From Candidatus Aminicenantes bacterium (GTDB taxonomy: Bacteria; Acidobacteriota; Aminicenantia; Aminicenantales; JAFGBC01), in contig OY969696.1 in NCBI GenBank assembly GCA_963702005.1, forward strand, positions 3,968,001 to 4,032,000: 64,000 nucleotides of DNA, written 5' to 3'. The number at the start of each line of letters is the position of its first letter. The first letter of the stretch is position 1. Shown here one piece after another: positions 1 to 64,000 of the stretch. The notes below the pieces were generated by a model. The model saw nothing but the letters and a program-made list of their open reading frames with translations. It made no database searches and was not told the DNA's origin. A program made the translations under genes and the position numbers.

Positions 1-285
1 TCCAAGCTCACTAAGAAAAACCAGACCACGTTGCCGCGGGCCGTGATTGACGCCCTAGGGGTGCGGCCTTCGGACCGAATCGTCTATGAGATTCGGGAAG
101 GAAGCGTCGTTCTTTATCCCAAGACGGGAAATCTTGCGGATCTCAAGGGAAAATTCAAGCCTCGGGTTCCGCCTAGGGAATATCCCGTCTCCGTTGAAAG
201 AATGCACGAGGCGGTTCAAGATACCGCGGCCGAGACGGCGGCGGGCTATAAGCCTAAACGAAAACGGTCCCAAGGATCCAGGTAG
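1..285 (+). CDS. AbrB/MazE/SpoVT-family antitoxin (VapB-type), 5' partial
   Basis: Frame is open from base 1: SKLTKKNQTTLPRAVIDALGVRPSDRIVY matches the AbrB N-terminal pattern; lies directly upstream of a PIN toxin. Confidence 0.85.
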   Translation, partial: SKLTKKNQTTLPRAVIDALGVRPSDRIVYEIREGSVVLYPKTGNLADLKGKFKPRVPPREYPVSVERMHEAVQDTAAETAAGYKPKRKRSQGSR

Positions 286-287
286 CC

Positions 288-680
288 GTGATAGCGCTCG
301 ACACGAACGTCCTGGTTCGGCTTATCACCGAAGACGATCCCCTTCAAGCCCGCCGGGCCGAAAAGCTTCTCAGGGGCGAGAAAGGGCTGTTCTTTCTTCC
401 TGATCTCGTTCTGGCTGAACTCGTCTGGGTGCTGCAGCGATCCTACGAATTTACGAAAGACGAAGTACGGTCGCTGCTCCTCGCTCTGCTGGAGCGACGC
501 GACGTTGTCTTCGAGGATGAAGAAGGGATTCGAACCGCCCTGCGCGCCTACGAAGAAGGCTTGGATTTCGCGGACGGCCTGATCATCGCCCGCACGCGCG
601 CGGCCGGCTGCTCCCGGCTGGCCAGCTTCGACGGACGGCTCAAGGCCCACGATCCCCGTTTTGTCGTTAAACTATCTTGA
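288..680 (+). CDS. vapC: PIN-domain toxin (VapC family)
   Basis: IALDTNVLVR, LAELVWVL, DFADGLI and SFD PIN motifs; 130 aa. Confidence 0.9.
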   Translation: MIALDTNVLVRLITEDDPLQARRAEKLLRGEKGLFFLPDLVLAELVWVLQRSYEFTKDEVRSLLLALLERRDVVFEDEEGIRTALRAYEEGLDFADGLIIARTRAAGCSRLASFDGRLKAHDPRFVVKLS

Positions 681-689
681 CCTCTAACG

Positions 690-762
690 GCCCAACGTTC
701 GCGTTCACCCGCGCCGGCACATGATGACGCCAGCCGGCGTCGGGTGCAACGCGGTGTTAGAC
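690..762 (-). mobile_element. Integron attC site (intact)
   Basis: Minus strand R'' GTCTAAC ... R' GTTGGGC; arms CGCGTTgCACCCGaCGCCGGC / GCCGGCGCGGGTGAACGCG pair over 19 bp with two extrahelical bases. Confidence 0.88.
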
Positions 763-772
763 GGCAGCGGTG

Positions 773-1276
773 TCACGGCGCGAGGGCCAGGCGTTCTGCA
801 TGACGACGCACAAACCACTCGGCCAGCAGCGGCCGGTATTCTCTCTGCGTTTCCGCCGGGAGAAGGAAGAAGTCGCCAACGACCGTGCCTAGACAGCGAC
901 TGGAACCACAGTGGCACGGCCAGGCACTCCCACCGGAGTTGTTCACGTTGTAGTCGATGGTGATTTCCTCGCCTGCGGCGATAGTCCGGCGAGCGATCAC
1001 GTAGCAGGCCTCCGCCTCATAACGCACGTAGGCATTGGGATCGCACGAGTGGTTGAGGTGCCGACTCGGAAACCCGATCAGGACGACCTTGCCATCTGGA
1101 TAGTCGCAATGGTCGAACCGTTCGCCCAGTTCTTCGCGGAGCGGTGCGTCCGCAGTGATCTCGCGGACAACATTGATCCGATGGATAGACTCGCGCTCCT
1201 GAAAGCGGCGACACGCGAACAACCCCAGGCCTTCGATGGCGGACCGCTTGACGGTGACGGCGTCTGGTTGACCCAT
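773..1276 (-). CDS. SET-domain protein-lysine methyltransferase with post-SET motif, in a gene cassette
   Basis: GLGLFA, LNHSCDPN, EEITIDY, CHCGSSRC; likely ATG at 1276; the cassette opens with GTTAGACGGCAG (1313-1302), complementary to 756-767. Confidence 0.88.
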   Translation of the reverse strand: MGQPDAVTVKRSAIEGLGLFACRRFQERESIHRINVVREITADAPLREELGERFDHCDYPDGKVVLIGFPSRHLNHSCDPNAYVRYEAEACYVIARRTIAAGEEITIDYNVNNSGGSAWPCHCGSSRCLGTVVGDFFLLPAETQREYRPLLAEWFVRRHAERLALAP

Positions 1277-1479
1277 TGTTGAGTGTCTCGATTCGATGTT
1301 CCTGCCGTCTAACAATGATTATATAGTTTCTCTATAACACCCTTTGCCGCCAAATTGCGGCATAACACGCCGCGCTCGATCTCGTCGTAAACCCTGTGAT
1401 TACTACTCCGCAGAACGCCTGCGGTGGTAGCCCGGGATGATATATGGTTTTCGTATATATCCCCCTTTAGCATGATTAG

Positions 1480-1509
1480 AGATTATCATTCTGATTTTAA
1501 AGATGTCAA
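1480..1509 (-). promoter_or_regulatory. Putative sigma70 promoter facing the cassette (Pc-like)
   Basis: TTGACA followed by GATAAT (16 nt spacer) or TAATCT (18 nt spacer), about 170 nt upstream of the cassette start. Confidence 0.45.
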
Positions 1510-1578
1510 GAGCCCAAACCGGTCCGAAAACAAGGCATGTTCCGACTGCTCGAAGACGCGGGAATACGGCACCCGATT

Positions 1579-2232
1579 TCATTCGCCGAACATCTCGGTG
1601 ATAAGCCGCCGGAGGGCGGAGGCCTCGTCATTGGAGAGAGATTCGATCCTTGGGCCTAAGCGACTTTTACTGACGGTTCGGATCTGATCGACCGCGACCT
1701 CAGCCGGCTGGCCCGCGCACTGAATCGGCAGCCGGCATCTCCAGGCCGGATGAAGCTGGCTGGTGATCGGGCAGATCGTCACGGTTTGAAGCCGCTTATT
1801 CAGGTCATCCAGGCTGACGATAACCACCGGTCTGGTCTTGGCCATTTCTGCTCCACGAGCGGGATCTAAAAGCGCCCAGCGCACTTCATAGCGTTTGACG
1901 GCTTCCTTGCGGGGGTGGAGCTTCGATCCGTATGGAGTTCTCTTTTCCCTGACCCTCCTCCCTATCGACGCTTGCCAGGGGACAGAATCCAATCCGTCCG
2001 TGTCCAAAACGTCCCATTCGCTCCAATCTTGGTTCGCGGCCGACATCTCCCGGGCCGTATCTTCCCAACTGAGCTTCTCGACGGCAGGTCCCGCGGGCCG
2101 GAGAAGGATCCCCTCGGATCGTTCTTCCATGACCAGCACGGAACCCACGGCATATCGTTTCAACGACGAGGCCGGCAGGCGGACCCCACGGGAGTTTCCG
2201 ATCCGAGCGACTTTCAGCTCCTGGGTTTTCAT
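1579..2232 (-). CDS. In-frame fusion of AbrB/MazE antitoxin and PemK/MazF toxin
   Basis: N-term KVARIGNSRGVRLP (MazE-like); C-term LDPARGAEMAKTRPVVIVS...CPITS...VDQIRTVSKSRL (MazF-like); no stop between them. Confidence 0.85.
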   Translation of the reverse strand: MKTQELKVARIGNSRGVRLPASSLKRYAVGSVLVMEERSEGILLRPAGPAVEKLSWEDTAREMSAANQDWSEWDVLDTDGLDSVPWQASIGRRVREKRTPYGSKLHPRKEAVKRYEVRWALLDPARGAEMAKTRPVVIVSLDDLNKRLQTVTICPITSQLHPAWRCRLPIQCAGQPAEVAVDQIRTVSKSRLGPRIESLSNDEASALRRLITEMFGE

Positions 2233-2259
2233 TTTCGGCCCTCCTTTGATTAAACTTCG

Positions 2260-2296
2260 ATGTTATTACTGTAGTTACATTGGGGAGGAATGTCAA
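2260..2296 (-). promoter_or_regulatory. sigma70 promoter with overlapping palindromic operator for the mazEF fusion
   Basis: TTGACA-17 nt-TACAGT; imperfect palindrome ATGTTATTACTGTAGTTACAT covers the -10. Confidence 0.65.
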
Positions 2297-2463
2297 GGCC
2301 TGAATCAAATCCTTAGCGCTACTTCTTGAGAAAGAGCCACGTCCACGCCCGCAGCGACGGCATCATCCTCCGCGTCAACGGCTATGCCTTTCTCAAGCGA
2401 AAGGGACGACAGCCGGCCCTGGATTGTACCGGGATCAAGACGGTTAAGGACGATCACTGTGTT

Positions 2464-2507
2464 GCGGAGCGTAGCGGAGCGACGTCGGTTGCGACCCGTT
2501 GCTAGGT
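2464..2507 (-). mobile_element. Degenerate half attC site
   Basis: ACCTAGC AACGGGTCGCAACCGACGTCGCTCCGCTACGCTCCGC overlaps the stop codon and resembles an R''-L'' arm; no R' arm. Confidence 0.4.
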
Positions 2508-3428
2508 TTTGCTGCTATGCTCCACAGTTATGACTACATTTCCCTTTTTGTGCCCTATTTCGACATACCTGTGTGCCTCGATAATTTGTTCCAAGGGATA
2601 GCGTCTATCTATGACCGATTTTATTTTTCCTGCCTCAATAAGCTTTTTGAGGAAGACTAGATCTTCGGTCTTTTCCTTTCCTGAAGATCCCAATACAGAA
2701 AGAAAGACTCCTTTCTCATTCAGCGATCTCTTGCTTCGTGAAGACGAACTCTTGCCTACCGCGTCAAAAATAACATCATAGGTCTCGCCACTTTGGGCAA
2801 AATCCTCTTTAGTGTAATCAATGACCTTATCCGCTCCCAGAGCTTTCACCCACTCTAGATTCGTGGCACTGCATACCCCCGTAACCTCTGCTCCCAAATA
2901 CTTTGCAATCTGCACCGCAAAAGAACCTACGCTTCCAGAAGATCCATAGATCAGAACTTTCTGCCCCTTCTGGATGTTTCCTTTTCTAAGAAAACGTAAT
3001 GCTGTAGGTCCCCCAACAGGAACGGCTGCGGCCTCCTCAAAGGTCATATCGGTCGGTTTAACTGCCAGCATCCCGTCTTCAGGAAAGCATTTGTACTCGG
3101 CATAACCACCAAAACTCACTCCGAAGGTAGATGCAAAAACCTGATCGCCTTTCTTAAACAGCTTTACATCTTTGCCTACGGATTCAATTTCCCCGGCTAA
3201 CTCCATCCCCAGTATAGATCTCTTCGGTTTTCTAATACCTAAATATATTCGCGCGAAGAGCCATTGCCCGCGAGGAACTCTAAAACTTCGCATTCTCACA
3301 TCCCCTGCCGTTACTGTTGTTGCACAGACTTTCACAAGTACTTCATTTTCCTTGGGGGTTGGTTTTTCTACTTCTTTGAGCTGAAGAACATCCGGTGGCC
3401 CATATTTTGCGTATACAATCGCTTTCAT
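2502..3428 (-). CDS. NAD(P)-dependent alcohol dehydrogenase / quinone oxidoreductase (MDR family)
   Basis: [37 protein letters not shown]; visibly AT-richer than the backbone. Confidence 0.92.
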
Positions 3429-3610
3429 GAGTCTTCTCCAAATTTACTTTGGTGTCGTCTTCGCGCTGTTGCCCATCATCCCAACCCAAGATCTGAAGCT
3501 CTTCAGGGTCGGATCAGCTTTAAAACAGGCTCGAGGCGCGGTCCGGGGACATTATCAGCTCTCAGTTCTGCGGAAAGCGCTCGGCGATAATCCGGGGACA
3601 GGGTTGAGCG

Positions 3611-5710
3611 TCACCGTATAACGATCTCGACCATGCCGAGCTTTTCCAGGAACTTTATGTAATTTTCGACCTCGACGACCGGGATCGGTTCGTACTCCGC
3701 CGAGACGGCGTCCCGGATCTCGAGGATCGACCGCTTCCCGTCGATGAAATTGCGGGCCTCGAACTCGCCCTCGCCAAGGTTGTACTTGGGAAGGTCCTTC
3801 CGCCCCCGGATCTTGTCCCCGAGCCGCCAGAAATCGAGGATCGTGCCCATCTTGGCCGTCCGGCGCGGCACGAGCCCCGCCAGCCGCGTTTCGTCTTTGG
3901 TCGGAGAGGGCAGCACGGCCGGCTTAACCTTGAGGGCGGCGCAGCGCCTCGCAAAAACGCCCTCGAGGTCCTGGAGAAACGGCCCCTCGATTTCAGCGAA
4001 GGCTTCGACCTTCTTCTGGAGGGCCGCTTCGGCGGAGGCGTTTCCCTTGGCGAAGAAGCGGATGGATGCCAGAGCGTCCTTCTCCCTGGCCACGGACTGA
4101 CGGACGACGTTCAAGGCTTCCTTATGAGCGGCGGCAACGTCCTTGGCGCCGGCCGCGGCGATCATCCGCTCGGCCCTGAGCCTCTCCTTCCCGATTCGTG
4201 CCGAAGCCCGCGCCTGAACCTCGCCCGCGATCCGGTCGACATCCTCGGGGCCGGCGTTGGCCAGGAACAGGGCGGCCGCCGCTCCCAAAATCCCGACCCG
4301 CTTGAGCTGGGTCGAGTCGGACTTGTCGGGGGTATCGCCGCTGGTGTGATACCACATGTCGGGCCAGACGATGAACATGACCGCGGGGACGCGAACGCCG
4401 CCGTCGATAAACACGACGTGATCGCTCCCGCCCGTGAAGCGGCTCACGGAGCAGTAGAACGGATCCCGCGTCCCGGTCGGGGAGGCGATCAGATACGGCA
4501 CCCCCCAGGTCTCGGTCGAGTTCCTCTGAGTCAAGCCCATCCACTCGACGAAGGACTCGACGACGTCGCCCAGGTAGCTGGGGATCGAATAAGGCGACCG
4601 TTCGAGATAGAACGTGCCGTTGTTCTTAACGATGGCCTCGCCGACCATGTCCTCGTTGATGTTGGCGAAAAAGCGGCGGGCGACATCGGGATACTTCTTG
4701 ATGTAGGCGGCCGTCCCGTCGATCTCGGGCACCATCAGGAAGCGGACCGAACGGCGCAGGGGCGGGATAAGGCCTTTTTCGGTCAGCGTCTTGAGGGCCC
4801 GGGCCGTCTCGAGGATGGCGACGCAGCCGCTGACGTCGTCGTTGGCGCCCTGCTTGGCGAAGCCCTCAAAGAGGTGGGCCGTGAAGACGAGCTCCTCGTC
4901 GGGACGGTCCTTCCCCTTGAGGACGGCCTCGACCATTTCTTCCTTGTAGGGGACCATCCGGGTTTTGACCGAGGCCTTGAGCACGATCTTGACGCCGCGC
5001 TCGAGCTGGTCGCGGAGCTCCTGGCCGGTTCGCTGGGAGACCATGAATCCGAAGGTCTTGGCGGCCTTTTCGGAATTATCGATATGGCCCCAGCCGACCT
5101 CGTCCTGGTCGAATTCGGGATGGGACGAGGAAAAGCCGACCAGGCCGACCGCCCCGTATTTCTCGACGGCCAGCCTCTGGGCCCGTCCGGGCGAGCCGTT
5201 GACGAGGGCGATTTTTCCCTTGAGCTTTTTCCCCTGGTAGCCCTCGGCCTGCCAGCCGGGGCCGACGTAGACGAGCTCGGCCGTGACCTCGGCCGAGGAG
5301 CTGCCCGGGCAGATGGAGGCAGCGATCTCCTTGAGGTCCGCGATTTTCTCCTTGGAGGGCTCGATCATCACAAGCTCGGCCGACTCGGCGTCCCAGGTCT
5401 CCTTGTCCTCGGTCGGAAGGTCGACGATGGCCGCATCCTTGATCCCGTATTCCTTGAGCCTGTCAATGAGGAAGCTGGTCTCGAAGTAGCCCTTGAAGTA
5501 TTCATCGGGCTTCCGGTTGCGGTTGACCCCGCTCAGATAGATCTCGTTCTGGAGGGCCAGGTCTCCCGACACCTCGAGGATGATCGAATCCAGGACGTCG
5601 AGGGAGAGGAGGGCGGGCGGGACATCGCTCCTCTGCTGGGCCGGGACGGGAACCGCGAACGCGGCGATGAGAAGAAGAATGAGGCCGGGGCCGAAGACCT
5701 TCCGATTCAT
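3611..5710 (-). CDS. M28-family aminopeptidase with PA-like insert (DUF4910-like), secreted
   Basis: Signal peptide; TAH, GANDDVSG, PEIDG, GSDH and YHTSGD motifs. Confidence 0.85.
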   Translation of the reverse strand: MNRKVFGPGLILLLIAAFAVPVPAQQRSDVPPALLSLDVLDSIILEVSGDLALQNEIYLSGVNRNRKPDEYFKGYFETSFLIDRLKEYGIKDAAIVDLPTEDKETWDAESAELVMIEPSKEKIADLKEIAASICPGSSSAEVTAELVYVGPGWQAEGYQGKKLKGKIALVNGSPGRAQRLAVEKYGAVGLVGFSSSHPEFDQDEVGWGHIDNSEKAAKTFGFMVSQRTGQELRDQLERGVKIVLKASVKTRMVPYKEEMVEAVLKGKDRPDEELVFTAHLFEGFAKQGANDDVSGCVAILETARALKTLTEKGLIPPLRRSVRFLMVPEIDGTAAYIKKYPDVARRFFANINEDMVGEAIVKNNGTFYLERSPYSIPSYLGDVVESFVEWMGLTQRNSTETWGVPYLIASPTGTRDPFYCSVSRFTGGSDHVVFIDGGVRVPAVMFIVWPDMWYHTSGDTPDKSDSTQLKRVGILGAAAALFLANAGPEDVDRIAGEVQARASARIGKERLRAERMIAAAGAKDVAAAHKEALNVVRQSVAREKDALASIRFFAKGNASAEAALQKKVEAFAEIEGPFLQDLEGVFARRCAALKVKPAVLPSPTKDETRLAGLVPRRTAKMGTILDFWRLGDKIRGRKDLPKYNLGEGEFEARNFIDGKRSILEIRDAVSAEYEPIPVVEVENYIKFLEKLGMVEIVIR

Positions 5711-5779
5711 GATTGTCTCCTTTGTCTAATGATCCGCTTCATTCAATGTGCCGAGTCGTGAAGATTCTTGGCGATTTTC

Positions 5780-7822
5780 TCACAGTTGCTTTCTGATAAC
5801 GCCTCCCCCATCCAATCCGAGATAAAGGATTTTTTGGGCTTCATTATAGGCTAGGCTCATGCATTCCCTCAAGGAAATATCGGCATAACTAATGCTGTCC
5901 CATGTCTTCCCCCGGTCCTTGCTTACCTGAACCTCATTCCCTCCGACGATGATCTCCCCATGCGAGCTCTTGGAGATAAACATGGCATGGGCAGGCTGCG
6001 TTAGAAGCTTTTTCCAGCCGGCCCCGCCGTTCCCGCTCTTATAGAATCCGCCGTAGCCGCAGCAGAGATAAATGTTGTTTGTATTCAGAGGATCGATTTT
6101 CATATCATCGATGTCGTCGAAGTCACCGGCCTTTGTGTTTCCCCAGCTGGATCCGCCGTCGATGCTTTTGACGAGTTTGCAGCGATTCGAGGCGTAATCC
6201 AAATAGCCCATGTAAATAACCTTTTCGCGGACGGGATCTACGGCAATGGCCCGGGCATAGGAATCGGCCGAATTCGCCCGGACCGTCGTCCAGGTCGCCC
6301 CGCCGTCCTTGGAAAAAAATAGAGCCAAAGCGTTATATGAGCCTTGAGGCCCGCTGGCCGGGACCATCCCCGCGCAAAAAATATGTTCGGGATTCCGGGC
6401 AGACCGGTAAAGATCCTGCAAAGTCCCGGATTTGAGCTGCTTGAAAGTCCTTCCTCCATCTACAGACCTGTAGATGCCGTCGCCCGCTCAGCCCCCGGAC
6501 AGGACAATGACATCCTTGGCGTTCGTGGGATGGACCGCGATCTTGAAGTATCCGCCGCAGTTGCTGAGCTCGGTCAGGCGCTCCCAAGATTTTCCGCCGT
6601 TCGGCGTCTTAAAAAAACCAAGTTGGCGGGCTTGGGCATAGAGAATATCGGGGGCGGAGGGAGCCGCCGCAACCGCGGGGATGACGGACTCTCGGATTCC
6701 GGAATGAGCGGCCCGCCATAAGAGCCCCCCGTTAGTGCTCCGAAAAACGCCTCCGAGCGATCCGAAAAAGACCGTTTGTCCAGGATTCGGTCCTTTATCG
6801 ATGACGAGCATTTTCAAGCATTCCCCGTAAACGCCGGAGGACCGGACCCAAGCGACGCCGCCGTCCGAGCTTTTTGAAACGGAATTGTCGAAGTCCGCTC
6901 CGGCATAAAGAATATCGGGATTCGAGCCGTCGACGGCAAGGTCGCCGGCATCGAAGCTGGTCGCGGTTGTCTGCCAAGTCAATCCGCCGTCCTGGCTTCT
7001 CTCGACGCCGAGGCCGGTTGCCACCCAAACCCGATTCGAGTCGCCGGGATGAACGACAATGGAGTACGCAGAATAACGATCATCCCAGGGCAAAATACGC
7101 CAATCTTCTCCTCCGTTTGTGGATTTGAAGATCCCATACTTCGCCGTATGCGGCCCGATGCCGTAATAGCCGTCAATATATAGAACGTTAGGGCTGGAGA
7201 GGCTCATGGCGAATCCCATGGTATCGCCATAGTAGGATCCCTTGCTGACGAGATGGGTCTTCCAGGTTTTTCCGCCATCGACGGATTTAAAAAAAGCGAT
7301 GCCCTCCCGCCAGGGATTCGAGCGGTAATCATAATTTCCTGAAGCATAAATAATATTCGAATTCGAGGGATGAACGAAGACCTTGCCCAAGCGTCCGCTC
7401 CTGCCGGCTCCAAGAGAATAACGCTGCCAACAGGGTTGCCCGCGTTCATGCGCGTCCGCCTCTTCGGCGCCGGTCAGCGATATATAAAAGCCCATCTCGC
7501 CCAACGCATAGGCGATTTTGGGGTTTTTCGGATTCAGCGCAAAATCATAAATCGTATCCGGGATCGAGGAGACCTTGGACCAGGTCCCCCCTCCATCGAG
7601 AGTTTTATAGACCGTTACCGAATATTCTCCGACAACGGCATAGACGACCTTCGGCTTGGCGGGATGGTAGGCCAAAGAATGGACTCGCCCCCCCTCCGGT
7701 CCGGCGCCGACCCAAGGACTCGAGGAGGATGACCTCGATTGCAGGGAAGCCGCCGTGATCGCAAATCCCAAGACTATCAGGACAACCCCCTTCTTGGGGA
7801 TTGGCTTGACTTCCATGGTCAT
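5780..7822 (-). CDS. Secreted BNR/Asp-box repeat beta-propeller protein with in-frame UGA (candidate Sec445)
   Basis: ORFs 6488-7822 and 5780-6421 share one frame; read-through gives LSGG*AGDGIYRSVDGGRTF; repeated SxDGGxTW motifs on both sides. Confidence 0.8.
6457..6490 (-). promoter_or_regulatory. Putative bacterial SECIS element
   Basis: UGA + 11 nt + CAUCUACAGGUCUGUAGAUG perfect hairpin; its apex CAGGUCUG is the same as in the E. coli fdhF SECIS. Confidence 0.72.
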
Positions 7823-7975
7823 TCACCTCAACTGAACATGCTTGACGGCAAGATGACCTTATCATGACTCAACCTTAGTATCAATCCCCGACTCATGGAT
7901 CCCATTAGGCTAAAAAATTACGATAGGCGGACGGGGCGAATTTTGGTATAATCTCCCTGGCCAAAGGAGGCTCGG

Positions 7976-8557
7976 ATGGTAGCGGTTTCAACCCTGAAAA
8001 TCATCGTCCTGGTCCTTCTCGCCCTGTCCCTGTTCAGCCTGGTCCGGATCTTGATCCATAAGGAAAAAGAGTCCATAATCCGGGCCCTTATCATCTGCGC
8101 CGCCTTAGGCGCGATCATGTTCGGGATCTCAACTATCAAAGCCGAGAAGGTTTCCGTATCCCTCGGACAGCTCAAGCGCCTCATCTTCCCGGCTAAAACC
8201 GAGGAGTGGGAATACATCGTGGATAAGGGGAGTTTCCAGGGAAGGCCGCAGACCCGCTACATATTCCCCGAGCCGGGGCCGCAGCTCAATCTCACCATGG
8301 ATCCCCAGGGCGGCACCTTCAGCATCACCGACGTCAGCGTGGTCAACACCGTCCTCGAATACCTCGGCCTTCCACCCGTCGAGGAGGGCGTCCCGGAGCT
8401 GTCCACGATCACGGGGTCCTCGCTCAACATCAACACTTACCGCTGGGACGACTATCCCCAGGGAATCCTCATCCTCGAGCGAGGCCTGTGCCGGAAGCTC
8501 GACACCCTCAACACCTACCCCTGCATAGCCAGCATCACGATCCGGGCGCGCGGCTGA
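7976..8557 (+). CDS. Hypothetical membrane protein (two N-terminal TM helices)
   Basis: AAGGAGG RBS; two hydrophobic segments. Confidence 0.7.
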   Translation: MVAVSTLKIIVLVLLALSLFSLVRILIHKEKESIIRALIICAALGAIMFGISTIKAEKVSVSLGQLKRLIFPAKTEEWEYIVDKGSFQGRPQTRYIFPEPGPQLNLTMDPQGGTFSITDVSVVNTVLEYLGLPPVEEGVPELSTITGSSLNINTYRWDDYPQGILILERGLCRKLDTLNTYPCIASITIRARG

Positions 8558-8566
8558 GATTTCGCT

Positions 8567-8585
8567 GCCGTCTTCCCGACGGCAA
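8567..8585. terminator. Hairpin between convergent genes
   Basis: TGCCGTC-TTCCC-GACGGCA. Confidence 0.4.
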
Positions 8586-8602
8586 CCGCAAAGAGAACTA
8601 GC

Positions 8603-10063
8603 TTAACGGTACCGCCGGGCGAGTTCCGCCGCGGACGTTCCGGCGGCGATGAGCTCGGCCGCTCGGGCCGTGAATACCCACTCCTCGAAGAGCTTGTCGA
8701 GGTTGATTTCAGACCTTTTTTTTATGAAGTCGACGAATTGCCGGGCCGTAGCGCCCGTGTCGAAATAACCGCGATAGAAATCTCCGATCGTTTCCAGGAA
8801 TGCTTCTTCCCCCAGCGTCCGGTACAGAAGATAGAAGAAGACCTGACCCATGCGGTAGGAAAGATCCGTCAATTGTTTGACCCCGTAATCGATCATCGGG
8901 GTCTCTTTCCAGCCGGGATGCTCGCGAAATGTTTCGGCCATCCGGACGAGCGATTCGCCGACCGCTTTCTCGACAGCCCCATTGTTGTCCTCCAGCTTTT
9001 CCTGAACGAAGTGCTGGAGAAACATGGCCAGCCCCTCGCTCTCGAAACGGGGAGGAAGGGGATCCTTGGCTTCCACGTTCCAGAGGTGGGAAAGTTCATG
9101 ATAGAACGAGTAACGGCCGGAGGGGTTCTTGAACGCGCCGGCCTCCTGGATGATAGCGGCGACATCGGCTTGGGAGCCGAAGCCGTCCGGAATCTCGATG
9201 ACGGTCAACCCCCGAAAAACCTTGAGCGGTCCGAACCAACGGGAGTAGAGTTCCATCGTCCTCGTCAGGCTCGCGAGGAGCTCTCCCGCCCCCTTGACAT
9301 CCTCGGGAAAAGCGAATATCCGGAGTCGTCCCCCCTCCCCTTCAAGGATGGTGTATTTCGAAACGGCCAGGTCAATGCGCCAGGACGGGACTTTGTCTCG
9401 GTAGACCCAAGTCGTCCGGCCGTCTTTGTCCTCCTTCGAGATCAAATCTCCGCCGTTGGCGACGACGAGCGAGGAGGGAACCGTAAGCGAAACCCGATAT
9501 CCGAAATCATCCAGGCCCTGGGCCCGGTTCGTCAGCCAGGAGGGGACCCCGATCTGCGGAAAAGCGTAGCTGTCCGAGCGGATCAAGGTCAGCTCCCGGC
9601 TGACGCGGTCCTTAACGTATCGCATCGCTTCGGCGTAGCCCAGAAGGAGCCCGCCATACCGAATCCGGAGCGTGGCCTGTTTCCCCGGTCCGAGGAGCGG
9701 ATCGATTCTGACCCGAATGTGGTTGACCTGCAATTCCCTCCAGTCCTCGAAGATCTTGACGTTCTGGGTAAACTCGAGTGGGGTCCCCTTTTCGTCCGTC
9801 ACCGAGGAAACCTCCATGAGGCGGTAGAGATTCAGGGGAATGACCGAGATGGGCTGATCGCCGCCGTTCTTCACGGTCAATGAGCAATCGCCGGCGATGG
9901 CGCCCGATTCGAAGTCAATGTCGATCTTGAGGTCGTAGTAAAGCGGCTTGGGAAGGACCGCGATGTCTTCGGTTGGAGAGAAGCCCAAAGCCGGCGCCGG
10001 TCGCGGACATGCCGCTATAAGGAGGCCGGACAAACATGCGAGGAGAGACAGCCGTTTTTGCAT
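8603..10063 (-). CDS. M1-family (gluzincin) aminopeptidase, secreted or lipoprotein
   Basis: HELSH followed by SEGLA; N-terminal signal with IAAC. Confidence 0.85.
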   Translation of the reverse strand: MQKRLSLLACLSGLLIAACPRPAPALGFSPTEDIAVLPKPLYYDLKIDIDFESGAIAGDCSLTVKNGGDQPISVIPLNLYRLMEVSSVTDEKGTPLEFTQNVKIFEDWRELQVNHIRVRIDPLLGPGKQATLRIRYGGLLLGYAEAMRYVKDRVSRELTLIRSDSYAFPQIGVPSWLTNRAQGLDDFGYRVSLTVPSSLVVANGGDLISKEDKDGRTTWVYRDKVPSWRIDLAVSKYTILEGEGGRLRIFAFPEDVKGAGELLASLTRTMELYSRWFGPLKVFRGLTVIEIPDGFGSQADVAAIIQEAGAFKNPSGRYSFYHELSHLWNVEAKDPLPPRFESEGLAMFLQHFVQEKLEDNNGAVEKAVGESLVRMAETFREHPGWKETPMIDYGVKQLTDLSYRMGQVFFYLLYRTLGEEAFLETIGDFYRGYFDTGATARQFVDFIKKRSEINLDKLFEEWVFTARAAELIAAGTSAAELARRYR

Positions 10064-10198
10064 TTTTAGACTCCTCGCTTAGTCTATCATGATTTCCTTC
10101 CGCTATTAAGGTTCGTTCTTGTCCATTCTCGTTCGTTCTCGTTTTTGACAAAGGGTCCAAAAATAGTCTAAATTGACCCCTTCCGGATTGGAACGACC

Positions 10199-11491
10199 AT
10201 GAACGCAACAGCGTCCGCCCTTCTCGTGCTGGCCGTTATGGTCGCGGCCTACATCGCGGCCAAGCTCCTCAAGATCTCGACCGAGCTGGCCCTGTTCGCG
10301 GCCGCCCTGGCGGGAGCGCTGGCCGGCGGGGCCGGGATTCCGGTCCGGCACATCGCCGAAGGCGCCTTCACCTATTTCGACATCATCCTCATCTTCGTCA
10401 CGGCGACCCTGTTCATGAACCTTCTCAAGGAATCGGGAGGCGTCGCCTTCGTCGTCCGGTCCGTCATCCGCCGCTTCCACCGTCGGAAGGCCGTCTTGTT
10501 CACCCTGTTCGCGATGCTTCTTCTCATCCCGGGCGCACTGACCGGAGCGGGCAGCGTGACCGTCCTCGTCATGGGCGGCATGGTCGCGACCGTCCTCGGC
10601 TACATGGACCTGCCTCGGCCCCGAATCGCGGCCATCATCTTCGTGATCGCCGGTCTGAGCGCGGCGGCTCCCCCGGTCAGCCTATGGGCGATGCTGACCG
10701 CAGCCGGCGTCAACATGCCCTACGTCGGGTTCTTTCTGCCCCTCCTCGTCCCCTGCGTGCTGCTCGCCATGGCGACGATCTTCTGGCTGGGCCGAAAGGC
10801 TAAACCCGTCAACCTCGACCTCGCCCTGCGCGAGCTTCCCCAGCCTCCGGCCGGAATGAGCTGGCTCCGAATCGTCCTCCCCTTCCTCGCCTTTCTTGTC
10901 CTGGTCGCGGCCGGAAGAGTTTGGCCGTTCTCCTTCCCCATCCTCGGCCTCCCGCTCATCTTCGCCGCCGCGGCCGGGCTGACCCTCGTTCTATCCCCGG
11001 TGCGCCTACCCGTCCTCCAAATCGCACGGCGGACGGTCGAGCAGCTCCTGCCGCTCATCGGGACGCTGACCTGCGCGGGAATCCTGGTCCAGATCATGAC
11101 CTTGACCGGAGTCCGCGGGCTCATCGCCGTCACCGTCGTCACCCTTCCCGTCATCGTGGTTTATTTTACGCTGTTCGTGACCCTCCCCATCTCAGAGGCC
11201 GTCCTGATGTGGGGGGCGGCGCCGGTCCTCGGCGTCCCGCTCGTTCTTCTGTTCAACACGATCAACCTCAATCCGATCGTCGCCCTGGCCGGGATGAGCG
11301 TCATCTGGCCGCTCGGCGACGCCGTCCCGCCCACGGCCATCATCGGGCGGCTGACGGCGGATACGGTCGGCATGAAAGAGCCCTACGGAAAGTTCCTCAA
11401 GGAATGCCTGGTCCCGGCCCTACTGATCGCGGCGGTCGGGACGCTGATGGTCGTCTTCAGCAAAAAACTGGCCTTCCTCACGGTGTTCTGA
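10199..11491 (+). CDS. IT-superfamily / TRAP DctM-like large permease
   Basis: About 12 hydrophobic segments; PPVS and PPTA motifs. Confidence 0.8.
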   Translation: MNATASALLVLAVMVAAYIAAKLLKISTELALFAAALAGALAGGAGIPVRHIAEGAFTYFDIILIFVTATLFMNLLKESGGVAFVVRSVIRRFHRRKAVLFTLFAMLLLIPGALTGAGSVTVLVMGGMVATVLGYMDLPRPRIAAIIFVIAGLSAAAPPVSLWAMLTAAGVNMPYVGFFLPLLVPCVLLAMATIFWLGRKAKPVNLDLALRELPQPPAGMSWLRIVLPFLAFLVLVAAGRVWPFSFPILGLPLIFAAAAGLTLVLSPVRLPVLQIARRTVEQLLPLIGTLTCAGILVQIMTLTGVRGLIAVTVVTLPVIVVYFTLFVTLPISEAVLMWGAAPVLGVPLVLLFNTINLNPIVALAGMSVIWPLGDAVPPTAIIGRLTADTVGMKEPYGKFLKECLVPALLIAAVGTLMVVFSKKLAFLTVF

Positions 11492-11640
11492 TGATCGTCA
11501 CGATCCTTTATTATCTGCTGACGGCCTTGGTGGCCGCCCTCATCATCTGGAACGTCGTCAAGAGCCGCAAGTGGCAGGACGAGATTCTCTACGTCATCGT
11601 CCTCATCCCCTTTCTGCTGCGGCTCCTTAGGTTAAAATGA
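11491..11640 (+). CDS. Small 49-aa two-TM membrane protein
   Basis: TGATG overlap with the upstream gene and ATGA overlap with the downstream gene; MIVTILYYLLTALVAALIIWNVVKSRKWQDEILYVIVLIPFLLRLLRLK. Confidence 0.75.
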   Translation: MIVTILYYLLTALVAALIIWNVVKSRKWQDEILYVIVLIPFLLRLLRLK

Positions 11641-12790
11641 ATCGGCGCAAAATTGTCATCGGGATTTTCGGCCTGGCCCTCCTCTTTTTTTCCGGGGCGA
11701 GCTTCTACCGCAGCCGCCATCTTAAGGAGCCCGTCGTCGCGAGCGCCGGGGTCGCCAAGGTCGTGAAGCTGGGCGACTATTTCCAGGGAGTTCGGGGAAC
11801 GATCAACGACTCCAACGTCTATGTCTTGGAAGGCTCTGAACCGGGCGGGACCATCCTCGTCCTGGGCGGCTCGCATCCCGAGGAGCCGGGGGGCGGCTGG
11901 CGGCCTGGATCCTGGCCGAACAGGGTATTGTCCGGAAGGGCCGCCTGTTGGTCGTTCTTTCCGCCAACCGGAGCGCGACGACGGTGACCCGGCTGGGCGG
12001 CGCCTATCCGCCCGACTTCTCGATCAAGACGAGCTGGGGCGCTCAGACCTTCCGGATGGGCGATCGCTGGTCAAATCCGCTCGACCAATGGCCGGACCCC
12101 GAGGTCTACATCCATTATCCGAGCCGCCAGGAGCTGGCTTACGTCGACATCCGCAACCTCAATCGAGCCTGGCCGGGACGCAAGAACGGCACCCTGACCG
12201 AGCGGACTTGCTTCGCTTTGATCGAGCTCATCCGCCGCGAGAAAGTCGACATCGTCATCGACCTCCATGAGGCCGAACTCCAATATCCGGTCATCTCGAC
12301 CATCGTCGCCCACCAGAAGGGACAGGACCTGGCCGCGATGGCCTCGATGATGATCTCGGGCTCGGAAGGGTTCAACATCGGCGTCGAGTATTCGCCGCTG
12401 ACCCTCCACGGCCTATCCCACCGCGAGATCGGCGACCACACCGATGCGATCTCGCTCCTGCTCGAGGCGCCCGAACCCTTCCTGGACGCGACGCGGGGCC
12501 GGACCGGGACCGATCTGCTGTTGACCGGCCGCGATCCCTTCATCGTCAAGGCCGGCCGGCACGGGCTGCTGTTCGAGAAGATCGACGAGAAAGGCTGGCC
12601 GATCGATGTCAGGGTCGGCCGTCACACATCGGCAATCCTCCAGATTCTGGAAACTTGGTCCGGGGACAAGCCCGACCGGGCCGTCGTCCTCGAAGGAATC
12701 CCCCGCTACCAAGAAGTTGTCGCCAAGGGCGTGGGCGCGTTCTTGCGCGACCCGTCCAAAGCGGACCCTAAATCAATTTACTACGAATAG
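11637..12790 (+). CDS. Succinylglutamate desuccinylase/aspartoacylase-family deacylase (frameshift at G6 run 11888-11893)
   Basis: GGSHPEE, RNLNRAWPG and IDLHEA motifs; one extra G restores GRLAAWILAEQG...VVLSANR. Confidence 0.8.
12713..12790 (+). repeat. Copy 1 of a diverged 78-bp direct repeat (3' end of the deacylase gene)
   Basis: 63/78 nt identical to 14709-14786 by hand alignment. Confidence 0.85.
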
Positions 12791-12792
12791 AT

Positions 12793-12847
12793 GTCGCGGA
12801 TCAGGCGGGGTTATTGGCCATCGCTTGCATCCGCCTTTTTAGGCGGA
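12793..12847 (-). mobile_element. Degenerate attC site
   Basis: Minus CCGCCTAAA-AAG-GCGGATgCAAGC...GCCTGATCCGC stem with a bulged base; R' GTT is lost; CCGCCTAAA matches the cassette start TTTGGGCGG near 13259 at 8/9. Confidence 0.5.
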
Positions 12848-13239
12848 GTGCTGTTGTTTGACGCATCTTCCGAAGAGAGAATCCAGCGAATGGCGCTTTC
12901 AAAGTCCGTGAAGGCATTAACCGAAAAACCGCGGTTATGCGAGCATGTCTCAAGGAACGCGGCGGAGTCAAATGCGACGCCCGGAAAAACGAGAACGGCC
13001 ACTTTTCTGTGAAAGGTGTCGCCGTGCTCGCTGAGTTCCGCTGCAAGCCGATACAGATCGACCGTCGACATCTGCCACTGCGTGTCACGGAAATCAATGA
13101 GCAGATCGTAGTCCACCGGGTGGTGCTCAGCCTTGGCTATATCTACAAGAAGTTGTCTGCTTGTGGTGATGTCGATGATTCCCTCGGGAGCTACTTCAAG
13201 AAAATCCCCCGTCGTGATGATTTTGATCTTTGTTGCCAT
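12811..13239 (-). CDS. Hypothetical protein (STAS/SpoIIAA-like), cassette-like
   Basis: GGAGG RBS; LLIDFR...KVAVLV...AFTDFESAIRW pattern. Confidence 0.65.
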   Translation of the reverse strand: MATKIKIITTGDFLEVAPEGIIDITTSRQLLVDIAKAEHHPVDYDLLIDFRDTQWQMSTVDLYRLAAELSEHGDTFHRKVAVLVFPGVAFDSAAFLETCSHNRGFSVNAFTDFESAIRWILSSEDASNNSTPPKKADASDGQ

Positions 13240-13321
13240 GCGATCCTCCCCCGCCCAAATTCCCAGATTAAATAATATAACATCGCACATAAAATATCAA
13301 CATAGAATCGGCCGCGATCCC

Positions 13322-13551
13322 TTAGATTTTTAATCCGGGCGCCGGGGTGGCCAGCACCGCTATGTAGGCGGCAAAGGTCGGTCCCAGGCCGCCGAGCATG
13401 TTAAGAAGCATGAAGGGCAGGTGGCCATAGACCGTCGTCCGCGCGCGAGCCAGCGGCACCAAGATCCCCCAACAGGACCAACTGACCAGAAACGAGACCG
13501 CCAGAAAGATATTGAGACGGCTCAGGGGATTTCCGGAATAGTCAGCTTCAT
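13322..13551 (-). pseudogene. Truncated N-terminus of a CPBP-like membrane protein
   Basis: FLAVSFLVSWSCWG...GGLGPTFAA, then an abrupt end; the start codon is out of frame. Confidence 0.5.
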
Positions 13552-14138
13552 TTGCTTTCAATGTCGTCCGATTGGATGAGCGCCACCTTGTTCTGTTTAT
13601 CAAGGACATAGTGCTGCAGCAGCGTAGCGTTTGCAAATTCCGTGCGATAACGATAGTTCCGCCAACCGTCCTCATCCCAGCGTGCGACAAGGGTCATCGA
13701 GATAAAGCCGCCGAGCCGTTTCAGATCGGCCTGAAGCTCCTTTTGGTTGGGATAAAACTCCTTCCAAAAATCAGCGGTGTAGTCGCCGGGCCGGACGGTG
13801 CCGCCGAACATATCCTCAACGATGGCGTAAAGATGTTTCGTGACATCGGGTTCCCGGTCGGGAATCGGCTCCCATTTCTCCATGAATCCCGCCACCCAAT
13901 CGAAGGCGAGGCCTTCCGTGTTGACTCCACCTTGGGGCTGACCGTCATCAAATCCGACATAGGCGCAGCCCCAATGCCCTTCTCCGGCCGGAACAAACCA
14001 TATCCGGCTCTTGGGGTTCGACCAATCCTCGTTATTACAGAAGAGCGCCCGTTTCGCATCGGTGAGCACGAAGATGGTGCAGGCAAGAACCGGCGCGGAG
14101 ATGGAGCAAAAAAAGGCCAAGGCAAGACCATGTTTCAT
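13548..14138 (-). pseudogene. Chimeric or internally deleted Ntn hydrolase (linear amide C-N hydrolase-like)
   Basis: Signal peptide + ACTIF...CNNED...GGVNTEGLAFD; the domain breaks off after about 90 aa into unrelated sequence. Confidence 0.5.
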
Positions 14139-14644
14139 CGGGCGGCGCTTTGTTCGGCATTCTGAAAGAGGAGTTGCCAATAACCCACGTCAATCCACCG
14201 GCCGAACTTCCGGCCAACCTCCTTAAAATGCGCAACCTTGACAAATCCCAGACTTTCATGCAGAGCCACGCTGCCTTCATTCGGCAGGGCGATCCCTCCA
14301 ATGGCTCCATGCAAGGAACGGTTGCGAAGCTCGGATATCAGAGATTCATACAGCTGTCTTCCTATCCCTTTGCCGATGAAATCGGGATGGAGATAGATGG
14401 CGCTCTCCACGGAAAATCGATAGGCGCAGCGACTCTTCCATTGGCTCGCATAAGCATAGCCAACGACTTTTCCGTTTTCCTCGAACACAAACCATGGCAA
14501 AGAAGATGTTACTTCCGCGATTCGGCTCCGCATCTCCTGGATGGGAACGGGTTCTTCCTCAAAAGAGATGAGGGTATTCTTAACGTAATGGTTGTATATA
14601 TCGCAAATAGCCCCTGCATCTTCGATTTTTACATTGCGTATCAT
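14135..14644 (-). CDS. GNAT N-acetyltransferase (phosphinothricin/YncA family), cassette-like
   Basis: IYNHYV...ISFEE, GKGIG, NEGSVALHESLGF, GRKFGRWIDV; flanked by GTTCGGC (14663-14657) and GCCGAAC (14158-14152). Confidence 0.92.
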   Translation of the reverse strand: MIRNVKIEDAGAICDIYNHYVKNTLISFEEEPVPIQEMRSRIAEVTSSLPWFVFEENGKVVGYAYASQWKSRCAYRFSVESAIYLHPDFIGKGIGRQLYESLISELRNRSLHGAIGGIALPNEGSVALHESLGFVKVAHFKEVGRKFGRWIDVGYWQLLFQNAEQSAAR

Positions 14645-14708
14645 GGCTTTCCTTCCGCCGAACATTATTTACATCGATCCGTATAATACTCCCAACATGG
14701 CTTTGGAG

Positions 14709-14786
14709 GAAGTCGTGGCTAAGGGGACGGATGCGTTCCTGCGCAACCCGTCTAAAGCGGCCCCTAAGTCTATTTATTACGAATAG
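14709..14786 (+). repeat. Copy 2 of the diverged 78-bp direct repeat
   Basis: Encodes EVVAKGTDAFLRNPSKAAPKSIYYE*, versus EVVAKGVGAFLRDPSKADPKSIYYE* in copy 1. Confidence 0.85.
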
Positions 14787-14841
14787 GACCTTCCTGTCGA
14801 CGAACTAAAAAACGTATAGCTTTATCTAATACATTTTTCAG

Positions 14842-14870
14842 TTGACAATATGTCCAATATGACATATCCT
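14842..14870 (+). promoter_or_regulatory. sigma70 promoter with palindromic operator for the TA operon
   Basis: TTGACA-17 nt-TATCCT; ATATGTC-N6-GACATAT inverted repeat. Confidence 0.7.
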
Positions 14871-14878
14871 TTTGAAGG

Positions 14879-15211
14879 ATGATTTTTACAGATAAACCGC
14901 TTGTCTGGCTTCATGGTGAGGTTAAGACCCCACCCCTTTCCAAGGAGGCCCGATTGGAGGTTGGATACTTGCTTCGCTTGCTTCAGAGCGGGGAGTCTTT
15001 GAAAATACCTTGGTCTCGGCCAATGCCATCCCTGGGGCTCAGGTGTCACGAGCTGAGGGTTAATGATGTCTTCCGTACCTGGAGAATCATTTACAGAATA
15101 GACCCCGATGCGATCGTGATTCTAGAGGTTTTTCGGAAGCAAACGCGGAGCACGCCCAAGTCCATCTTGGACTCATGCCGGAAGCGTTTGCGAGACTATG
15201 ATGCCTGTTAG
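14879..15211 (+). CDS. RelE/ParE-superfamily toxin (Gp49/HigB-like)
   Basis: SRPMPSLG..CHELRV...WRIIYRID..AIVILEVFRKQT..TP. Confidence 0.88.
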   Translation: MIFTDKPLVWLHGEVKTPPLSKEARLEVGYLLRLLQSGESLKIPWSRPMPSLGLRCHELRVNDVFRTWRIIYRIDPDAIVILEVFRKQTRSTPKSILDSCRKRLRDYDAC

Positions 15212-15222
15212 AGAGGTTTAAA

Positions 15223-15528
15223 ATGGATGCAGCCAAACGAAAAAGACTCGAAAAAGCAGGGTGGAAAGTCGGTACACCTCAAGAATTTCTCAACCTATCC
15301 AAAGAAGAGGCGGTCTATATTGAACTCAAACTCCGACTGGCAAAAGAACTCCTTGAACGCCGGCGGTCGCTTGGGATGAGCCAAATCGCGGTCGCGAAAA
15401 GAATACGTTCAAGCCAATCAAGAGTCGCGAAGATGGAAGCGGGAGACCCGTCCGTCTCCATTGATTTGCTCGTCAGGTCATTACTCGCCCTGGGCGGAAC
15501 CGTTCAGGCTCTACATAAGGCTTTTTAA
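15223..15528 (+). CDS. XRE-family HTH antitoxin (HigA-like)
   Basis: MSQIAVAKRIRSSQSRVAKMEAG HTH; lies downstream of the toxin. Confidence 0.88.
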   Translation: MDAAKRKRLEKAGWKVGTPQEFLNLSKEEAVYIELKLRLAKELLERRRSLGMSQIAVAKRIRSSQSRVAKMEAGDPSVSIDLLVRSLLALGGTVQALHKAF

Positions 15529-15599
15529 TCAGGTCGGCCGGCATACCTCCGCCGCTTGCAGATTCTTTAAAATTGATCGGAAGACGAGCCCGCCGCGCT

Positions 15600-15638
15600 A
15601 TCGCGATCAAGGGCATCGCCTGAAGTGCCTTATTAGCT
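15600..15638 (-). mobile_element. Degenerate attC half-site
   Basis: AGCTAAT-AAGGCACTTCAGGCGATGCC just after the stop; approximates AACTAAC, the complement of the cassette start GTTAGTT. Confidence 0.35.
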
Positions 15639-15644
15639 GCACTA

Positions 15645-16058
15645 TCATAACAACCACATCACATATCGGACATGCCCCGTTTGAGCGTTCACAAGGAATA
15701 CCCAGACTGATTTGTCGGCAGAATATTCAAGGACAACATACCCTTTATTTTTCTGTCCGTTTATATAGGTTTGCCAACGCGAAAGCGGTAGTTTTTGGCC
15801 GGAGTATGGCCTTAAATACCTTAAGAACTCATTTGTTTCCTTTGGATCATACTGAAATTCTCCTTCAGATTTGTTTGTATCGAGATCGTTCGATGTCGTA
15901 ATATTTCTCGCTGACGAGGGGATAATATTAGGCAGCCAGCCCCGTTCAAAAACCTTTTCTGCCTCCGATTCGGATCGAGTGGCATAATGATTGGAAACAG
16001 CATTATTGCACGCCCCGAACAGAAAGAGGATAAGCACGATTATTGAAATGATTCTCAT
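15645..16058 (-). CDS. Hypothetical lipoprotein, gene cassette
   Basis: MRIISIIVLILFLFGAC lipobox; starts 12 nt after GTTAGTT; AT-rich. Confidence 0.7.
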   Translation of the reverse strand: MRIISIIVLILFLFGACNNAVSNHYATRSESEAEKVFERGWLPNIIPSSARNITTSNDLDTNKSEGEFQYDPKETNEFLRYLRPYSGQKLPLSRWQTYINGQKNKGYVVLEYSADKSVWVFLVNAQTGHVRYVMWLL

Positions 16059-16070
16059 ATTCACATTCTC

Positions 16071-16145
16071 AACTAACGATTTAAGCTCAAGCATGCCGCC
16101 ATACGAACTTCACGTCGTGGCGTCGTCTGCCGCGGCTTCTTAGAC
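16071..16145 (-). mobile_element. attC site (partly degenerate)
   Basis: Minus GTCTAAG...AAGCCGCGGCAGACGACGCCA / TGGCGGCATGCTTGAGCTT...GTTAGTT; GC-rich island between two AT-rich ORFs; R'' matches the cassette start GTTAGAC (16707-16701) at 6/7. Confidence 0.6.
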
Positions 16146-16168
16146 TCGTTATGCGCCAGCTGATCCTT

Positions 16169-16696
16169 TTATTTTTTACTTAAATCAATGATTGAATATA
16201 TCTTACTAAGGCGGGGTTCGCAACTTGATAACAAATGTGGATCTTGTCGGAGATTTTCTTCAAATTCAATTAGCCCCTCTGAAAGAGCGTGCTCGAGCGC
16301 CTCAAGTTCAACGCCTGTATGAGCCTCTGGTTTAGGGGCACGCTTGATTACCTCTCTAATGGTCTCAATCCCGCCAGCACCCCAACAATATAACAAGCGT
16401 CGTGCGTGGCCAGTTTGAGTTGCAGTAGAATCAGGAGTTGCAGTATGTAGAATTGCGCATCTGGCTCCCCAAAGGTCAGAAGAGTTCACGTCGGAAAGGT
16501 GTTTGATAAGGTACTTGTCAACGAATTTTCGAAAACGCGGACCAGCTTGTTTATCATCGCCTCCCGCCCAAATATACGAAAACATATCGATCGTCGTATA
16601 CATAATGATAAGGTATCCAAGGGGCAAATCGGCGCGATAAAGGGCATTGAGGGCACGTTTCTGTTGCTCGGCCAGTTGTTTGAACCGCTCAATCAT
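16169..16696 (-). CDS. Hypothetical protein, gene cassette (possible HEPN-like RxxxxH)
   Basis: ATG lies 4 nt after GTTAGAC; LWGARCAILH motif; AT-rich. Confidence 0.65.
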   Translation of the reverse strand: MIERFKQLAEQQKRALNALYRADLPLGYLIIMYTTIDMFSYIWAGGDDKQAGPRFRKFVDKYLIKHLSDVNSSDLWGARCAILHTATPDSTATQTGHARRLLYCWGAGGIETIREVIKRAPKPEAHTGVELEALEHALSEGLIEFEENLRQDPHLLSSCEPRLSKIYSIIDLSKK

Positions 16697-17098
16697 ATAG
16701 GTCTAACCATTAATATTTATCATGTAACAATTGATACGACATCTACCTAATTTACGAAATATTTTGAGTAACTCCATTTAATTGCCCCACAATATTGCGG
16801 TATTATTTTAGAATTATCCATATAAGATTTCAAATGGAATCAGATTTTCAGCTTTGCCGATAGCCAAGCTATTATTTTTAGTTTAGCCGGTGATCGTTAT
16901 TTAGGCCCCCCTCAAGGCGATTTGTAGAAAATAAAGATTATGTCACAAAGGAGGCCACCTCAAACTCTAAGGAAACCGTAGATCCGAAGTCAGTTTATTA
17001 CTAAAAAAACAATTATAACGGATAGGCTTCTATCTCCATTCCTGCCGAACGCTGTTTGAACCTCTCCTCATCAGCAGCTATAAGTCATGCGGCCTGTC

Positions 17099-19375
17099 TC
17101 AGAGGACCAGCGCGTAGCCGACCTTAAAGAAAAAGGTCCGGCCGGTCCGGGTCAAGTCCACGTCGCGCGTCCCCAATGAATTATCCGAGTAGCCGAGGAA
17201 GAGCACCGTCTGAGCGTTCAGCTTGTAGGAGAAAAGAAACTGGGTGAAGAGCCCGCGCGATCTTGACTCCACCGGCTCGTTGTAGAGGGCCGGATCTCGG
17301 TCAACGTCGCGGAATTGGGCGATCGCCCGGAGGAAACAGCGCGTGTTGACATTGTAGATCAAGCGGCCCTGAAGGAGGTGAGCCGTATAGATCCGTCCTT
17401 CGTCGCGCGAGAGGCGCTCCAGGTAATAGGAGGCGTTGAAGTTGATGTGGCGCCCCAGGCCAAATTCGGCGTTGGGACCGAATCGAACGGCCAGGGCGGG
17501 CCGGGCATTGGCATAGTCGACCGCCCCGGCCAGGTCGCCCTCCAAACCGAGGCTGAGACCCGAAGCCGGCTTGATAACCCCCCCCAGAACCAAATCGCTG
17601 ACGTCGTAGAGCCGGCCCGAATAATACTCCTGATTCCAACGTCCGATGACCTGGAGCTGGCTCTGCCAGGGTCCCTCATACAGGCCGCCCAGCGCGACCC
17701 GGGAATCCGTCAAGCGGCCGGTATGATCGGCGATCCGGTATCCTCTCAGCCAGACGCGGATGCGGTCGAACCAGTTGCCGCTTTTTCCGCCGCCCCGCTT
17801 CCCATAGAAGAGGACGTCGGTTTCGAGGTCGATCGTCCGGGTGTCGACGCGCGGCACGAAGCCCGAGTCGGCCCTGAACCCCGGGTCGATCCCTTCGTAG
17901 GCCGCAATAAGCACTAAGTCCCGGGTCATGTGGACGTACTGGGCCATGAGGGCATTCCCCCCGAAGTTGCCCCGCTCCTGCCCCTGTTCGACGGCCAGGG
18001 CGAAGGGATAGCGGCTGTCCGAGCGGAGGAACTGGAAAATGACCTGATCGCTCTTGCCCAGGCGCAGAAAGCCGTCCAGGCCTCCGGTATGGTTATGGTA
18101 GTCGCCTCCGACGCGTCCGGCGTAGAGCGCGCCGAGCGTCGAGCCCCGGCCAAGGTCATAGCGGTATCGGAAGACGCCGCTCGTCACGTCCCTATCGAGC
18201 GACGCCGCGCCGCTTCCCTGATTGGAGGGAAAAAGGAGGTTGTTGATCCGGTCCTGGGCGGCGAAAAATCCGACCGCGCTGCGCCCGATCTTGCCGGTAA
18301 CCTTCGCTCCCCAATTCGGATCGGCCACGGTCCGGGTGAACACGGCTTGGAAGGGCGTCATGAAAAAGTCGCCCCCCTCCAGAAAGAAGGGCCTCTTTTC
18401 GGGATAGTAAAGGGCGAACCGGGTGTTGACATCGAGCTGGGCGACATCCGCCTCGACCTGGGAAAAATCGGGATTGGCAGTGGCGTTGAGCATCAGGTTG
18501 GGCGTAATCCCCCAGCGTGCCGTGAGCCCGGGATCGGCCTCGGCGCGTCCCGCCTCCATCGGGCCCGAGGGAAAATCGGACCGGGTGTCGCTGCGGTCCA
18601 CGGTCAAGGTCGGCGTGAACTGCATGTTGAGCCCCGGGGAGATCCCCTCGAAGCCGGTGATCTTGTTGAACTGGCAGATAAGGCAATTCCGGTCGCGGTC
18701 GCGGACGTGGGTGCTAATCCTGTGCCGGACGAGCCGGGGATAGGAACGATCGGCCTCGAATCCCCAAGTCTGGACACCGCCTCCCCTGGGAAAGCGAAGC
18801 TGGTTGAAGGGCACGGCCACTTCGACCGTGTACCCGAAATCCGTGATCGCGCCAGCCGATTCCCAGATCGCGTCCCAGGAAAAGTCCTCGTATTGGTCGA
18901 GCTCGCTGAACATGGCGTCGGCCTGCACGCCCAGAGGGTTGACGCGGAATTGGAAAGCCCGGCGCTCGTCGTTGAAGGTGTCCAGAATGAAGCTGACGTG
19001 GTCGTCCTGGATAAAAGTGTCGATGGCGTCGCGGTCCATCAGATGGGCCCGGATCTTGGCCGGCTCGGGGTCGAAACAGCGGAAGGCGATATAGAGCCGC
19101 GAATCGTCGAACGTCACCAGGCACTCGGTCTTGACCGGCGGCGGACAGTTCTCGCCGGGCATCCATTCATAGAGGATTTCAAGCCGGCCGGCATCCTTCC
19201 AAGCTTGTTCGTCGAGATTCCCGTCGACCCGGACAGGCGAGGAAGCGCGGGTCAGAGTCAGAGACTGAGGCGGGGGATATTTTCCGGGAGAATCTTGCGC
19301 GGCGCCCGCCGCGAGCGGGACGGCGAGCAGCAAGCCGGCCAAGATGAGTGCGATCGGTCTTCCGGCGATATTCAT
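17099..19375 (-). CDS. CBM9-like + DUF5916 outer-membrane/secreted protein
   Basis: VDGNLDEQAW, LDTFNDERRAFQFRVNPLGVQAD, NPDFSQVEAD, EKRPFFLEG. Confidence 0.88.
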   Translation of the reverse strand: MNIAGRPIALILAGLLLAVPLAAGAAQDSPGKYPPPQSLTLTRASSPVRVDGNLDEQAWKDAGRLEILYEWMPGENCPPPVKTECLVTFDDSRLYIAFRCFDPEPAKIRAHLMDRDAIDTFIQDDHVSFILDTFNDERRAFQFRVNPLGVQADAMFSELDQYEDFSWDAIWESAGAITDFGYTVEVAVPFNQLRFPRGGGVQTWGFEADRSYPRLVRHRISTHVRDRDRNCLICQFNKITGFEGISPGLNMQFTPTLTVDRSDTRSDFPSGPMEAGRAEADPGLTARWGITPNLMLNATANPDFSQVEADVAQLDVNTRFALYYPEKRPFFLEGGDFFMTPFQAVFTRTVADPNWGAKVTGKIGRSAVGFFAAQDRINNLLFPSNQGSGAASLDRDVTSGVFRYRYDLGRGSTLGALYAGRVGGDYHNHTGGLDGFLRLGKSDQVIFQFLRSDSRYPFALAVEQGQERGNFGGNALMAQYVHMTRDLVLIAAYEGIDPGFRADSGFVPRVDTRTIDLETDVLFYGKRGGGKSGNWFDRIRVWLRGYRIADHTGRLTDSRVALGGLYEGPWQSQLQVIGRWNQEYYSGRLYDVSDLVLGGVIKPASGLSLGLEGDLAGAVDYANARPALAVRFGPNAEFGLGRHINFNASYYLERLSRDEGRIYTAHLLQGRLIYNVNTRCFLRAIAQFRDVDRDPALYNEPVESRSRGLFTQFLFSYKLNAQTVLFLGYSDNSLGTRDVDLTRTGRTFFFKVGYALVL

Positions 19376-19581
19376 AAGGGCTCCTTTCGAACTTCATGAT
19401 GATCGGCGAGACGTCAAAATGGGCGGCTGGATAATAGGCCATCCGTCTCAATAATATTACGGCCTGAAGGAGCCTTTTGTTTCAGGCCAGCCCCCGATTT
19501 TTAAATAGGCGCGAGCCGCCGGCCAGACCGCTAGTTTTCGGTCTGTTGTAGCCGCGCGGACGGTTTTAAGGCCTACGACAG

Positions 19582-20895
19582 TTATTGATTCTTAGCCGCT
19601 TGCGCCGCCCTTAAAATCATCCGCCGCAACATCTCTTCGGGCTTCTGGGCCGCCGTGGCCGAGCCGGGAAGGGAGAACAGGTTGTAGGTGCCGGCGGGCA
19701 GCGTAAAACGGTAGACGCCCTTGGTATTCGTCGCGCCGACCATGAAATTCAAACCCAAGAGGTCGATATTCAGCGGGGCGGTCGGGTTGAAGGCGGTGAT
19801 GATAGCGGACATGGCTTTGCTCTTGGCGTCGGTGATTTTTCCCGTGACGACGAATCCGTTCTTGGCGACCAGGGCCAGCGTCTTGGCGGCCGCGGGCATC
19901 GTCAGGTCGAAGCTGGTCACGGTCGCTTTCCCGGTATAGGTGTTCATCACGAATCCGATCGGCACGAACACGAGCATATAGCTTCCCGCCGGGATGAAAG
20001 TGGTCTTCGAGTTCAGCCCGGTCAGTACCCCGAAGCTTCCCTTAAGGACGACCGTCTCCTGGATGTCCCAGCCCTTGAACGTCCCGCTCTTGGGAATGAT
20101 GAACAGAATGCCGTCCAGCCCCTTGCCGGCGGCGTCCTTGACCGTGCCCGACAGGCTGTAGCCGCCCTTGAGCATGACCAGGTTCTTGACGGTGTCCTTG
20201 CTGATATTGACCGAGTCCGTCTTAGGCAGCATCGGGACGTATTGTCCCATCATCGTGGAGCCCATGGCCCTCGACAGCAGCCGGTAGGATCCGGCCGGCA
20301 GGGCCGCCGCGTACTTGTTCAGGAGGAGCTGGCTCGTCCCGCCGACCTGGGCGATACCGACGGGCGTCAGGCTGGTCGGGGGGAAGATCTCGATGTAGGG
20401 CATGAAGATCATCAGCGTTCCGCTTCCCGCCGGAGGATCGACCTTCCCGCTCAGGATGAAGCCGTTTTGGAGGGTGATATCGCCGACGGCCGTGTCCTTG
20501 GTTATGCTGACCCCCAGCTGGATTTTCGACAGCAAGCGCGAGAACTTGGACGGATCCACCGACGCGCTGGCCGGGGGCGTGACGCCCAGATACTTGTTTC
20601 CGGCCTGTACCGGGACCGAAAACTTCCCGGAGGCGTCGGCCACGCCGCTGAACCCGGAATACTGGTCGGTCGCGTCGCCGATGTAAACGCTCGCGCCCTT
20701 GACGACGGCCCCGGTCGGGCCTTTGATGGTCCCGGTCACGAAGTAGCCGTCCGGAAGCGTGATGTTGAGAGTCGTGTCAGCGCTGATTTTCTGACCCGTC
20801 TTGTGGTACTCGGTCGTCCGCGACTGGGCCGCGAAGACCGGGATGACGGCGAGGAACGCCAGGACGACGAAAAGCGCCACGATCTTTTTATTCAT
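19582..20895 (-). CDS. Secreted protein with carboxypeptidase-regulatory-like beta-sandwich repeats
   Basis: Signal peptide; repeated (V/L)(T/S)G(T/K)(I/V) and LPAGxY units. Confidence 0.7.
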   Translation of the reverse strand: MNKKIVALFVVLAFLAVIPVFAAQSRTTEYHKTGQKISADTTLNITLPDGYFVTGTIKGPTGAVVKGASVYIGDATDQYSGFSGVADASGKFSVPVQAGNKYLGVTPPASASVDPSKFSRLLSKIQLGVSITKDTAVGDITLQNGFILSGKVDPPAGSGTLMIFMPYIEIFPPTSLTPVGIAQVGGTSQLLLNKYAAALPAGSYRLLSRAMGSTMMGQYVPMLPKTDSVNISKDTVKNLVMLKGGYSLSGTVKDAAGKGLDGILFIIPKSGTFKGWDIQETVVLKGSFGVLTGLNSKTTFIPAGSYMLVFVPIGFVMNTYTGKATVTSFDLTMPAAAKTLALVAKNGFVVTGKITDAKSKAMSAIITAFNPTAPLNIDLLGLNFMVGATNTKGVYRFTLPAGTYNLFSLPGSATAAQKPEEMLRRMILRAAQAAKNQ

Positions 20896-21010
20896 TCCTT
20901 CCTCCTTGGCGGATTATCCGTCGGCGGCCATCCGCGGTCTGCCGGAAAAAAGGCCGTCTGACAGCGATCTCTATAATAGCCGAAAACCGTGATAAATCCA
21001 AATGGGATAA

Positions 21011-21162
21011 TCAACCCCTCGACTCCCCGGCATGAATGCCGGGGCTTGTTCGGGGTTAACCCTGAGCCCACTCAGCCCCATTCCTTCTAAAAGGGCTGAG
21101 TACAAAAGTGTCGCTTCTTATCCCCGCCTTTCAGGGCGGGGCAGCGTCGGCGAACGGGTCAA
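21011..21162. repeat. Multi-hairpin REP/MITE-like element
   Basis: Hairpins CCCCGGCAT/ATGCCGGGG, GGGTTAACCC, CTCAGCCC/GGGCTGAG and CCCCGCC/GGCGGGG; imperfect terminal inverted repeat. Confidence 0.6.
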
Positions 21163-21204
21163 GAGCGGATTGCCCCGGACGTCGGAAGGCCCTCGCCGTC
21201 GTTA

Positions 21205-22113
21205 TTAAAAGGCATAGCGCAGGCCGACCCCGAACTGGATCCGGCCCAGGCTGAGGTCGTTCCATTCGCCGGATGTCCTCTGTCCCGAAGCCTTGTCGAT
21301 CGACGTCCAGGACCCCTTGGCCCCGGCAATCATGAACCGGATTCCGCCCTCGAGAGCCAGGCGGTCGCCGAGCTCGTAATCCAGCCCGGCGCCGACGTAG
21401 AAGCCCAGTGCATTTTCGACCTTCTCCTCGCGCGTAATCCCCCGCCCGGCCCAGTCCTCCAGCGCGGCTGGATCGAGCTTGAACGAGGCGAGGTTATAGC
21501 CGAGCCCGGCCTCAGCAAACGGCGTGAGCGCTCCCTCCAAGGGGAAACGGAGGATAAAGCCCAGCTCCAGGGGAACGACGCTCAGCGTTCCCTCGCTCAG
21601 ACGCTCGGGATCCCCGCTGACGCCGGACTTCAGAGACGTCGCGCGAACGACGAGGCCGATCCGATCCGAGAGCGCGAGGGACAAGTCCGCGGAGAGGGCC
21701 AAGCCGGCGCCGAAGTTCTTCCCGGTCATGGAAGCGAGCCCGGCGCCGATTCCGGCCTCCAGCGCGATCCTTCGCCCCGCGCCTTGCGCCGTGGCCATCG
21801 CTGCTACGCCCGTTCCTTCGGCGACCTCTTCGACAACGCTCTTGTGGACATAGCCGGGCAGGGAATAGCCCTCGAGCTTCAAGGGGAGCCGGACAAGGTA
21901 CCAATCTCCCTCCTTGGCGTCAACCTGGAGAACGGCTCCTCGCTTGACCTGGCCGACGACTTCGCTCTTGAGGTCGGCCGAGGCCCGGACGTTGGCCCGG
22001 CGCGCCGTCACCCGGACCTTAAGCTCCTGGGCCTCGAGAATCGCCGCTCCGGACACAACAAGAATAACCGCCCCGAAAAAGACTTTCTTTGCGAGCGTCC
22101 TATTCCTTAACAT
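21205..22113 (-). CDS. SH3b domain + outer-membrane beta-barrel (OmpW/OmpA-like) protein
   Basis: ANVRA...GDWYLV...GYVH SH3b; C-terminal GLRYAF barrel signature. Confidence 0.8.
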   Translation of the reverse strand: MLRNRTLAKKVFFGAVILVVSGAAILEAQELKVRVTARRANVRASADLKSEVVGQVKRGAVLQVDAKEGDWYLVRLPLKLEGYSLPGYVHKSVVEEVAEGTGVAAMATAQGAGRRIALEAGIGAGLASMTGKNFGAGLALSADLSLALSDRIGLVVRATSLKSGVSGDPERLSEGTLSVVPLELGFILRFPLEGALTPFAEAGLGYNLASFKLDPAALEDWAGRGITREEKVENALGFYVGAGLDYELGDRLALEGGIRFMIAGAKGSWTSIDKASGQRTSGEWNDLSLGRIQFGVGLRYAF

Positions 22114-22179
22114 GGATCGAACCTTTCTTTTGAAATAGGGCCAATTATTATACCACCGCTGGACACGGAAGACGCACGC

Positions 22180-23253
22180 CTAAATAGACCGGCTTCGGCC
22201 GAGAAGGAGTCCGGCCAGGACGATAAGGGTTAAATAAGCGACGGCAAGGATGAAGAAGGCCCTGCTCGCGGAGAGCTCCATGCCGCCGACGGCATCCGGG
22301 CCCGGCTTCGGTAGGGGGATAGGGTCCCAGGGAAGGCCGTAGCGCCGGCAGAGCCCGCGGATGTTGAGAAGGTGGATGACGGGAACGCCCAGCGCCGACA
22401 TGGCCTGGATGACGCCGTTTCGGCCGGGCCGGTAAGGAAGCTTCGTCCGCGTCAAGCCCGGCTTCAGTTCCAGCACCGAGGCGTCCGTTCCCATATCGGC
22501 CCAGCTCCCCCCGATATTGACGAAGGCTTTTATCGCCAATCCCTCCGCTGCCCGCCGGTAGGCCGCGATCCGCGCTTCGACGTTTCGGGCGAGGTCGGGC
22601 TCCGCGATTCGGGGAATCCCGGTCCCTTCCATCTTCGCGAGGAGCAGCGCGCGGCCCTCTTCCGGAAGATCCTGCCCGTCGTCCCCTTCCCCGCCCAGCG
22701 AAACGGCGATCGGCGGATGGCTAAGAAGTCCCGCCGTTCTCAGACAGCCTTCCATCTCCAGCCAGCCGAATTCGGGCCGGTTGGCGCCCCACTGGGACGC
22801 GCCGAGCGATGCGATGACGAGCGGCCGCGCGCCCATGGCTTCGGCCGCGGACATGGTCGCGACGATGAGCCCGGGAAACGAGCTCGACGCGCCGACCGCG
22901 ATCGGGTCGCCTTTGCGAACGCCGGCTTCTTCGAGGAGGCGGACGAGGAGAGCCGCCCAAGCGGGATTCGCCGTCGTCCGCTTGGCCTCGAGGCTCCCCA
23001 GCGTCGTCGTGACGAGCGAATGCTCGATGCCGACAATCCCAGTCCGGTTGGGATCGGAGGCCTCATCGATGGAAAGGCCCCGGTCTTTTTCGCAGGCCCG
23101 CAGGGAGGAAAGGGACTTCTCCATGATCGCCGCGGCCCGGACCATGGTTGCCCGGGCTTCGCCTCCGGAAGCCGGCAGGCAAAATCTCTCGACGCCCCAA
23201 GCGAGGAGACTCAGCAGCGCCGCCGAATAGAGGAAGAGCTTACTATTTTTCAT
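22180..23253 (-). CDS. pgsW: Poly-gamma-glutamate system protein
   Basis: DPNRTGIVG, TTLGSLEAKRT, SSFPG, GASQWGAN, INIGG-like VNIGG; follows pgsBC. Confidence 0.85.
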   Translation of the reverse strand: MKNSKLFLYSAALLSLLAWGVERFCLPASGGEARATMVRAAAIMEKSLSSLRACEKDRGLSIDEASDPNRTGIVGIEHSLVTTTLGSLEAKRTTANPAWAALLVRLLEEAGVRKGDPIAVGASSSFPGLIVATMSAAEAMGARPLVIASLGASQWGANRPEFGWLEMEGCLRTAGLLSHPPIAVSLGGEGDDGQDLPEEGRALLLAKMEGTGIPRIAEPDLARNVEARIAAYRRAAEGLAIKAFVNIGGSWADMGTDASVLELKPGLTRTKLPYRPGRNGVIQAMSALGVPVIHLLNIRGLCRRYGLPWDPIPLPKPGPDAVGGMELSASRAFFILAVAYLTLIVLAGLLLGRSRSI

Positions 23254-23263
23254 CCTCTCTGTC

Positions 23264-23704
23264 TCAATGGATGAGGACCGTCCCCAATCGAACGATAAAA
23301 TAGGTCGCGATCGTGCATGTCGTCAGCCCGGCCAGGGTCGGAAGCGGTTTCTGGCGTCCGAGCTGGTTGGCGATGAGGCCGGGGATGACCCAGCCGACGA
23401 CGCGGAGCTCCGCCGGTCCGATCCCGAGCCGGGGCAGAAGGAGCGTCCCCGCCGCCGCCCAAGCCGCGCCGAGGAGAAGCATGACCGTGAAGCGGCGCCG
23501 TCCGAACAGAAGCAGATAGCGGCTGAGGAGCCGGTAGAGGCCGAGCGCCAGAAAGGCCGCGGCGAGCGTCAAGACCGCCCGTTCGGGACGGTTGAGGCTT
23601 AGCGCCAGATAGCCGGGAACGATGATCCCCCCCGGCCAAACGCCGCTGAACTCGATGAAAGCCAAGGCCACGACGATACCGACCAGAATCGTTTCAAGTG
23701 CCAT
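23264..23704 (-). CDS. pgsC: Poly-gamma-glutamate biosynthesis protein PgsC/CapC
   Basis: PGGIIVPGYLAL, LFGRRRF, VIPGLIAN. Confidence 0.92.
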   Translation of the reverse strand: MALETILVGIVVALAFIEFSGVWPGGIIVPGYLALSLNRPERAVLTLAAAFLALGLYRLLSRYLLLFGRRRFTVMLLLGAAWAAAGTLLLPRLGIGPAELRVVGWVIPGLIANQLGRQKPLPTLAGLTTCTIATYFIVRLGTVLIH

Positions 23705-24902
23705 GAGGATCTCCGATCGTTTCCCAATATCCGACCAGGGCGCTCCCTAGCCCGCCCATGTTCCCCATCCCGATGACGGCGGCGTTCCCGCGCGCCGCCC
23801 CGGCCGCCAGCCAGACCATGATCCGGGCCGGGTCGCTGTCGGTGGAGGCCCGCAGGTGCGGCCCTCGGCCCGAGGACAGCCCTTTTTTCAGCCTCCGCCA
23901 TGCCGCCCGGGCCGGCGGCCCGACCAGGACGATCTCGTGAAAGTCGGAAAGAAATCCGTCCCGAATGGAGGCCAGCCATTGGAGCGTTCTATCTCCCCTG
24001 TCTTCGCGCAGGCTGAGCACCCCGATCCGCGTTCGTCCCTCAAGGAGCTCGGTCGCGGCGAGCGCGTCCAGGACCCGGCGGGTGGAGTCGGGATCGTTGG
24101 CCGCGAAAGCGCTAACCAGAAGCCAGGCGCCCCCGGCGCCCGGGATTCCGGCGTCCCACAGCCTCAGGCTCCCGAAATCGGGTTGAGCCTTATCCATGCC
24201 GCGGACGGCCGTCCCGGCTGGAATTCCCAAGCGCTCCGCGACGGCCGCGGCCAGCCGGCGGTTCGCTTCGAACTCGAACGCCCCCGACGCCCCGGCCGGC
24301 CGGACCCCGTCCGCTGACGGCGGGACGGTCACGAGCTCGGCGCCGACCCTTGCGGCCTCCTCGCGGAACACGGACAGCTCCTCCTCCTCGGGAATCATGA
24401 CGGTCATTCCGGACACGAAAGAAGCCGCCAAGCTGCGGGCGATCTCGGCCTTGGTCCTTCCCTGGTCTTCGATGTGGTCGAGCCTGACGTTGCCGACGAC
24501 GAGAAGCTGAGGCCGAAGAATTCCGCGCGACTCGACGGCCAGGAGGTCCGGCCTGACGGCCATGAGCTCGGCGACCAAAGCCTCCGCATTTAGTTTCGCC
24601 CCGAGCCGGACGAGGCGTTTTTGCTCGAGGATCGAGGCCGGCCCCGGACGCTCGATCTCCCGCTCGACGCCGTCGGGAAGGATAAGGATGGGTTTGGAGC
24701 CCGTCGTCTTGGCCAGGGTTTTCGTCCCCGCTTCGCGAAGGGCGGCGGCGACGAGCCGGACCACACTCGACTTGCCCCGGGTTCCGGTGACGGCGATCCG
24801 GACCCGGATGCGGTCCCGGGCCCGATCGAGGCGGAGGCGCTCGATGAAAAGTAAGACGAGGCATCCCGCCAAAAGAAATCCGGCCGCGATTAATTCCCGC
24901 GT
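23694..24902 (-). CDS. pgsB: Poly-gamma-glutamate synthase PgsB/CapB
   Basis: GTRGKSSV, AKTTG, NVRLDH, AFAANDPDST, REDRGDRT; start uncertain (ACG at 24902 or TTG at 24872). Confidence 0.92.
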   Translation of the reverse strand, partial: TRELIAAGFLLAGCLVLLFIERLRLDRARDRIRVRIAVTGTRGKSSVVRLVAAALREAGTKTLAKTTGSKPILILPDGVEREIERPGPASILEQKRLVRLGAKLNAEALVAELMAVRPDLLAVESRGILRPQLLVVGNVRLDHIEDQGRTKAEIARSLAASFVSGMTVMIPEEEELSVFREEAARVGAELVTVPPSADGVRPAGASGAFEFEANRRLAAAVAERLGIPAGTAVRGMDKAQPDFGSLRLWDAGIPGAGGAWLLVSAFAANDPDSTRRVLDALAATELLEGRTRIGVLSLREDRGDRTLQWLASIRDGFLSDFHEIVLVGPPARAAWRRLKKGLSSGRGPHLRASTDSDPARIMVWLAAGAARGNAAVIGMGNMGGLGSALVGYWETIGDPHGT

Positions 24903-24963
24903 TGCAGCCTCCGATCTTCAGAAGACATTATAGACATCCTTAAGTTATAATGGCAACGAGGTC

Positions 24964-26226
24964 ATGAGGCTCCTCGACCGCCTGAAGACGCACGGGCCGC
25001 GCCGCGAGGCGCTGGCCGTCCTCCGTTACATCGGGCCGGGACTCCTGGTCACGGTCGGTTTCATCGACCCCGGCAATTGGGCTTCGAACATCGCGGCCGG
25101 CTCCCGCTTCGGTCTGTCCCTCCTCTGGGTCGTAACCCTCTCGACGGTCATGCTCCTCATCCTCCAGCACAACGCGGCCCATCTCGGCATCGCGACCGGC
25201 CTCTGCCTCTCGGAGGCGGCGACGCGGCACTTCAGCCCGCTCCCGTCCAAGATCGTCCTGGTGAGCGCCGTCCTGGCCGCGATCTCAACGGCCTTGGCCG
25301 AGATCCTGGGCGCGGCCATCGGGCTCCGGATGCTCGTCCCCGGCCTCCCCCTCGAAGTCGGGGCCTTCCTGTTCGCGGCCGCCTCCCTGATCATGCTCGT
25401 CACCAATTCCTACACCCATCTCGAGAAATGGATTATCGCCTTCGTTTCGCTCATCGGGATCGCGTTTCTGTTCGAGCTCCACCTCATCCGCGTTCCTTGG
25501 GGGGAGGTGGCCGCAGGCTGCGTCCGGCCCTCGCTTCCGGCCGGATCCCTTTTCGTTGTCATGAGCGTCCTGGGGGCCGTCGTCATGCCCCATAACCTCT
25601 TCCTTCACTCGGAGGTCATCCAGAGCCGCCGCTGGAACCTCGGCGACGAAAAGGTCATCCGCCGCCAGCTCAAGTTCGAGTTCACGGACACTCTGCTGTC
25701 CATGTCGGTCGGCTGGGCCATCAACAGCGCCCTGATCATCATCGCGGCCGCGACCTTCCTGGGACGGGGCCCGGTCCTGGAGCTGGAACAAGCCCAGCGG
25801 ATGCTCGCCCCGCTTCTGGGCCGGACGGCCGCCGTCGTCTTCGGGCTGGCCTTGATCCTGTCGGGCTTTTCGTCGTCGATCACGGCCGGGATGGCCGGAG
25901 GCACGATCTTCGCCGGGATGTTCGGCGAAACCTACGACATCAAGGACCTCCATTCGAGGGTCGGGGCCGTCGTGACCCTGGCGGCCGCCGCGCTCGCCGT
26001 TTTTATCATCGGAGACCCCTTCAAGGGGCTGCTCCTGTCCCAGATGCTCCTCAGCGTACAGCTCCCGATCACGATCGTCACACAGATCCGGCTGACCTCC
26101 TCGGCCAAGGTCATGGGGTCCTACGCGAATGCGCCTCTCCTCAAGGTCACGCTTTGGATCGTCGCGGCGGTCGTGATCGCGCTCAACCTGCTGTTATTGG
26201 CGACCGTCCTCGGGCTTCGGCGCTGA
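24964..26226 (+). CDS. mntH: Nramp-family divalent metal transporter
   Basis: DPGN and MPHNLFLHS motifs. Confidence 0.92.
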   Translation: MRLLDRLKTHGPRREALAVLRYIGPGLLVTVGFIDPGNWASNIAAGSRFGLSLLWVVTLSTVMLLILQHNAAHLGIATGLCLSEAATRHFSPLPSKIVLVSAVLAAISTALAEILGAAIGLRMLVPGLPLEVGAFLFAAASLIMLVTNSYTHLEKWIIAFVSLIGIAFLFELHLIRVPWGEVAAGCVRPSLPAGSLFVVMSVLGAVVMPHNLFLHSEVIQSRRWNLGDEKVIRRQLKFEFTDTLLSMSVGWAINSALIIIAAATFLGRGPVLELEQAQRMLAPLLGRTAAVVFGLALILSGFSSSITAGMAGGTIFAGMFGETYDIKDLHSRVGAVVTLAAAALAVFIIGDPFKGLLLSQMLLSVQLPITIVTQIRLTSSAKVMGSYANAPLLKVTLWIVAAVVIALNLLLLATVLGLRR

Positions 26227-26253
26227 GATCGGGCCCGGATTTCCCGGGATCCT

Positions 26254-27615
26254 TCATTTGACGAGAAGGACAAGTCCCGAGCGCGCCCCCAATTGGACGG
26301 AGCTGACCGTCTTGCCGTCGTTTGTGGCGGGATCCATATTTCCCTTGATCTTTCGGAAAGCCGTCCCCAGAGATACGGTTCGGGACTTATCGGTGGGGTT
26401 GACCAGAACGGTCCCGTTCTGAAAATCGCGGCGCCAGACCCGGGTTAGAGAGGACCTGTCATCCTTCAAGAGCAGGCTCGAGAGGAGGACGGTTTTGTCC
26501 GCGATGTCGTAGGCGGCGCCCTGGGGCGAGCCCAGCCATCCTTTACAAGCCAAGGATCGAACCGCTTTGCCCGTCGTTTTATCGACGGCATACTCGTCGT
26601 ACCACCGGGCCGCTTGATAGGTTCCGGTATTCGTATAGGCGAAATAGCCGTCCAACATGAGCGTCGAGCACAGGGCGAAGCGCATGAACCGGAAATTCCG
26701 CGTTCCGCCGTTGGCCATGATCATCGATATCTTGGGAGAGAGCGAGCCGCGCTGCATGAGCAGATGGCCGCGCAGGACCCGGTGCCAGTCATTGCCGAAG
26801 GACTCGCCGCCCAGAAAATTCTCGACCATGCGGCCGTGAAGGAGGCCTTGGTAGGTGTCGTCGAAAATCCAGCCTCCATTCCCCGCGATGAGCGTCCCCT
26901 GGGGATAATTCTGACTGCTCTTGGCCAGCATGGTTTTCGTGCCCCGGACCCAGGCCGCGTCGAGCTTGGCGTCGGAGTCGGCGACGCCGTCGTTGTCGAT
27001 ATCAAGAGGCTTGTTGGGGTTGGGGGATCGATCGTTAAGCCAGGAGATATGCTCCGTGATCCAGTCATAAAAGATGCCGTCCCCCAAGCCTTTCGAGACG
27101 ACGGCGGACTTGAGATAAGCGGGAAGATATCCGTTGACCCGGGTCGTCAGATTGAGCATCTTGGTCCAGGCGCCGCCGGGAAGCAGGAACAGCAGGTAGC
27201 GCGCCCCGGCCGTATCTTTCATGTAATCGCCGTCCTTGAGGCCGGCCAGAAACCCGGAATTGACGGGCGCCGGATTCCCGGGGATGACATCGGCCGGGGA
27301 GAAATAGAAGAGGATAACGGCCGCCGTATTGTGGGAGCGGATGCGGCCGGCGGGTCCGAGGAATTCAGGACGGCTGACGACGGTCTCGGCATCGAGGACG
27401 AGGACGTCCCAATCGGCAGCCCTGTCAAGGAGCGACGCGGTCGGATCGTATTTCTGGATTTGGATGAAGAGCTTGGGATAAAGATGGCGGGGAAACACCC
27501 TGACCTTGGAATCGACGGCGGTGGAGGCAGCCCCGTCGCGGACGGCCGTCGACAAAGGGAGGATCAAGGCAAGGAGCGTCGCCGCGGCGAGCGAAGCTCT
27601 CGGAAAAATCTTCAT
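26254..27615 (-). CDS. Putative secreted glycoside hydrolase (hypothetical GHL15-like)
   Basis: Signal peptide; DGIFYD, WYDEY, VWRRDFQNGTVLVNPT. Confidence 0.65.
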   Translation of the reverse strand: MKIFPRASLAAATLLALILPLSTAVRDGAASTAVDSKVRVFPRHLYPKLFIQIQKYDPTASLLDRAADWDVLVLDAETVVSRPEFLGPAGRIRSHNTAAVILFYFSPADVIPGNPAPVNSGFLAGLKDGDYMKDTAGARYLLFLLPGGAWTKMLNLTTRVNGYLPAYLKSAVVSKGLGDGIFYDWITEHISWLNDRSPNPNKPLDIDNDGVADSDAKLDAAWVRGTKTMLAKSSQNYPQGTLIAGNGGWIFDDTYQGLLHGRMVENFLGGESFGNDWHRVLRGHLLMQRGSLSPKISMIMANGGTRNFRFMRFALCSTLMLDGYFAYTNTGTYQAARWYDEYAVDKTTGKAVRSLACKGWLGSPQGAAYDIADKTVLLSSLLLKDDRSSLTRVWRRDFQNGTVLVNPTDKSRTVSLGTAFRKIKGNMDPATNDGKTVSSVQLGARSGLVLLVK

Positions 27616-27619
27616 CGGC

Positions 27620-28975
27620 TTATTTCCGGCCGGCCAGCAGACGCTCGACCTCGTCGATCTCCTTGGGGACGTCGGCGGTCAGGACCTCGCAGCCGTTCCG
27701 GGTGATGAGGACGGTGTCCTCGATCCGAATCCCGATCGCCTTTTCCGGATAGTAAAGCGCGGGCTCGATGGCCATGACCATGCCCTCCTTGAGGACGATG
27801 TCGCCGCGCGACCCGACGTCGTGGACCGAGAGCCCGACGAAATGGCCCAGGCCGCCCTTGAGCCCGCGCGGGTCCAGGCCCTTTTTCTTCATCTGGAGGG
27901 CGACGGCCTCCTGGACATCCTTGGACGTCGCGCCGGGTCGGAAGGCGGCGATGCAGGCTTTCTGGACTTCGAGGACGGCCTCGTAGACGGCGCGCTGTTC
28001 GGCGCTGAACGTCCCGGATGAGGGCCAAGTCCGGGTAATGTCCATCGTCATCATGTCGAGGTCGGCGCCGAAGTCCATCAGGACGAGATCGCCTTTTTCG
28101 ATGCGCCTCTCGTTCTTTTCGTAATGCCAGATGCAGGTGTTGGGGCCGGAGCCGACGATCGGGGCGTAGGCCGGACCTCGCGCGCCGCCGCGGAGAACGG
28201 CCCCGACGGCCGCCGCTGCGACCTCGTACTCGAATCCGCCCGGCCGCGAGGCGAGCATGGCATCGCGAACGGCTTGGGCCGAGATCCGGCCGTTCCGGCG
28301 CAGGACGGCGATCTCCTCTTCCGTCTTGATGACCCTGAGGGCGTCGATGAAGGGCACGATATCGCGGAGCTCGCACTGAGGGTATCGCTCCCGGAGCTTG
28401 ACGACCCGGTGGTTGTCGAGAGAAATCTGGTCGTTGTAGTGGGTCCGGGCCCGCCGGGCCGACATGAGGCCGACCTCGGAGCGGGCTTCATCGATCATGT
28501 CCCGGGGCGAGAGACGGACGTAAAGAACCTTCGCCGTCCGCTCCAGGTTCCGGGCCAGGTATTCGTCGAAATAGGAGAGGGGAAGGATATCGGTCAGCGC
28601 CAGCTTGTCCTTGGCGGCGGGGTCCTTGAGAAGGTTGGGGCCGCTGACCATGTCCTCGCGCGGCGACTGCTGGGGGAGAAACAAGAAGGCCTCGCCCGTC
28701 CCGGCCGCTATGACCAGGATGGCGTTTGCGTCTTCACAGCCCGTGAAATAGAAGAAATCGTTGTCCTGGCGAAAGGCGGCCGGCGGCGCAGCGTCGGTTT
28801 CGCCGAACAGGACGATGGTCCCTTCCTTAACGTCCCGGACAAGGGCCTGGCGCCGCCTCACGAACTCGTCCCGGCTGTACCCTGTCCGTTGAGCCAGAAG
28901 CCCCGGGCCGAGGACGGCCAAAGCGGTCAAGAACAGGAGCAGATGACGGCGGACGGTTCTTATGTTCATGGGCAC
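27620..28975 (-). CDS. Xaa-Pro aminopeptidase (M24B)
   Basis: FRQDNDFFYFTG, MDFGA...DITRT, GHFVGLSVHD, IEPALY, GIRIED. Confidence 0.92.
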   Translation of the reverse strand: MPMNIRTVRRHLLLFLTALAVLGPGLLAQRTGYSRDEFVRRRQALVRDVKEGTIVLFGETDAAPPAAFRQDNDFFYFTGCEDANAILVIAAGTGEAFLFLPQQSPREDMVSGPNLLKDPAAKDKLALTDILPLSYFDEYLARNLERTAKVLYVRLSPRDMIDEARSEVGLMSARRARTHYNDQISLDNHRVVKLRERYPQCELRDIVPFIDALRVIKTEEEIAVLRRNGRISAQAVRDAMLASRPGGFEYEVAAAAVGAVLRGGARGPAYAPIVGSGPNTCIWHYEKNERRIEKGDLVLMDFGADLDMMTMDITRTWPSSGTFSAEQRAVYEAVLEVQKACIAAFRPGATSKDVQEAVALQMKKKGLDPRGLKGGLGHFVGLSVHDVGSRGDIVLKEGMVMAIEPALYYPEKAIGIRIEDTVLITRNGCEVLTADVPKEIDEVERLLAGRK

Positions 28976-29085
28976 CTCGATTCAAAAAAAATGTACACCA
29001 TCGCCCGTCCCGAGGCAAGTTGACTATCCGCTCGAGACTTGCTATTCTCTACGCCAGTAAGGGAAATAGCAAAGGCGGGACTGCC

Positions 29086-32000
29086 ATGAAATGCAGCCGT
29101 TGCTCATTTGAGAATCCTCCCGGAACGCGTTTCTGCGGGCGGTGCGCCGCCGCGCTCCAGCCCGAAGGAAGCCCGCCTTCGACCCAATCCATGCCCATGC
29201 CGGTCCGCGAGCTCGCGTCCGGAACGATCTTCGCCCGCCGTTACCAGGTCATCGAGGATCTGGGCAGGGGCGGCATGGGCCGGGTCTACAAAGTCTTCGA
29301 TACCGAGGTCCGGGAGAAGCTCGCCCTGAAGCTCATCAATCCGGACATCGCTTCGGATGAGCGGACGGTGGAACGCTTCCGGAGCGAGCTCCGGCTGGCC
29401 CGGACCGTCTCCCACCGTCACATCTGCCGCATGCACGACCTCGGCCGCGAGGCAGAGACCGGGACGTATTTCATAACCATGGAGTACGTTCCGGGCGAGG
29501 ACCTCAAGAGCCTCATCCACAGCATAGGAGCTTTGCCCATCGGCAAAGCCGTGGCCATCGCCCGGCAGGCCGCCGAGGGGCTGGCCGAGGCCCACCGCCT
29601 CGGCGTCATCCACCGCGACCTCAAACCCCAGAACATCATGATCGACCGCGAGGGCGGCGCCCGGATCATGGACTTCGGCATCGCCCGTTCGGTCAAGGCC
29701 AAGGGGATCACAGGCGCCGGCGCGATGATCGGGACGCCCGAATACATGTCGCCCGAGCAGGTGGACGGGAAAGAGGCCGACGGCCGTTCGGATATCTACT
29801 CGCTGGGCGTCGTCCTGTTCGAAATGCTGACGGGACGCCTCCCCTTCGAGGGAGACACGCCCCTCAGCATCGCCGTCAAGCAGAAAAGCGAGCCTCCGCC
29901 GGACCCCCGGACGCTCAACGCCCAGATTCCGGAAGAGCTCGGAAGGCTTGTTTTAAAGTGCCTGGAGAAAGAGAAAGGCAAGCGGTTTCAGGGCGCGGAC
30001 GACCTGCGCCTGGAGCTCGCTCGAATCGAAAGAACTCTGCCGGCGACAACCCACGATCTTCCGCCTCGCAAGCCCTCGACCTCGAAGGAGATCACGGTCC
30101 GGCTCCCGTCGAAGAGGGTCTGGATTCCGGCGGCCGCGCTGCTCCTCGCGCTCGTCGCTCTTCTTGTCTGGCAGTTCATTCCGGAAAGCGAGGGCTCGAA
30201 GCGCACGGTCGCCATCCTTGGCTTTAAAAACCAAACCGGAGACGCGGGCCTCGATTACCTTCGGGAGACCATCCCCAACCTGCTCATCACCAGCCTGGAA
30301 CAGTCGAAACACCTACAGGTCGCGTCCTGGCAAAGGCTGAAGGATCTTTTCCGTAAAGCCGGCAGGAGCGAAACCGCCATTTATGACGAGGAGGCCGGCT
30401 TCGAGGTCTGCCGGGGGGAAGGCATCGAGGCGGTCGTCGTCGGGTTTTTCAGCAAGGCGGGGGAGACCTTCGTCTCGGACGTCAAGGTGCTGGATGTCGG
30501 CACCCGAGAGGTCTTGAAAAGCGCCTCGGCCAGGGGAGAAGGGGTTAACAGCATCCTCAAGTCCCAGATCGACGAGATCAGCCGTACCGTATCGCGCGGC
30601 ATCGGCCGGCCGGCCCTCAAGATCGAGATGCCGCAAACAAAGATCATCGACCTGACGACGAACTCCCTCGAGGCCTATGGCTATTTTCTGCGCGGCCGTG
30701 ACGCGGCCGGTAATCTCATGGGCTATGAAGCCAAGAAGCTTCTGGAGAAGGCCATTTCCCTGGACCCGAATTTTGCGGTGGCCTATCGTTATCTGTATGA
30801 AGCTAATCATATCATCGTCGACTTCAGGGCACGCGATGAAGCCTTGATAAAAGCGAAGGAACTCTCCGCCAGGGCTTCGGAGAAAGAGCGGCTCTATATC
30901 GAAGCGGAATACGCCCGGAGGATCGAGGGGGATCGAGCCAAGGCCTACCGGCTCCTTCTGGAGCTGACGGATAAATATCCCCAGGAAAAATATGCTCACT
31001 ATGAGCTCGGGAGACAGTCCTATTTGTCGGCTAGATATGCCGATGCCGTTCAGGAGTTCGAGAAAGCCGTCGCCCTGGACCCAACCTTCGGCCCCGCCTT
31101 CAATATGCTGGGATATGCCCATGCGATGGCCGGGGATCTTGCTCAGGCCGAAGCGGCTTTCGGGCGCTACATCACGTCGAATCCCGGCGACCCCAACCCC
31201 GTCGATTCCCTGGCCGAGCTCTACGTGCGAATGGGACAGCTGGACAAGGCCGAATCGAAGTATAAGGAAGCCCTGAACCTCAAATCTGATTTTGTTTCGC
31301 CCTGCAATGGATTGGCCTATATTTTTGCACTGAGAGAAAATTATGCCGAGACCTCGCGCTGGCTGGGAGAATTCGTCGCCAGGGCAGGACCCACCCAAAA
31401 AATGGAAGGTCTGTGGCTCATCAGCTATTTTGATTATTTCTTGGGCCGCCTGGAGAGGGCCCAAGACGGGTATCTCGCCCTGAGGAAGATCGCCGAATCG
31501 TACGGCTCCCCCCCTTACCTCATAGCCACATTGGATTGGATTACCGGATTTTTAAATTGTGAGCTGGGCCGATTCGAAGAGGGCCGGAAAGGGTTTCAAT
31601 CCTATTCCAATTACCTAGGGCAAACAAACCCGGCCGCGGAAAACAGCAATTCTGCCGAAAATGATCTAAACTCCGGTTGGGCGGACCTAAAGCAAGGACG
31701 CCTGGATGACGCTCGCACCCGGCTCATGGAAATAAAACAGCTTCTCCCGAAAGCAGCTCAAGAAGACGTGGAATTGATGAATTTTTCTCCTCAAGACTTG
31801 GAATCGATGTCTTTCTCGTATCAGCTTTTAGCCGCCGAAATCGCGCTGGCCGGAGGCTCTCCGGAGGAGGCCGTCGCCAGCGCCGAACAGGCGCGCCTGC
31901 TGGATTTCGCGGGCATGAATACGCCCGATGTGGCTCGCTATAACATGCCCTTTTTCAAAGATGTTTTGGCCCGGGCTTACTGGAAAAAGGGAGACCTTGA

Positions 32001-32241
32001 ACGCGCGGCCGCCGAATACCGAAAACTCATGACCATCGACCCGTCGAACCAGGTTCGTTATCTCATCCATCCCCTCTACCATTATCGGCTCGGTCGGGTC
32101 CTGGAGGAGAAGGGAGACAAGGCCGGCGCGGCGGGCGAGTACCGGAAATTCCTCGAATACTGGAAGGACGCCGACAAGAGCCATCCGGAATTGGCCGACG
32201 CGCAAAAGCGCCTGGCCGCCATCGGCCGGAATTCCGGATAA
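29086..32241 (+). CDS. Hanks-type Ser/Thr kinase with zinc ribbon, TM helix and extracytoplasmic TolB-like/TPR region
   Basis: CxxC..CxxC, GRGGMG, HRDLKPQN, DFG, GTPEYMSPEQ; TPR repeats. Confidence 0.92.
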   Translation: MKCSRCSFENPPGTRFCGRCAAALQPEGSPPSTQSMPMPVRELASGTIFARRYQVIEDLGRGGMGRVYKVFDTEVREKLALKLINPDIASDERTVERFRSELRLARTVSHRHICRMHDLGREAETGTYFITMEYVPGEDLKSLIHSIGALPIGKAVAIARQAAEGLAEAHRLGVIHRDLKPQNIMIDREGGARIMDFGIARSVKAKGITGAGAMIGTPEYMSPEQVDGKEADGRSDIYSLGVVLFEMLTGRLPFEGDTPLSIAVKQKSEPPPDPRTLNAQIPEELGRLVLKCLEKEKGKRFQGADDLRLELARIERTLPATTHDLPPRKPSTSKEITVRLPSKRVWIPAAALLLALVALLVWQFIPESEGSKRTVAILGFKNQTGDAGLDYLRETIPNLLITSLEQSKHLQVASWQRLKDLFRKAGRSETAIYDEEAGFEVCRGEGIEAVVVGFFSKAGETFVSDVKVLDVGTREVLKSASARGEGVNSILKSQIDEISRTVSRGIGRPALKIEMPQTKIIDLTTNSLEAYGYFLRGRDAAGNLMGYEAKKLLEKAISLDPNFAVAYRYLYEANHIIVDFRARDEALIKAKELSARASEKERLYIEAEYARRIEGDRAKAYRLLLELTDKYPQEKYAHYELGRQSYLSARYADAVQEFEKAVALDPTFGPAFNMLGYAHAMAGDLAQAEAAFGRYITSNPGDPNPVDSLAELYVRMGQLDKAESKYKEALNLKSDFVSPCNGLAYIFALRENYAETSRWLGEFVARAGPTQKMEGLWLISYFDYFLGRLERAQDGYLALRKIAESYGSPPYLIATLDWITGFLNCELGRFEEGRKGFQSYSNYLGQTNPAAENSNSAENDLNSGWADLKQGRLDDARTRLMEIKQLLPKAAQEDVELMNFSPQDLESMSFSYQLLAAEIALAGGSPEEAVASAEQARLLDFAGMNTPDVARYNMPFFKDVLARAYWKKGDLERAAAEYRKLMTIDPSNQVRYLIHPLYHYRLGRVLEEKGDKAGAAGEYRKFLEYWKDADKSHPELADAQKRLAAIGRNSG

Positions 32242-32363
32242 GCAAGAGCCTGGGGTGGCCCGGCTCCCGGAGCTACTCAGGCGGCAAGAGGAATTGGATC
32301 GGCCCAGGATATGACCTCGAGACATGAGTTAGTAAATATAATCTCGCGGAAAGGAAGGGTATC

Positions 32364-34526
32364 ATGAGAAAGCGTGCGATCACCATACTTTCATTTTGCT
32401 CGGCCTACATCCTGATTTCGTTAACGGCCGGCGCTGATACGGCGCGGCCGACCGCCGGCGGGATTCCCGGTTCCGCCCTGGTCGCATCCAATTCCGTCCT
32501 GGAAGCGGCCACGGCCTTCGGCAACGCGCCCCTCTATTTCATCCCCAATCAGGGACAGAAAAACGGCCGAGCCCTGTATTATGCCAAAGCCCGAGCCTAT
32601 ACCCTTTGGCTGACCAAGCAAGGGCTCGTCTTTGATTCTTTGCAGCGAATCCCCGGGAAGGCGCAGAGTGATTATTGCCGCGACGTCTCGAGACTCATCT
32701 TCAAGGGGGCCTCTCCAAGCGCGGACCTCGAAGCCGAAGGTTCGACAGGCTACACGGTCAGCTATTTCTATGGCAGAGACGCGGACGACTGGAAGACGGG
32801 ACTGGCGGCATCGAAGGGAGTCATCTACAGAGGCGTCTATTCCGGAATCGACATTAAAATCTACGGCTTTGAGCGTGAGGTTGAGTACGACTGGATCGTG
32901 GGACCGGGACGCGATCCCGGGAAGATCCGCATGGAATTCCAGGGCGTCCGCGCGACGCGGATCGATTCCGAGGGATCCCTGATCGTTGCAACGGCCTTTG
33001 GGGAGATTAAACACCGCAGGCCTTCAGCCTATCAAACCATCGGCGGACGGAAGGTCCCGGTCGAAGCCCATTTTCTTGAGACGGCCGATCGGGAATACGG
33101 ATTCCTGGTTGCCGATTACGACAAGACCCATGCCCTCGTCATCGATCCCTACGTCCTGACCTATTCGACTTACCTGGGCGGCTCCCAATATGATCGGATC
33201 ACCAAGATCGCGGTGGATTCGTCCAAAGCCATCTACGTCTCCGGCCAAACGGAGAGCAGCGATTTTCCGATCGCCGCCGGTCTCACGCGGGAAGTCGTTG
33301 TTCGGAAGGACGCCTTCGTCACCAAACTCTCGCCGGACGGACGGTCCTTGGTCTATTCGGCTTTCTTTCCCGCCAATTTTTGCGGCTTCATACGGCTCGC
33401 GGTCGACTCCGCCGGTTCCGCCTATCTGGCCGGGTCAACGGATTCCCGGTCTTTCCCGGTCAAAAACGCCTTTCAAGAAAAGACGGGCGGCTACATCGAC
33501 GGCTTCATCGTCAAACTCAAACCGAGCGGCCGGGGGATAGTCTATTCCAGCTATATCGGAGGGGGGAATAACGATTACGCCAATTGCATTGCCGTGGACG
33601 CGAAGGGATACGCCTATGTCGGAGGCCAAACCGGGAGTTACGACCTTCCGATCAAGAAAGCCTTTCAAAAGACGTATGAAGGCTATGACGACGGCTTCCT
33701 CCTCAAGGTCGCCCCGGAGGGCCGAAGCCTCGTATTCGCCACCTACTTCGGAGGATCGTTAAGCGACATTCCGACCGGCATCGGCCTGGGCCCGGACGGC
33801 GCCATTACGATCGGGGGAAACAGCTACAGCAGGGATCTCCCGTTGAAAAATCCTTATCAGAAGACTCTGAAAGGCAGTGCGGACTTCTTTCTCACCCAGT
33901 TTGCCCCGGATGGCCAAAGCCTGATATTCTCGACGTACCTGGGAGGTGGGAGCTGGGATCAATTGTCTTCGCTGGCCGTCGATAAAACCGGGCAGATCGT
34001 TGCCGTCGGTTTCACGAACGGCAATTTCCCCCAAAAAAAGCCCATCCAGCCGGCCCGCAAGGGCGCGAGGGAGGGAGTCGTGGCCATGCTCTCTGCGGAC
34101 GGCCGGAAGCTCCTCTTCTCAACTTACTTGGGCGGAGTCGGAAACGACGAATGCAGCGATGTCGCCGTGGACGGCTCCGGATCCATTTACGTCGCCGGAA
34201 CGACCTACAGCCGCGATTTCCCCAGGAAAATCCCCTACCAAAAAAGCCTGAAGGGACAAATCGACGCGTTCTTGACCGTCCTTTCTCCCTCCGAGCCAAG
34301 CCTAATTTTCTCAACCTTCCTGGGCGGAATCTACCATGATTGGGGACTTGCGGTCGGGCTGGATTCCGAAGGCCGTATCTATCTTGCCGGGGACACGAAT
34401 AGCCTCGATCTCCCCGTCGAGGGCCCCTATCAGAAGGGGTTCGGGGGCGGCACCGATGACGGATTCATCTCGGTATTCAGGGCGGAGACTGGATCTATGC
34501 TTCGAAAAGCTGCTTCGGGCCGATGA
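32364..34526 (+). CDS. SBBP-repeat beta-propeller secreted protein
   Basis: Repeated STYLGG...AVD..G..Y..G.T.S.DFP units. Confidence 0.88.
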   Translation: MRKRAITILSFCSAYILISLTAGADTARPTAGGIPGSALVASNSVLEAATAFGNAPLYFIPNQGQKNGRALYYAKARAYTLWLTKQGLVFDSLQRIPGKAQSDYCRDVSRLIFKGASPSADLEAEGSTGYTVSYFYGRDADDWKTGLAASKGVIYRGVYSGIDIKIYGFEREVEYDWIVGPGRDPGKIRMEFQGVRATRIDSEGSLIVATAFGEIKHRRPSAYQTIGGRKVPVEAHFLETADREYGFLVADYDKTHALVIDPYVLTYSTYLGGSQYDRITKIAVDSSKAIYVSGQTESSDFPIAAGLTREVVVRKDAFVTKLSPDGRSLVYSAFFPANFCGFIRLAVDSAGSAYLAGSTDSRSFPVKNAFQEKTGGYIDGFIVKLKPSGRGIVYSSYIGGGNNDYANCIAVDAKGYAYVGGQTGSYDLPIKKAFQKTYEGYDDGFLLKVAPEGRSLVFATYFGGSLSDIPTGIGLGPDGAITIGGNSYSRDLPLKNPYQKTLKGSADFFLTQFAPDGQSLIFSTYLGGGSWDQLSSLAVDKTGQIVAVGFTNGNFPQKKPIQPARKGAREGVVAMLSADGRKLLFSTYLGGVGNDECSDVAVDGSGSIYVAGTTYSRDFPRKIPYQKSLKGQIDAFLTVLSPSEPSLIFSTFLGGIYHDWGLAVGLDSEGRIYLAGDTNSLDLPVEGPYQKGFGGGTDDGFISVFRAETGSMLRKAASGR

Positions 34527-34566
34527 ATAAGGGGGCCCGGCCGGCTCGCCGCCGTCCAGACGGCTG

Positions 34567-36785
34567 TCAGGTGTTGAACAGAAAGCTGACCTTGAGCATG
34601 ATGATCCGGTCCTGGAGGTAGCCCGCTCCGCCCAGCTTCCGGGTCTCGTTGTAGATGAAGTAGAGGTTGGCGCCGGGCCTGTAGATCCAGCGGACTTGGA
34701 AGTTGCTTTTAAACAGCCGCTCGGCGTCGTTCCATTGGAGGTAGGCCTTGGCGTAGAGGTCCGGCGTGAACGAATAGATGAACCGCGTCCCCGCGATCGT
34801 CGTCGTGAACTTGCCGCCCGGAACGGGGAGGTCGAACCGGTTCCGGTTGAGAGTCAGCTCGAGGTGGAGGTTGCTCGAAAGCCTGAGGCCGGCCTGGGCG
34901 TCGAGGCCCAGGAAATGGCCGTTGTAGAACCCGCCGGCGTCGAGCTCGGACCGGAGGTAGGCGCTCTTGGTCCGGTCCGACTCGAAGAAGGCCGCGAAGA
35001 CGTCGTAGCGATAACGGCCGACCGGGATGGAGACGCCGTCCTTGATCTCGAAACTCTCCTCCAGGACCTCCAGGTTGCTGATAACGCCGGCGAACACGGT
35101 CGTCCCGTTCTGGAACAGGTTGAATAAGCCCGCCATATTGTTCCGCGACTCGACCCGGCCGGCGTGGTCCTCGATATAGGTCAGGTTGTTGAATAAATAC
35201 ATCTGGCGGAGGCCCAGGACGCCGGGCCGCGGGCTGACGCCCGCGTTCCAGCGCCACTTCCGGATGTCGGTGCGGGGGACGAAGCCCATCTCGGCGTTGA
35301 AGTTCCCGCCGATATCCGTGTAGGAGAGGTCGGACTGGACGAAGTCCGTCTCGTAGACGAAGTTGAGGTAGCCCGCCCAGTCCCGCCCCCGCTGGCCCGG
35401 CGAGTAGGTCTTGGCCAGGAAGCCGCCGGCCCGTACGCTCTCCCCGAAAGCCAGGTTGAAATCCAGCCCGCCCGCCCGGTTGAAGTCCGCTCCCCCGCTC
35501 CCGACGCCGTCCTTGCTGAGAGCCATGATCCCGACCGAGGATTTGGCGAAGATGTCCCGCTTGAGCCGGACGACGGCGTTGTTGGCCCGGCGGATGTCGA
35601 CCCGTTCCCCGTCCTCTTCATAGGACGTCCGATCGGTCAGCATGTCGAGGACGCCGAGCGTATAGGGCCCGGCCTTGCCGGTGACCTTGAGGCCGCCAAG
35701 GACTGGAATCTCCCGTCCGTCCTCGGACAATCCGATCGTCCGGCTGAAGAAGAGGAGCGTGGAGGGCGGCTCATGCTCCTGGAACCGCTCCCCGAACTTG
35801 AAGATGTCCGCGCCCTCTAAAAAGAACTCCCTCTTCTCGGGGAAAAAGAGGTCGAAGCGGGTCAGGTTGAACCGCTCCTGGTCCGCCTCGACCTGGGCGA
35901 AATCCGTGTTGACGGTCAGGTCGCCCGTCATGTTCGAAGTCAGGCGGAGCTTGAGGTCCATCCCCAGGTCGGCGATACCCCGGAACGGCTCCGGCCGGTC
36001 TTCTTTTTCCCCCCGCCGATGAGATAGGGCATGACTTGAACCCTCTCCCCCTGGCGGAGGCGGCGCAGCCCGGCCAGGTGCCCGAAGTACGACATCTTGA
36101 ACCGGCCGTACCAGCCGTAAGAACGCAGGATGGGCGTCCAGTAGCTTTCCTCGCGCTTGCGGGCGATGGAGCGGACGAAATTAATCCCCCAGTTCTGTTC
36201 GTCGGAGTCACGGAAGCGGAGGGTCGTGAAGGGAATGGCGATCTCGGCCGACCAGCCGGCGCCGTCCCGGCGGGTCCGGGCGGTCCAGATTCCATCCCAG
36301 TCGACGTTGAAACTGCCGCCTTCATCCCGGATCAGGGCGTCCTGCCGGGCGCCCAACGGATTGACCGCGAAGTAAAACGCGTTCCGATGGTCATGGAAGG
36401 TGTCGATGATGACCTCGAACGAGTCGTCGTCCTTGAGCTCGGCGTCCCGCCGCATCTCCCTGGCCACGATCCGGGACGGATCGCCGTCGAAGCAGACGAC
36501 GCCGATATAGAGGTTCGCGTCGTCGTAAAGGATGCGGACCTCGGTCCGCTCGCTGGCCGGGTCCCCTTCCCGTGGCTCCTTCTGGACGAAGCCGCCCACC
36601 ACGGGCGCGCCGCGCCAGGCCGGTTCCTGAAGGAGGCCGTCAACCCGGACGGGCCAGGTCGTCTTTTGGGCCTGGATGACGTAGCTCGAGGTGTCGATTG
36701 CCCCGGCAAGGTTCGAGACTAAGGCCAGGACGATGGCTGCGGCAATAAGGGCGGTATACCGGGCCTGGGATGTCTGCGCGGGCAT
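34567..36785 (-). CDS. CBM9-like + DUF5916 protein (frameshift at C6 run 36009-36014)
   Basis: IDTFHD...NPLG in the 5' ORF; NTDFAQVEAD and PEKREFFLEG in the 3' ORF; one extra G joins the frames. Confidence 0.8.
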
Positions 36786-36938
36786 GGATGTCTCCAGCTC
36801 ATTCTTTTCAGAAGGCGGATTTTAAACTATTCGGCCGAAAAAGGGAAATGGGAATGCCGGCTACGGGGGGTAGGGATGGTCATGGACCTGCTTCCGGACC
36901 CGGGCGCGGCCTTATTCTTCCACGAACGGCGCCGCGGT

Positions 36939-38453
36939 CTACTGAATTTGGACGGCCGCGTAAAACGTATTCGTGCCTCGCCGGACGAGCAGGGCCGCCG
37001 TGTCGCCGCTTCTCAGCCTGGCAAAAAGGGCATCGAAATCCTTCACGGTCCGGACGGCCGCTTTATTGATCTCCTTGATTAAATCCCCTTGTTTGAGGCC
37101 CGCATCCTCGGCCGGGCTTCCGGAGGCGACGTCCGAAACGATGACGCCGGTTTCGTTCTGATAGCCGAGTTGATCCGCCAATTCGGACGTCAAATTCTGG
37201 ACGGTCATCCCGATCTTCTGGCTGCTCTGTTTCTCGGGCGGAATCTCCTCGGGCTTGGCGGCTTTCTCCGGCTTGGGACGTTCACCCAAGATGACGTCCA
37301 GCGTTTTTGTCGCGTTGTTCCGAAGGAGAACCACCTTAACCTTGGTTCCCGGCGCGATCTGCGCCGCCAGGTTGCGGAGATGCGTGCTGTTTTCGATTTT
37401 CTGGCCGTTGAACTCGACGAGGACGTCGCCCCGTTTGATACCCGCCTTGTCCGCGGGCCCGCCGGGCGTGACGTCGCCGACCAGGGCGCCCTCCGTCCCC
37501 TTGATGCCCATGGCTTTGGCCAGGTTGTCGTCAAGATCCTGCGGCAGCAATCCCAGGTATCCTCGAACGACTTTTCCTTTTCCGATCAGCTGCTCCATGA
37601 CCTGCCTGGCCATGTTGATGGGGATGGCGAAACCGATCCCGACGTTGGCTCCGGTCGGACTGCTGATGGCCGTGTTGATGCCGATCACCTTTCCGTCGAG
37701 GTCGGCCAGGGCTCCGCCGCTGTTGCCCGGATTGATGGAGGCGTCGGTTTGGATGAAGTCCTCGTAATCGGCCAGGCCGACCGAGGAGCGTCCTTTCGCG
37801 CTGATGATGCCGGCCGTGGCCGTGTGCATCAACTGGAAGGGATTACCGACCGCGATGACCCATTGCCCGACCTTGACCTCGTCCGAATTTCCCAGATCCG
37901 CTGCGGCGAGGTTGTCCGCGGATATTTTAATGACGGCAACGTCGGTTTGGGGGTCGGCGCCGACGATTTTAGCCGTGACCTTATTCTTGTCGCCCAGGAC
38001 GATGGTCAGCTTTTCCGCGCCCTGGACCACGTGGTTGTTGGTCAGAATGTATCCGTCCTTGCTCACGATGACGCCCGATCCCAGGCTGTGCACCGTCTGT
38101 TTCTGCTCTCCCTGACCGGGAGGGGTGCCGAAGAACCGTTTGAAGAAATCGTCGCCGAAGAAATCCCGGAAGGGACTCTCGGGCGAGGTGAACGGGTTTT
38201 GGACCACGACCGTTTCCTCGGCGAACACGGGGACCACGGATGGGCTGACCTTGCCCACGGCCTGTTCGAACACGGCGCTGACGTTGTCGAGCAGGGCCCG
38301 GGTCTGGACGGAACCGACGGCTTGCGGGCTTGCCCCAGACTGGGGTTGGGCTTGTTGCTTTTTTTGGCAGCCCGAAACCACAAACAGCATCAAGGCTCCA
38401 AGACCCAGCGCAAAAAACCGGACACGTCGGGATTCAGGTTTGTTAGCGAGCAT
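36939..38453 (-). CDS. DegP/DegQ (HtrA) serine protease with two PDZ domains
   Basis: LTNNHV, TDVAV, QTDASINPGNSGG. Confidence 0.95.
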   Translation of the reverse strand: MLANKPESRRVRFFALGLGALMLFVVSGCQKKQQAQPQSGASPQAVGSVQTRALLDNVSAVFEQAVGKVSPSVVPVFAEETVVVQNPFTSPESPFRDFFGDDFFKRFFGTPPGQGEQKQTVHSLGSGVIVSKDGYILTNNHVVQGAEKLTIVLGDKNKVTAKIVGADPQTDVAVIKISADNLAAADLGNSDEVKVGQWVIAVGNPFQLMHTATAGIISAKGRSSVGLADYEDFIQTDASINPGNSGGALADLDGKVIGINTAISSPTGANVGIGFAIPINMARQVMEQLIGKGKVVRGYLGLLPQDLDDNLAKAMGIKGTEGALVGDVTPGGPADKAGIKRGDVLVEFNGQKIENSTHLRNLAAQIAPGTKVKVVLLRNNATKTLDVILGERPKPEKAAKPEEIPPEKQSSQKIGMTVQNLTSELADQLGYQNETGVIVSDVASGSPAEDAGLKQGDLIKEINKAAVRTVKDFDALFARLRSGDTAALLVRRGTNTFYAAVQIQ

Positions 38454-38535
38454 CGAACCCTCCTGCGGATTTCATCATTTCAAAAAGATGGTAACGATTT
38501 TGAATAATAAAATCAAGATGAGCTAAAATGACTTC

Positions 38536-38880
38536 ATGATGTACGAACATAAGACGGATCAGCTTCTGCCGTTCCGGCAATTTGTCCGGCGCCTCTTGGC
38601 TCATATCTCCATCGCGCTGCTCATCATCGCCGGATCGCTCGGCCTCGGCGTCCTGGGCTATCGCCATTTCGAGCACTTCTCCTGGCTCGACTCTCTCCTC
38701 AACGCGTCGATGATCCTGGGGGGGATGGGGCCGGTTGGCATACTCCGGACGGACGGCGGAAAAATCTTCGCCTCGTTCTACGCCCTGTTCTCGGGAGTCA
38801 TCTTCCTGGTCGTCGTCGGGATCATGGTGGCCCCCGTCGGCCACCGCCTGCTCCATCGTCTCCACCTGGAGAGCCGATAG
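38536..38880 (+). CDS. Small two-TM protein with ion-channel-like re-entrant segment
   Basis: TM-WLDSLLNASMILGGMGP-GKIF-TM. Confidence 0.65.
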   Translation: MMYEHKTDQLLPFRQFVRRLLAHISIALLIIAGSLGLGVLGYRHFEHFSWLDSLLNASMILGGMGPVGILRTDGGKIFASFYALFSGVIFLVVVGIMVAPVGHRLLHRLHLESR

Positions 38881-38895
38881 CCGGCTGTTCGACCC

Positions 38896-40008
38896 TTAGA
38901 TCTTGATGAGGATTTTTCGCCGGTAGAGCCAGTAGCAGATCGACCAGAGCAGGGCCCAGGCCGCGACACTGGTGGCGATCTCCGCCGCGAGCTCTCCCGC
39001 CCAGCCGAAAGACACGGCCGTGAACGGCCGGACGATATGGGCGAGCCAGGCCGTCGCCCCGGTCTGGGTGAAAATGTAAATGAACAGGGAATTCATGCCG
39101 ACGATGTTGAAAAATTTCGTCCAGTTGCGCATGCCCTTGACATCGATAAACCAGTAGGAAAACGCAAGCATCAGAAGGCAGAATCCGCCGCTGGCGACGA
39201 CGAACGAGCTCGTGCAGATGCGCTTGATCATGGGCGAGAGGGGCGTGAGCGCGAACCCGGCGGCCACGCCCGCCAACCCCGTCACGGCAAGGATGCCGAT
39301 CTTTTTCTTGGCCGGCCGTCCGCTCATCAGCAGTTGACCTGCCAGGACGCCCCAGATCGTATGGGCCGCCGTCGGGATCGCGTTGAACGACACCCAGTGT
39401 CCGGCCGAGAGTTCTCCCGAAATCACCATGTCCAGCCATGACCCGAAGTTGTGGTCGGGCGTGAACGGCAGGTTGAAGCCCGGCAGCCAAAAGACGCGGT
39501 AGAGGACTTCACAGAGGAGGATCAGCCCGAAGCTCAGGGCGATCTGCTCGCGCGCCGGCCGCCTCATCATGAAGTAGGCGATGATCGTCGTCACCGAGAG
39601 CTGGGCCAGGACGTTCTGGAAACGGAAGGTGATCCGCCCGGGCTCAATGCAGTAGAGCGCCCAGCCGATGAGGAGGAGGAGCAGGGCCCGCACCACGGCG
39701 TGGCGCGTGACGCGGGCCCGGCTGTCGCCGCGCTTCTCCCGTTTGGCAACCGAAAAGGCCATGGCGGCGCCGACGATGAACATGAAAAAAGGCTGGACCA
39801 GGTCCCAGAAACGCAGCCCGGCCCAGGGATGGTGGTCGAGCTGCATTCCGATCGCGTGGAGGAGCGTGCCCTGGAGAGAGGGGTTGCGCAGGTGCTCATA
39901 GAGGAGCGTGCTTTCCCCGATCAGGAGGAACATCGTCAGCCCGCGGAAAAAATCCAGGGAAAGGAGCCGCTCTTTGATGGTTGCTGTCTCTGCCGATTGG
40001 ACGGGCAT
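38896..40008 (-). CDS. DUF5009 / HGSNAT-like membrane acyltransferase
   Basis: RLLSLDFFRG, DLVQPFFMFIVG, IKRICTSSF, GMNSLFIY. Confidence 0.88.
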   Translation of the reverse strand: MPVQSAETATIKERLLSLDFFRGLTMFLLIGESTLLYEHLRNPSLQGTLLHAIGMQLDHHPWAGLRFWDLVQPFFMFIVGAAMAFSVAKREKRGDSRARVTRHAVVRALLLLLIGWALYCIEPGRITFRFQNVLAQLSVTTIIAYFMMRRPAREQIALSFGLILLCEVLYRVFWLPGFNLPFTPDHNFGSWLDMVISGELSAGHWVSFNAIPTAAHTIWGVLAGQLLMSGRPAKKKIGILAVTGLAGVAAGFALTPLSPMIKRICTSSFVVASGGFCLLMLAFSYWFIDVKGMRNWTKFFNIVGMNSLFIYIFTQTGATAWLAHIVRPFTAVSFGWAGELAAEIATSVAAWALLWSICYWLYRRKILIKI

Positions 40009-40126
40009 GGCGTAACCCTCGCCAAACTCCGGAGAATAGTATATCCGGAAGGGACCGATGTCAAGAACGCGGCGGCCGCGGCCGGTTCTGATCGCCTAAC
40101 TTAGCGGTCGACCTTTATTCGCAACG

Positions 40127-40163
40127 AAGGGCGGATGCCCGGTTTGGGCATGCCGCCCTTTTT
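40127..40163. terminator. Rho-independent terminator-like hairpin
   Basis: AAGGGCGG-ATGCCC ggttt GGGCAT-g-CCGCCCTT, immediately after the 40163 stop. Confidence 0.6.
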
Positions 40164-41023
40164 TATTTTGCGGGGAGTTTTTTCGCCCCGCGTTCCTTGA
40201 CGCCGCTCGGGGCGGGAGCGGGGATTTGCATATACCGTGGCCGGGCCAGGTAGAGCCGGCCCTCACCCTTCTCTCCTGTCGCCGGGTCGGTGAGCGTGAC
40301 ATCGATCGTGATCCAATCACCCGCGGCCGGTGCTTTGGGTAGGGGCGTCTGGATGAGATAGCCATAGAGAGCCTGGGTCGGGCTACTGGCCTCCTTGACC
40401 TTATTAACGCGAAGGACCTCCACGCTTTCCCCGTTCACTTTCACCGCGATATCCTTGGCCTGGAGATCGGGCGCGATGTCGATGAACGAAAGGCCGCCCA
40501 CCTTGTCCATCCCCCCGGCCTTGGTCACGGCAGCCACGGTCATGGTCAGGCTCATCGGCCGAAAATAGATCTGATAGGACGCATAGCCTCCCTGCGGCCG
40601 CCAGGCGTTCAGCGCATAGACTTCGAGCCTGTCGAAACGCGGGTCGATCTCGAGCTCGCCGAAGGCGGGCACGTTCCAGGCCCAGTATTCGAGATGCTTG
40701 ACGCGGTAGTCCTTGACGGCCGCGAGCGCGATGTACATCCCGGACTCGACGGTTAGGGAATAGCTCCCATCCGCGGCGCTTCGGGTCTCGGCCGCGTTTT
40801 CGAAGCGGGACGTCTTGAGCTCGATGTCGGCGCCCTCGACGGGTTTTCCGTCGAAATCACTGACGTGGCCGAAAATCCTGGCCCGGGCCGTGGAAGCAGG
40901 CTTTGGCCGAGCTTCGGAAACCTGTCGCCCATCCGACGCCGTGGGGACAACCGGCGACACGCCGAGGACCACGGCGATGACGGCCAAGCGCTTCATCCAC
41001 GCCATATTGGAAATGGTTTTCAT
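40163..41023 (-). CDS. Secreted protein with carboxypeptidase regulatory-like domain
   Basis: GAGGAGG RBS; IFGHVSDFDGKPVEGADI...DGSYSL. Confidence 0.75.
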   Translation of the reverse strand: MKTISNMAWMKRLAVIAVVLGVSPVVPTASDGRQVSEARPKPASTARARIFGHVSDFDGKPVEGADIELKTSRFENAAETRSAADGSYSLTVESGMYIALAAVKDYRVKHLEYWAWNVPAFGELEIDPRFDRLEVYALNAWRPQGGYASYQIYFRPMSLTMTVAAVTKAGGMDKVGGLSFIDIAPDLQAKDIAVKVNGESVEVLRVNKVKEASSPTQALYGYLIQTPLPKAPAAGDWITIDVTLTDPATGEKGEGRLYLARPRYMQIPAPAPSGVKERGAKKLPAK

Positions 41024-41246
41024 TTTTCCTCCTCGTCGGTACTGGACCGGCAGTTCCATCTCCATAGTAACACACCTGCGGACCACGATATGTGCCTGAC
41101 TCCGTCGATAGCATCATTTCGTGATGGGTTTCATTGACTCGTTCCCTTATTTGCGAAATATGGTAAAGTACCTCATGTTTGAAGCCGGCAAACGGCTCCC
41201 GAAGAGGCGGACATCACACGGACCTACCCACGGCTCTTGGAGAGAA

Positions 41247-41300
41247 TCATGAAAAATATTCGACCGAGGTCTCTGCGGCTGGCAAGTATTCTTGGAAAGC
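41247..41300 (-). mobile_element. IS91-like transposase C-terminal remnant 1
   Basis: Encodes AFQEYLPAAETSVEYFS*, similar to the remnant at 44754-44876. Confidence 0.5.
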
Positions 41301-41529
41301 GGCCAGACCCGCCTTCTTGACTTTCCCCCTGTGGGCGTTGGTGTCGTTTTCTATTTCTCTGATGGTTTCAACTTCAACACAAGGTGAACTTTGTCTCCGG
41401 TCACAAAGAAGCGGTAACCGGGATTAATCCGGGTTTATAATGAAGAAAATTTTGAACGACGGTCGAAAAATATCGGAAAATTCTTTAAAATAACAGAATT
41501 GGATCATGAAGAAATTGGAGGTATAACTC

Positions 41530-42468
41530 ATGACGGAGGGTGGTTTAAAAATGAGTTCTGAGCATCAAATTCATGAAAAAAACGGAAAACGCTTCCTGAT
41601 CGCGTGCGCCTGGGCGCTGATGCTGCTGGTTTCCGATCTTCCCGACATCTTCTGCACCCAGTTTTTCAAACATGTCCCCAAGTGGCTTTTCTGGGGCAAG
41701 GTGGGGCTGCTGCTCCTGTTCCTGGGACTCAGCCTGCTCTACAAAGCCCTGCGCCCGCTCCGGCCATACGCTGCTTTCCTGGCCGTATTTTTCCTGGCCC
41801 TGGCGGCCTCGGCCTGGATCGGGAATCTGCCCGGATGGCAGCGTCGCTTCAGCGGACCGGGGGTTTCATTCAGCGCAGGCTACGTCGGCTTTCATCTGCG
41901 GGATCTGGCGGTGGCGGGGGCGGTCATCGCCGTACTCTGGCTCATGAAACGGAAGCGGAGAAATTTCTTCCTGGTCAAGGGCCAAATGGACGCGCCCATC
42001 AAGCCGGTGCGCTGGCTGGGCATCGGCGCGGGCAAATCGTGGCGGACCTTCGGCTGGATCTTCTTGATCGTCGCCAGTCTGGGAGTGGCGGTTCCCACCC
42101 TGCTGGGATTGAAGCTCTCGGGGCCGATCCTGTCGCGGGCGGTTTCGCTACTGCCGGCGGTGCTGCTGTTCGCCGCGGTCAACGCCTTCGCCGAGGAGGT
42201 CTATTTCCGGGCATCTTTTTTATCCACCCTGAACGAGGTCATCGGCCGAGGCCACACCCTGATGATCAGTTCGGTCTACTTCGGGCTGGCTCATTACCTC
42301 TACGGCTCGCCGCCCGGAGTGGTCGGGTTCCTGATGACCGCCTTCTTGGCCTGGCTGCTGGGAAAAGCCATGCTCGAAACCGGGGGTATCGGCTGGCCCT
42401 GGCTGATCCATTTCGTGCCCGACGTGGTCGTATTCGCCTCCTACGCCATCCTCTGGGTTCAGAGATAA
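41530..42468 (+). CDS. CPBP (CAAX/Abi) intramembrane metalloprotease
   Basis: EEVYFR, FGLAH and IHFVPD motifs. Confidence 0.9.
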   Translation: MTEGGLKMSSEHQIHEKNGKRFLIACAWALMLLVSDLPDIFCTQFFKHVPKWLFWGKVGLLLLFLGLSLLYKALRPLRPYAAFLAVFFLALAASAWIGNLPGWQRRFSGPGVSFSAGYVGFHLRDLAVAGAVIAVLWLMKRKRRNFFLVKGQMDAPIKPVRWLGIGAGKSWRTFGWIFLIVASLGVAVPTLLGLKLSGPILSRAVSLLPAVLLFAAVNAFAEEVYFRASFLSTLNEVIGRGHTLMISSVYFGLAHYLYGSPPGVVGFLMTAFLAWLLGKAMLETGGIGWPWLIHFVPDVVVFASYAILWVQR

Positions 42469-42530
42469 CGTTTCCCTCAAATAGCGCAAGCGGCGCGCGG
42501 GGAAAAACCGATCCATGATAAAATAAAATT

Positions 42531-43550
42531 ATGAAACTAACTGACACATCGTCGCAGACAGGACGCCGCCCCAAAACGCTTTTGCTTCTTCTTGTGCTTG
42601 CCTTCAGCTCTTTGACCGCCGGAGCCGACCATGCGGGCGCCGCGGTCCCCGACGCGGAACAAATCCTGGCTCAACCCCCAGGAACAGAGGATCAAACGCC
42701 CGGACCCGAACCAACGGATCAGGATCACCGCTGGCGATTCCTGCTCTCCGGCCTTGCCGGAACGAGCTCGGCGACCGGCGCTGATCCGGCCGATGGGCAG
42801 CATTCCACCGTCCTGCCCTGGACGGGTTTGCCGGGGAACGCCCTGGCCATGTTTTCCGGCTCCAAAGTCATCCTCCCTCTTTCGGCCGTGGCCGGGACAC
42901 TGCTGATCGTGGAAAGCGGCTTGGACACGCATATCCACAATTTTTTTGTCCGGAACACTTTTTTTGAGAACTCTTCGCATTGGGCCGTACACTGGGGCAC
43001 CCTTTTTCCGGTCATCCTGGGCGGCGGCCTGTTCGGCTCGGGCCTCATCGGCGGCTCCTCACAGCTCGCCGCGGCCGGCGGCGCCGTTTTGCAGTCCTCG
43101 CTCCTGGCCTTGTGCACGACGACCGCCCTCAAGGCCCTGACCGGCCGGCCCGGGCCCAGGCCGGTCATCTATGACGACAACGAAGCCAGCTCCGTCTTTC
43201 GCTTCGGGATCCTGCGCGGCGGCGTCTTTCACGGCTGGCCGTCCGGCCACATGACGGCCAACACGGCGGCGGTCACCAGCCTGCTCGCCTTTTATAAGGA
43301 CAACACCTGGCTGAACATCGCCGGCGGAACGTATCTGGGATATCTGTTCCTGAGCGTCATTTCCCACGGCCGGTCGTCGATGCACTGGTTTTCCGACGCC
43401 GTCGCCGGAACCTTGATGGGCTATGCCATCGGCTCGACCGTGGGACGGGATTTCCGCAGGAGATGGGATCACAAAAAGGACAAGCCTTCGGCCTTTTCGT
43501 TCAACGTCCTGCCCCCGGTTTTTTCGGTTTCTTTTGAGATCGCGCTCTAG
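42531..43550 (+). CDS. PAP2-family phosphatase
   Basis: KALTGRPGP, PSGH, HWFSD. Confidence 0.88.
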   Translation: MKLTDTSSQTGRRPKTLLLLLVLAFSSLTAGADHAGAAVPDAEQILAQPPGTEDQTPGPEPTDQDHRWRFLLSGLAGTSSATGADPADGQHSTVLPWTGLPGNALAMFSGSKVILPLSAVAGTLLIVESGLDTHIHNFFVRNTFFENSSHWAVHWGTLFPVILGGGLFGSGLIGGSSQLAAAGGAVLQSSLLALCTTTALKALTGRPGPRPVIYDDNEASSVFRFGILRGGVFHGWPSGHMTANTAAVTSLLAFYKDNTWLNIAGGTYLGYLFLSVISHGRSSMHWFSDAVAGTLMGYAIGSTVGRDFRRRWDHKKDKPSAFSFNVLPPVFSVSFEIAL

Positions 43551-44554
43551 GGCGCGGGCGTCGAGCCCCGGCCGCCGCCCGCCTCCGCCGCGCGGACGAC
43601 CTTCTCGAGCGCGACGATGAAGCGCCCTTCAGAGCTGCCCGCGACGCATTCCGGCCACTTCCGCTCGAGCATGATCCTCACAACCGACGCGACGTCGGCG
43701 CCCTCGTACACGGACGTCCTCACCGACGGAAAGAACCGGGCCAGCGCTTCCCCCGCGCTTTCCTGCCGCCTGTTGAGGATCTCCTCGACCCGGGCCGCCT
43801 CGCCGACGCGCAGGCGCAGGAGAAGCTCGCTCGCGAACGCGCGCGCCGGGGCATAAGCGAGAACGCGCCGCGTCCCGCTGTCGCGGAAGAGAACATAGTC
43901 CACGCCCTTCCAGTCAAGAAGAAGGCGATCGACGAACGGATCCTGGAACCAAGGTCCGGATGCCCCTTCCGCCACGACCGGCTGCAACTGCACGGCCGTC
44001 TCGGGCGCCGTGAGGAGGTAAGCGAGGGACAGCCCGGCCGCGTAGTGCCTCGACGCGTTCACGTCGAAGGTCAGGAACCGGCGGCCGGGTACGTTGCGGC
44101 TGGCGCCCACCCAGAGGGCGTAGCCTTTCCACGCCGAAATCGGTCCCTTGCCAAAGGACAGGATCTCCTCGACCTCGCCCGCCGCCGGATCCACCGCCAC
44201 GAGCGGATCGCCCACGTCAGCGAGCGACGCGCCCGCGAGACGGCGGCTGATATCCTCGACAACGCTCGCTGTGTGGACCACGGTTCCACGGATCGCGGCG
44301 AGGATCATGTCGCGGTTCTTCTCGGCCACCTGACGTTGATGTTCGGCCTCCTGTCGTTGCCGGGCGTTCAGGGCGTCCACGCTGGACTTGATCAACTGCT
44401 GGCCGACGAATGTGACGAATCCTAGGATGAAAAGGCTGGCGACCATCCGCCGCGACGGTTTCTCCTGAACGGTCCTCGTGAGCGAGACCACAAGCGTAGC
44501 GGCCGCTCCGACGATCCCTAGAACGAGGCCGATGTTGTTCCAGAGGAATTCCAT
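43547..44554 (-). CDS. Hypothetical membrane protein (2 TM + coiled coil)
   Basis: GAGG RBS; two N-terminal hydrophobic helices. Confidence 0.65.
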   Translation of the reverse strand: MEFLWNNIGLVLGIVGAAATLVVSLTRTVQEKPSRRMVASLFILGFVTFVGQQLIKSSVDALNARQRQEAEHQRQVAEKNRDMILAAIRGTVVHTASVVEDISRRLAGASLADVGDPLVAVDPAAGEVEEILSFGKGPISAWKGYALWVGASRNVPGRRFLTFDVNASRHYAAGLSLAYLLTAPETAVQLQPVVAEGASGPWFQDPFVDRLLLDWKGVDYVLFRDSGTRRVLAYAPARAFASELLLRLRVGEAARVEEILNRRQESAGEALARFFPSVRTSVYEGADVASVVRIMLERKWPECVAGSSEGRFIVALEKVVRAAEAGGGRGSTPAP

Positions 44555-44717
44555 GCGAACCTCCTCTCGAGCAGAATGGCCGCGCGTGCTGATGCACGTC
44601 GCGACGGAAACTCCACAGAAGCTAGGCCGGCGGGATTGGCGATCGCATTAGCAAAAGGGGAGCCTCCTCTCCCAGCAGATAAGTTCTCCTTGCGATTGTT
44701 TCTCCCCCTCGTCCGGG

Positions 44718-44876
44718 ATGATAAATCATGAAATGAAGGGATGTCAAGTTGAGCTAAGAATAGGGAAAATAGTCTCCGCCGACTTCTGCGGCCATGAAAA
44801 ATTCCTGATAAGCGAACCGAGGAGGGGGAGGCTTGTCCGCAACAAAGATCGGAATGATGTGGTCGATGATCCGGTC
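44718..44876 (-). mobile_element. IS91-like C-terminal remnant 2 with downstream sigma70 promoter
   Basis: DRIIDHIIPIFVADKPPPPRFAYQEFFMAAEVGGDYFPYS*, then TTGACA-18 nt-TATCAT. Confidence 0.55.
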
Positions 44877-44915
44877 AGGCTAAAGATAACACCGCTCGCG
44901 GCTTTTATCTGTGTC

Positions 44916-45914
44916 TTACTCCTGGTGCAGGAAATCATTGACCGTGCGGATGAACATATCCGGCTGGTCGACAAACGTCATGTGGCCGCTCTTAGGCAGC
45001 ACGACCAGCTTAGAGCCGGCGATCGCCTTGTTCATTTCCTCCGAAAGCGAAGATGCGCACTCGTCATGGTCGCCGACCGTAATCAGAGTTGGCACCTTGA
45101 TGGAAGAGAGCCGGTCGCCGTATTCTACGGACTTGAGGTTCCCGTCGATCACGTATTCGCCGTGCGGGCCCCACATCTCGAGATACACATCCCAGGCCAT
45201 ATTGCCCGATGCGACCGGGTCATAGTTGGGATCGGGCCGATTCTGATAGAGGTATGGAAAGTAGCCCTCGCCCCACGCGGCAATCATATACTCGGATGTA
45301 TAGCGGCGTTTTTCGTACTCCTTTCCGTGACCGAAGAGGCCGGCCTTCTCCATGCCCTCGATCCGCTGCCGCAGTTCGGGGGCCATGTTTTCTTTCATGC
45401 GGCGGAACACCTCGTTCATCTTGATGGTACTATGGAAGGTGCTGCACAAGATCAGGTGCGTCAGGTTCTGCTGGTACTTGAGCGCGTAAGCCTGCGCCAG
45501 CACGCCGCCGCAGGAGTGGCCCAGGAGGCTGATCCGGCCGAGCCCGAGTGCCTGGCGGACGGCTTCGGTGTCCTCGACCATGTTCTCGACGGTGTAGAGC
45601 GCCGGATTCTCCAGCTTTTGCGAACGGCCCGAGCCGCGCTCGTCGATGAAGATGAGGCGGCTCGTCCGGGCCAGCGGCAGCAGGTACGGCAGGAAGTAGT
45701 CGTGCGAGGCTCCCGGTCCCCCGTGGAGGATGAGCAGCGGCTCGCCCCGGCCCAGGGCTTGGTAGTAGATCAAGACGCCGTGCGCGTCGACAAAGCCTTC
45801 CTCCACTTTGAGCACCGAAACGGCCGGGGCCGCGGGCGTTTCGCCCGAGGATTGCGGGTGCGCGAGGGAGAACATGCCGAGAACAACCAGCACCATCCAG
45901 ATCATCCGTTTCAT
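44916..45914 (-). CDS. Proline iminopeptidase-family alpha/beta hydrolase (S33), secreted
   Basis: HGGPG, GHSCGG, GDHD, SGH; AAAGGAG RBS. Confidence 0.9.
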   Translation of the reverse strand: MKRMIWMVLVVLGMFSLAHPQSSGETPAAPAVSVLKVEEGFVDAHGVLIYYQALGRGEPLLILHGGPGASHDYFLPYLLPLARTSRLIFIDERGSGRSQKLENPALYTVENMVEDTEAVRQALGLGRISLLGHSCGGVLAQAYALKYQQNLTHLILCSTFHSTIKMNEVFRRMKENMAPELRQRIEGMEKAGLFGHGKEYEKRRYTSEYMIAAWGEGYFPYLYQNRPDPNYDPVASGNMAWDVYLEMWGPHGEYVIDGNLKSVEYGDRLSSIKVPTLITVGDHDECASSLSEEMNKAIAGSKLVVLPKSGHMTFVDQPDMFIRTVNDFLHQE

Positions 45915-46015
45915 GGTTGTGACTCCTTTTCGATCATAGAAGGGAATTCGTTTTCGACTGGTTCGGCCCGCAGGCCCGATTTCGCCTCGACTTTCCCATC
46001 TCGCCACCGTGCGGG

Positions 46016-46135
46016 AGCATAAATTGAAGCTCAGAGCATGTCAAGGGCGGCTGGAGAGAGCGGAGAGACGGCTTGGAAAATGAAATCCGTGAGAAAAGCG
46101 ACAACCTTCATCCGGCCGCCGCACTTGGGACAGAG
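46016..46135 (-). mobile_element. IS91-like zinc-ribbon remnant 3 with downstream sigma70 promoter
   Basis: LCPKCGGRMKVVAFLTDF, then TTGACA-17 nt-TATGCT. Confidence 0.55.
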
Positions 46136-46220
46136 CTCATCCTTGAATGACACGGCAGAAAACCGGTTTCACGATTCATGGTTCTTGACTTTTTTCGAGC
46201 GGGGACGATATGCTCTCCCC

Positions 46221-49052
46221 ATGAAAAAAACAACCCCTCTTGCCTGGCTTTTCTTGGCTTTCCTCTCCACCGCGTTGATCGTCTCCGCGGCCGCTCAGGT
46301 CAAGAATCCTTACTCCCCGGACACTCCCGAACCGGGGTCGGTCGAGGCGATCGCAAAATTCACAACCGAGGCACGCTTCGGCAACCCCTGGGTCGCCTAC
46401 GTGCCGGCGTCGGACACGGTGCCCTCACCAACGAAGTATCTCGGCCATGTCGTCGGGGCCGAAGGGGAGCTCTCGAGCACGGCCAAGATTTACGGCTACT
46501 TCCGCAAGCTCGCCGAAATCTCGCCGCGTGTCAGCGTTCAGGTCATCGGCCGGAGCGAAGAGGGAAGGGACATCCTCCTCTCGGCCATCGCGGACGAGGA
46601 AGGGATTCGCGATCTCGCGAGGTTCAAAGCGGCCACCGCCGCCCTGGCCGATCCTCGGAAAACCTCGCCTGAAGCCGCCGAGACTCTCATCGCGTCTGCC
46701 CGCCCGATCTATTACTTCAACGCCGGACTCCATTCGACCGAGACCGGCAGCCCGGAAATGGTCATGGAGCTAGCCTATCGCCTCGCCGTGTCCGAACAGC
46801 CGATGATCAAGAAGATCCGGAGCGAGGTCATCGTCCTCATCAACCCCGTCTCCGAACCCGATGGCCGCGATAAGGCCGTGGACTGGTTCTATCGTTACCT
46901 CAGGGGAAAGACGGATTTCGACCGCCTGCCGCCTGTCTCGCCCCCTTACTGGGGCCACTACGTCTTCCACGACAACAACCGCGACACGCACCAGCAGGCC
47001 CTCGAGCTGACGCGCGCCGTGACCCGGATGTTCTTCGAATTCCATCCGACCGTCATCCACGACCTCCACGAGTCCATCCCCCTCCTCCAGACCTGGAACG
47101 GCACGGGCCCGTACAACAACAACCTCGATCCGATCCTCATCAACGAGTTCTTCGAAATGGCCTTCGCCGAGATCGGCGCCCTGACCTCCATGGGCATGCC
47201 GGGCGTCTGGACGTGGGGATTCGGCGAGGGCTGGACTCACCATTACCTCGACTCGTTCGCCGTCAACCACAACAGCATGGGCCGCGGCTACGAGACGTTC
47301 GGGAATGCGACGGCCGAGACGATGGAGCGCGTCCTACGTCCGAACGAGGAGCGCTACGTCGGGCGGGCGGTCACGAGCCGGGAATGGTACCGGGCCCTGC
47401 CGCCGCCACGGAAGTTCCGCTGGTCGCTCCGCGACAACACGAATTACATGGAAAGCGGCTGCCTGGCCATTCTCGCTTACGCGTCCAAGAACGCGAAAGA
47501 GATGCTGCGCGATTTTTATCGCAAGGGCTACAACTCCTGGCAGAAAGGTGTCAAGGGAGGCCCCTTCGCGTTCGCCATTCCGGCGGACCAGGGGGACCGC
47601 AGGCGCGTGGCCCAGATGGTCAACCTCCTTCAGACGCAGGGGATCGAGGTCTCCCGGGCGTCCACGGGCTTCAAGGTCGAGGAGGGGGAGTTCGCCGCCG
47701 GGACCTATGTCGTGCGGCTCGACCAGCTCTACCGGAACTACGCCGTGGACCTGCTCCTTCCCCAGGAATTCCCGGCCGACACTCCTTACGAGCCCTATGA
47801 CGACGTTTCCTGGGCCCTGCCCGTCCACTACGGCCTCGAAGCCAAGCGGATCGATGACGCGAAAGTCAGGGACGTGCCGGTCACGCCGGTCCAGGCGGGG
47901 TTCGAACCCCAGGGCAAGGTCGGCGGAGCGGGACCCGTCTTCCTCATGAAAGACACGGGCCAGGAGGCGCTTCTGGCGCTCCGGAATCGCCTGGCGGCTT
48001 TTAAGGTCGAGATCGCCGAGAAGCCGTTCAAGTCGGGAGGCGTGGATTATCCGGCCGGGTCCTGGATCGTGATGGACGCAAAGGGACTGATGGATGCGCT
48101 GAACAGCGCCTCCGCCGAGCTGGCCGTGGATTTCGAGAGCGCGGCCGCCGTCCCCGAGGTTCCGCGACACGAGTCCAAGCTGCCGCGCCTCGCCGTCTGG
48201 CACACCTGGGCCGACACCGAGTCGGTCGGTTGGGTCCGCTACGTCCTCGACCGGGAGAAGATCCCGTATTCTTACATCCGCGACGACGATATCCGCGCGG
48301 GACGCCTCCGCGAGCGATTCGATATCATCCTCTTCGGCCACAACTATCTCGATCTCAAGGATCAGATCCACGGGATCGACAAGAAGTACGGGCCGATGCC
48401 CTACACGAAGACAAAGGAATTCCCGAGCCACGGGACTCCCGACGCGACCGACGACATCACGGGCGGGATCGGCTGGGCCGGCATGGCGAACCTCGAAAAG
48501 TATCTCGACGCCGGCGGGCAGCTCATCACGCTCGGCAACGGCTCGGCGCTGGCCCTCGACGGGGGGCTCGTCAGCGACGTCTACCGGAAATCGGGCGCTT
48601 TTTTCACGCCGGGCTCGGAGCTCAAGGTGAAGTTCGTGAGGCCCGACCATCCCCTGGCTTACGGCTACCCGGAGGTCACGTCGGCCTTCCGCAGGGGGAT
48701 GCCCGTCTATGATATCGCCGTCGCCGGCCGGCGCGGTGTCGTTCTCCAATGGGGCACAAAGCCCAGAACGGAGGACCGAGAGGAGGCGGAACCTGAAGCC
48801 GGCAAGCCGAAAGACGCCAAGGAGCAGGCAAGGAAGGATGAGGTCAAGATGCTCGTCAGCGGCGCCGTCAAGGGGGAAGACGACCTCGAGGGACGGCCGG
48901 CGATCCTCGACCTCCCGGCCGGCCGGGGCCGCGTCCTCGCTTACAACTTCAATCCGATCCACAGGGACCTGAACCGCTCGGACTACCGGTTCCTCTGGAA
49001 CGCGCTCCTCAACTGGAACGCCCTGCCGCCGGCTGAGAAAGCGGCTCGTTGA
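46221..49052 (+). CDS. M14 zinc carboxypeptidase family protein, secreted
   Basis: GLHSTE, HDNNRD, HDLHE; signal peptide from the ATG at 46221. Confidence 0.9.
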   Translation: MKKTTPLAWLFLAFLSTALIVSAAAQVKNPYSPDTPEPGSVEAIAKFTTEARFGNPWVAYVPASDTVPSPTKYLGHVVGAEGELSSTAKIYGYFRKLAEISPRVSVQVIGRSEEGRDILLSAIADEEGIRDLARFKAATAALADPRKTSPEAAETLIASARPIYYFNAGLHSTETGSPEMVMELAYRLAVSEQPMIKKIRSEVIVLINPVSEPDGRDKAVDWFYRYLRGKTDFDRLPPVSPPYWGHYVFHDNNRDTHQQALELTRAVTRMFFEFHPTVIHDLHESIPLLQTWNGTGPYNNNLDPILINEFFEMAFAEIGALTSMGMPGVWTWGFGEGWTHHYLDSFAVNHNSMGRGYETFGNATAETMERVLRPNEERYVGRAVTSREWYRALPPPRKFRWSLRDNTNYMESGCLAILAYASKNAKEMLRDFYRKGYNSWQKGVKGGPFAFAIPADQGDRRRVAQMVNLLQTQGIEVSRASTGFKVEEGEFAAGTYVVRLDQLYRNYAVDLLLPQEFPADTPYEPYDDVSWALPVHYGLEAKRIDDAKVRDVPVTPVQAGFEPQGKVGGAGPVFLMKDTGQEALLALRNRLAAFKVEIAEKPFKSGGVDYPAGSWIVMDAKGLMDALNSASAELAVDFESAAAVPEVPRHESKLPRLAVWHTWADTESVGWVRYVLDREKIPYSYIRDDDIRAGRLRERFDIILFGHNYLDLKDQIHGIDKKYGPMPYTKTKEFPSHGTPDATDDITGGIGWAGMANLEKYLDAGGQLITLGNGSALALDGGLVSDVYRKSGAFFTPGSELKVKFVRPDHPLAYGYPEVTSAFRRGMPVYDIAVAGRRGVVLQWGTKPRTEDREEAEPEAGKPKDAKEQARKDEVKMLVSGAVKGEDDLEGRPAILDLPAGRGRVLAYNFNPIHRDLNRSDYRFLWNALLNWNALPPAEKAAR

Positions 49053-49174
49053 AACCGGCCCGGGGTGTCGATATCACGGCCGGAAGCTTTTCTGCCGGGG
49101 GGAAGACTGCGGTTGAAGTGAAACGATCCCTCAGCTGCCATACTATTTTGGCACCTGTTTTAATCCTTGTTCTC

Positions 49175-50368
49175 CTAGGCGGATTCGAACGCTCGGGTGA
49201 GGTCGGCGATTAACTCTTGAGTATCTTCGATGCCCACCGAGTAGCGGATCAGCCCTTCGGGGATGCCCATCGCCTCGCGTTCCTCTACGGTGCATTCGAC
49301 GTGGCTCGTCGTCGCAGGGGGCCCGGCGATGGTCTCGACCGCGCCCAGGTTGGCGGCCCGGTGCGCCAGGCGGAGCTTGGGCAAGACACGTTTGACGGCT
49401 GCGGAGCCGCCCTTAAGCATGAAGCTCAGCACGCCCCCATAACCGCGCATCTGACGCCGGGCGATATCGTGATGAATGTGCGTTTCCAACCCCGGATAAA
49501 ACACGGCGGCGACGGCCGGATGGGTTTGCAGCCAGCGGGCGATGCGTAGGGCACTTTCGTTCTGCTGCTTGATCCTCAGGTGTAGCGTCTTCATCCCCCG
49601 GATTAGTAAGAAAGCCGCCATCGGGTCGAGGGTTGCCCCCGTGATCTCACGATAGTGATAGATGCGCTGAATCCATACGGGATCGCCGCAGACAACGCCA
49701 CCCAGCGCGTCTCCGTGACCGCCCAGGAACTTCGTTGCGCTGTGGATCACCAGGTCTGCGTCGAGGGCCAGCGGGTTCTGGTTGATGGGGGTGGCAAAGG
49801 TATTATCGGCCACCACGGTGGCCCCGACGCGGTGCCCGGCGGCGGCCAGCCGGGCGATGTCCATCACCTTGAGCGTAGGATTGGTGGGGGATTCCAGGTA
49901 GACGGCCTTGCAGCCAGGGGCGATGGCGGCTTCGATCTGTTCATGATCCGTCGTGTCGCAGAGGTCCACCCGGACGTTGAGGCGGGGCAAGAATTCTAGG
50001 AACAGCTTATTCGTGCCCCCATAGGTGTCCTTGATCGAGACGATTCGGTCGCCGGGCGAAAGCAGGGTGAACAGCGTGTTGCTGATGGCCGCCATGCCCG
50101 TGGCAAAGCTTGTCGCCGCCCGGGCGCCCTCGAGAAGGCGGACCTTGGTTTCAAATGCTTGTACGGTAGGATTGGTGTTGCGGGAATAGATGTGACCGGG
50201 CCTTCGGCCGAGGGCCACATCCAACCATGTGTCTACGTCGGGATAACCATAGGCGGCACTGTATACCACCGGCACCTGGGTCGCCCCCTGCACCAGGGAT
50301 TCCTCCTCGCCTCCCCACACGGACAGGGTGGCGGCCGAAATCTTGTTCACCGATGCGCGATCAGGCAT
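49175..50368 (-). CDS. Cystathionine gamma-synthase/lyase family PLP enzyme
   Basis: YSRNTNPT, ESPTNP, DNTFATP, HSATKFLGGH, RYSVGIED. Confidence 0.93.
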   Translation of the reverse strand: MPDRASVNKISAATLSVWGGEEESLVQGATQVPVVYSAAYGYPDVDTWLDVALGRRPGHIYSRNTNPTVQAFETKVRLLEGARAATSFATGMAAISNTLFTLLSPGDRIVSIKDTYGGTNKLFLEFLPRLNVRVDLCDTTDHEQIEAAIAPGCKAVYLESPTNPTLKVMDIARLAAAGHRVGATVVADNTFATPINQNPLALDADLVIHSATKFLGGHGDALGGVVCGDPVWIQRIYHYREITGATLDPMAAFLLIRGMKTLHLRIKQQNESALRIARWLQTHPAVAAVFYPGLETHIHHDIARRQMRGYGGVLSFMLKGGSAAVKRVLPKLRLAHRAANLGAVETIAGPPATTSHVECTVEEREAMGIPEGLIRYSVGIEDTQELIADLTRAFESA

Positions 50369-50459
50369 TTTTCTTTCTCCTCTTGAACCGAGCCGCATGA
50401 CGTATCGGATACCAATCATCCGCGAGAAATCCCGGCGATGTCAATGGAAATATCGGTTC

Positions 50460-50523
50460 AAAAAAATCCCCCTTATTCCCTTGAGGAGGGGGAAGAGAGA
50501 GGATGGTTTAAGGGGGATTGAAT
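50460..50523 (-). ncRNA. Candidate sigma54-dependent small RNA or attenuator
   Basis: 11-bp stem AAUCCCCCUUA/UAAGGGGGAUU around a 33-nt CU-rich loop with CCCCCUCCU, ending in a U7 run; starts right after a -24/-12 promoter. Confidence 0.5.
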
Positions 50524-50533
50524 AAAAAAAAAT

Positions 50534-50549
50534 TGCAACTTTCATGCCA
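50534..50549 (-). promoter_or_regulatory. sigma54 -24/-12 promoter
   Basis: TGGCATG-AAAG-TTGCA. Confidence 0.8.
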
Positions 50550-50620
50550 ATAGGGAGCCGGATTTTATTCCCTTTAGAAGACCGAGACAGGAGTGACCGA
50601 TGTTAAAAACTTCAGGGAGG

Positions 50621-50636
50621 GTAAAAAATGTTTACA
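50621..50636. promoter_or_regulatory. Putative enhancer (UAS) palindrome
   Basis: GTAAA-N5-TTTACA, 72 nt from the sigma54 site. Confidence 0.6.
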
Positions 50637-50690
50637 TCGGGGGGAGCGGCAAGAAGGGAAGGCCCCCCATTGCCGGCTGTCCGCCGCCGC

Positions 50691-51848
50691 TCAGACCGTA
50701 AGAAGTTCGTGGGAGCGAATGAGCCGCTCCCGGACCTTAAGGCCGAACGGGCAGGCTTTCTCGCAGGCGCCCCGGCAGGACCTGCAGTCGAGGGGCTTGC
50801 GGCCGGTCTCGAGCTCGGCGTAGTATCGGATGGCTTCCTTCTCCATCCCGTAGTCCTCGAAATACATGGCGTAGCGGAGGACCTCGTTGACGGCCACCCC
50901 GCGCGGGCAGGACGACAGGCAATCGGCGCAGCTGACCCGGCAGTAGCGGGAACCGGCCTCGCGCTGATAGCGGGCGATCGTCTGGAGGGCGGCCCGGTCG
51001 AGAGGCTGGTCGGAGGCGGCCAGATATTCCTCGACGTGGGCATAGCTGCTCATGGTCGGGATGCAGGTGTCGATGAGGGAGTTGCTCAGGACCCAGCGGA
51101 TGGCGGCTTGCGGGTAGCTGGTCTCCGCGTTGATCAGACCTTTGAGCCGCCCCTGCTGGTTCCCGGCGAAGACCTTCATGGCGACCGTCCCGATCCCCGC
51201 CTCGCGGACTTTCTGGACGAGGGGCTCGAGGGCCGGCCCTTCCATGTGGTTGTAGATGAACAGGACGACCTGGACGAAGGGCTCGGACAAAGCCTGGGCC
51301 AGAGTGAGCTTGGCGTTGTGGGTCGAGAATCCCGTGAAGCGGACCTTGCCGGCCTTCTTGAGCTCGGCGTAAGCGGCCTGGACCTCCTCGTTCTTGAGGA
51401 CGCCGAGGTCGCCGACGTTATGAATGAGGGCGACGTCGACATGATCGGTCTGGAGGCGCTGCAGGCTGGCTTCCATCCGGCGGATGATGGCGGCTCGATC
51501 CAAGTCCTTGGGAATTTGGAGGACGTGCTTGGTCGCGATGACGGCTTTGTCCCGGACCCCTTGGAGGGCTTGGCCCATAAAAGTCTCGCTCTGGGTCCTC
51601 AGGTAGCCTTCGGCCGTGTCGAAGTAGGTCACGCCGCAGTCGAAGGCGTAGCGGAGGACGTTGGGGTTGAAGAGGGAGATGGCGCCGCAGCTGACATCCG
51701 AGACCTTGAGTCCGGTCCTGCCCAACGAGTTGTATTTCCGGACCCGGGGCGGCTCCGCGTTTTGACCTAAGGCCGGGGCCCGGCCGGCCATGCCAAATCC
51801 CAATAAGCCGGAAGAGAACATGCCCAAGAAATTGCGACGGCTCGTCAT
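50691..51848 (-). CDS. Tat-exported aldo/keto reductase with C-terminal 4Fe-4S dicluster
   Basis: SRRNFL, LGRTGLKVS, FDTAEGY, CxxxCxxCxxxCP...CxxCxxxCxxxCP. Confidence 0.9.
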   Translation of the reverse strand: MTSRRNFLGMFSSGLLGFGMAGRAPALGQNAEPPRVRKYNSLGRTGLKVSDVSCGAISLFNPNVLRYAFDCGVTYFDTAEGYLRTQSETFMGQALQGVRDKAVIATKHVLQIPKDLDRAAIIRRMEASLQRLQTDHVDVALIHNVGDLGVLKNEEVQAAYAELKKAGKVRFTGFSTHNAKLTLAQALSEPFVQVVLFIYNHMEGPALEPLVQKVREAGIGTVAMKVFAGNQQGRLKGLINAETSYPQAAIRWVLSNSLIDTCIPTMSSYAHVEEYLAASDQPLDRAALQTIARYQREAGSRYCRVSCADCLSSCPRGVAVNEVLRYAMYFEDYGMEKEAIRYYAELETGRKPLDCRSCRGACEKACPFGLKVRERLIRSHELLTV

Positions 51849-51873
51849 CGACTATTTTCCTTTCACTGCTTAT

Positions 51874-52983
51874 TCACCGCTCGCGAAGACGGACGGCCAC
51901 GGGGCCGAGACCCTTGATTTTCTCCTTGATCGCAGCCGTCTCCTCGGGCGAGGGCATAAAGAACTCTATCCAAAGGACGTTCCCGCGCTGGGGATCGAAG
52001 GTCATGATCCGGGCGCCGGGCTGCCAGGCGTTGGCGCTGTCCGCTTCGCTGGCACGGGCGAAGAAGACCGCCTCCCGCTCCAGGTCCCCGATCCTCAAGG
52101 TCAGGCCCGCTCCCGAGGTCAATCCCGCCTTTTCGGCCTGCCCGGGGGTCCAGTTGGTGACGACGACGAAGCTCCCGCCCTGGTCGAGAAGGTTGAGGAT
52201 GTTGCCCTCGAGGACGCCGGCCGCGACCTTGACCTCTCCGGCATTGACCGCCGTCGTCGTGAAAAAGTCCCGGTCGAGGGGGACATCGAAAGAAACGTCG
52301 GATACCTCGGACAGGTTGCCGCGGCCTCCGACCAGAGACCGGAACCAGGATGAAGGCATCTTGACGCCCTGGAAGTCGCGGTAGGGTCCCATATCGAAAA
52401 ATTCTTCATAGCGGCTGCCGTCGGGATTGGTCCCGCGCAAGGCGACCTGGCGAAGAAGGCATCCGGCCGTGTCGAGGTCGAACTCGGCCGTCATGGGCGG
52501 AAGGGCCGCGCTGAGCCGGTAGAAGGACTCGGGCCCGAAGCGCCTGGTCCCTTCGAAGCGGAGGGCGGAGGCGAAGTTGCGGAGCGCGAAACAGCCGCCG
52601 AACAACTTCGCGTAGAGCGCAAAACGGGCTTTCTCGACGTCCGGGGTTTCGACCATCTCGTTGAGCCTGTTCCGGCGGATGAGATCACGGTCGACCAGAA
52701 TGACTTCGATGACGGCGGGCGGCAGGCCTTGGACGACGACCTTCATCGTCCCGGCCGGCGTGACATAGAAGACGTTTCCCCCCGCCGTAAGGGACAGATT
52801 CCGGAGCGAGGCCAGGCGCTCTTCCCCGCCGGCGGCGGCGACGTTCCGTTTCAGGATGTCAGAAACCGATACGACTGCTTGGCCCGGCCGGGCGAGGCCG
52901 AACGGAACCGCGGGGACGGCCAGGATCAGGAGGGTTGCCCAGACAATAGCGGACTTCCTCATCGAAACCTCCATGGCGGTCAT
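51874..52983 (-). CDS. Hypothetical secreted protein
   Basis: Signal peptide; AAGGEERL...YRDFQGVKMP pattern. Confidence 0.65.
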   Translation of the reverse strand: MTAMEVSMRKSAIVWATLLILAVPAVPFGLARPGQAVVSVSDILKRNVAAAGGEERLASLRNLSLTAGGNVFYVTPAGTMKVVVQGLPPAVIEVILVDRDLIRRNRLNEMVETPDVEKARFALYAKLFGGCFALRNFASALRFEGTRRFGPESFYRLSAALPPMTAEFDLDTAGCLLRQVALRGTNPDGSRYEEFFDMGPYRDFQGVKMPSSWFRSLVGGRGNLSEVSDVSFDVPLDRDFFTTTAVNAGEVKVAAGVLEGNILNLLDQGGSFVVVTNWTPGQAEKAGLTSGAGLTLRIGDLEREAVFFARASEADSANAWQPGARIMTFDPQRGNVLWIEFFMPSPEETAAIKEKIKGLGPVAVRLRER

Positions 52984-53212
52984 TGTAGCGGATTCGTCGG
53001 CGGGGAGGAAGCCCTCGGACGAGCCGGCCTTCCCTTCCCGAGCGACCGGGGGCCGTCCTAGATTCCGATCCTGTCCCCAGGGGCCGGATCCTAACCTTTA
53101 AAGGAGTCGAACGAAAAAGGAACGGCTTTGCGCCGGACGGGATGGAGAGGAACGTATTTCATCCTCAGGAATTCCTCACTGAGGCGATCGACATCGGGTG
53201 TCATGGCGTCCT

Positions 53213-53632
53213 TTAAGCGCTCCGGCCGGTCCGGGAATTCGACTCGAGCAGGCCGTCGATGGAGCGGTTGAAGGCCTGGAGGTCCAGCGGCTTGACGAAG
53301 AAATCGCTGATGGCCAAGCTCCGGACCTCCTCGCGGCGGATGAGGTCCGGGAAGGCCGAGATGAGGATGATCTTGCCCCGGTAGCCGGACTTCCGGAACT
53401 CGGCGATCATGTCCAGGCCGTTGGCGACGCCGTTCGCCCCGGGGAGCTTGAAATCGGCGATGATTAAATCCACGTCGGCCGTCCGGAAGCGGGCCAAAGC
53501 CTCCTGGACATCGCGGGCGAGGTAGACGAGATACTTCCGGCTCAGGATCAGGAAGAAAGTCTTCCGGATCGACTCGTCGTCGTCCACGACCACGATCCGC
53601 TTGGCATCCATATCGCTTTTTTTCCTTTCCAC
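53213..53632 (-). CDS. Single-domain response regulator
   Basis: VVDDD, IIADFKLP, ISAF, KPL. Confidence 0.88.
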   Translation of the reverse strand: MERKKSDMDAKRIVVVDDDESIRKTFFLILSRKYLVYLARDVQEALARFRTADVDLIIADFKLPGANGVANGLDMIAEFRKSGYRGKIILISAFPDLIRREEVRSLAISDFFVKPLDLQAFNRSIDGLLESNSRTGRSA

Positions 53633-53643
53633 GCTTCCTGAGA

Positions 53644-53659
53644 AGCCAGAATCGTGCCA
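53644..53659 (-). promoter_or_regulatory. sigma54 -24/-12 promoter (near consensus)
   Basis: TGGCACG-ATTC-TGGCT, upstream of the response regulator. Confidence 0.6.
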
Positions 53660-53753
53660 ACCCTGATGACCGGATTATCGGGGGAATCCGCCGGGGCCCG
53701 GCCGCGAGGAGCGCCGAAGATTATTTACAGGTTTACAGAAGGACGGGGGCACG

Positions 53754-55100
53754 TCAGGCGAGCTGAGAGAGGTCGATCTTGTACTCCTTGATCTTCTTGT
53801 CCAGGGTCGGGCGGCTGATTTGAAGGATCTGGCTGGCCCGGGTTTTGCTGCCCTTGGTCACGGCCAAGATGTGCTGGATGTAGCTCTTTTCGACGTCCTT
53901 GAGCGAGACGAGGTCCTTGGGAAAGACCTTTTTCTCGGCCGGCTCGAGCGGGAGGTTCTCCTTCTGGATGACGTCTCCCTTGGCCAGGATGACGGCCCGG
54001 GTCAGGGCGTTCTCAAGCTCGCGAACATTCCCCTTCCAGGGGAAATCGGCCAGGATCTTCATGACGTCGGAAGGGACCTTGCGGACGTTTTTCTTGAGGT
54101 CCCGATTGATCTTTTCCAGGAGATAGCCGACCAGGTCGGGGATATCCTCCCGCCGTTCGCGCAGGGAGGGGAGGTGGATCTCGACGACCTTGAGCCGGTA
54201 GTAGAGATCCTCGCGAAACCTTCCTTTCTCGATCAGGACGGAGAGGCTCTGGTTCGTGGCGGCGATGATGCGAGCCTCGGTCTTGAGGACCTTCTCGCCG
54301 CCGACCTTCATGAAGTCCCGGGTCTCGATGACCCGGAGGAGCTTGGATTGGAGGTTGGCCGAAACGTCTCCGATCTCGTCCAGGAACAGGGTTCCCTTGC
54401 CGGCGATCTCGAACTTGCCCCGCGTCTCGACGACGGCGTCGGTGAAGGCCCCCTTGACGTGCCCGAACAGCTCCGACTCGAGGAGCGTGTCCGTGATGGC
54501 CGAGCAGTTGATGACGATGAACGGTTCGTCCCGGAACAGGCTGTTGTAGTGGATGGCCTTGGCCACCAGCTCCTTGCCCGTCCCGCTCTCGCCCTGGATG
54601 AGGACGTTGGTCCGCGTATTGGCGACCGAGCCGATGAGCTTGAACACCTCGCGCATCGGCGCCGAGCGGCCGATAAGGTTGTCGATCGTGTACTCCTTCT
54701 GCATCTCCTCGACCAGATAATGGACTTTGTCCTCGAGCGAGCGGACCTGGAAGGCCTTGGCGATGGCCAGGTCGAGCTCCATGAAATCGAGCGGCTTGAC
54801 GAGGTACTCGAAGGCGCCGGCCTTGATGGCCTCGACGGTCGTCTTCATGTCGTCGAAGGCGGTCATGACCAAGACCAGGACCTTCTTGGTCCTGTCCTTG
54901 AGCTTGCGGAGGACCTCGAGCCCGTTCATGTCCGGGAGCCGGATATCGAGGATGACCAGGTCGGGCTGGATCTCGACCTGGCGGGCGAGGCCGTCCTCGC
55001 CGGCCGCGGCCAGATGAACCTCATAGCCCTGCTTGGCCAGGTGGGAGGTCAAGGTCCTCCCGACCAGGTTGTCGTCTTCGATGATCAGGATCGTTTTCAT
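53754..55100 (-). CDS. NtrC/AtoC-family sigma54-dependent response regulator
   Basis: REC domain; GESGTGKE, ESELFGH, GAFTDA, FREDLYYRL, WKGNVREL; Fis HTH. Confidence 0.95.
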   Translation of the reverse strand: MKTILIIEDDNLVGRTLTSHLAKQGYEVHLAAAGEDGLARQVEIQPDLVILDIRLPDMNGLEVLRKLKDRTKKVLVLVMTAFDDMKTTVEAIKAGAFEYLVKPLDFMELDLAIAKAFQVRSLEDKVHYLVEEMQKEYTIDNLIGRSAPMREVFKLIGSVANTRTNVLIQGESGTGKELVAKAIHYNSLFRDEPFIVINCSAITDTLLESELFGHVKGAFTDAVVETRGKFEIAGKGTLFLDEIGDVSANLQSKLLRVIETRDFMKVGGEKVLKTEARIIAATNQSLSVLIEKGRFREDLYYRLKVVEIHLPSLRERREDIPDLVGYLLEKINRDLKKNVRKVPSDVMKILADFPWKGNVRELENALTRAVILAKGDVIQKENLPLEPAEKKVFPKDLVSLKDVEKSYIQHILAVTKGSKTRASQILQISRPTLDKKIKEYKIDLSQLA

Positions 55101-56575
55101 GCGTCCTCCTCGCCGGGCAGGGAGATCAGGAAGCAGCTCCCCCGCCCCCGCTTCTTGACGACCTTGATGACGCCGCCGTGCTGCTCGACGATCTTCCGGG
55201 CGTTGGCCAGGCCCAGCCCGAATCCGGCGGCTTTGGTCGTGAAGAACGGCTCGAAGATATTCTCCCAATCCTTGTCGGGGATGCCGCAGCCGTCGTCCCC
55301 GATCCGGGCCTGGATTCGCGTGCGCCCCTCCTCCCGGGTCCGCGACAGAATGATCCGGATTTCGCCCCCAGCCTCGACGGCCTCCAAGGCGTTGCGGAGG
55401 ACGTTCAGGAATACCTGCCGCATCTTGTCGCCGTCGACGGAGACGGCCGGCAGGTCCCCGGCCACGGACTTCTTGAGGACGATCCGCTTCTCCTCGAAGG
55501 ATTCGCGGAGGAGCTTGAGGGCCTCGTCCAGGACCGTCTCGAACGAGAAGCGCTCCTTCATCAGCTCCGAGGCCCGGGTGAAGCTCAGCAGCTCCTTGAT
55601 GAACTTCTCGATCTGACCGATCCCCTCCTGGGACAGGGCGATGTGCTCCCTTTCGACGGGGTCGAGCCGCTCGCTCTCCTGGATCTTCTGGATATTGAGC
55701 TTGACCGACGTCAGCGGGTTTCGGATTTCATGGGCGATCGTCGCGGCCAGCCGTCCGATCGAGGCCAGCTTCTCGGCCTGGACGAGCCGGCGGTTGGCGG
55801 CTTCCATCCGCTCCCGGGCTTGGAGGAGCTGGGCCGTCATCTCGTTGAAGCTCCGGGCCAGGTCGCCGAGCTCGTCCCGAGAGGCGAGGTTGATGCGGTG
55901 GGAAAAATCGCCCTTGGAGATCTGGACGGTGCCGGCCACGAGCTTCTTGAGGGGCCGGGTCACCCGGCGGGCGAGCAGGTTCGAAGCGATCAGGCCGACC
56001 AGGAACCCGCCCAGCCCGATCAACAGCAGGACGCGGCGGGTCCGGCGAACCTCGCGGGCCATGTCCTCCAGGGAATGGCCGATCTTGATCGAGCCCCATT
56101 TGGTCGGCACGCCCGAGGCGAAGATGGGAAGCTCGACCTCGAGGACGTTCTGGAGCTTGCCCCCGGTCAGGAGCGTCCGGGTCTGGAGCTCGTATTCCCC
56201 CTCAGCGACATCGGCCCGTAGGCCGGAGCGGGCGTAGATTTCGGGATAGGCCTGGATGGAAGCGTTGGCCGCCAGCGGTTTCCCGTATCGGTCGTAGATG
56301 ATGACATAGAGAAGGCGTTTTTCGATCTGTTCGTCGATCGTCTCCTGCATGGAGGCCGTGTCCCATTCCATAAGGGACCGCAGGTTGCGCGAGGCCAGGT
56401 ATTCGGCAATGATCAGGGTCCGGTTCTTGGTCTGCTCGAAGATCGTCCCGACCTCGCGCTTCTCGATGACGAACAGGACGGACCCGACCAAGACGGTCAG
56501 CAGGGCCGTGATCCAGGCCGCGAACCGCGTGTGGAGGGAAATCTTCCACTTCACGTTCGTTCGTTCACCTTTCAA
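55097..56575 (-). CDS. HAMP sensor histidine kinase
   Basis: Two TMs, HAMP, HEIRNPL, NALEA, DDGCG, FFTTK, GLGL. Confidence 0.95.
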   Translation of the reverse strand: MKGERTNVKWKISLHTRFAAWITALLTVLVGSVLFVIEKREVGTIFEQTKNRTLIIAEYLASRNLRSLMEWDTASMQETIDEQIEKRLLYVIIYDRYGKPLAANASIQAYPEIYARSGLRADVAEGEYELQTRTLLTGGKLQNVLEVELPIFASGVPTKWGSIKIGHSLEDMAREVRRTRRVLLLIGLGGFLVGLIASNLLARRVTRPLKKLVAGTVQISKGDFSHRINLASRDELGDLARSFNEMTAQLLQARERMEAANRRLVQAEKLASIGRLAATIAHEIRNPLTSVKLNIQKIQESERLDPVEREHIALSQEGIGQIEKFIKELLSFTRASELMKERFSFETVLDEALKLLRESFEEKRIVLKKSVAGDLPAVSVDGDKMRQVFLNVLRNALEAVEAGGEIRIILSRTREEGRTRIQARIGDDGCGIPDKDWENIFEPFFTTKAAGFGLGLANARKIVEQHGGVIKVVKKRGRGSCFLISLPGEEDA

Positions 56576-58190
56576 GCCAGACGTCTTTCGCGCTCAAAAA
56601 TTGCAGGCCGAGGGGCGGCAGCTTGACGTTCCGGACGAAGGGCTGGATGGACACCCGGCGCCGGATCGAGAACAGGGGCAGGACCGGACGCTCTTCGAGC
56701 AGGATCCGCTCGATGTCCCGGAACAGCTCGGTCCGCCGCGCCGAGCTCGGTTCGACTTGGGCCTTTTCGAGAAGACGGTCGACCTCGGCGTTGAAGTAGC
56801 CGATCATCCATTGATTGGCGATGGCCTTGGATTCGAACAGAGGCTGGATGATGTTCTCGGGGTCGGGAAAGTCCGTATTCCAGTCGAAGAACAGGAGGTA
56901 GGGCGTTTCAATCCTCTGGACGCTCGCCCAGTCCGAGACGGTCTGGAACTCGACCCTGATCCCCAGGGCTTCGAGCTGATCCTTGATCTCCCGGGACATC
57001 CTCTTCCGGTCCTCACGCTGGGTCCGGGCTTGGGCCACGGTCAGGACGGGGAGGTCGCGGGCGATGTCGATCCCGGCTTCGTCCAGAAGGGACCTGGCCC
57101 GCTTCGGGTCGTAGCCGTCCCGGTCGTCGATCGGGAAGAAGCCCGGGATCTTGACCGGGATGATGTTATTGGTGACCAGAGGGAGATAATAGGAGCCCGT
57201 GGCGGCCGCGGCCAGCCGGTTCTTGTCGATGGCCAAGGTCAGGGCCCGGCGTATGCGGGCGTCGTCGAGGGGAGGAATCCGGCAGCTGAAGGCGATGAAG
57301 CTAACGTCGAAAGATCCGTCCTCGACCACCTGGTAGGGAGGCTTGGACAACCTGTCCGAAAGACAGGGGAAGATGTGGACGTCCTGGCTTCGGAACTGGT
57401 CCTCCGTGAAGTGGGGGCTGAACTCCACGCCGTCCAGGTAAGCCTTCCGGCCGAAATAATCCTCGTTGCGATCCATCCGGATCCCGACGATATTGAGCTT
57501 GGGGTCCCTGATCCAATAGGCGAACTTGAACGGCCCGGTGCCCTGGGGCTTGAGGAAAAAGTCATCGCCCTGGGACAGGACGAGGTCGCGGGGCAGGATC
57601 TTGCAGAAGGACATGCAGAGGAGATAAAGCCCCGAGACGTAGGGATTCTTCCAATGGATCTCGAAGGTGGACTTGTCCTTGACGACGAAACCGGCGACGC
57701 CGTCGGCCCGTCCCTCAAAAAAATCCTGGGCGCCGACGATTCGGGGGAGGAAGTATTGACGGAACGTGGCGTCCGATTTTGGAGTGAGGAGTCTTTCGAG
57801 AGAAAATTTGACGTCATCGGCCGTGACCTCGGCCCCATGGTGGAACTTGACTCCGCGCCGGAGCTGGAAAGTGTACTTTCGGCCGTCCTCGGAAATGACC
57901 CAGTATTCGGCCAGGGCGGGAACGATATTGAGGTTGTTGTCGAGCCGGACCAGGCCGTCATAGATCTGCTCGAACACGAAAACATGACCCGGCAAGGCGG
58001 GGTCGAGCCGCGTATCGAGGCCGCTGGCAAAGGGCTTGATCCTCAGGGTGCCTCCCGTCCGCGGCCGATCCTCGCGACGGACGCCGGTCTGGGCCGCGAC
58101 CAAGGAAGATCCGAGGAACAGAGTCCCGATCAAGAACCAGGCCCCGATGCGCCGCCGTCGCTGGAATGACATGCCGACAGTCTTCACCAT
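56565..58190 (-). CDS. ABC family-5 (peptide/nickel) substrate-binding protein
   Basis: IYDGLV...PALAEYW, LRRGVKFH, ADDVKFS, GTGPFKF. Confidence 0.92.
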   Translation of the reverse strand: MVKTVGMSFQRRRRIGAWFLIGTLFLGSSLVAAQTGVRREDRPRTGGTLRIKPFASGLDTRLDPALPGHVFVFEQIYDGLVRLDNNLNIVPALAEYWVISEDGRKYTFQLRRGVKFHHGAEVTADDVKFSLERLLTPKSDATFRQYFLPRIVGAQDFFEGRADGVAGFVVKDKSTFEIHWKNPYVSGLYLLCMSFCKILPRDLVLSQGDDFFLKPQGTGPFKFAYWIRDPKLNIVGIRMDRNEDYFGRKAYLDGVEFSPHFTEDQFRSQDVHIFPCLSDRLSKPPYQVVEDGSFDVSFIAFSCRIPPLDDARIRRALTLAIDKNRLAAAATGSYYLPLVTNNIIPVKIPGFFPIDDRDGYDPKRARSLLDEAGIDIARDLPVLTVAQARTQREDRKRMSREIKDQLEALGIRVEFQTVSDWASVQRIETPYLLFFDWNTDFPDPENIIQPLFESKAIANQWMIGYFNAEVDRLLEKAQVEPSSARRTELFRDIERILLEERPVLPLFSIRRRVSIQPFVRNVKLPPLGLQFLSAKDVWLER

Positions 58191-58265
58191 GATAATGAAT
58201 AATCAGGAAAAAAGCATCCTTTCCAAAATCCATAAACCACCGTTCTTTTCATCAGGACCTACAAA

Positions 58266-58281
58266 AGCAAACTTCATGCCA
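58266..58281 (-). promoter_or_regulatory. sigma54 -24/-12 promoter
   Basis: TGGCATG-AAGT-TTGCT, upstream of the SBP-HK-RR operon. Confidence 0.8.
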
Positions 58282-58352
58282 TAAAGGACTCCGGCCGGTC
58301 CCTGGAGATCGGCCGCAACATGAGGAAAATGAGATAAATAAGGCAAGGGAAC

Positions 58353-58368
58353 GTAAAGTTTATTTACA
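58353..58368. promoter_or_regulatory. Putative enhancer (UAS) palindrome
   Basis: GTAAA-N5-TTTACA, 72 nt from the sigma54 site. Confidence 0.6.
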
Positions 58369-58397
58369 TATCCGGCCGTGGTAAAACGCTCCTTCGC

Positions 58398-59630
58398 CTA
58401 CCCGAATAGGACCTTGAGATCCCCGATCCGCTTCGCGATATCGACCCTGCGAACGCAGGTGGCGCTGCACTCCTGGCAAGACAAACAACCGGCCAAACCC
58501 CGATCCCGAGGAATGTTCTCGAGCGTCTGCCGGCACTGCCCAAAATTGGCGTAGACGGCCGCGTACATCCGGGCCCTCATCAGGCTTGGTATATCGGTTC
58601 CGCGGGGACAGGACGGTAGGCAGGAGCGACACTGGATGCAATAAGCAAGAGCGGCCGGGGACGTCTCTTTGAGGAAAGCGGCTTCCTCCGGCGTATAGTC
58701 GAGCCCCCCGGCGACGGACCAATCCGTATCGAGCTGGTCAAAGGTCGTGAATCCGGGGACGGCCGTCGCGATGAATTCATGACGGAGGGCCCACTTGAGG
58801 ACGGCCGTGTGGAGGATCGGGACTTCGTAGTACTTCTGCTGATCGCGGGGCAGTTCCTCCTTATACCAGTTCTGGGTGCACTGCGTCTTCATGGCGATGA
58901 GACCGATCCCCGCCGCGGAGGCGGCTTGCATGGCCGCCAGGAGGTCGCGATCCCCGGCCATGGCGTAGTTGAAAGCGGTCAAAACCACATCGTAGAACCC
59001 GTCGAGGCGCGCCGCCTCGAGGCATTCGGTCATACCCATGTGGGTCGAGAATCCGGCGAAGCGGATCCGGCCGCGCTTCTTGAGGTCGGACAGGGCGTCC
59101 CGGAACCCGGGATGGCGGATCTCCTCGGCCCGGCTGACGTCGTGGATGTAGAGGATGTCGACGGCGTCGGTCTGAAGGCGGACCAGGCTCTGTTCGGCCG
59201 ACCGGATGAACAGATCCTTCAAATCGGCGGCCGACAGGGAGCGCCGCTGCTCGCCCGGGATGAGAACCTTGGTCGCGATGACGGTCCGGTCGCGGACCCC
59301 GAGCTCCTTGAGGACCCGTCCCACCATCTGCTCGTTCCGGCCGCGGGCGTAGGCGCCGGCCGTGTCGAAGTGCCTCATCCCGACCTCGGAGGCCTTCCGG
59401 ACAAGCTCGGGGTTGTCCGCGTTCATAACCCCCATCGAGACGATCGGGAGCGTCAGTCCCGTCCGTCCCAGAGTCCGGGATAGGACGGGACCGGCCTTAT
59501 CCCGGGCCGGATGCGGGGTTCGGGTTTCGGCCCCCCGGGCCCAGCCGGCCGCCCCGGCGGCGGCCGCCGCCGCGCAGGCCGTTTTCGAGAAGAATTCGCG
59601 CCGTGTCATTCCTCGGGTCGGCGATGGCAT
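58398..59630 (-). CDS. Tat-exported aldo/keto reductase with C-terminal Fe-S motifs
   Basis: TRREFF, LGRTGL, FDTAGAY, CIQCRSCLPSCP, CLSCQECSATC. Confidence 0.9.
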   Translation of the reverse strand: MPSPTRGMTRREFFSKTACAAAAAAGAAGWARGAETRTPHPARDKAGPVLSRTLGRTGLTLPIVSMGVMNADNPELVRKASEVGMRHFDTAGAYARGRNEQMVGRVLKELGVRDRTVIATKVLIPGEQRRSLSAADLKDLFIRSAEQSLVRLQTDAVDILYIHDVSRAEEIRHPGFRDALSDLKKRGRIRFAGFSTHMGMTECLEAARLDGFYDVVLTAFNYAMAGDRDLLAAMQAASAAGIGLIAMKTQCTQNWYKEELPRDQQKYYEVPILHTAVLKWALRHEFIATAVPGFTTFDQLDTDWSVAGGLDYTPEEAAFLKETSPAALAYCIQCRSCLPSCPRGTDIPSLMRARMYAAVYANFGQCRQTLENIPRDRGLAGCLSCQECSATCVRRVDIAKRIGDLKVLFG

Positions 59631-59648
59631 GGACGCCTCCTTCTTTTT

Positions 59649-60911
59649 CTATTTTTGAGAGCGCAGACGGCGGGAGACCTCGATGACGTTGCGGAAGACG
59701 CGCAGGGTGTTTCCGCTCCAGATCTTCTCGATCTCCCGATCGCTGAATCCGCGCCGGATGAGCTCCTCGCTGACGTGCACCATCCCGCTCACGTCGTTGC
59801 AGCCGGTGACTCCGCCCCCGCCGTCGAAATCCGTCCCGATTCCGACGTAATCGATGCCGATGACGCGCCGGACGTGGTCGATGTGGTCGACCAGGTCCTT
59901 GACGGTCGCCTTGTTTTCGGGATACTTCAGGTCGAGCGCCTCGTATTCCGCCCGGAGCTTTTTCCGGGTCTCCTCGTCCTTGATATCCCGGTAGGATCCG
60001 TAGGTCTTCTGAAGCTCCTGGAGGGCCTTGGTCCGCTCCGGGTTGGGCGGCGTCGCTTTGACGTAGGCCGACAGAAAACAGATCTGGATGACGCCGCCGT
60101 TCCGGGCCAGGGCGCGGAGCATATCGTCGCTGAGGTTGCGGGGGTTGTCGCAGACGGCCCGGGCGCAGGAGTGGGAGGCGAGGACGGGAGCCTGGGAAGC
60201 GGCCAGGATGTCGGCGAAAGATTTGTCCGAGGCGTGGGAGACATCGACGATCATCCCCAGGCGGTTGCATTCCCAGACGACGGAGCGGCCGAATTCGCTC
60301 AGGCCGTCGTCCTGGGGACGGCTCCGGTCGGTCGAGGAATCGCAGATATCGTTGTCGGCGGTATGAACCAGGGTCAGGAGCCGAACCCCCCGATCGTAAT
60401 AATCCCGGACGAGGCCGAGGTCCTTCCCGATCGGGTAGCCGTTCTCCATGCTGAAGAAGGCGATGAGCCGGCCTTGCTTTTTGAGCCGCAGGGCGTCTTC
60501 GGGCGTCAAGGCCGGGCCGATCAGCCCCGGATAATCGCGGCACATGCCCTGGACGGCTTCGATTTCCTTGAGGGCGGTCTGGCGGGCCGCTTCGTATCCC
60601 TCGGGCGTCCGCGGCCCCTGGCCGACGAAGGCGGCAAAGAATTCCGCGTCCAGGCGTCCCTCTTTCATGCGGGGGAGGTCGATCCGCCCGCTTCCCGGGA
60701 GAGACGGGTCGTGGCGGTCCCCGATTTTCCAGTCCGAGCGCATGATGTTGAAGGGCGTGTCGCAGTGGGTGTCGATGGACAGGATCCGGTCGTGGAGGCG
60801 GCGGGCGCGCGCCGCGATATCCTCCGGGGACTGGGACACCCGGCAAGCGAGCGCTCCCATTCCGAACACGATCACGCTTAGAACAAGGGGGCCGATTTTT
60901 CGCGAGGTCAT
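59649..60911 (-). CDS. Membrane dipeptidase (M19), lipoprotein
   Basis: DTHCD, DVSH, SHS, RNLSD, GTDFDG; LAC lipobox. Confidence 0.93.
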   Translation of the reverse strand: MTSRKIGPLVLSVIVFGMGALACRVSQSPEDIAARARRLHDRILSIDTHCDTPFNIMRSDWKIGDRHDPSLPGSGRIDLPRMKEGRLDAEFFAAFVGQGPRTPEGYEAARQTALKEIEAVQGMCRDYPGLIGPALTPEDALRLKKQGRLIAFFSMENGYPIGKDLGLVRDYYDRGVRLLTLVHTADNDICDSSTDRSRPQDDGLSEFGRSVVWECNRLGMIVDVSHASDKSFADILAASQAPVLASHSCARAVCDNPRNLSDDMLRALARNGGVIQICFLSAYVKATPPNPERTKALQELQKTYGSYRDIKDEETRKKLRAEYEALDLKYPENKATVKDLVDHIDHVRRVIGIDYVGIGTDFDGGGGVTGCNDVSGMVHVSEELIRRGFSDREIEKIWSGNTLRVFRNVIEVSRRLRSQK

Positions 60912-61028
60912 CGTTTCTCCTTTGCGGGGACGGCGGTCTCTCCTTAAGTTTGTGATTATAGCATAAACGGGGGGCAAGCGATCCGGGACGGGAGTCGACA
61001 CGTCCTCCGCGCAGGGGCGGCGACATCC

Positions 61029-63350
61029 TCAGAACGTCGTACCGACGGCAAATCGGAACGCGAAGTTGGAGGTCTCTCCGCTGAAGCGGCGGCTGTTATA
61101 GGCGAAAATGAGCCGGAACGGGACGCGGAGGGCGGGGACGAACACCCTCATCTCCAGGCCTGCCGAGGAGCACAGGTTCCCGAGGCTCACGGTCTCATGA
61201 CGGGCGAACGCATTCCCGGCATCGCAGAAAAGGATCGCGTAGAGCGGACCTCCGACCGGAACGATATATTCGGCGTTGAGCACCAGGGACTTTTCGCCGC
61301 CCACGTTGACCCCTTGATCGCTGCGGGGCCCGATCGAATAGATCTCATAGCCCCGGATGGACCTCTCCCCGCCCAGATAGAACCTCTCCCAGAAGGGGAC
61401 TCCCGAGCGCCCGGTCGGCTTCACGAACTCATACCGGACATGAAGGCCGAGCACGTTCTTGGCCAAGAGGGGATGGTAGAAAGTCCACTCGAATTGGGGA
61501 TTGATGAGATCGACCTCGCCTCCCAGGATCCCGCCCGCCAGCTTGCATCCGACCAGATAGAGCGTCCCCCGGGTCGGAGTCAAGGGGCTATCCACCGTAT
61601 TTCGGAAGAGGACCGCCGAGAGGCTGCCGATGTAGTAGTGCCCGTATCCGTAGCCCCCGCCGTAATAATAAGGATTATAGGCTGACGTCGCCTCATCGCT
61701 CGAGGAGCTGACCGCACCGACGTCCGTGTATTCGAACCCATAGGAAAGGTTCGTCATCCAGAAACCGACCGCCCGGACGCCCAGGTTGTACTTGATGCCT
61801 CGGGATTGCTGGCTGAACAGGCCGGGATAGTAGATGTAGCGATTGTAGATGTCGAAGCCCAGGCTCAGGGGCATGTCAAAAACGTAGGGCTCGGTAAATC
61901 CCAGCGAGTAGTTTTTGATGCGCTTGCCAACCTGGCCCATCAACTCCAGGTTTTCTCCCGTCCCCAGAAAGTTGACCGTCGAGTAGCTCAGGGAGATGAA
62001 GGTGCCCTCGTAGCCGCTGTAGCCGGCCGAAAACTGGATGTTGTTCCGCTGGAGCTCCTTGACGTTGACGGTGACGTCTAATTTGGTCGGGTCCCCGGGA
62101 TCGGGTTTGAGTTCCGGCTCTTTCTCGAGGTCGACGATGCCGAGCTGCTTGATTCTCAGGACGCTGTCCTTGAAGAGGGCCAAGCTGAAGCGATCGCCCT
62201 CCCGGATGAGCATTTCGCGCCGGATGACCTTGTCTTTGGTGAAGGTGTTGCCCTTGAATTCGAGCCGGTCGAGATGGGCGACCTCGCCTTCCTGGATGGA
62301 AAAAGTGACCTGGACGCGCTTGCCCTTGGGGTCGAGGGTTTCGACCGGGACGATCTGCGTGTAGAGATAGCCGAGGTTCCGGTAGAGCTCTCCGATTTTC
62401 TCGACGGCCTTTTCCCTGAGCTTGGCGTTATAGACGACGCCCTCCTTGAGCTTGATCATCGAGCGGAGGGCGGGAACGGACAAGATCTTGGGACCCTCGA
62501 TCTTGACGTCGCCGACCGTGTAGCGCTCGCCCGCCCGGATCGGGATGACGATGCGCTTCATCGCCTGTTTTTTTAGGAAAATGGTCCTCTTAGTCGTCTC
62601 CTCGATTCGGGGCTCGCCGAGCGTGGCTTCCATATAGCCTTTTTCCCTGAGCGCGGACTTCAAGCGGGACAAGTCTTCGGCGAGCTTGTCCGCCTTGAAG
62701 ACGTCCTTGCCGCCGATCCAGGACAGCAGGCCGTGCTTCTTGTTGTCTTTCATGGCCGCGGCCAGGACGCTGGAGTGGACCGGAGGGTCCCCTTCGAAAA
62801 CGACCTCTCCGACCCGATTCCGCGGCCCTTCCTTGATGTGAAAGACGATCCCCAGCTCGTTGTTGTCCCGGACGGAGCGCTCAACCCGGACTTCGCCGCC
62901 GGCGAGGCCCTTCTCGGCGAACATCTCCTCGATCGCCTTCGTGATCCGCTGGATCTTGCCGGGGCTGGCGTAGGAGTAAGGAAGCGGGTAGCGGTCCTTC
63001 TCCTTGAGCTTGCCGACGATGTCGTCGGCCTTGAGCTTTTTTCCGCCCTTGAAGCCGACCTTCTTGATCACCGGATTTTCCTCGACGATGATCCTGACGG
63101 TCTTTCCGGAGGATCCCTGGTCCGCCTCCATCTTGATATCGGCGAAAAAGCCGGTCGACCACAGAATCTTGAAGTCGCGCCGCAGCGCGTCTTCGTTGAA
63201 AAAGTCGCCCTCCTTCAAAGTCAGATAATAGAGGATCGTCTCCCGGGTCACTCGCCGGTTTCCGACGGTCTCGATGCGATTGACGATCTCTTGTCCGAAC
63301 AGGAGCGGCGCCCCGAAGACAAGGATCAGGAGTCCCACCGCCTTTTTCAT
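61029..63350 (-). CDS. bamA: Outer membrane protein assembly factor BamA
   Basis: POTRA repeats (GNTFTKDKVIRRE), IRGY motif, C-terminal F. Confidence 0.92.
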   Translation of the reverse strand: MKKAVGLLILVFGAPLLFGQEIVNRIETVGNRRVTRETILYYLTLKEGDFFNEDALRRDFKILWSTGFFADIKMEADQGSSGKTVRIIVEENPVIKKVGFKGGKKLKADDIVGKLKEKDRYPLPYSYASPGKIQRITKAIEEMFAEKGLAGGEVRVERSVRDNNELGIVFHIKEGPRNRVGEVVFEGDPPVHSSVLAAAMKDNKKHGLLSWIGGKDVFKADKLAEDLSRLKSALREKGYMEATLGEPRIEETTKRTIFLKKQAMKRIVIPIRAGERYTVGDVKIEGPKILSVPALRSMIKLKEGVVYNAKLREKAVEKIGELYRNLGYLYTQIVPVETLDPKGKRVQVTFSIQEGEVAHLDRLEFKGNTFTKDKVIRREMLIREGDRFSLALFKDSVLRIKQLGIVDLEKEPELKPDPGDPTKLDVTVNVKELQRNNIQFSAGYSGYEGTFISLSYSTVNFLGTGENLELMGQVGKRIKNYSLGFTEPYVFDMPLSLGFDIYNRYIYYPGLFSQQSRGIKYNLGVRAVGFWMTNLSYGFEYTDVGAVSSSSDEATSAYNPYYYGGGYGYGHYYIGSLSAVLFRNTVDSPLTPTRGTLYLVGCKLAGGILGGEVDLINPQFEWTFYHPLLAKNVLGLHVRYEFVKPTGRSGVPFWERFYLGGERSIRGYEIYSIGPRSDQGVNVGGEKSLVLNAEYIVPVGGPLYAILFCDAGNAFARHETVSLGNLCSSAGLEMRVFVPALRVPFRLIFAYNSRRFSGETSNFAFRFAVGTTF

Positions 63351-63361
63351 GTCCGGCCCTT

Positions 63362-64000
63362 TCAAGTCTTACCGAATCGGTAGAGAAGGCCGATGGTCAA
63401 CCCGAGAAAGTCCTGCTGGGTGAAGTCATCGGTCCCGAATTTGTCGACGTCCCGCGAAAACAGGTAGTGATATTTGAGCTCGGCGGTCAGGAAGACCTTG
63501 GAGAAAAGATAAGACTCGACGCCCAACCCGATGTTGAATCCCGGGCTGGTGTCCGAGAAGCTCTCGGCCGGTTGGGAGGGCGCCGGCCAGGCTTTTCCCC
63601 ACAGGGCCGTCTGGCTGAAGCGCCAGGGGTAAATCCCGATCCCAGCGGTCAGGTAGGGTTCGACCACATAGCCGGAGCCGAGGGAGAACGTCGCGTTCAA
63701 GGATATCATCTGGATATTGAGGGCGGGAGCCTGTTCTTTGTAGGCGTAGGGCCGCTGGGCTTTCTTGACCGACAGCCATTGGAAAGCATAGCCGGCATCC
63801 AGGGCCAGGTAATCGTTGACTTGATAGCGGAGCGCCGCGCTCAGGCCGGCCCCGATGTTGACGACGCTGGAAAGCTTCTCGGTATCGCTGTAGCTGCCGC
63901 CGACGGCCAGGATCCCTCCCGGGCTCAGCCTGAAGCTCAGCCGATTCCATAATTGGCCGGCCCCCGCTCCGGATACGATCAGCAGACAGACCGCCAAGCC
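63362..64000 (-). CDS. Outer membrane beta-barrel protein, 5' partial
   Basis: Alternating beta-strand pattern; PYLTAGIG, GLLYRF. Confidence 0.75.
   Translation of the reverse strand, partial: GLAVCLLIVSGAGAGQLWNRLSFRLSPGGILAVGGSYSDTEKLSSVVNIGAGLSAALRYQVNDYLALDAGYAFQWLSVKKAQRPYAYKEQAPALNIQMISLNATFSLGSGYVVEPYLTAGIGIYPWRFSQTALWGKAWPAPSQPAESFSDTSPGFNIGLGVESYLFSKVFLTAELKYHYLFSRDVDKFGTDDFTQQDFLGLTIGLLYRFGKT

What the first reader, a model, noticed from the sequence alone, without database searches (positions are those of the whole stretch)
5780..7822. Candidate new selenoprotein: secreted Asp-box beta-propeller with in-frame UGA and fdhF-like SECIS
Seen: two ORFs lie in the same frame, separated only by TGA (6490-6488). 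Read-through gives ...SNCGGYFKIAVHPTNAKDVIVLSGG-U-AGDGIYRSVDGGRTF, an uninterrupted Asp-box blade in a 680-aa protein. Exactly 11 nt after the UGA a perfect hairpin begins, CAUCUACAGGUCUGUAGAUG. Known: the E. coli fdhF SECIS is UGA + 11 nt + GGUUGCAGGUCUGCACC, with the same CAGGUCUG apex. Differences: here the GU sits 1 nt further out and there is no bulged U. Inference: Sec445, possibly paired with Cys422, in an exported propeller scaffold, a fold I do not know among catalogued bacterial selenoproteins. Alternatively the UGA may switch between short and long forms depending on selenium.
Basis: partly seen in the sequence, partly recalled or inferred. Interest (0 to 1): 0.9.

Follow-up and report, generated by a model that had tools for sequence, protein, structure and literature searches.

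The report
New exported selenocysteine beta-propeller family
The in-frame TGA almost certainly encodes selenocysteine in an exported two-propeller protein that belongs to a large, apparently undescribed selenoprotein family of Candidatus Aminicenantes.

Summary
Two same-frame ORFs on the minus strand are separated by a single TGA (6490-6488). A perfect 8-bp hairpin with a GGUC loop starts 11 nt after it.

The window gene is one of 14 paralogues in this genome (31-39% protein identity). All carry TGA at the same alignment column, followed by the same hairpin. The hairpin is conserved at nucleotide level, uses rare codons, and shows compensatory changes. The 16-nt hairpin core occurs 10 times in the genome, always in this context. 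The same arrangement was found at 8 of 10 hits in reference genomes and 69 of 76 hits in metagenome contigs.

The genome carries selA, selD, selB and tRNA-Sec, flanked by seven of these genes. One caveat is that selB has a 1-nt frameshift in this assembly.

The hairpin apex CAGGUCUG and the 11-nt spacing match E. coli fdhF. The fold is like a GH74 two-propeller enzyme, but the catalytic Asp pair is missing. A Cys lies near Sec (position -23 or +24/25) in 72 of 73 contexts, which suggests a Sec-Cys redox pair. Cys homologues at the Sec column are nearly absent.

None of my literature searches found this family. Function is inferred, not shown.

The parts
5780..7822 (-). Whole selenoprotein gene: 680 codons plus the terminal TGA stop (5782-5780). 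It encodes an Asp-box/BNR double beta-propeller.
   Evidence: ORFs and translation. Pfam Sortilin-Vps10 98.3 bits, PSII_BNR 45.7, BNR 38.5. AF2 mean pLDDT 91.6, pTM 0.90. Foldseek top hits are GH74 xyloglucanases, E 2e-29.
7742..7822 (-). Probable N-terminal signal peptide, about residues 1-27 (MTMEVKPIPKKGVVLIVLGFAITAAS/LQ).
   Evidence: Read by eye: a basic n-region, a hydrophobic core, then AAS. AF2 pLDDT is 46-50 over residues 1-30. No signal-peptide predictor was available, so this is inference.
6557..6559 (-). Cys422 codon, the candidate resolving Cys 23 residues before Sec. It sits just before the inner strand (424-430) of the same blade.
   Evidence: This column is Cys in 9 of 14 Sec paralogues and in 0 of 7 non-Sec paralogues aligned there.
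6488..6490 (-). UGA codon 445, read as selenocysteine.
   Evidence: TGA sits at the same alignment column in all Sec-type homologues; it is unchanged in an independent contig.
6477..6487 (-). 11-nt spacer between UGA and the hairpin. Its sequence varies among paralogues, and it is 14 nt long in some.
   Evidence: In one search the gap before the R of the pattern was 12 nt in 45 matches and 15 nt in 24, which corresponds to spacers of 11 and 14 nt.
6457..6476 (-). SECIS-like hairpin: an 8-bp stem (6476-6469 with 6464-6457) and a GGUC loop (6468-6465). The same bases encode I450-Y-R-S-V-D-G456.
6443..6466 (-). Asp-box of blade 9 (S453-V-D-G-G-R-T-F460). It overlaps the 3' half of the hairpin.
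   Evidence: G457 nearly invariant; the codons here are fixed, unlike in other Asp-boxes.

Best explanation
The gene at 7822-5780 (minus strand) encodes a 680-aa exported protein made of two seven-bladed Asp-box beta-propellers. Codon 445 (UGA) is read as selenocysteine by the bacterial SelB pathway. The signal is an fdhF-type SECIS: an 8-bp hairpin with a GGUC loop that starts 11 nt after the UGA and lies inside the coding sequence of the next Asp-box, (I/V)YRSVDG.

The gene belongs to a paralogous family with 14 Sec members in this Candidatus Aminicenantes genome. Seven of them surround the selA-selD-selB-tRNA-Sec operon.

Shown here: the conserved TGA, the conserved and covarying hairpin, the Sec machinery, and the fold.

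Inferred: Sec sits in a subfamily-specific extension of the loop between strands 2 and 3 of blade 9. It is on the same face as a nearby Cys (position -23 or +24/25), with which it would form a redox-active selenenylsulfide. Exported TlpA-like thioredoxins encoded in the sel island might recycle that bond. The substrate is unknown. I put Sec insertion at about 0.9 and the Sec-Cys redox role at about 0.45.
For: (1) Same column. 14 genes in G000 have exactly one in-frame TGA at the same alignment column, in the motif G-U-G.DD-(I/V)YRSVDGG, although they are only 31-39% identical to the window protein.

(2) Hairpin. All 14 have RTCTWCA-GKTC-YGWRGAY after an 11- or 14-nt spacer. In the 22-row alignment A2, 98.3% of cells pair, against 14.8-52.3% when the partner columns are slid. 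Pair 19-36 is GC in 17 rows and AU in 5, so the first base of the Ile/Val codon covaries with the third base of the Asp codon. Pair 23-32 is AU in 21 rows and UA in 1. The covariation score is 0.126 against a shuffled mean of 0.059, reached by 0 of 500 shuffles. In metagenomes, pair 2 is GC 46, AT 20, GT 2, AC 1. Pair 5 is AT 64 and TA 5; the search pattern also allowed AA and TT, and neither occurred.

(3) Constraint at nucleotide level. YRSV after the TGA is encoded as TAC AGG TCT GTA(G) in 11 of 11 YRSVD cases. Genome-wide usage of AGG is 8%, TCT 6.9% and GTA 9.9%, giving a joint expectation of 3e-4. Other Asp-boxes of the same genes, including YRSVN, use other codons. The 16-nt core occurs 10 of 10 times in this context in the genome.

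(4) Other genomes. 8 of 10 pattern hits in GTDB species genomes are in-frame in homologues: six in three Candidatus Aminicenantes MAGs, one in an 'uncultured bacterium' and one in an 'uncultured Eubacteriales' bin. Locus GC ranges from 47 to 59%. 69 of 76 metagenome matches are in frame, giving 59 distinct contexts. Database proteins P0003, P0005 and P0006 (68-74% identity) end exactly at ...VLSGG.

(5) Machinery. selA E 5e-143, selD 5.5e-109, selB, and tRNA-SeC(TCA) lie next to each other at 765.7-770.1 kb, flanked by seven family members between 756 and 783 kb. The tRNA-SeC is the only tRNA with a UCA anticodon among the 52 found. SelA was found in all three relatives or own genomes that hold true TGA forms: G000, G001 and G040.

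(6) SECIS likeness. E. coli fdhF read from NC_000913.3 has UGA, 11 nt, then the stem-loop, with an identical CAGGUCUG apex.

(7) One protein. AF2 folds the read-through as one confident double propeller: pLDDT 91.6 overall and 83-98 across residues 431-460.

(8) Cys partner. Of 73 contexts, 53 have Cys at -20..-27, 18 others have Cys at +24/25 and 1 has both; 1 full context and 1 cut context have neither. By the DSSP strands 424-430 and 438-443, residue 422 lies opposite 445/446 (registry inferred).

(9) Island content. It encodes three exported WCxPC redoxins and a Fer4_5 membrane protein between two family genes.
Against: selB in this assembly has a 1-nt insertion in a GAAGAAGAAG run at about codon 30. 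This puts the P-loop in another frame. Relatives G001, G040 and G003 lack the insertion. I could not tell an assembly error from a real lesion.

The classical Sec/Cys criterion is barely met. Cys stands at the Sec column in 1 of 7 non-Sec paralogues and in 0 of 68 full-length rows of A1. Of all 72 rows, 51 have a gap there, and the others have G, S, A, T, W, Y and so on.

The hairpin lacks the bulged U of E. coli fdhF, and its loop is 1 nt further from the UGA (4 nt with the longer spacer). Folding energy of the single sequence is unremarkable, z = -1.56. Of the five whole-structure measures, 'further pair types' did not beat the shuffles (398 of 500 reached it), and 'pairs with a change on both sides' was reached by 19 of 500. 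Rfam gave no SECIS match.

There is no protein-level evidence. The Cys-Sec distance could not be measured because model coordinates are not returned. One Sec paralogue (1221094) has no nearby Cys. The redoxin genes neighbour the family at only one locus, and no recurrent operon partner was found.
Confidence: 0.85

Rival explanations
1. Sec is inserted as above, but it does not work as a Sec-Cys redox couple. Instead it acts as a ligand for a metal or a chalcogen (sulfur, selenium, arsenic, mercury), or as a catalytic nucleophile in the cleft of a GH74-like scaffold that acts on a polymer.
For: The fold and profile are closest to GH74 xyloglucanases. The Sec loop is of the same type (between strands 2 and 3) as the loop that holds the GH74 motif ARADIGG; that Asp is Ala in 2cn3. 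Close non-Sec relatives have Ser or Cys at the column, a nucleophile series: Ser paralogue 3451963 is sister to a Sec pair (support 92) and Cys paralogue 2125121 is sister to another (support 100). Many exported paralogues is a pattern typical of substrate-degrading or substrate-binding proteins.
Against: The GH74 Asp columns are not conserved in blades 1 and 8. Gly, Trp, Thr and Tyr also occur at the Sec column. A nearby Cys is almost always present, which fits a two-residue redox centre, although it would also fit a two-ligand metal site.
Confidence: 0.3
2. In this particular strain the system is decaying. selB is truly frameshifted, so the 14 TGA genes currently give truncated products and are relics of a recently functional family.
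For: There is a 1-nt insertion in selB relative to three relatives. At least two family members (756159/757348 and 3455041/3455354) and one non-Sec member (1976686/1977848) look split between frames.
Against: All 14 TGA sites and hairpins are intact and both flanks are open. A related strain in an independent metagenome keeps the site. Several frameshifts in a single-contig assembly fit indel errors as well as decay. selB in the sister species G001 is in one frame over model positions 1-210.
Confidence: 0.1
3. The UGA is a regulated terminator, so selenium supply switches between a 444-aa and a 680-aa product, both functional.
For: Failure of Sec insertion gives termination in any selenoprotein gene. 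No result here speaks specifically for two functional forms.
Against: The UGA lies inside blade 9 of a closed double propeller. The short form would lack the last five to six blades of the C-terminal propeller, including its closing strand. Non-Sec paralogues are all full length.
Confidence: 0.04
4. There is no recoding: the TGA is a sequencing error, the ORFs are two separate genes or a pseudogene, or UGA is read as another residue.
For: No RNA or protein data exist (one search listed no RNA holder, which is recorded under Tried and rejected and is not evidence).
Against: TGA sits at one column in 14 + 8 + 69 instances. Frames are open on both sides. There is no separate start signal, and the nearest start codon is a TTG 23 codons downstream. 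The window gene itself ends in TGA and other paralogues do too, so TGA is a normal stop here. The only tRNA with a UCA anticodon is tRNA-Sec.
Confidence: 0.02

Closest known systems
E. coli fdhF selenocysteine insertion sequence (SelB-dependent bacterial SECIS)
   Same: UGA is followed by 11 nt and then a short stem-loop. The eight apex bases CAGGUCUG, including the GGUC loop, are identical. The element lies inside the coding region directly after the UGA. The genome has selA, selB, selC and selD.
   Different: The stem is a perfect 8 bp without the bulged U. The loop is 1 nt further from the UGA, or 4 nt in the members with a 14-nt spacer. There is no conserved lower stem. The importance of the bulged U and of the loop G and U for E. 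coli SelB is recalled, not tested here.
GH74 xyloglucanases (e.g. PDB 2cn2, 5fkt, 6p2n, 4lgn)
   Same: The architecture is two seven-bladed Asp-box propellers. Foldseek gives E 2e-29 and TM about 0.6; the profile search gives E 1e-55. The Sec sits in the loop between strands 2 and 3, the same loop type that carries the Asp of the GH74 motifs ARADIGG (2cn2) and GDLGG (4lgn), but one blade further on (blade 9, not blade 8).
   Different: Identity is only 15-17%. The positions aligned to the GH74 Asp motifs in blades 1 and 8 are not conserved: G/E and R in the window protein, variable in the paralogues. No GH74 enzyme is known to me as a selenoprotein (recalled).
Sortilin/Vps10 and Ycf48-type BNR propellers (Pfam PF15902, PF14870)
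   Same: Both Pfam models match above their cut-offs, at 98.3 and 45.7 bits. JGI names the homologues 'photosystem II stability/assembly factor-like'.
   Different: Those are single ten- or seven-bladed propellers with other roles. The match reflects the shared Asp-box repeat, not orthology.
Known extracytoplasmic or thiol-oxidoreductase-type bacterial selenoproteins (Prx-like, DsbA-like and thioredoxin-like; multihaem MccSep, bioRxiv 10.1101/2025.11.18.688581, abstract in search listing only)
   Same: A single Sec, probably next to a Cys, in an exported protein. Thioredoxin-fold partners are encoded nearby.
   Different: The fold is unrelated. There is no UxxC or CxxU motif: the partner Cys is 23-25 residues away in sequence. 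Cys-form homologues are almost absent.

Membership tests
Bacterial selenoprotein gene (SelB/SECIS-dependent UGA recoding) | In-frame UGA conserved at the same position in homologues, with open coding frames on both sides | tested here: met
   14 paralogues; 8 of 10 hits in genome contigs; 69 of 76 metagenome matches.
Bacterial selenoprotein gene (SelB/SECIS-dependent UGA recoding) | Stem-loop directly downstream of the UGA with G and U in the apical loop, supported by conservation and covariation | tested here: met
   A2: 98.3% of cells paired, two pairs with compensatory changes. Metagenome pairs 68 of 69 and 69 of 69 complementary. Apex identical to E. coli fdhF.
Bacterial selenoprotein gene (SelB/SECIS-dependent UGA recoding) | Genome encodes selA, selB, selC (tRNA-Sec) and selD | tested here: inconclusive
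   All four are present and clustered, but selB has a 1-nt frameshift at about codon 30 in this assembly that three relatives lack.
Bacterial selenoprotein gene (SelB/SECIS-dependent UGA recoding) | Homologues with Cys in place of Sec | tested here: not met
   Only 1 of 7 non-Sec paralogues has Cys (2125121). 0 of 68 full-length rows of A1 have Cys there. This is a usual feature of selenoproteins, not a strictly defining one.
Bacterial selenoprotein gene (SelB/SECIS-dependent UGA recoding) | Selenium shown in the protein (75Se labelling or mass spectrometry) | not testable with these tools
   No proteomic data were available. No RNA run was listed.
E. coli fdhF-type minimal SECIS | Upper stem-loop 11 nt after the UGA, GGUC loop, bulged U in the stem | tested here: inconclusive
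   Spacing and loop are met. The bulged U is not met. 7 of the 22 rows of A2 have a 14-nt spacer.
GH74 glycoside hydrolase | Two seven-bladed beta-propellers forming a cleft | tested here: met
   Foldseek top 20 hits are all GH74, E down to 2e-29. AF2 pTM 0.90.
GH74 glycoside hydrolase | Conserved catalytic Asp pair (motifs like ARADIGG in blade 1 and GDLGG in blade 8) | tested here: not met
   The motif positions come from the profile alignment to 2cn2, 2cn3 and 4lgn. The corresponding loops in the 24 paralogue rows are variable and mostly lack Asp. That these Asp are the catalytic residues is recalled; the D-to-A difference between 2cn2 and 2cn3 seen supports it.
NCBIfam NF045728 'F510_1955 family glycosylhydrolase' | Score above the curated cut-off (175 bits) | tested here: not met
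   166.7 bits, and the match is made of 4 stretches.
Pfam Sortilin-Vps10 (PF15902) | Score above the gathering cut-off (33 bits) | tested here: met
   98.3 bits over 2 stretches. This is repeat-level similarity only; the ten-bladed architecture was not tested, and the model looks like two propellers.

The most novel reading that the evidence does not exclude
Some Candidatus Aminicenantes have expanded an exported selenoenzyme family, with 14 genes in one genome wrapped around the sel operon. The family places a Sec-Cys centre on a GH74-like double-propeller scaffold and carries out extracytoplasmic redox chemistry on a bulky or insoluble substrate. Its SECIS has been fused with the coding sequence of an Asp-box, so that RNA structure dictates the peptide YRSVD. 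Because the ancestral residue was not Cys, Sec/Cys-based pipelines have missed it.
Probability: 0.35. Interest if true: 0.85.

Novelty: new variant of a known kind. Interest (0 to 1): 0.8.

Why it matters
If confirmed, the finding matters in several ways.

It would add a selenoprotein family with a fold (Asp-box double propeller), a location (exported) and a copy number (14 per genome) that are unlike the mostly cytoplasmic, thioredoxin-fold or molybdoenzyme selenoproteins listed in the reviews I could read.

It shows a blind spot of methods that rely on Sec/Cys homologue pairs, because almost no Cys forms exist.

It gives a very clean natural case of dual coding. An RNA hairpin fixes both the amino-acid sequence and the rare codons of a structural protein motif.

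The apex is identical to the E. coli fdhF SECIS, so read-through can be tested directly in E. coli.

It also gives a handle on the physiology of an uncultured sediment and wetland phylum.

Tried and rejected
Searches and analyses that led nowhere:
- Rfam at E up to 10 over 5700-7900 gave no SECIS family, only a chance ribozyme hit.
- A de novo genome scan for other in-frame TGA genes gave 104 candidates. Most looked like gene junctions, and I did not resolve them. I therefore cannot say what share of the selenoproteome this family makes up. The 3 Molybdopterin-domain matches and 9 AhpC-TSA matches have no stop inside the match, and selD has none.
- The phylum-wide protein search (401 genomes) scored only 2 candidates per genome. 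It found 3 genomes at E <= 1e-40, so it says little about distribution.
- The G016 hit with '2 TGA' turned out to be a frame artefact without the motif or the hairpin, and I dropped it.
- The 'U' in piece 1977848 is not at the family column; that piece has Trp there. The count of Sec paralogues is therefore 14, not the 15 written in my first notes.
- The search for recurrent neighbour genes around 13 paralogue regions found none beyond shadow ORFs and two 2-member groups.
- No RNA holder was listed for the gene.
- The contigs of X2 and X3 cover only parts of the gene.
- The careful tree did not finish in 288 s, so only the quick tree was used. It has 37 rows. I left out the 5 paralogue pieces under 600 aa, and I included only 18 of the 120 listed database hits. 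The Sec label needs 7 changes on that tree, at least 3 of them forced by well-supported branches.
- Model coordinates are not returned, so the Cys422-Sec445 distance was not measured.

Literature. No paper held selenoprotein + BNR + selenocysteine. Other term sets found nothing relevant. In the main texts of PMC13188914, PMC12013277, PMC13326102, PMC9312934 and bioRxiv 10.1101/2022.07.06.499078 I used term finds only, and the words propeller, BNR and Aminicenantes do not occur. Supplements are closed. They hold the full family lists, for example the 111 families of BSepDB, so the family could be listed there.
Full report
**Observation.** On the minus strand, the ORFs 7822..6488 (444 aa) and 6421..5780 share a frame, and a single TGA (6490-6488) is the only stop between them. 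Reading TGA as U gives 680 residues with U445 and C422, and the local peptide is ...NCGGYFKIAVHPTNAKDVIVLSGG-U-AGDGIYRSVDGGRTF. Eleven bases after the TGA comes the 20-nt perfect hairpin CATCTACAGGTCTGTAGATG (6476-6457), with an 8-bp stem and a GGTC loop. On its own the hairpin is not statistically striking: -13.5 kcal/mol for 51 nt, z = -1.56.

**Sec machinery.** The window lies at 3,968,001-4,032,000 of a single 4.31-Mb contig with 60% GC.
- selA is at 765,691-766,785 (E 5e-143).
- selD is at 767,020-767,940 (E 5.5e-109, no internal stop).
- selB ends at 769,992.
- tRNA-SeC(TCA) is at 770,011-770,106 and is the only tRNA with that anticodon among the 52 found.

These four genes lie next to each other. 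One caveat applies. The P-loop of selB (GTAGHIDHGKS) is in a different frame from the rest of the gene, because of one extra base in a GAAGAAGAAG run. Relatives G001, G040 and G003 lack that base.

**A paralogous family.** A six-frame search of the genome with the read-through protein gave 53 matches. After extending frames, 14 genes carry one in-frame TGA at codon 387-481, apart from one truncated piece. In the alignment all 14 TGAs fall in one column, within G-U-G.DD-(I/V)YRSVDGG. These proteins are only 31-39% identical to the window protein. Non-Sec paralogues have Ser (2), Cys (1), Tyr, Thr or an insertion at that column. At least two Sec members (756159 and 3455354) look split between frames. 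Seven Sec members lie at 756-783 kb around the sel operon.

**The hairpin is selected as RNA.** Downstream of every one of the 14 TGAs is RTCTWCA-GKTC-YGWRGAY after an 11- or 14-nt spacer.
- In a 22-row alignment (14 from this genome, 8 from other genomes), 98.3% of cells pair. When the partner columns are slid, 14.8-52.3% pair.
- Pair 19-36 is G-C in 17 rows and A-U in 5. This links the first base of an Ile/Val codon with the silent third base of an Asp codon.
- Pair 23-32 is A-U in 21 rows and U-A in 1; that change turns YRSVD into FRSED.
- Covariation score and cells paired beat all 500 shuffles. 'Pairs with a change on both sides' was reached by 19 of 500 shuffles, and 'further pair types' by 398 of 500.
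- The peptide YRSV after the TGA is written TAC AGG TCT GTA or GTG in 11 of 11 YRSVD cases. AGG, TCT and GTA make up 8%, 6.9% and 9.9% of their codon families, so the joint expectation for TAC-AGG-TCT-GTA is 3e-4.
- More than 100 other Asp-box pentapeptides in the same genes, including YRSVN in non-Sec paralogues, use varied common codons.
- The 16-nt core occurs 10 times in the genome, always 15 or 18 nt after an in-frame TGA. The looser pattern gives 14 of 14.

**Beyond this genome.** The pattern GGCTGA-N(11-17)-hairpin found 10 loci among the GTDB species genomes. Eight are in frame in homologues:
- four contigs of a Candidatus Aminicenantes MAG, which is G001;
- two other Aminicenantes MAGs;
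- one 'uncultured bacterium';
- one 'uncultured Eubacteriales' bin.

The other two are chance hits full of stops. Local GC of the positive loci ranges from 47 to 59%.

In metagenome contigs the pattern matched 76 times in 72 loci. Of these, 69 are open for at least 40-45 codons on both sides in the same propeller context, and 7 are not. They give 59 distinct contexts. The stem pair that the pattern left free was G-C 46, A-T 20, G-T 2 and A-C 1. The other free pair was A-T 64 and T-A 5, with no A-A or T-T.

Database proteins P0003, P0005 and P0006 (68-74% identical) stop exactly at ...VLSGG, as gene callers would cut them. An independent wetland-metagenome contig that is 99% identical bridges the TGA and the hairpin without any listed difference there. 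SelA was found in 20 of 41 relatives, including G000, G001 and G040, the genomes with true TGA forms. The G016 hit with '2 TGA' was an artefact.

**Comparison with E. coli fdhF.** In NC_000913.3, fdhF codon 140 TGA is followed by 11 nt and then GGTTGCAGGTCTGCACC. The apex CAGGTCTG is identical. The loop GGUC is at nt 22-25 there and at nt 23-26 here, counting the U of UGA as 1. The E. coli stem has an unpaired U, and this one has none. Rfam holds no model that matched.

**The protein.**
- Pfam gives Sortilin-Vps10, PSII_BNR and BNR. NCBIfam gives only a sub-threshold 'F510_1955 glycosylhydrolase' hit.
- AF2 with a 73-row alignment gives pLDDT 91.6 and pTM 0.90.
- Foldseek's best 20 PDB hits are all GH74 xyloglucanases, which have two seven-bladed propellers (E 2e-29, TM about 0.6, 15-17% identity). 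A profile search agrees, with E 1e-55.
- In that alignment the GH74 motif ARADIGG (Ala in the 2cn3 mutant) lies in the loop between strands 2 and 3 of blade 1, and GDLGG of 4lgn aligns to blade 8.
- The corresponding loops of this family are variable and mostly lack Asp, so it is not a GH74 hydrolase by its catalytic residues.
- Sec445 lies in the same kind of loop in blade 9, between strands 438-443 and 449-453.
- In wider homologues this loop is shorter: 51 of 72 rows of A1 have a gap at the Sec column, and none of the 68 full-length rows has Cys there. The Sec thus sits in a subfamily-specific loop extension.
- The N-terminus looks like a signal peptide in the window protein and in most paralogues. 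I judged this by eye.

**A partner Cys.** Across 73 distinct Sec contexts, 53 have Cys at -20 to -27 (mostly -23, which is Cys422). Eighteen that lack it have Cys at +24 or +25, and one has both. One full context (paralogue 1221094) and one cut context have neither. None of the 7 non-Sec paralogues aligned there has Cys at the -23 column, though some distant non-Sec homologues do. From the strand limits, residue 422 lies opposite 445/446 if the ladder between strands 424-430 and 438-443 is continued, and +24/25 is at the start of the inner strand of the next blade. All three positions are therefore on the same face. This is inference from topology, because I had no coordinates.

**Genomic context.**
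- Between two family genes beside the sel operon lie three exported thioredoxin-fold proteins with WC(V/G)PC motifs, a Fer4_5 membrane protein with several Cys clusters, and an outer-membrane barrel.
- A flavin amine-oxidase-like gene lies between tRNA-Sec and the next family gene.
- No such neighbours recur at the other loci.
- In the window itself the neighbours are an M28 peptidase (3611-5710) and two ORFs without a Pfam match.

**Evolution.** On a quick maximum-likelihood tree of 37 rows the Sec label needs 7 changes, at least 3 of them forced by well-supported branches. The Cys paralogue 2125121 is sister to two Sec genes (support 100). The Ser paralogue 3451963 is sister to another Sec pair (support 92). 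The hairpin is the same in all Sec lineages, so one origin with repeated losses (to Cys, Ser, Trp and others) is more likely than repeated gains. That is an inference. P0013 keeps IYRSVDGG but has Trp at the column.

**Interpretation.** SelB-dependent Sec insertion explains all of the following: the conserved UGA, the hairpin at the canonical distance with the canonical loop, the rare-codon freeze, the covariation, the co-location with the sel genes, and the single confident fold. I put this at about 0.9, lowered slightly for this strain by the selB frameshift. The function is not shown. The near-universal nearby Cys and the adjacent exported redoxins make a selenenylsulfide redox centre on the entrance face of the C-terminal propeller my preferred reading (about 0.45). 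A metal or chalcogen site, or a nucleophile role, is the main rival.

**Novelty.** No paper in the searchable library links selenocysteine with BNR/Asp-box propellers or with Aminicenantes. Term finds in two reviews, the deep-Sep and BSepDB papers, and the Haft and Gwadz preprint found none of these words. Their supplementary family lists could not be opened, so prior listing cannot be excluded.

Noticed in passing
G000:C1:768100-768260 (outside the window; locus L143): selB has one extra base in a GAAGAAGAAG run at about codon 30. This separates the P-loop from the rest of the gene. Relatives G001, G040 and G003 lack the extra base. It could be an assembly indel or a real lesion.
   Followed up: partly
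G000:C1:461983-463848, minus strand (locus L003): A second ORF has SelB winged-helix domains 2 and 3 but, from its likely start (MMSNRMD...), no GTPase domain. It looks like a stand-alone protein resembling the SECIS-binding part of SelB.
   Followed up: partly
G000:C1:774988-779674 (locus L063:988-5674): The cluster holds three exported thioredoxin-fold (AhpC/TSA-like) proteins with WCVPC or WCGPC motifs. One is fused to DUF6029 and one to a CarboxypepD_reg domain. The cluster also holds a Fer4_5 polyferredoxin-like membrane protein and an OmpW-like barrel. It is wedged between two Sec-propeller genes next to the sel operon.
   Followed up: partly
G000:C1:1976686-1978582, 756159-758097 and 3455041-3456883: Three family members appear split between two frames. 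These are either pseudogenes or indel errors of the assembly. The first has Trp (WGADPFYRSKDGG) at the Sec column.
   Followed up: no
protein P0013 (NCBI-derived, 659 aa): This full-length homologue has ...LAGG-W-TCDAVIYRSVDGG. Trp stands at the Sec column while the SECIS-encoded peptide YRSVDGG is retained, as expected after a recent TGA-to-TGG change. Its DNA could not be fetched.
   Followed up: no
window 6453-6481 (tables 5, 7 and 8): Several unrelated contigs of runs X1 and X2 match only these roughly 29 bases and then run on unlike the window. They are the hairpins of other paralogues, and this is the only stretch conserved at DNA level across the family.
   Followed up: partly
window 3611-5710 (-), 7976-8557 (+), 8603-10063 (-): The neighbours of the gene are an M28-family peptidase (Pfam E 1.6e-16) and two ORFs without a Pfam match. 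The 486-aa ORF contains an HELSH motif and may be a metallopeptidase.
   Followed up: partly
locus L044 (genome contigs, 'uncultured Eubacteriales' bin) and L082 (metagenome): A Sec-type member with the same hairpin but a divergent context (PGPAG-U-SEPPPIYRSVDNAKNW) sits in a 48% GC locus labelled as another phylum. This could be lateral transfer or a binning or labelling error.
   Followed up: no
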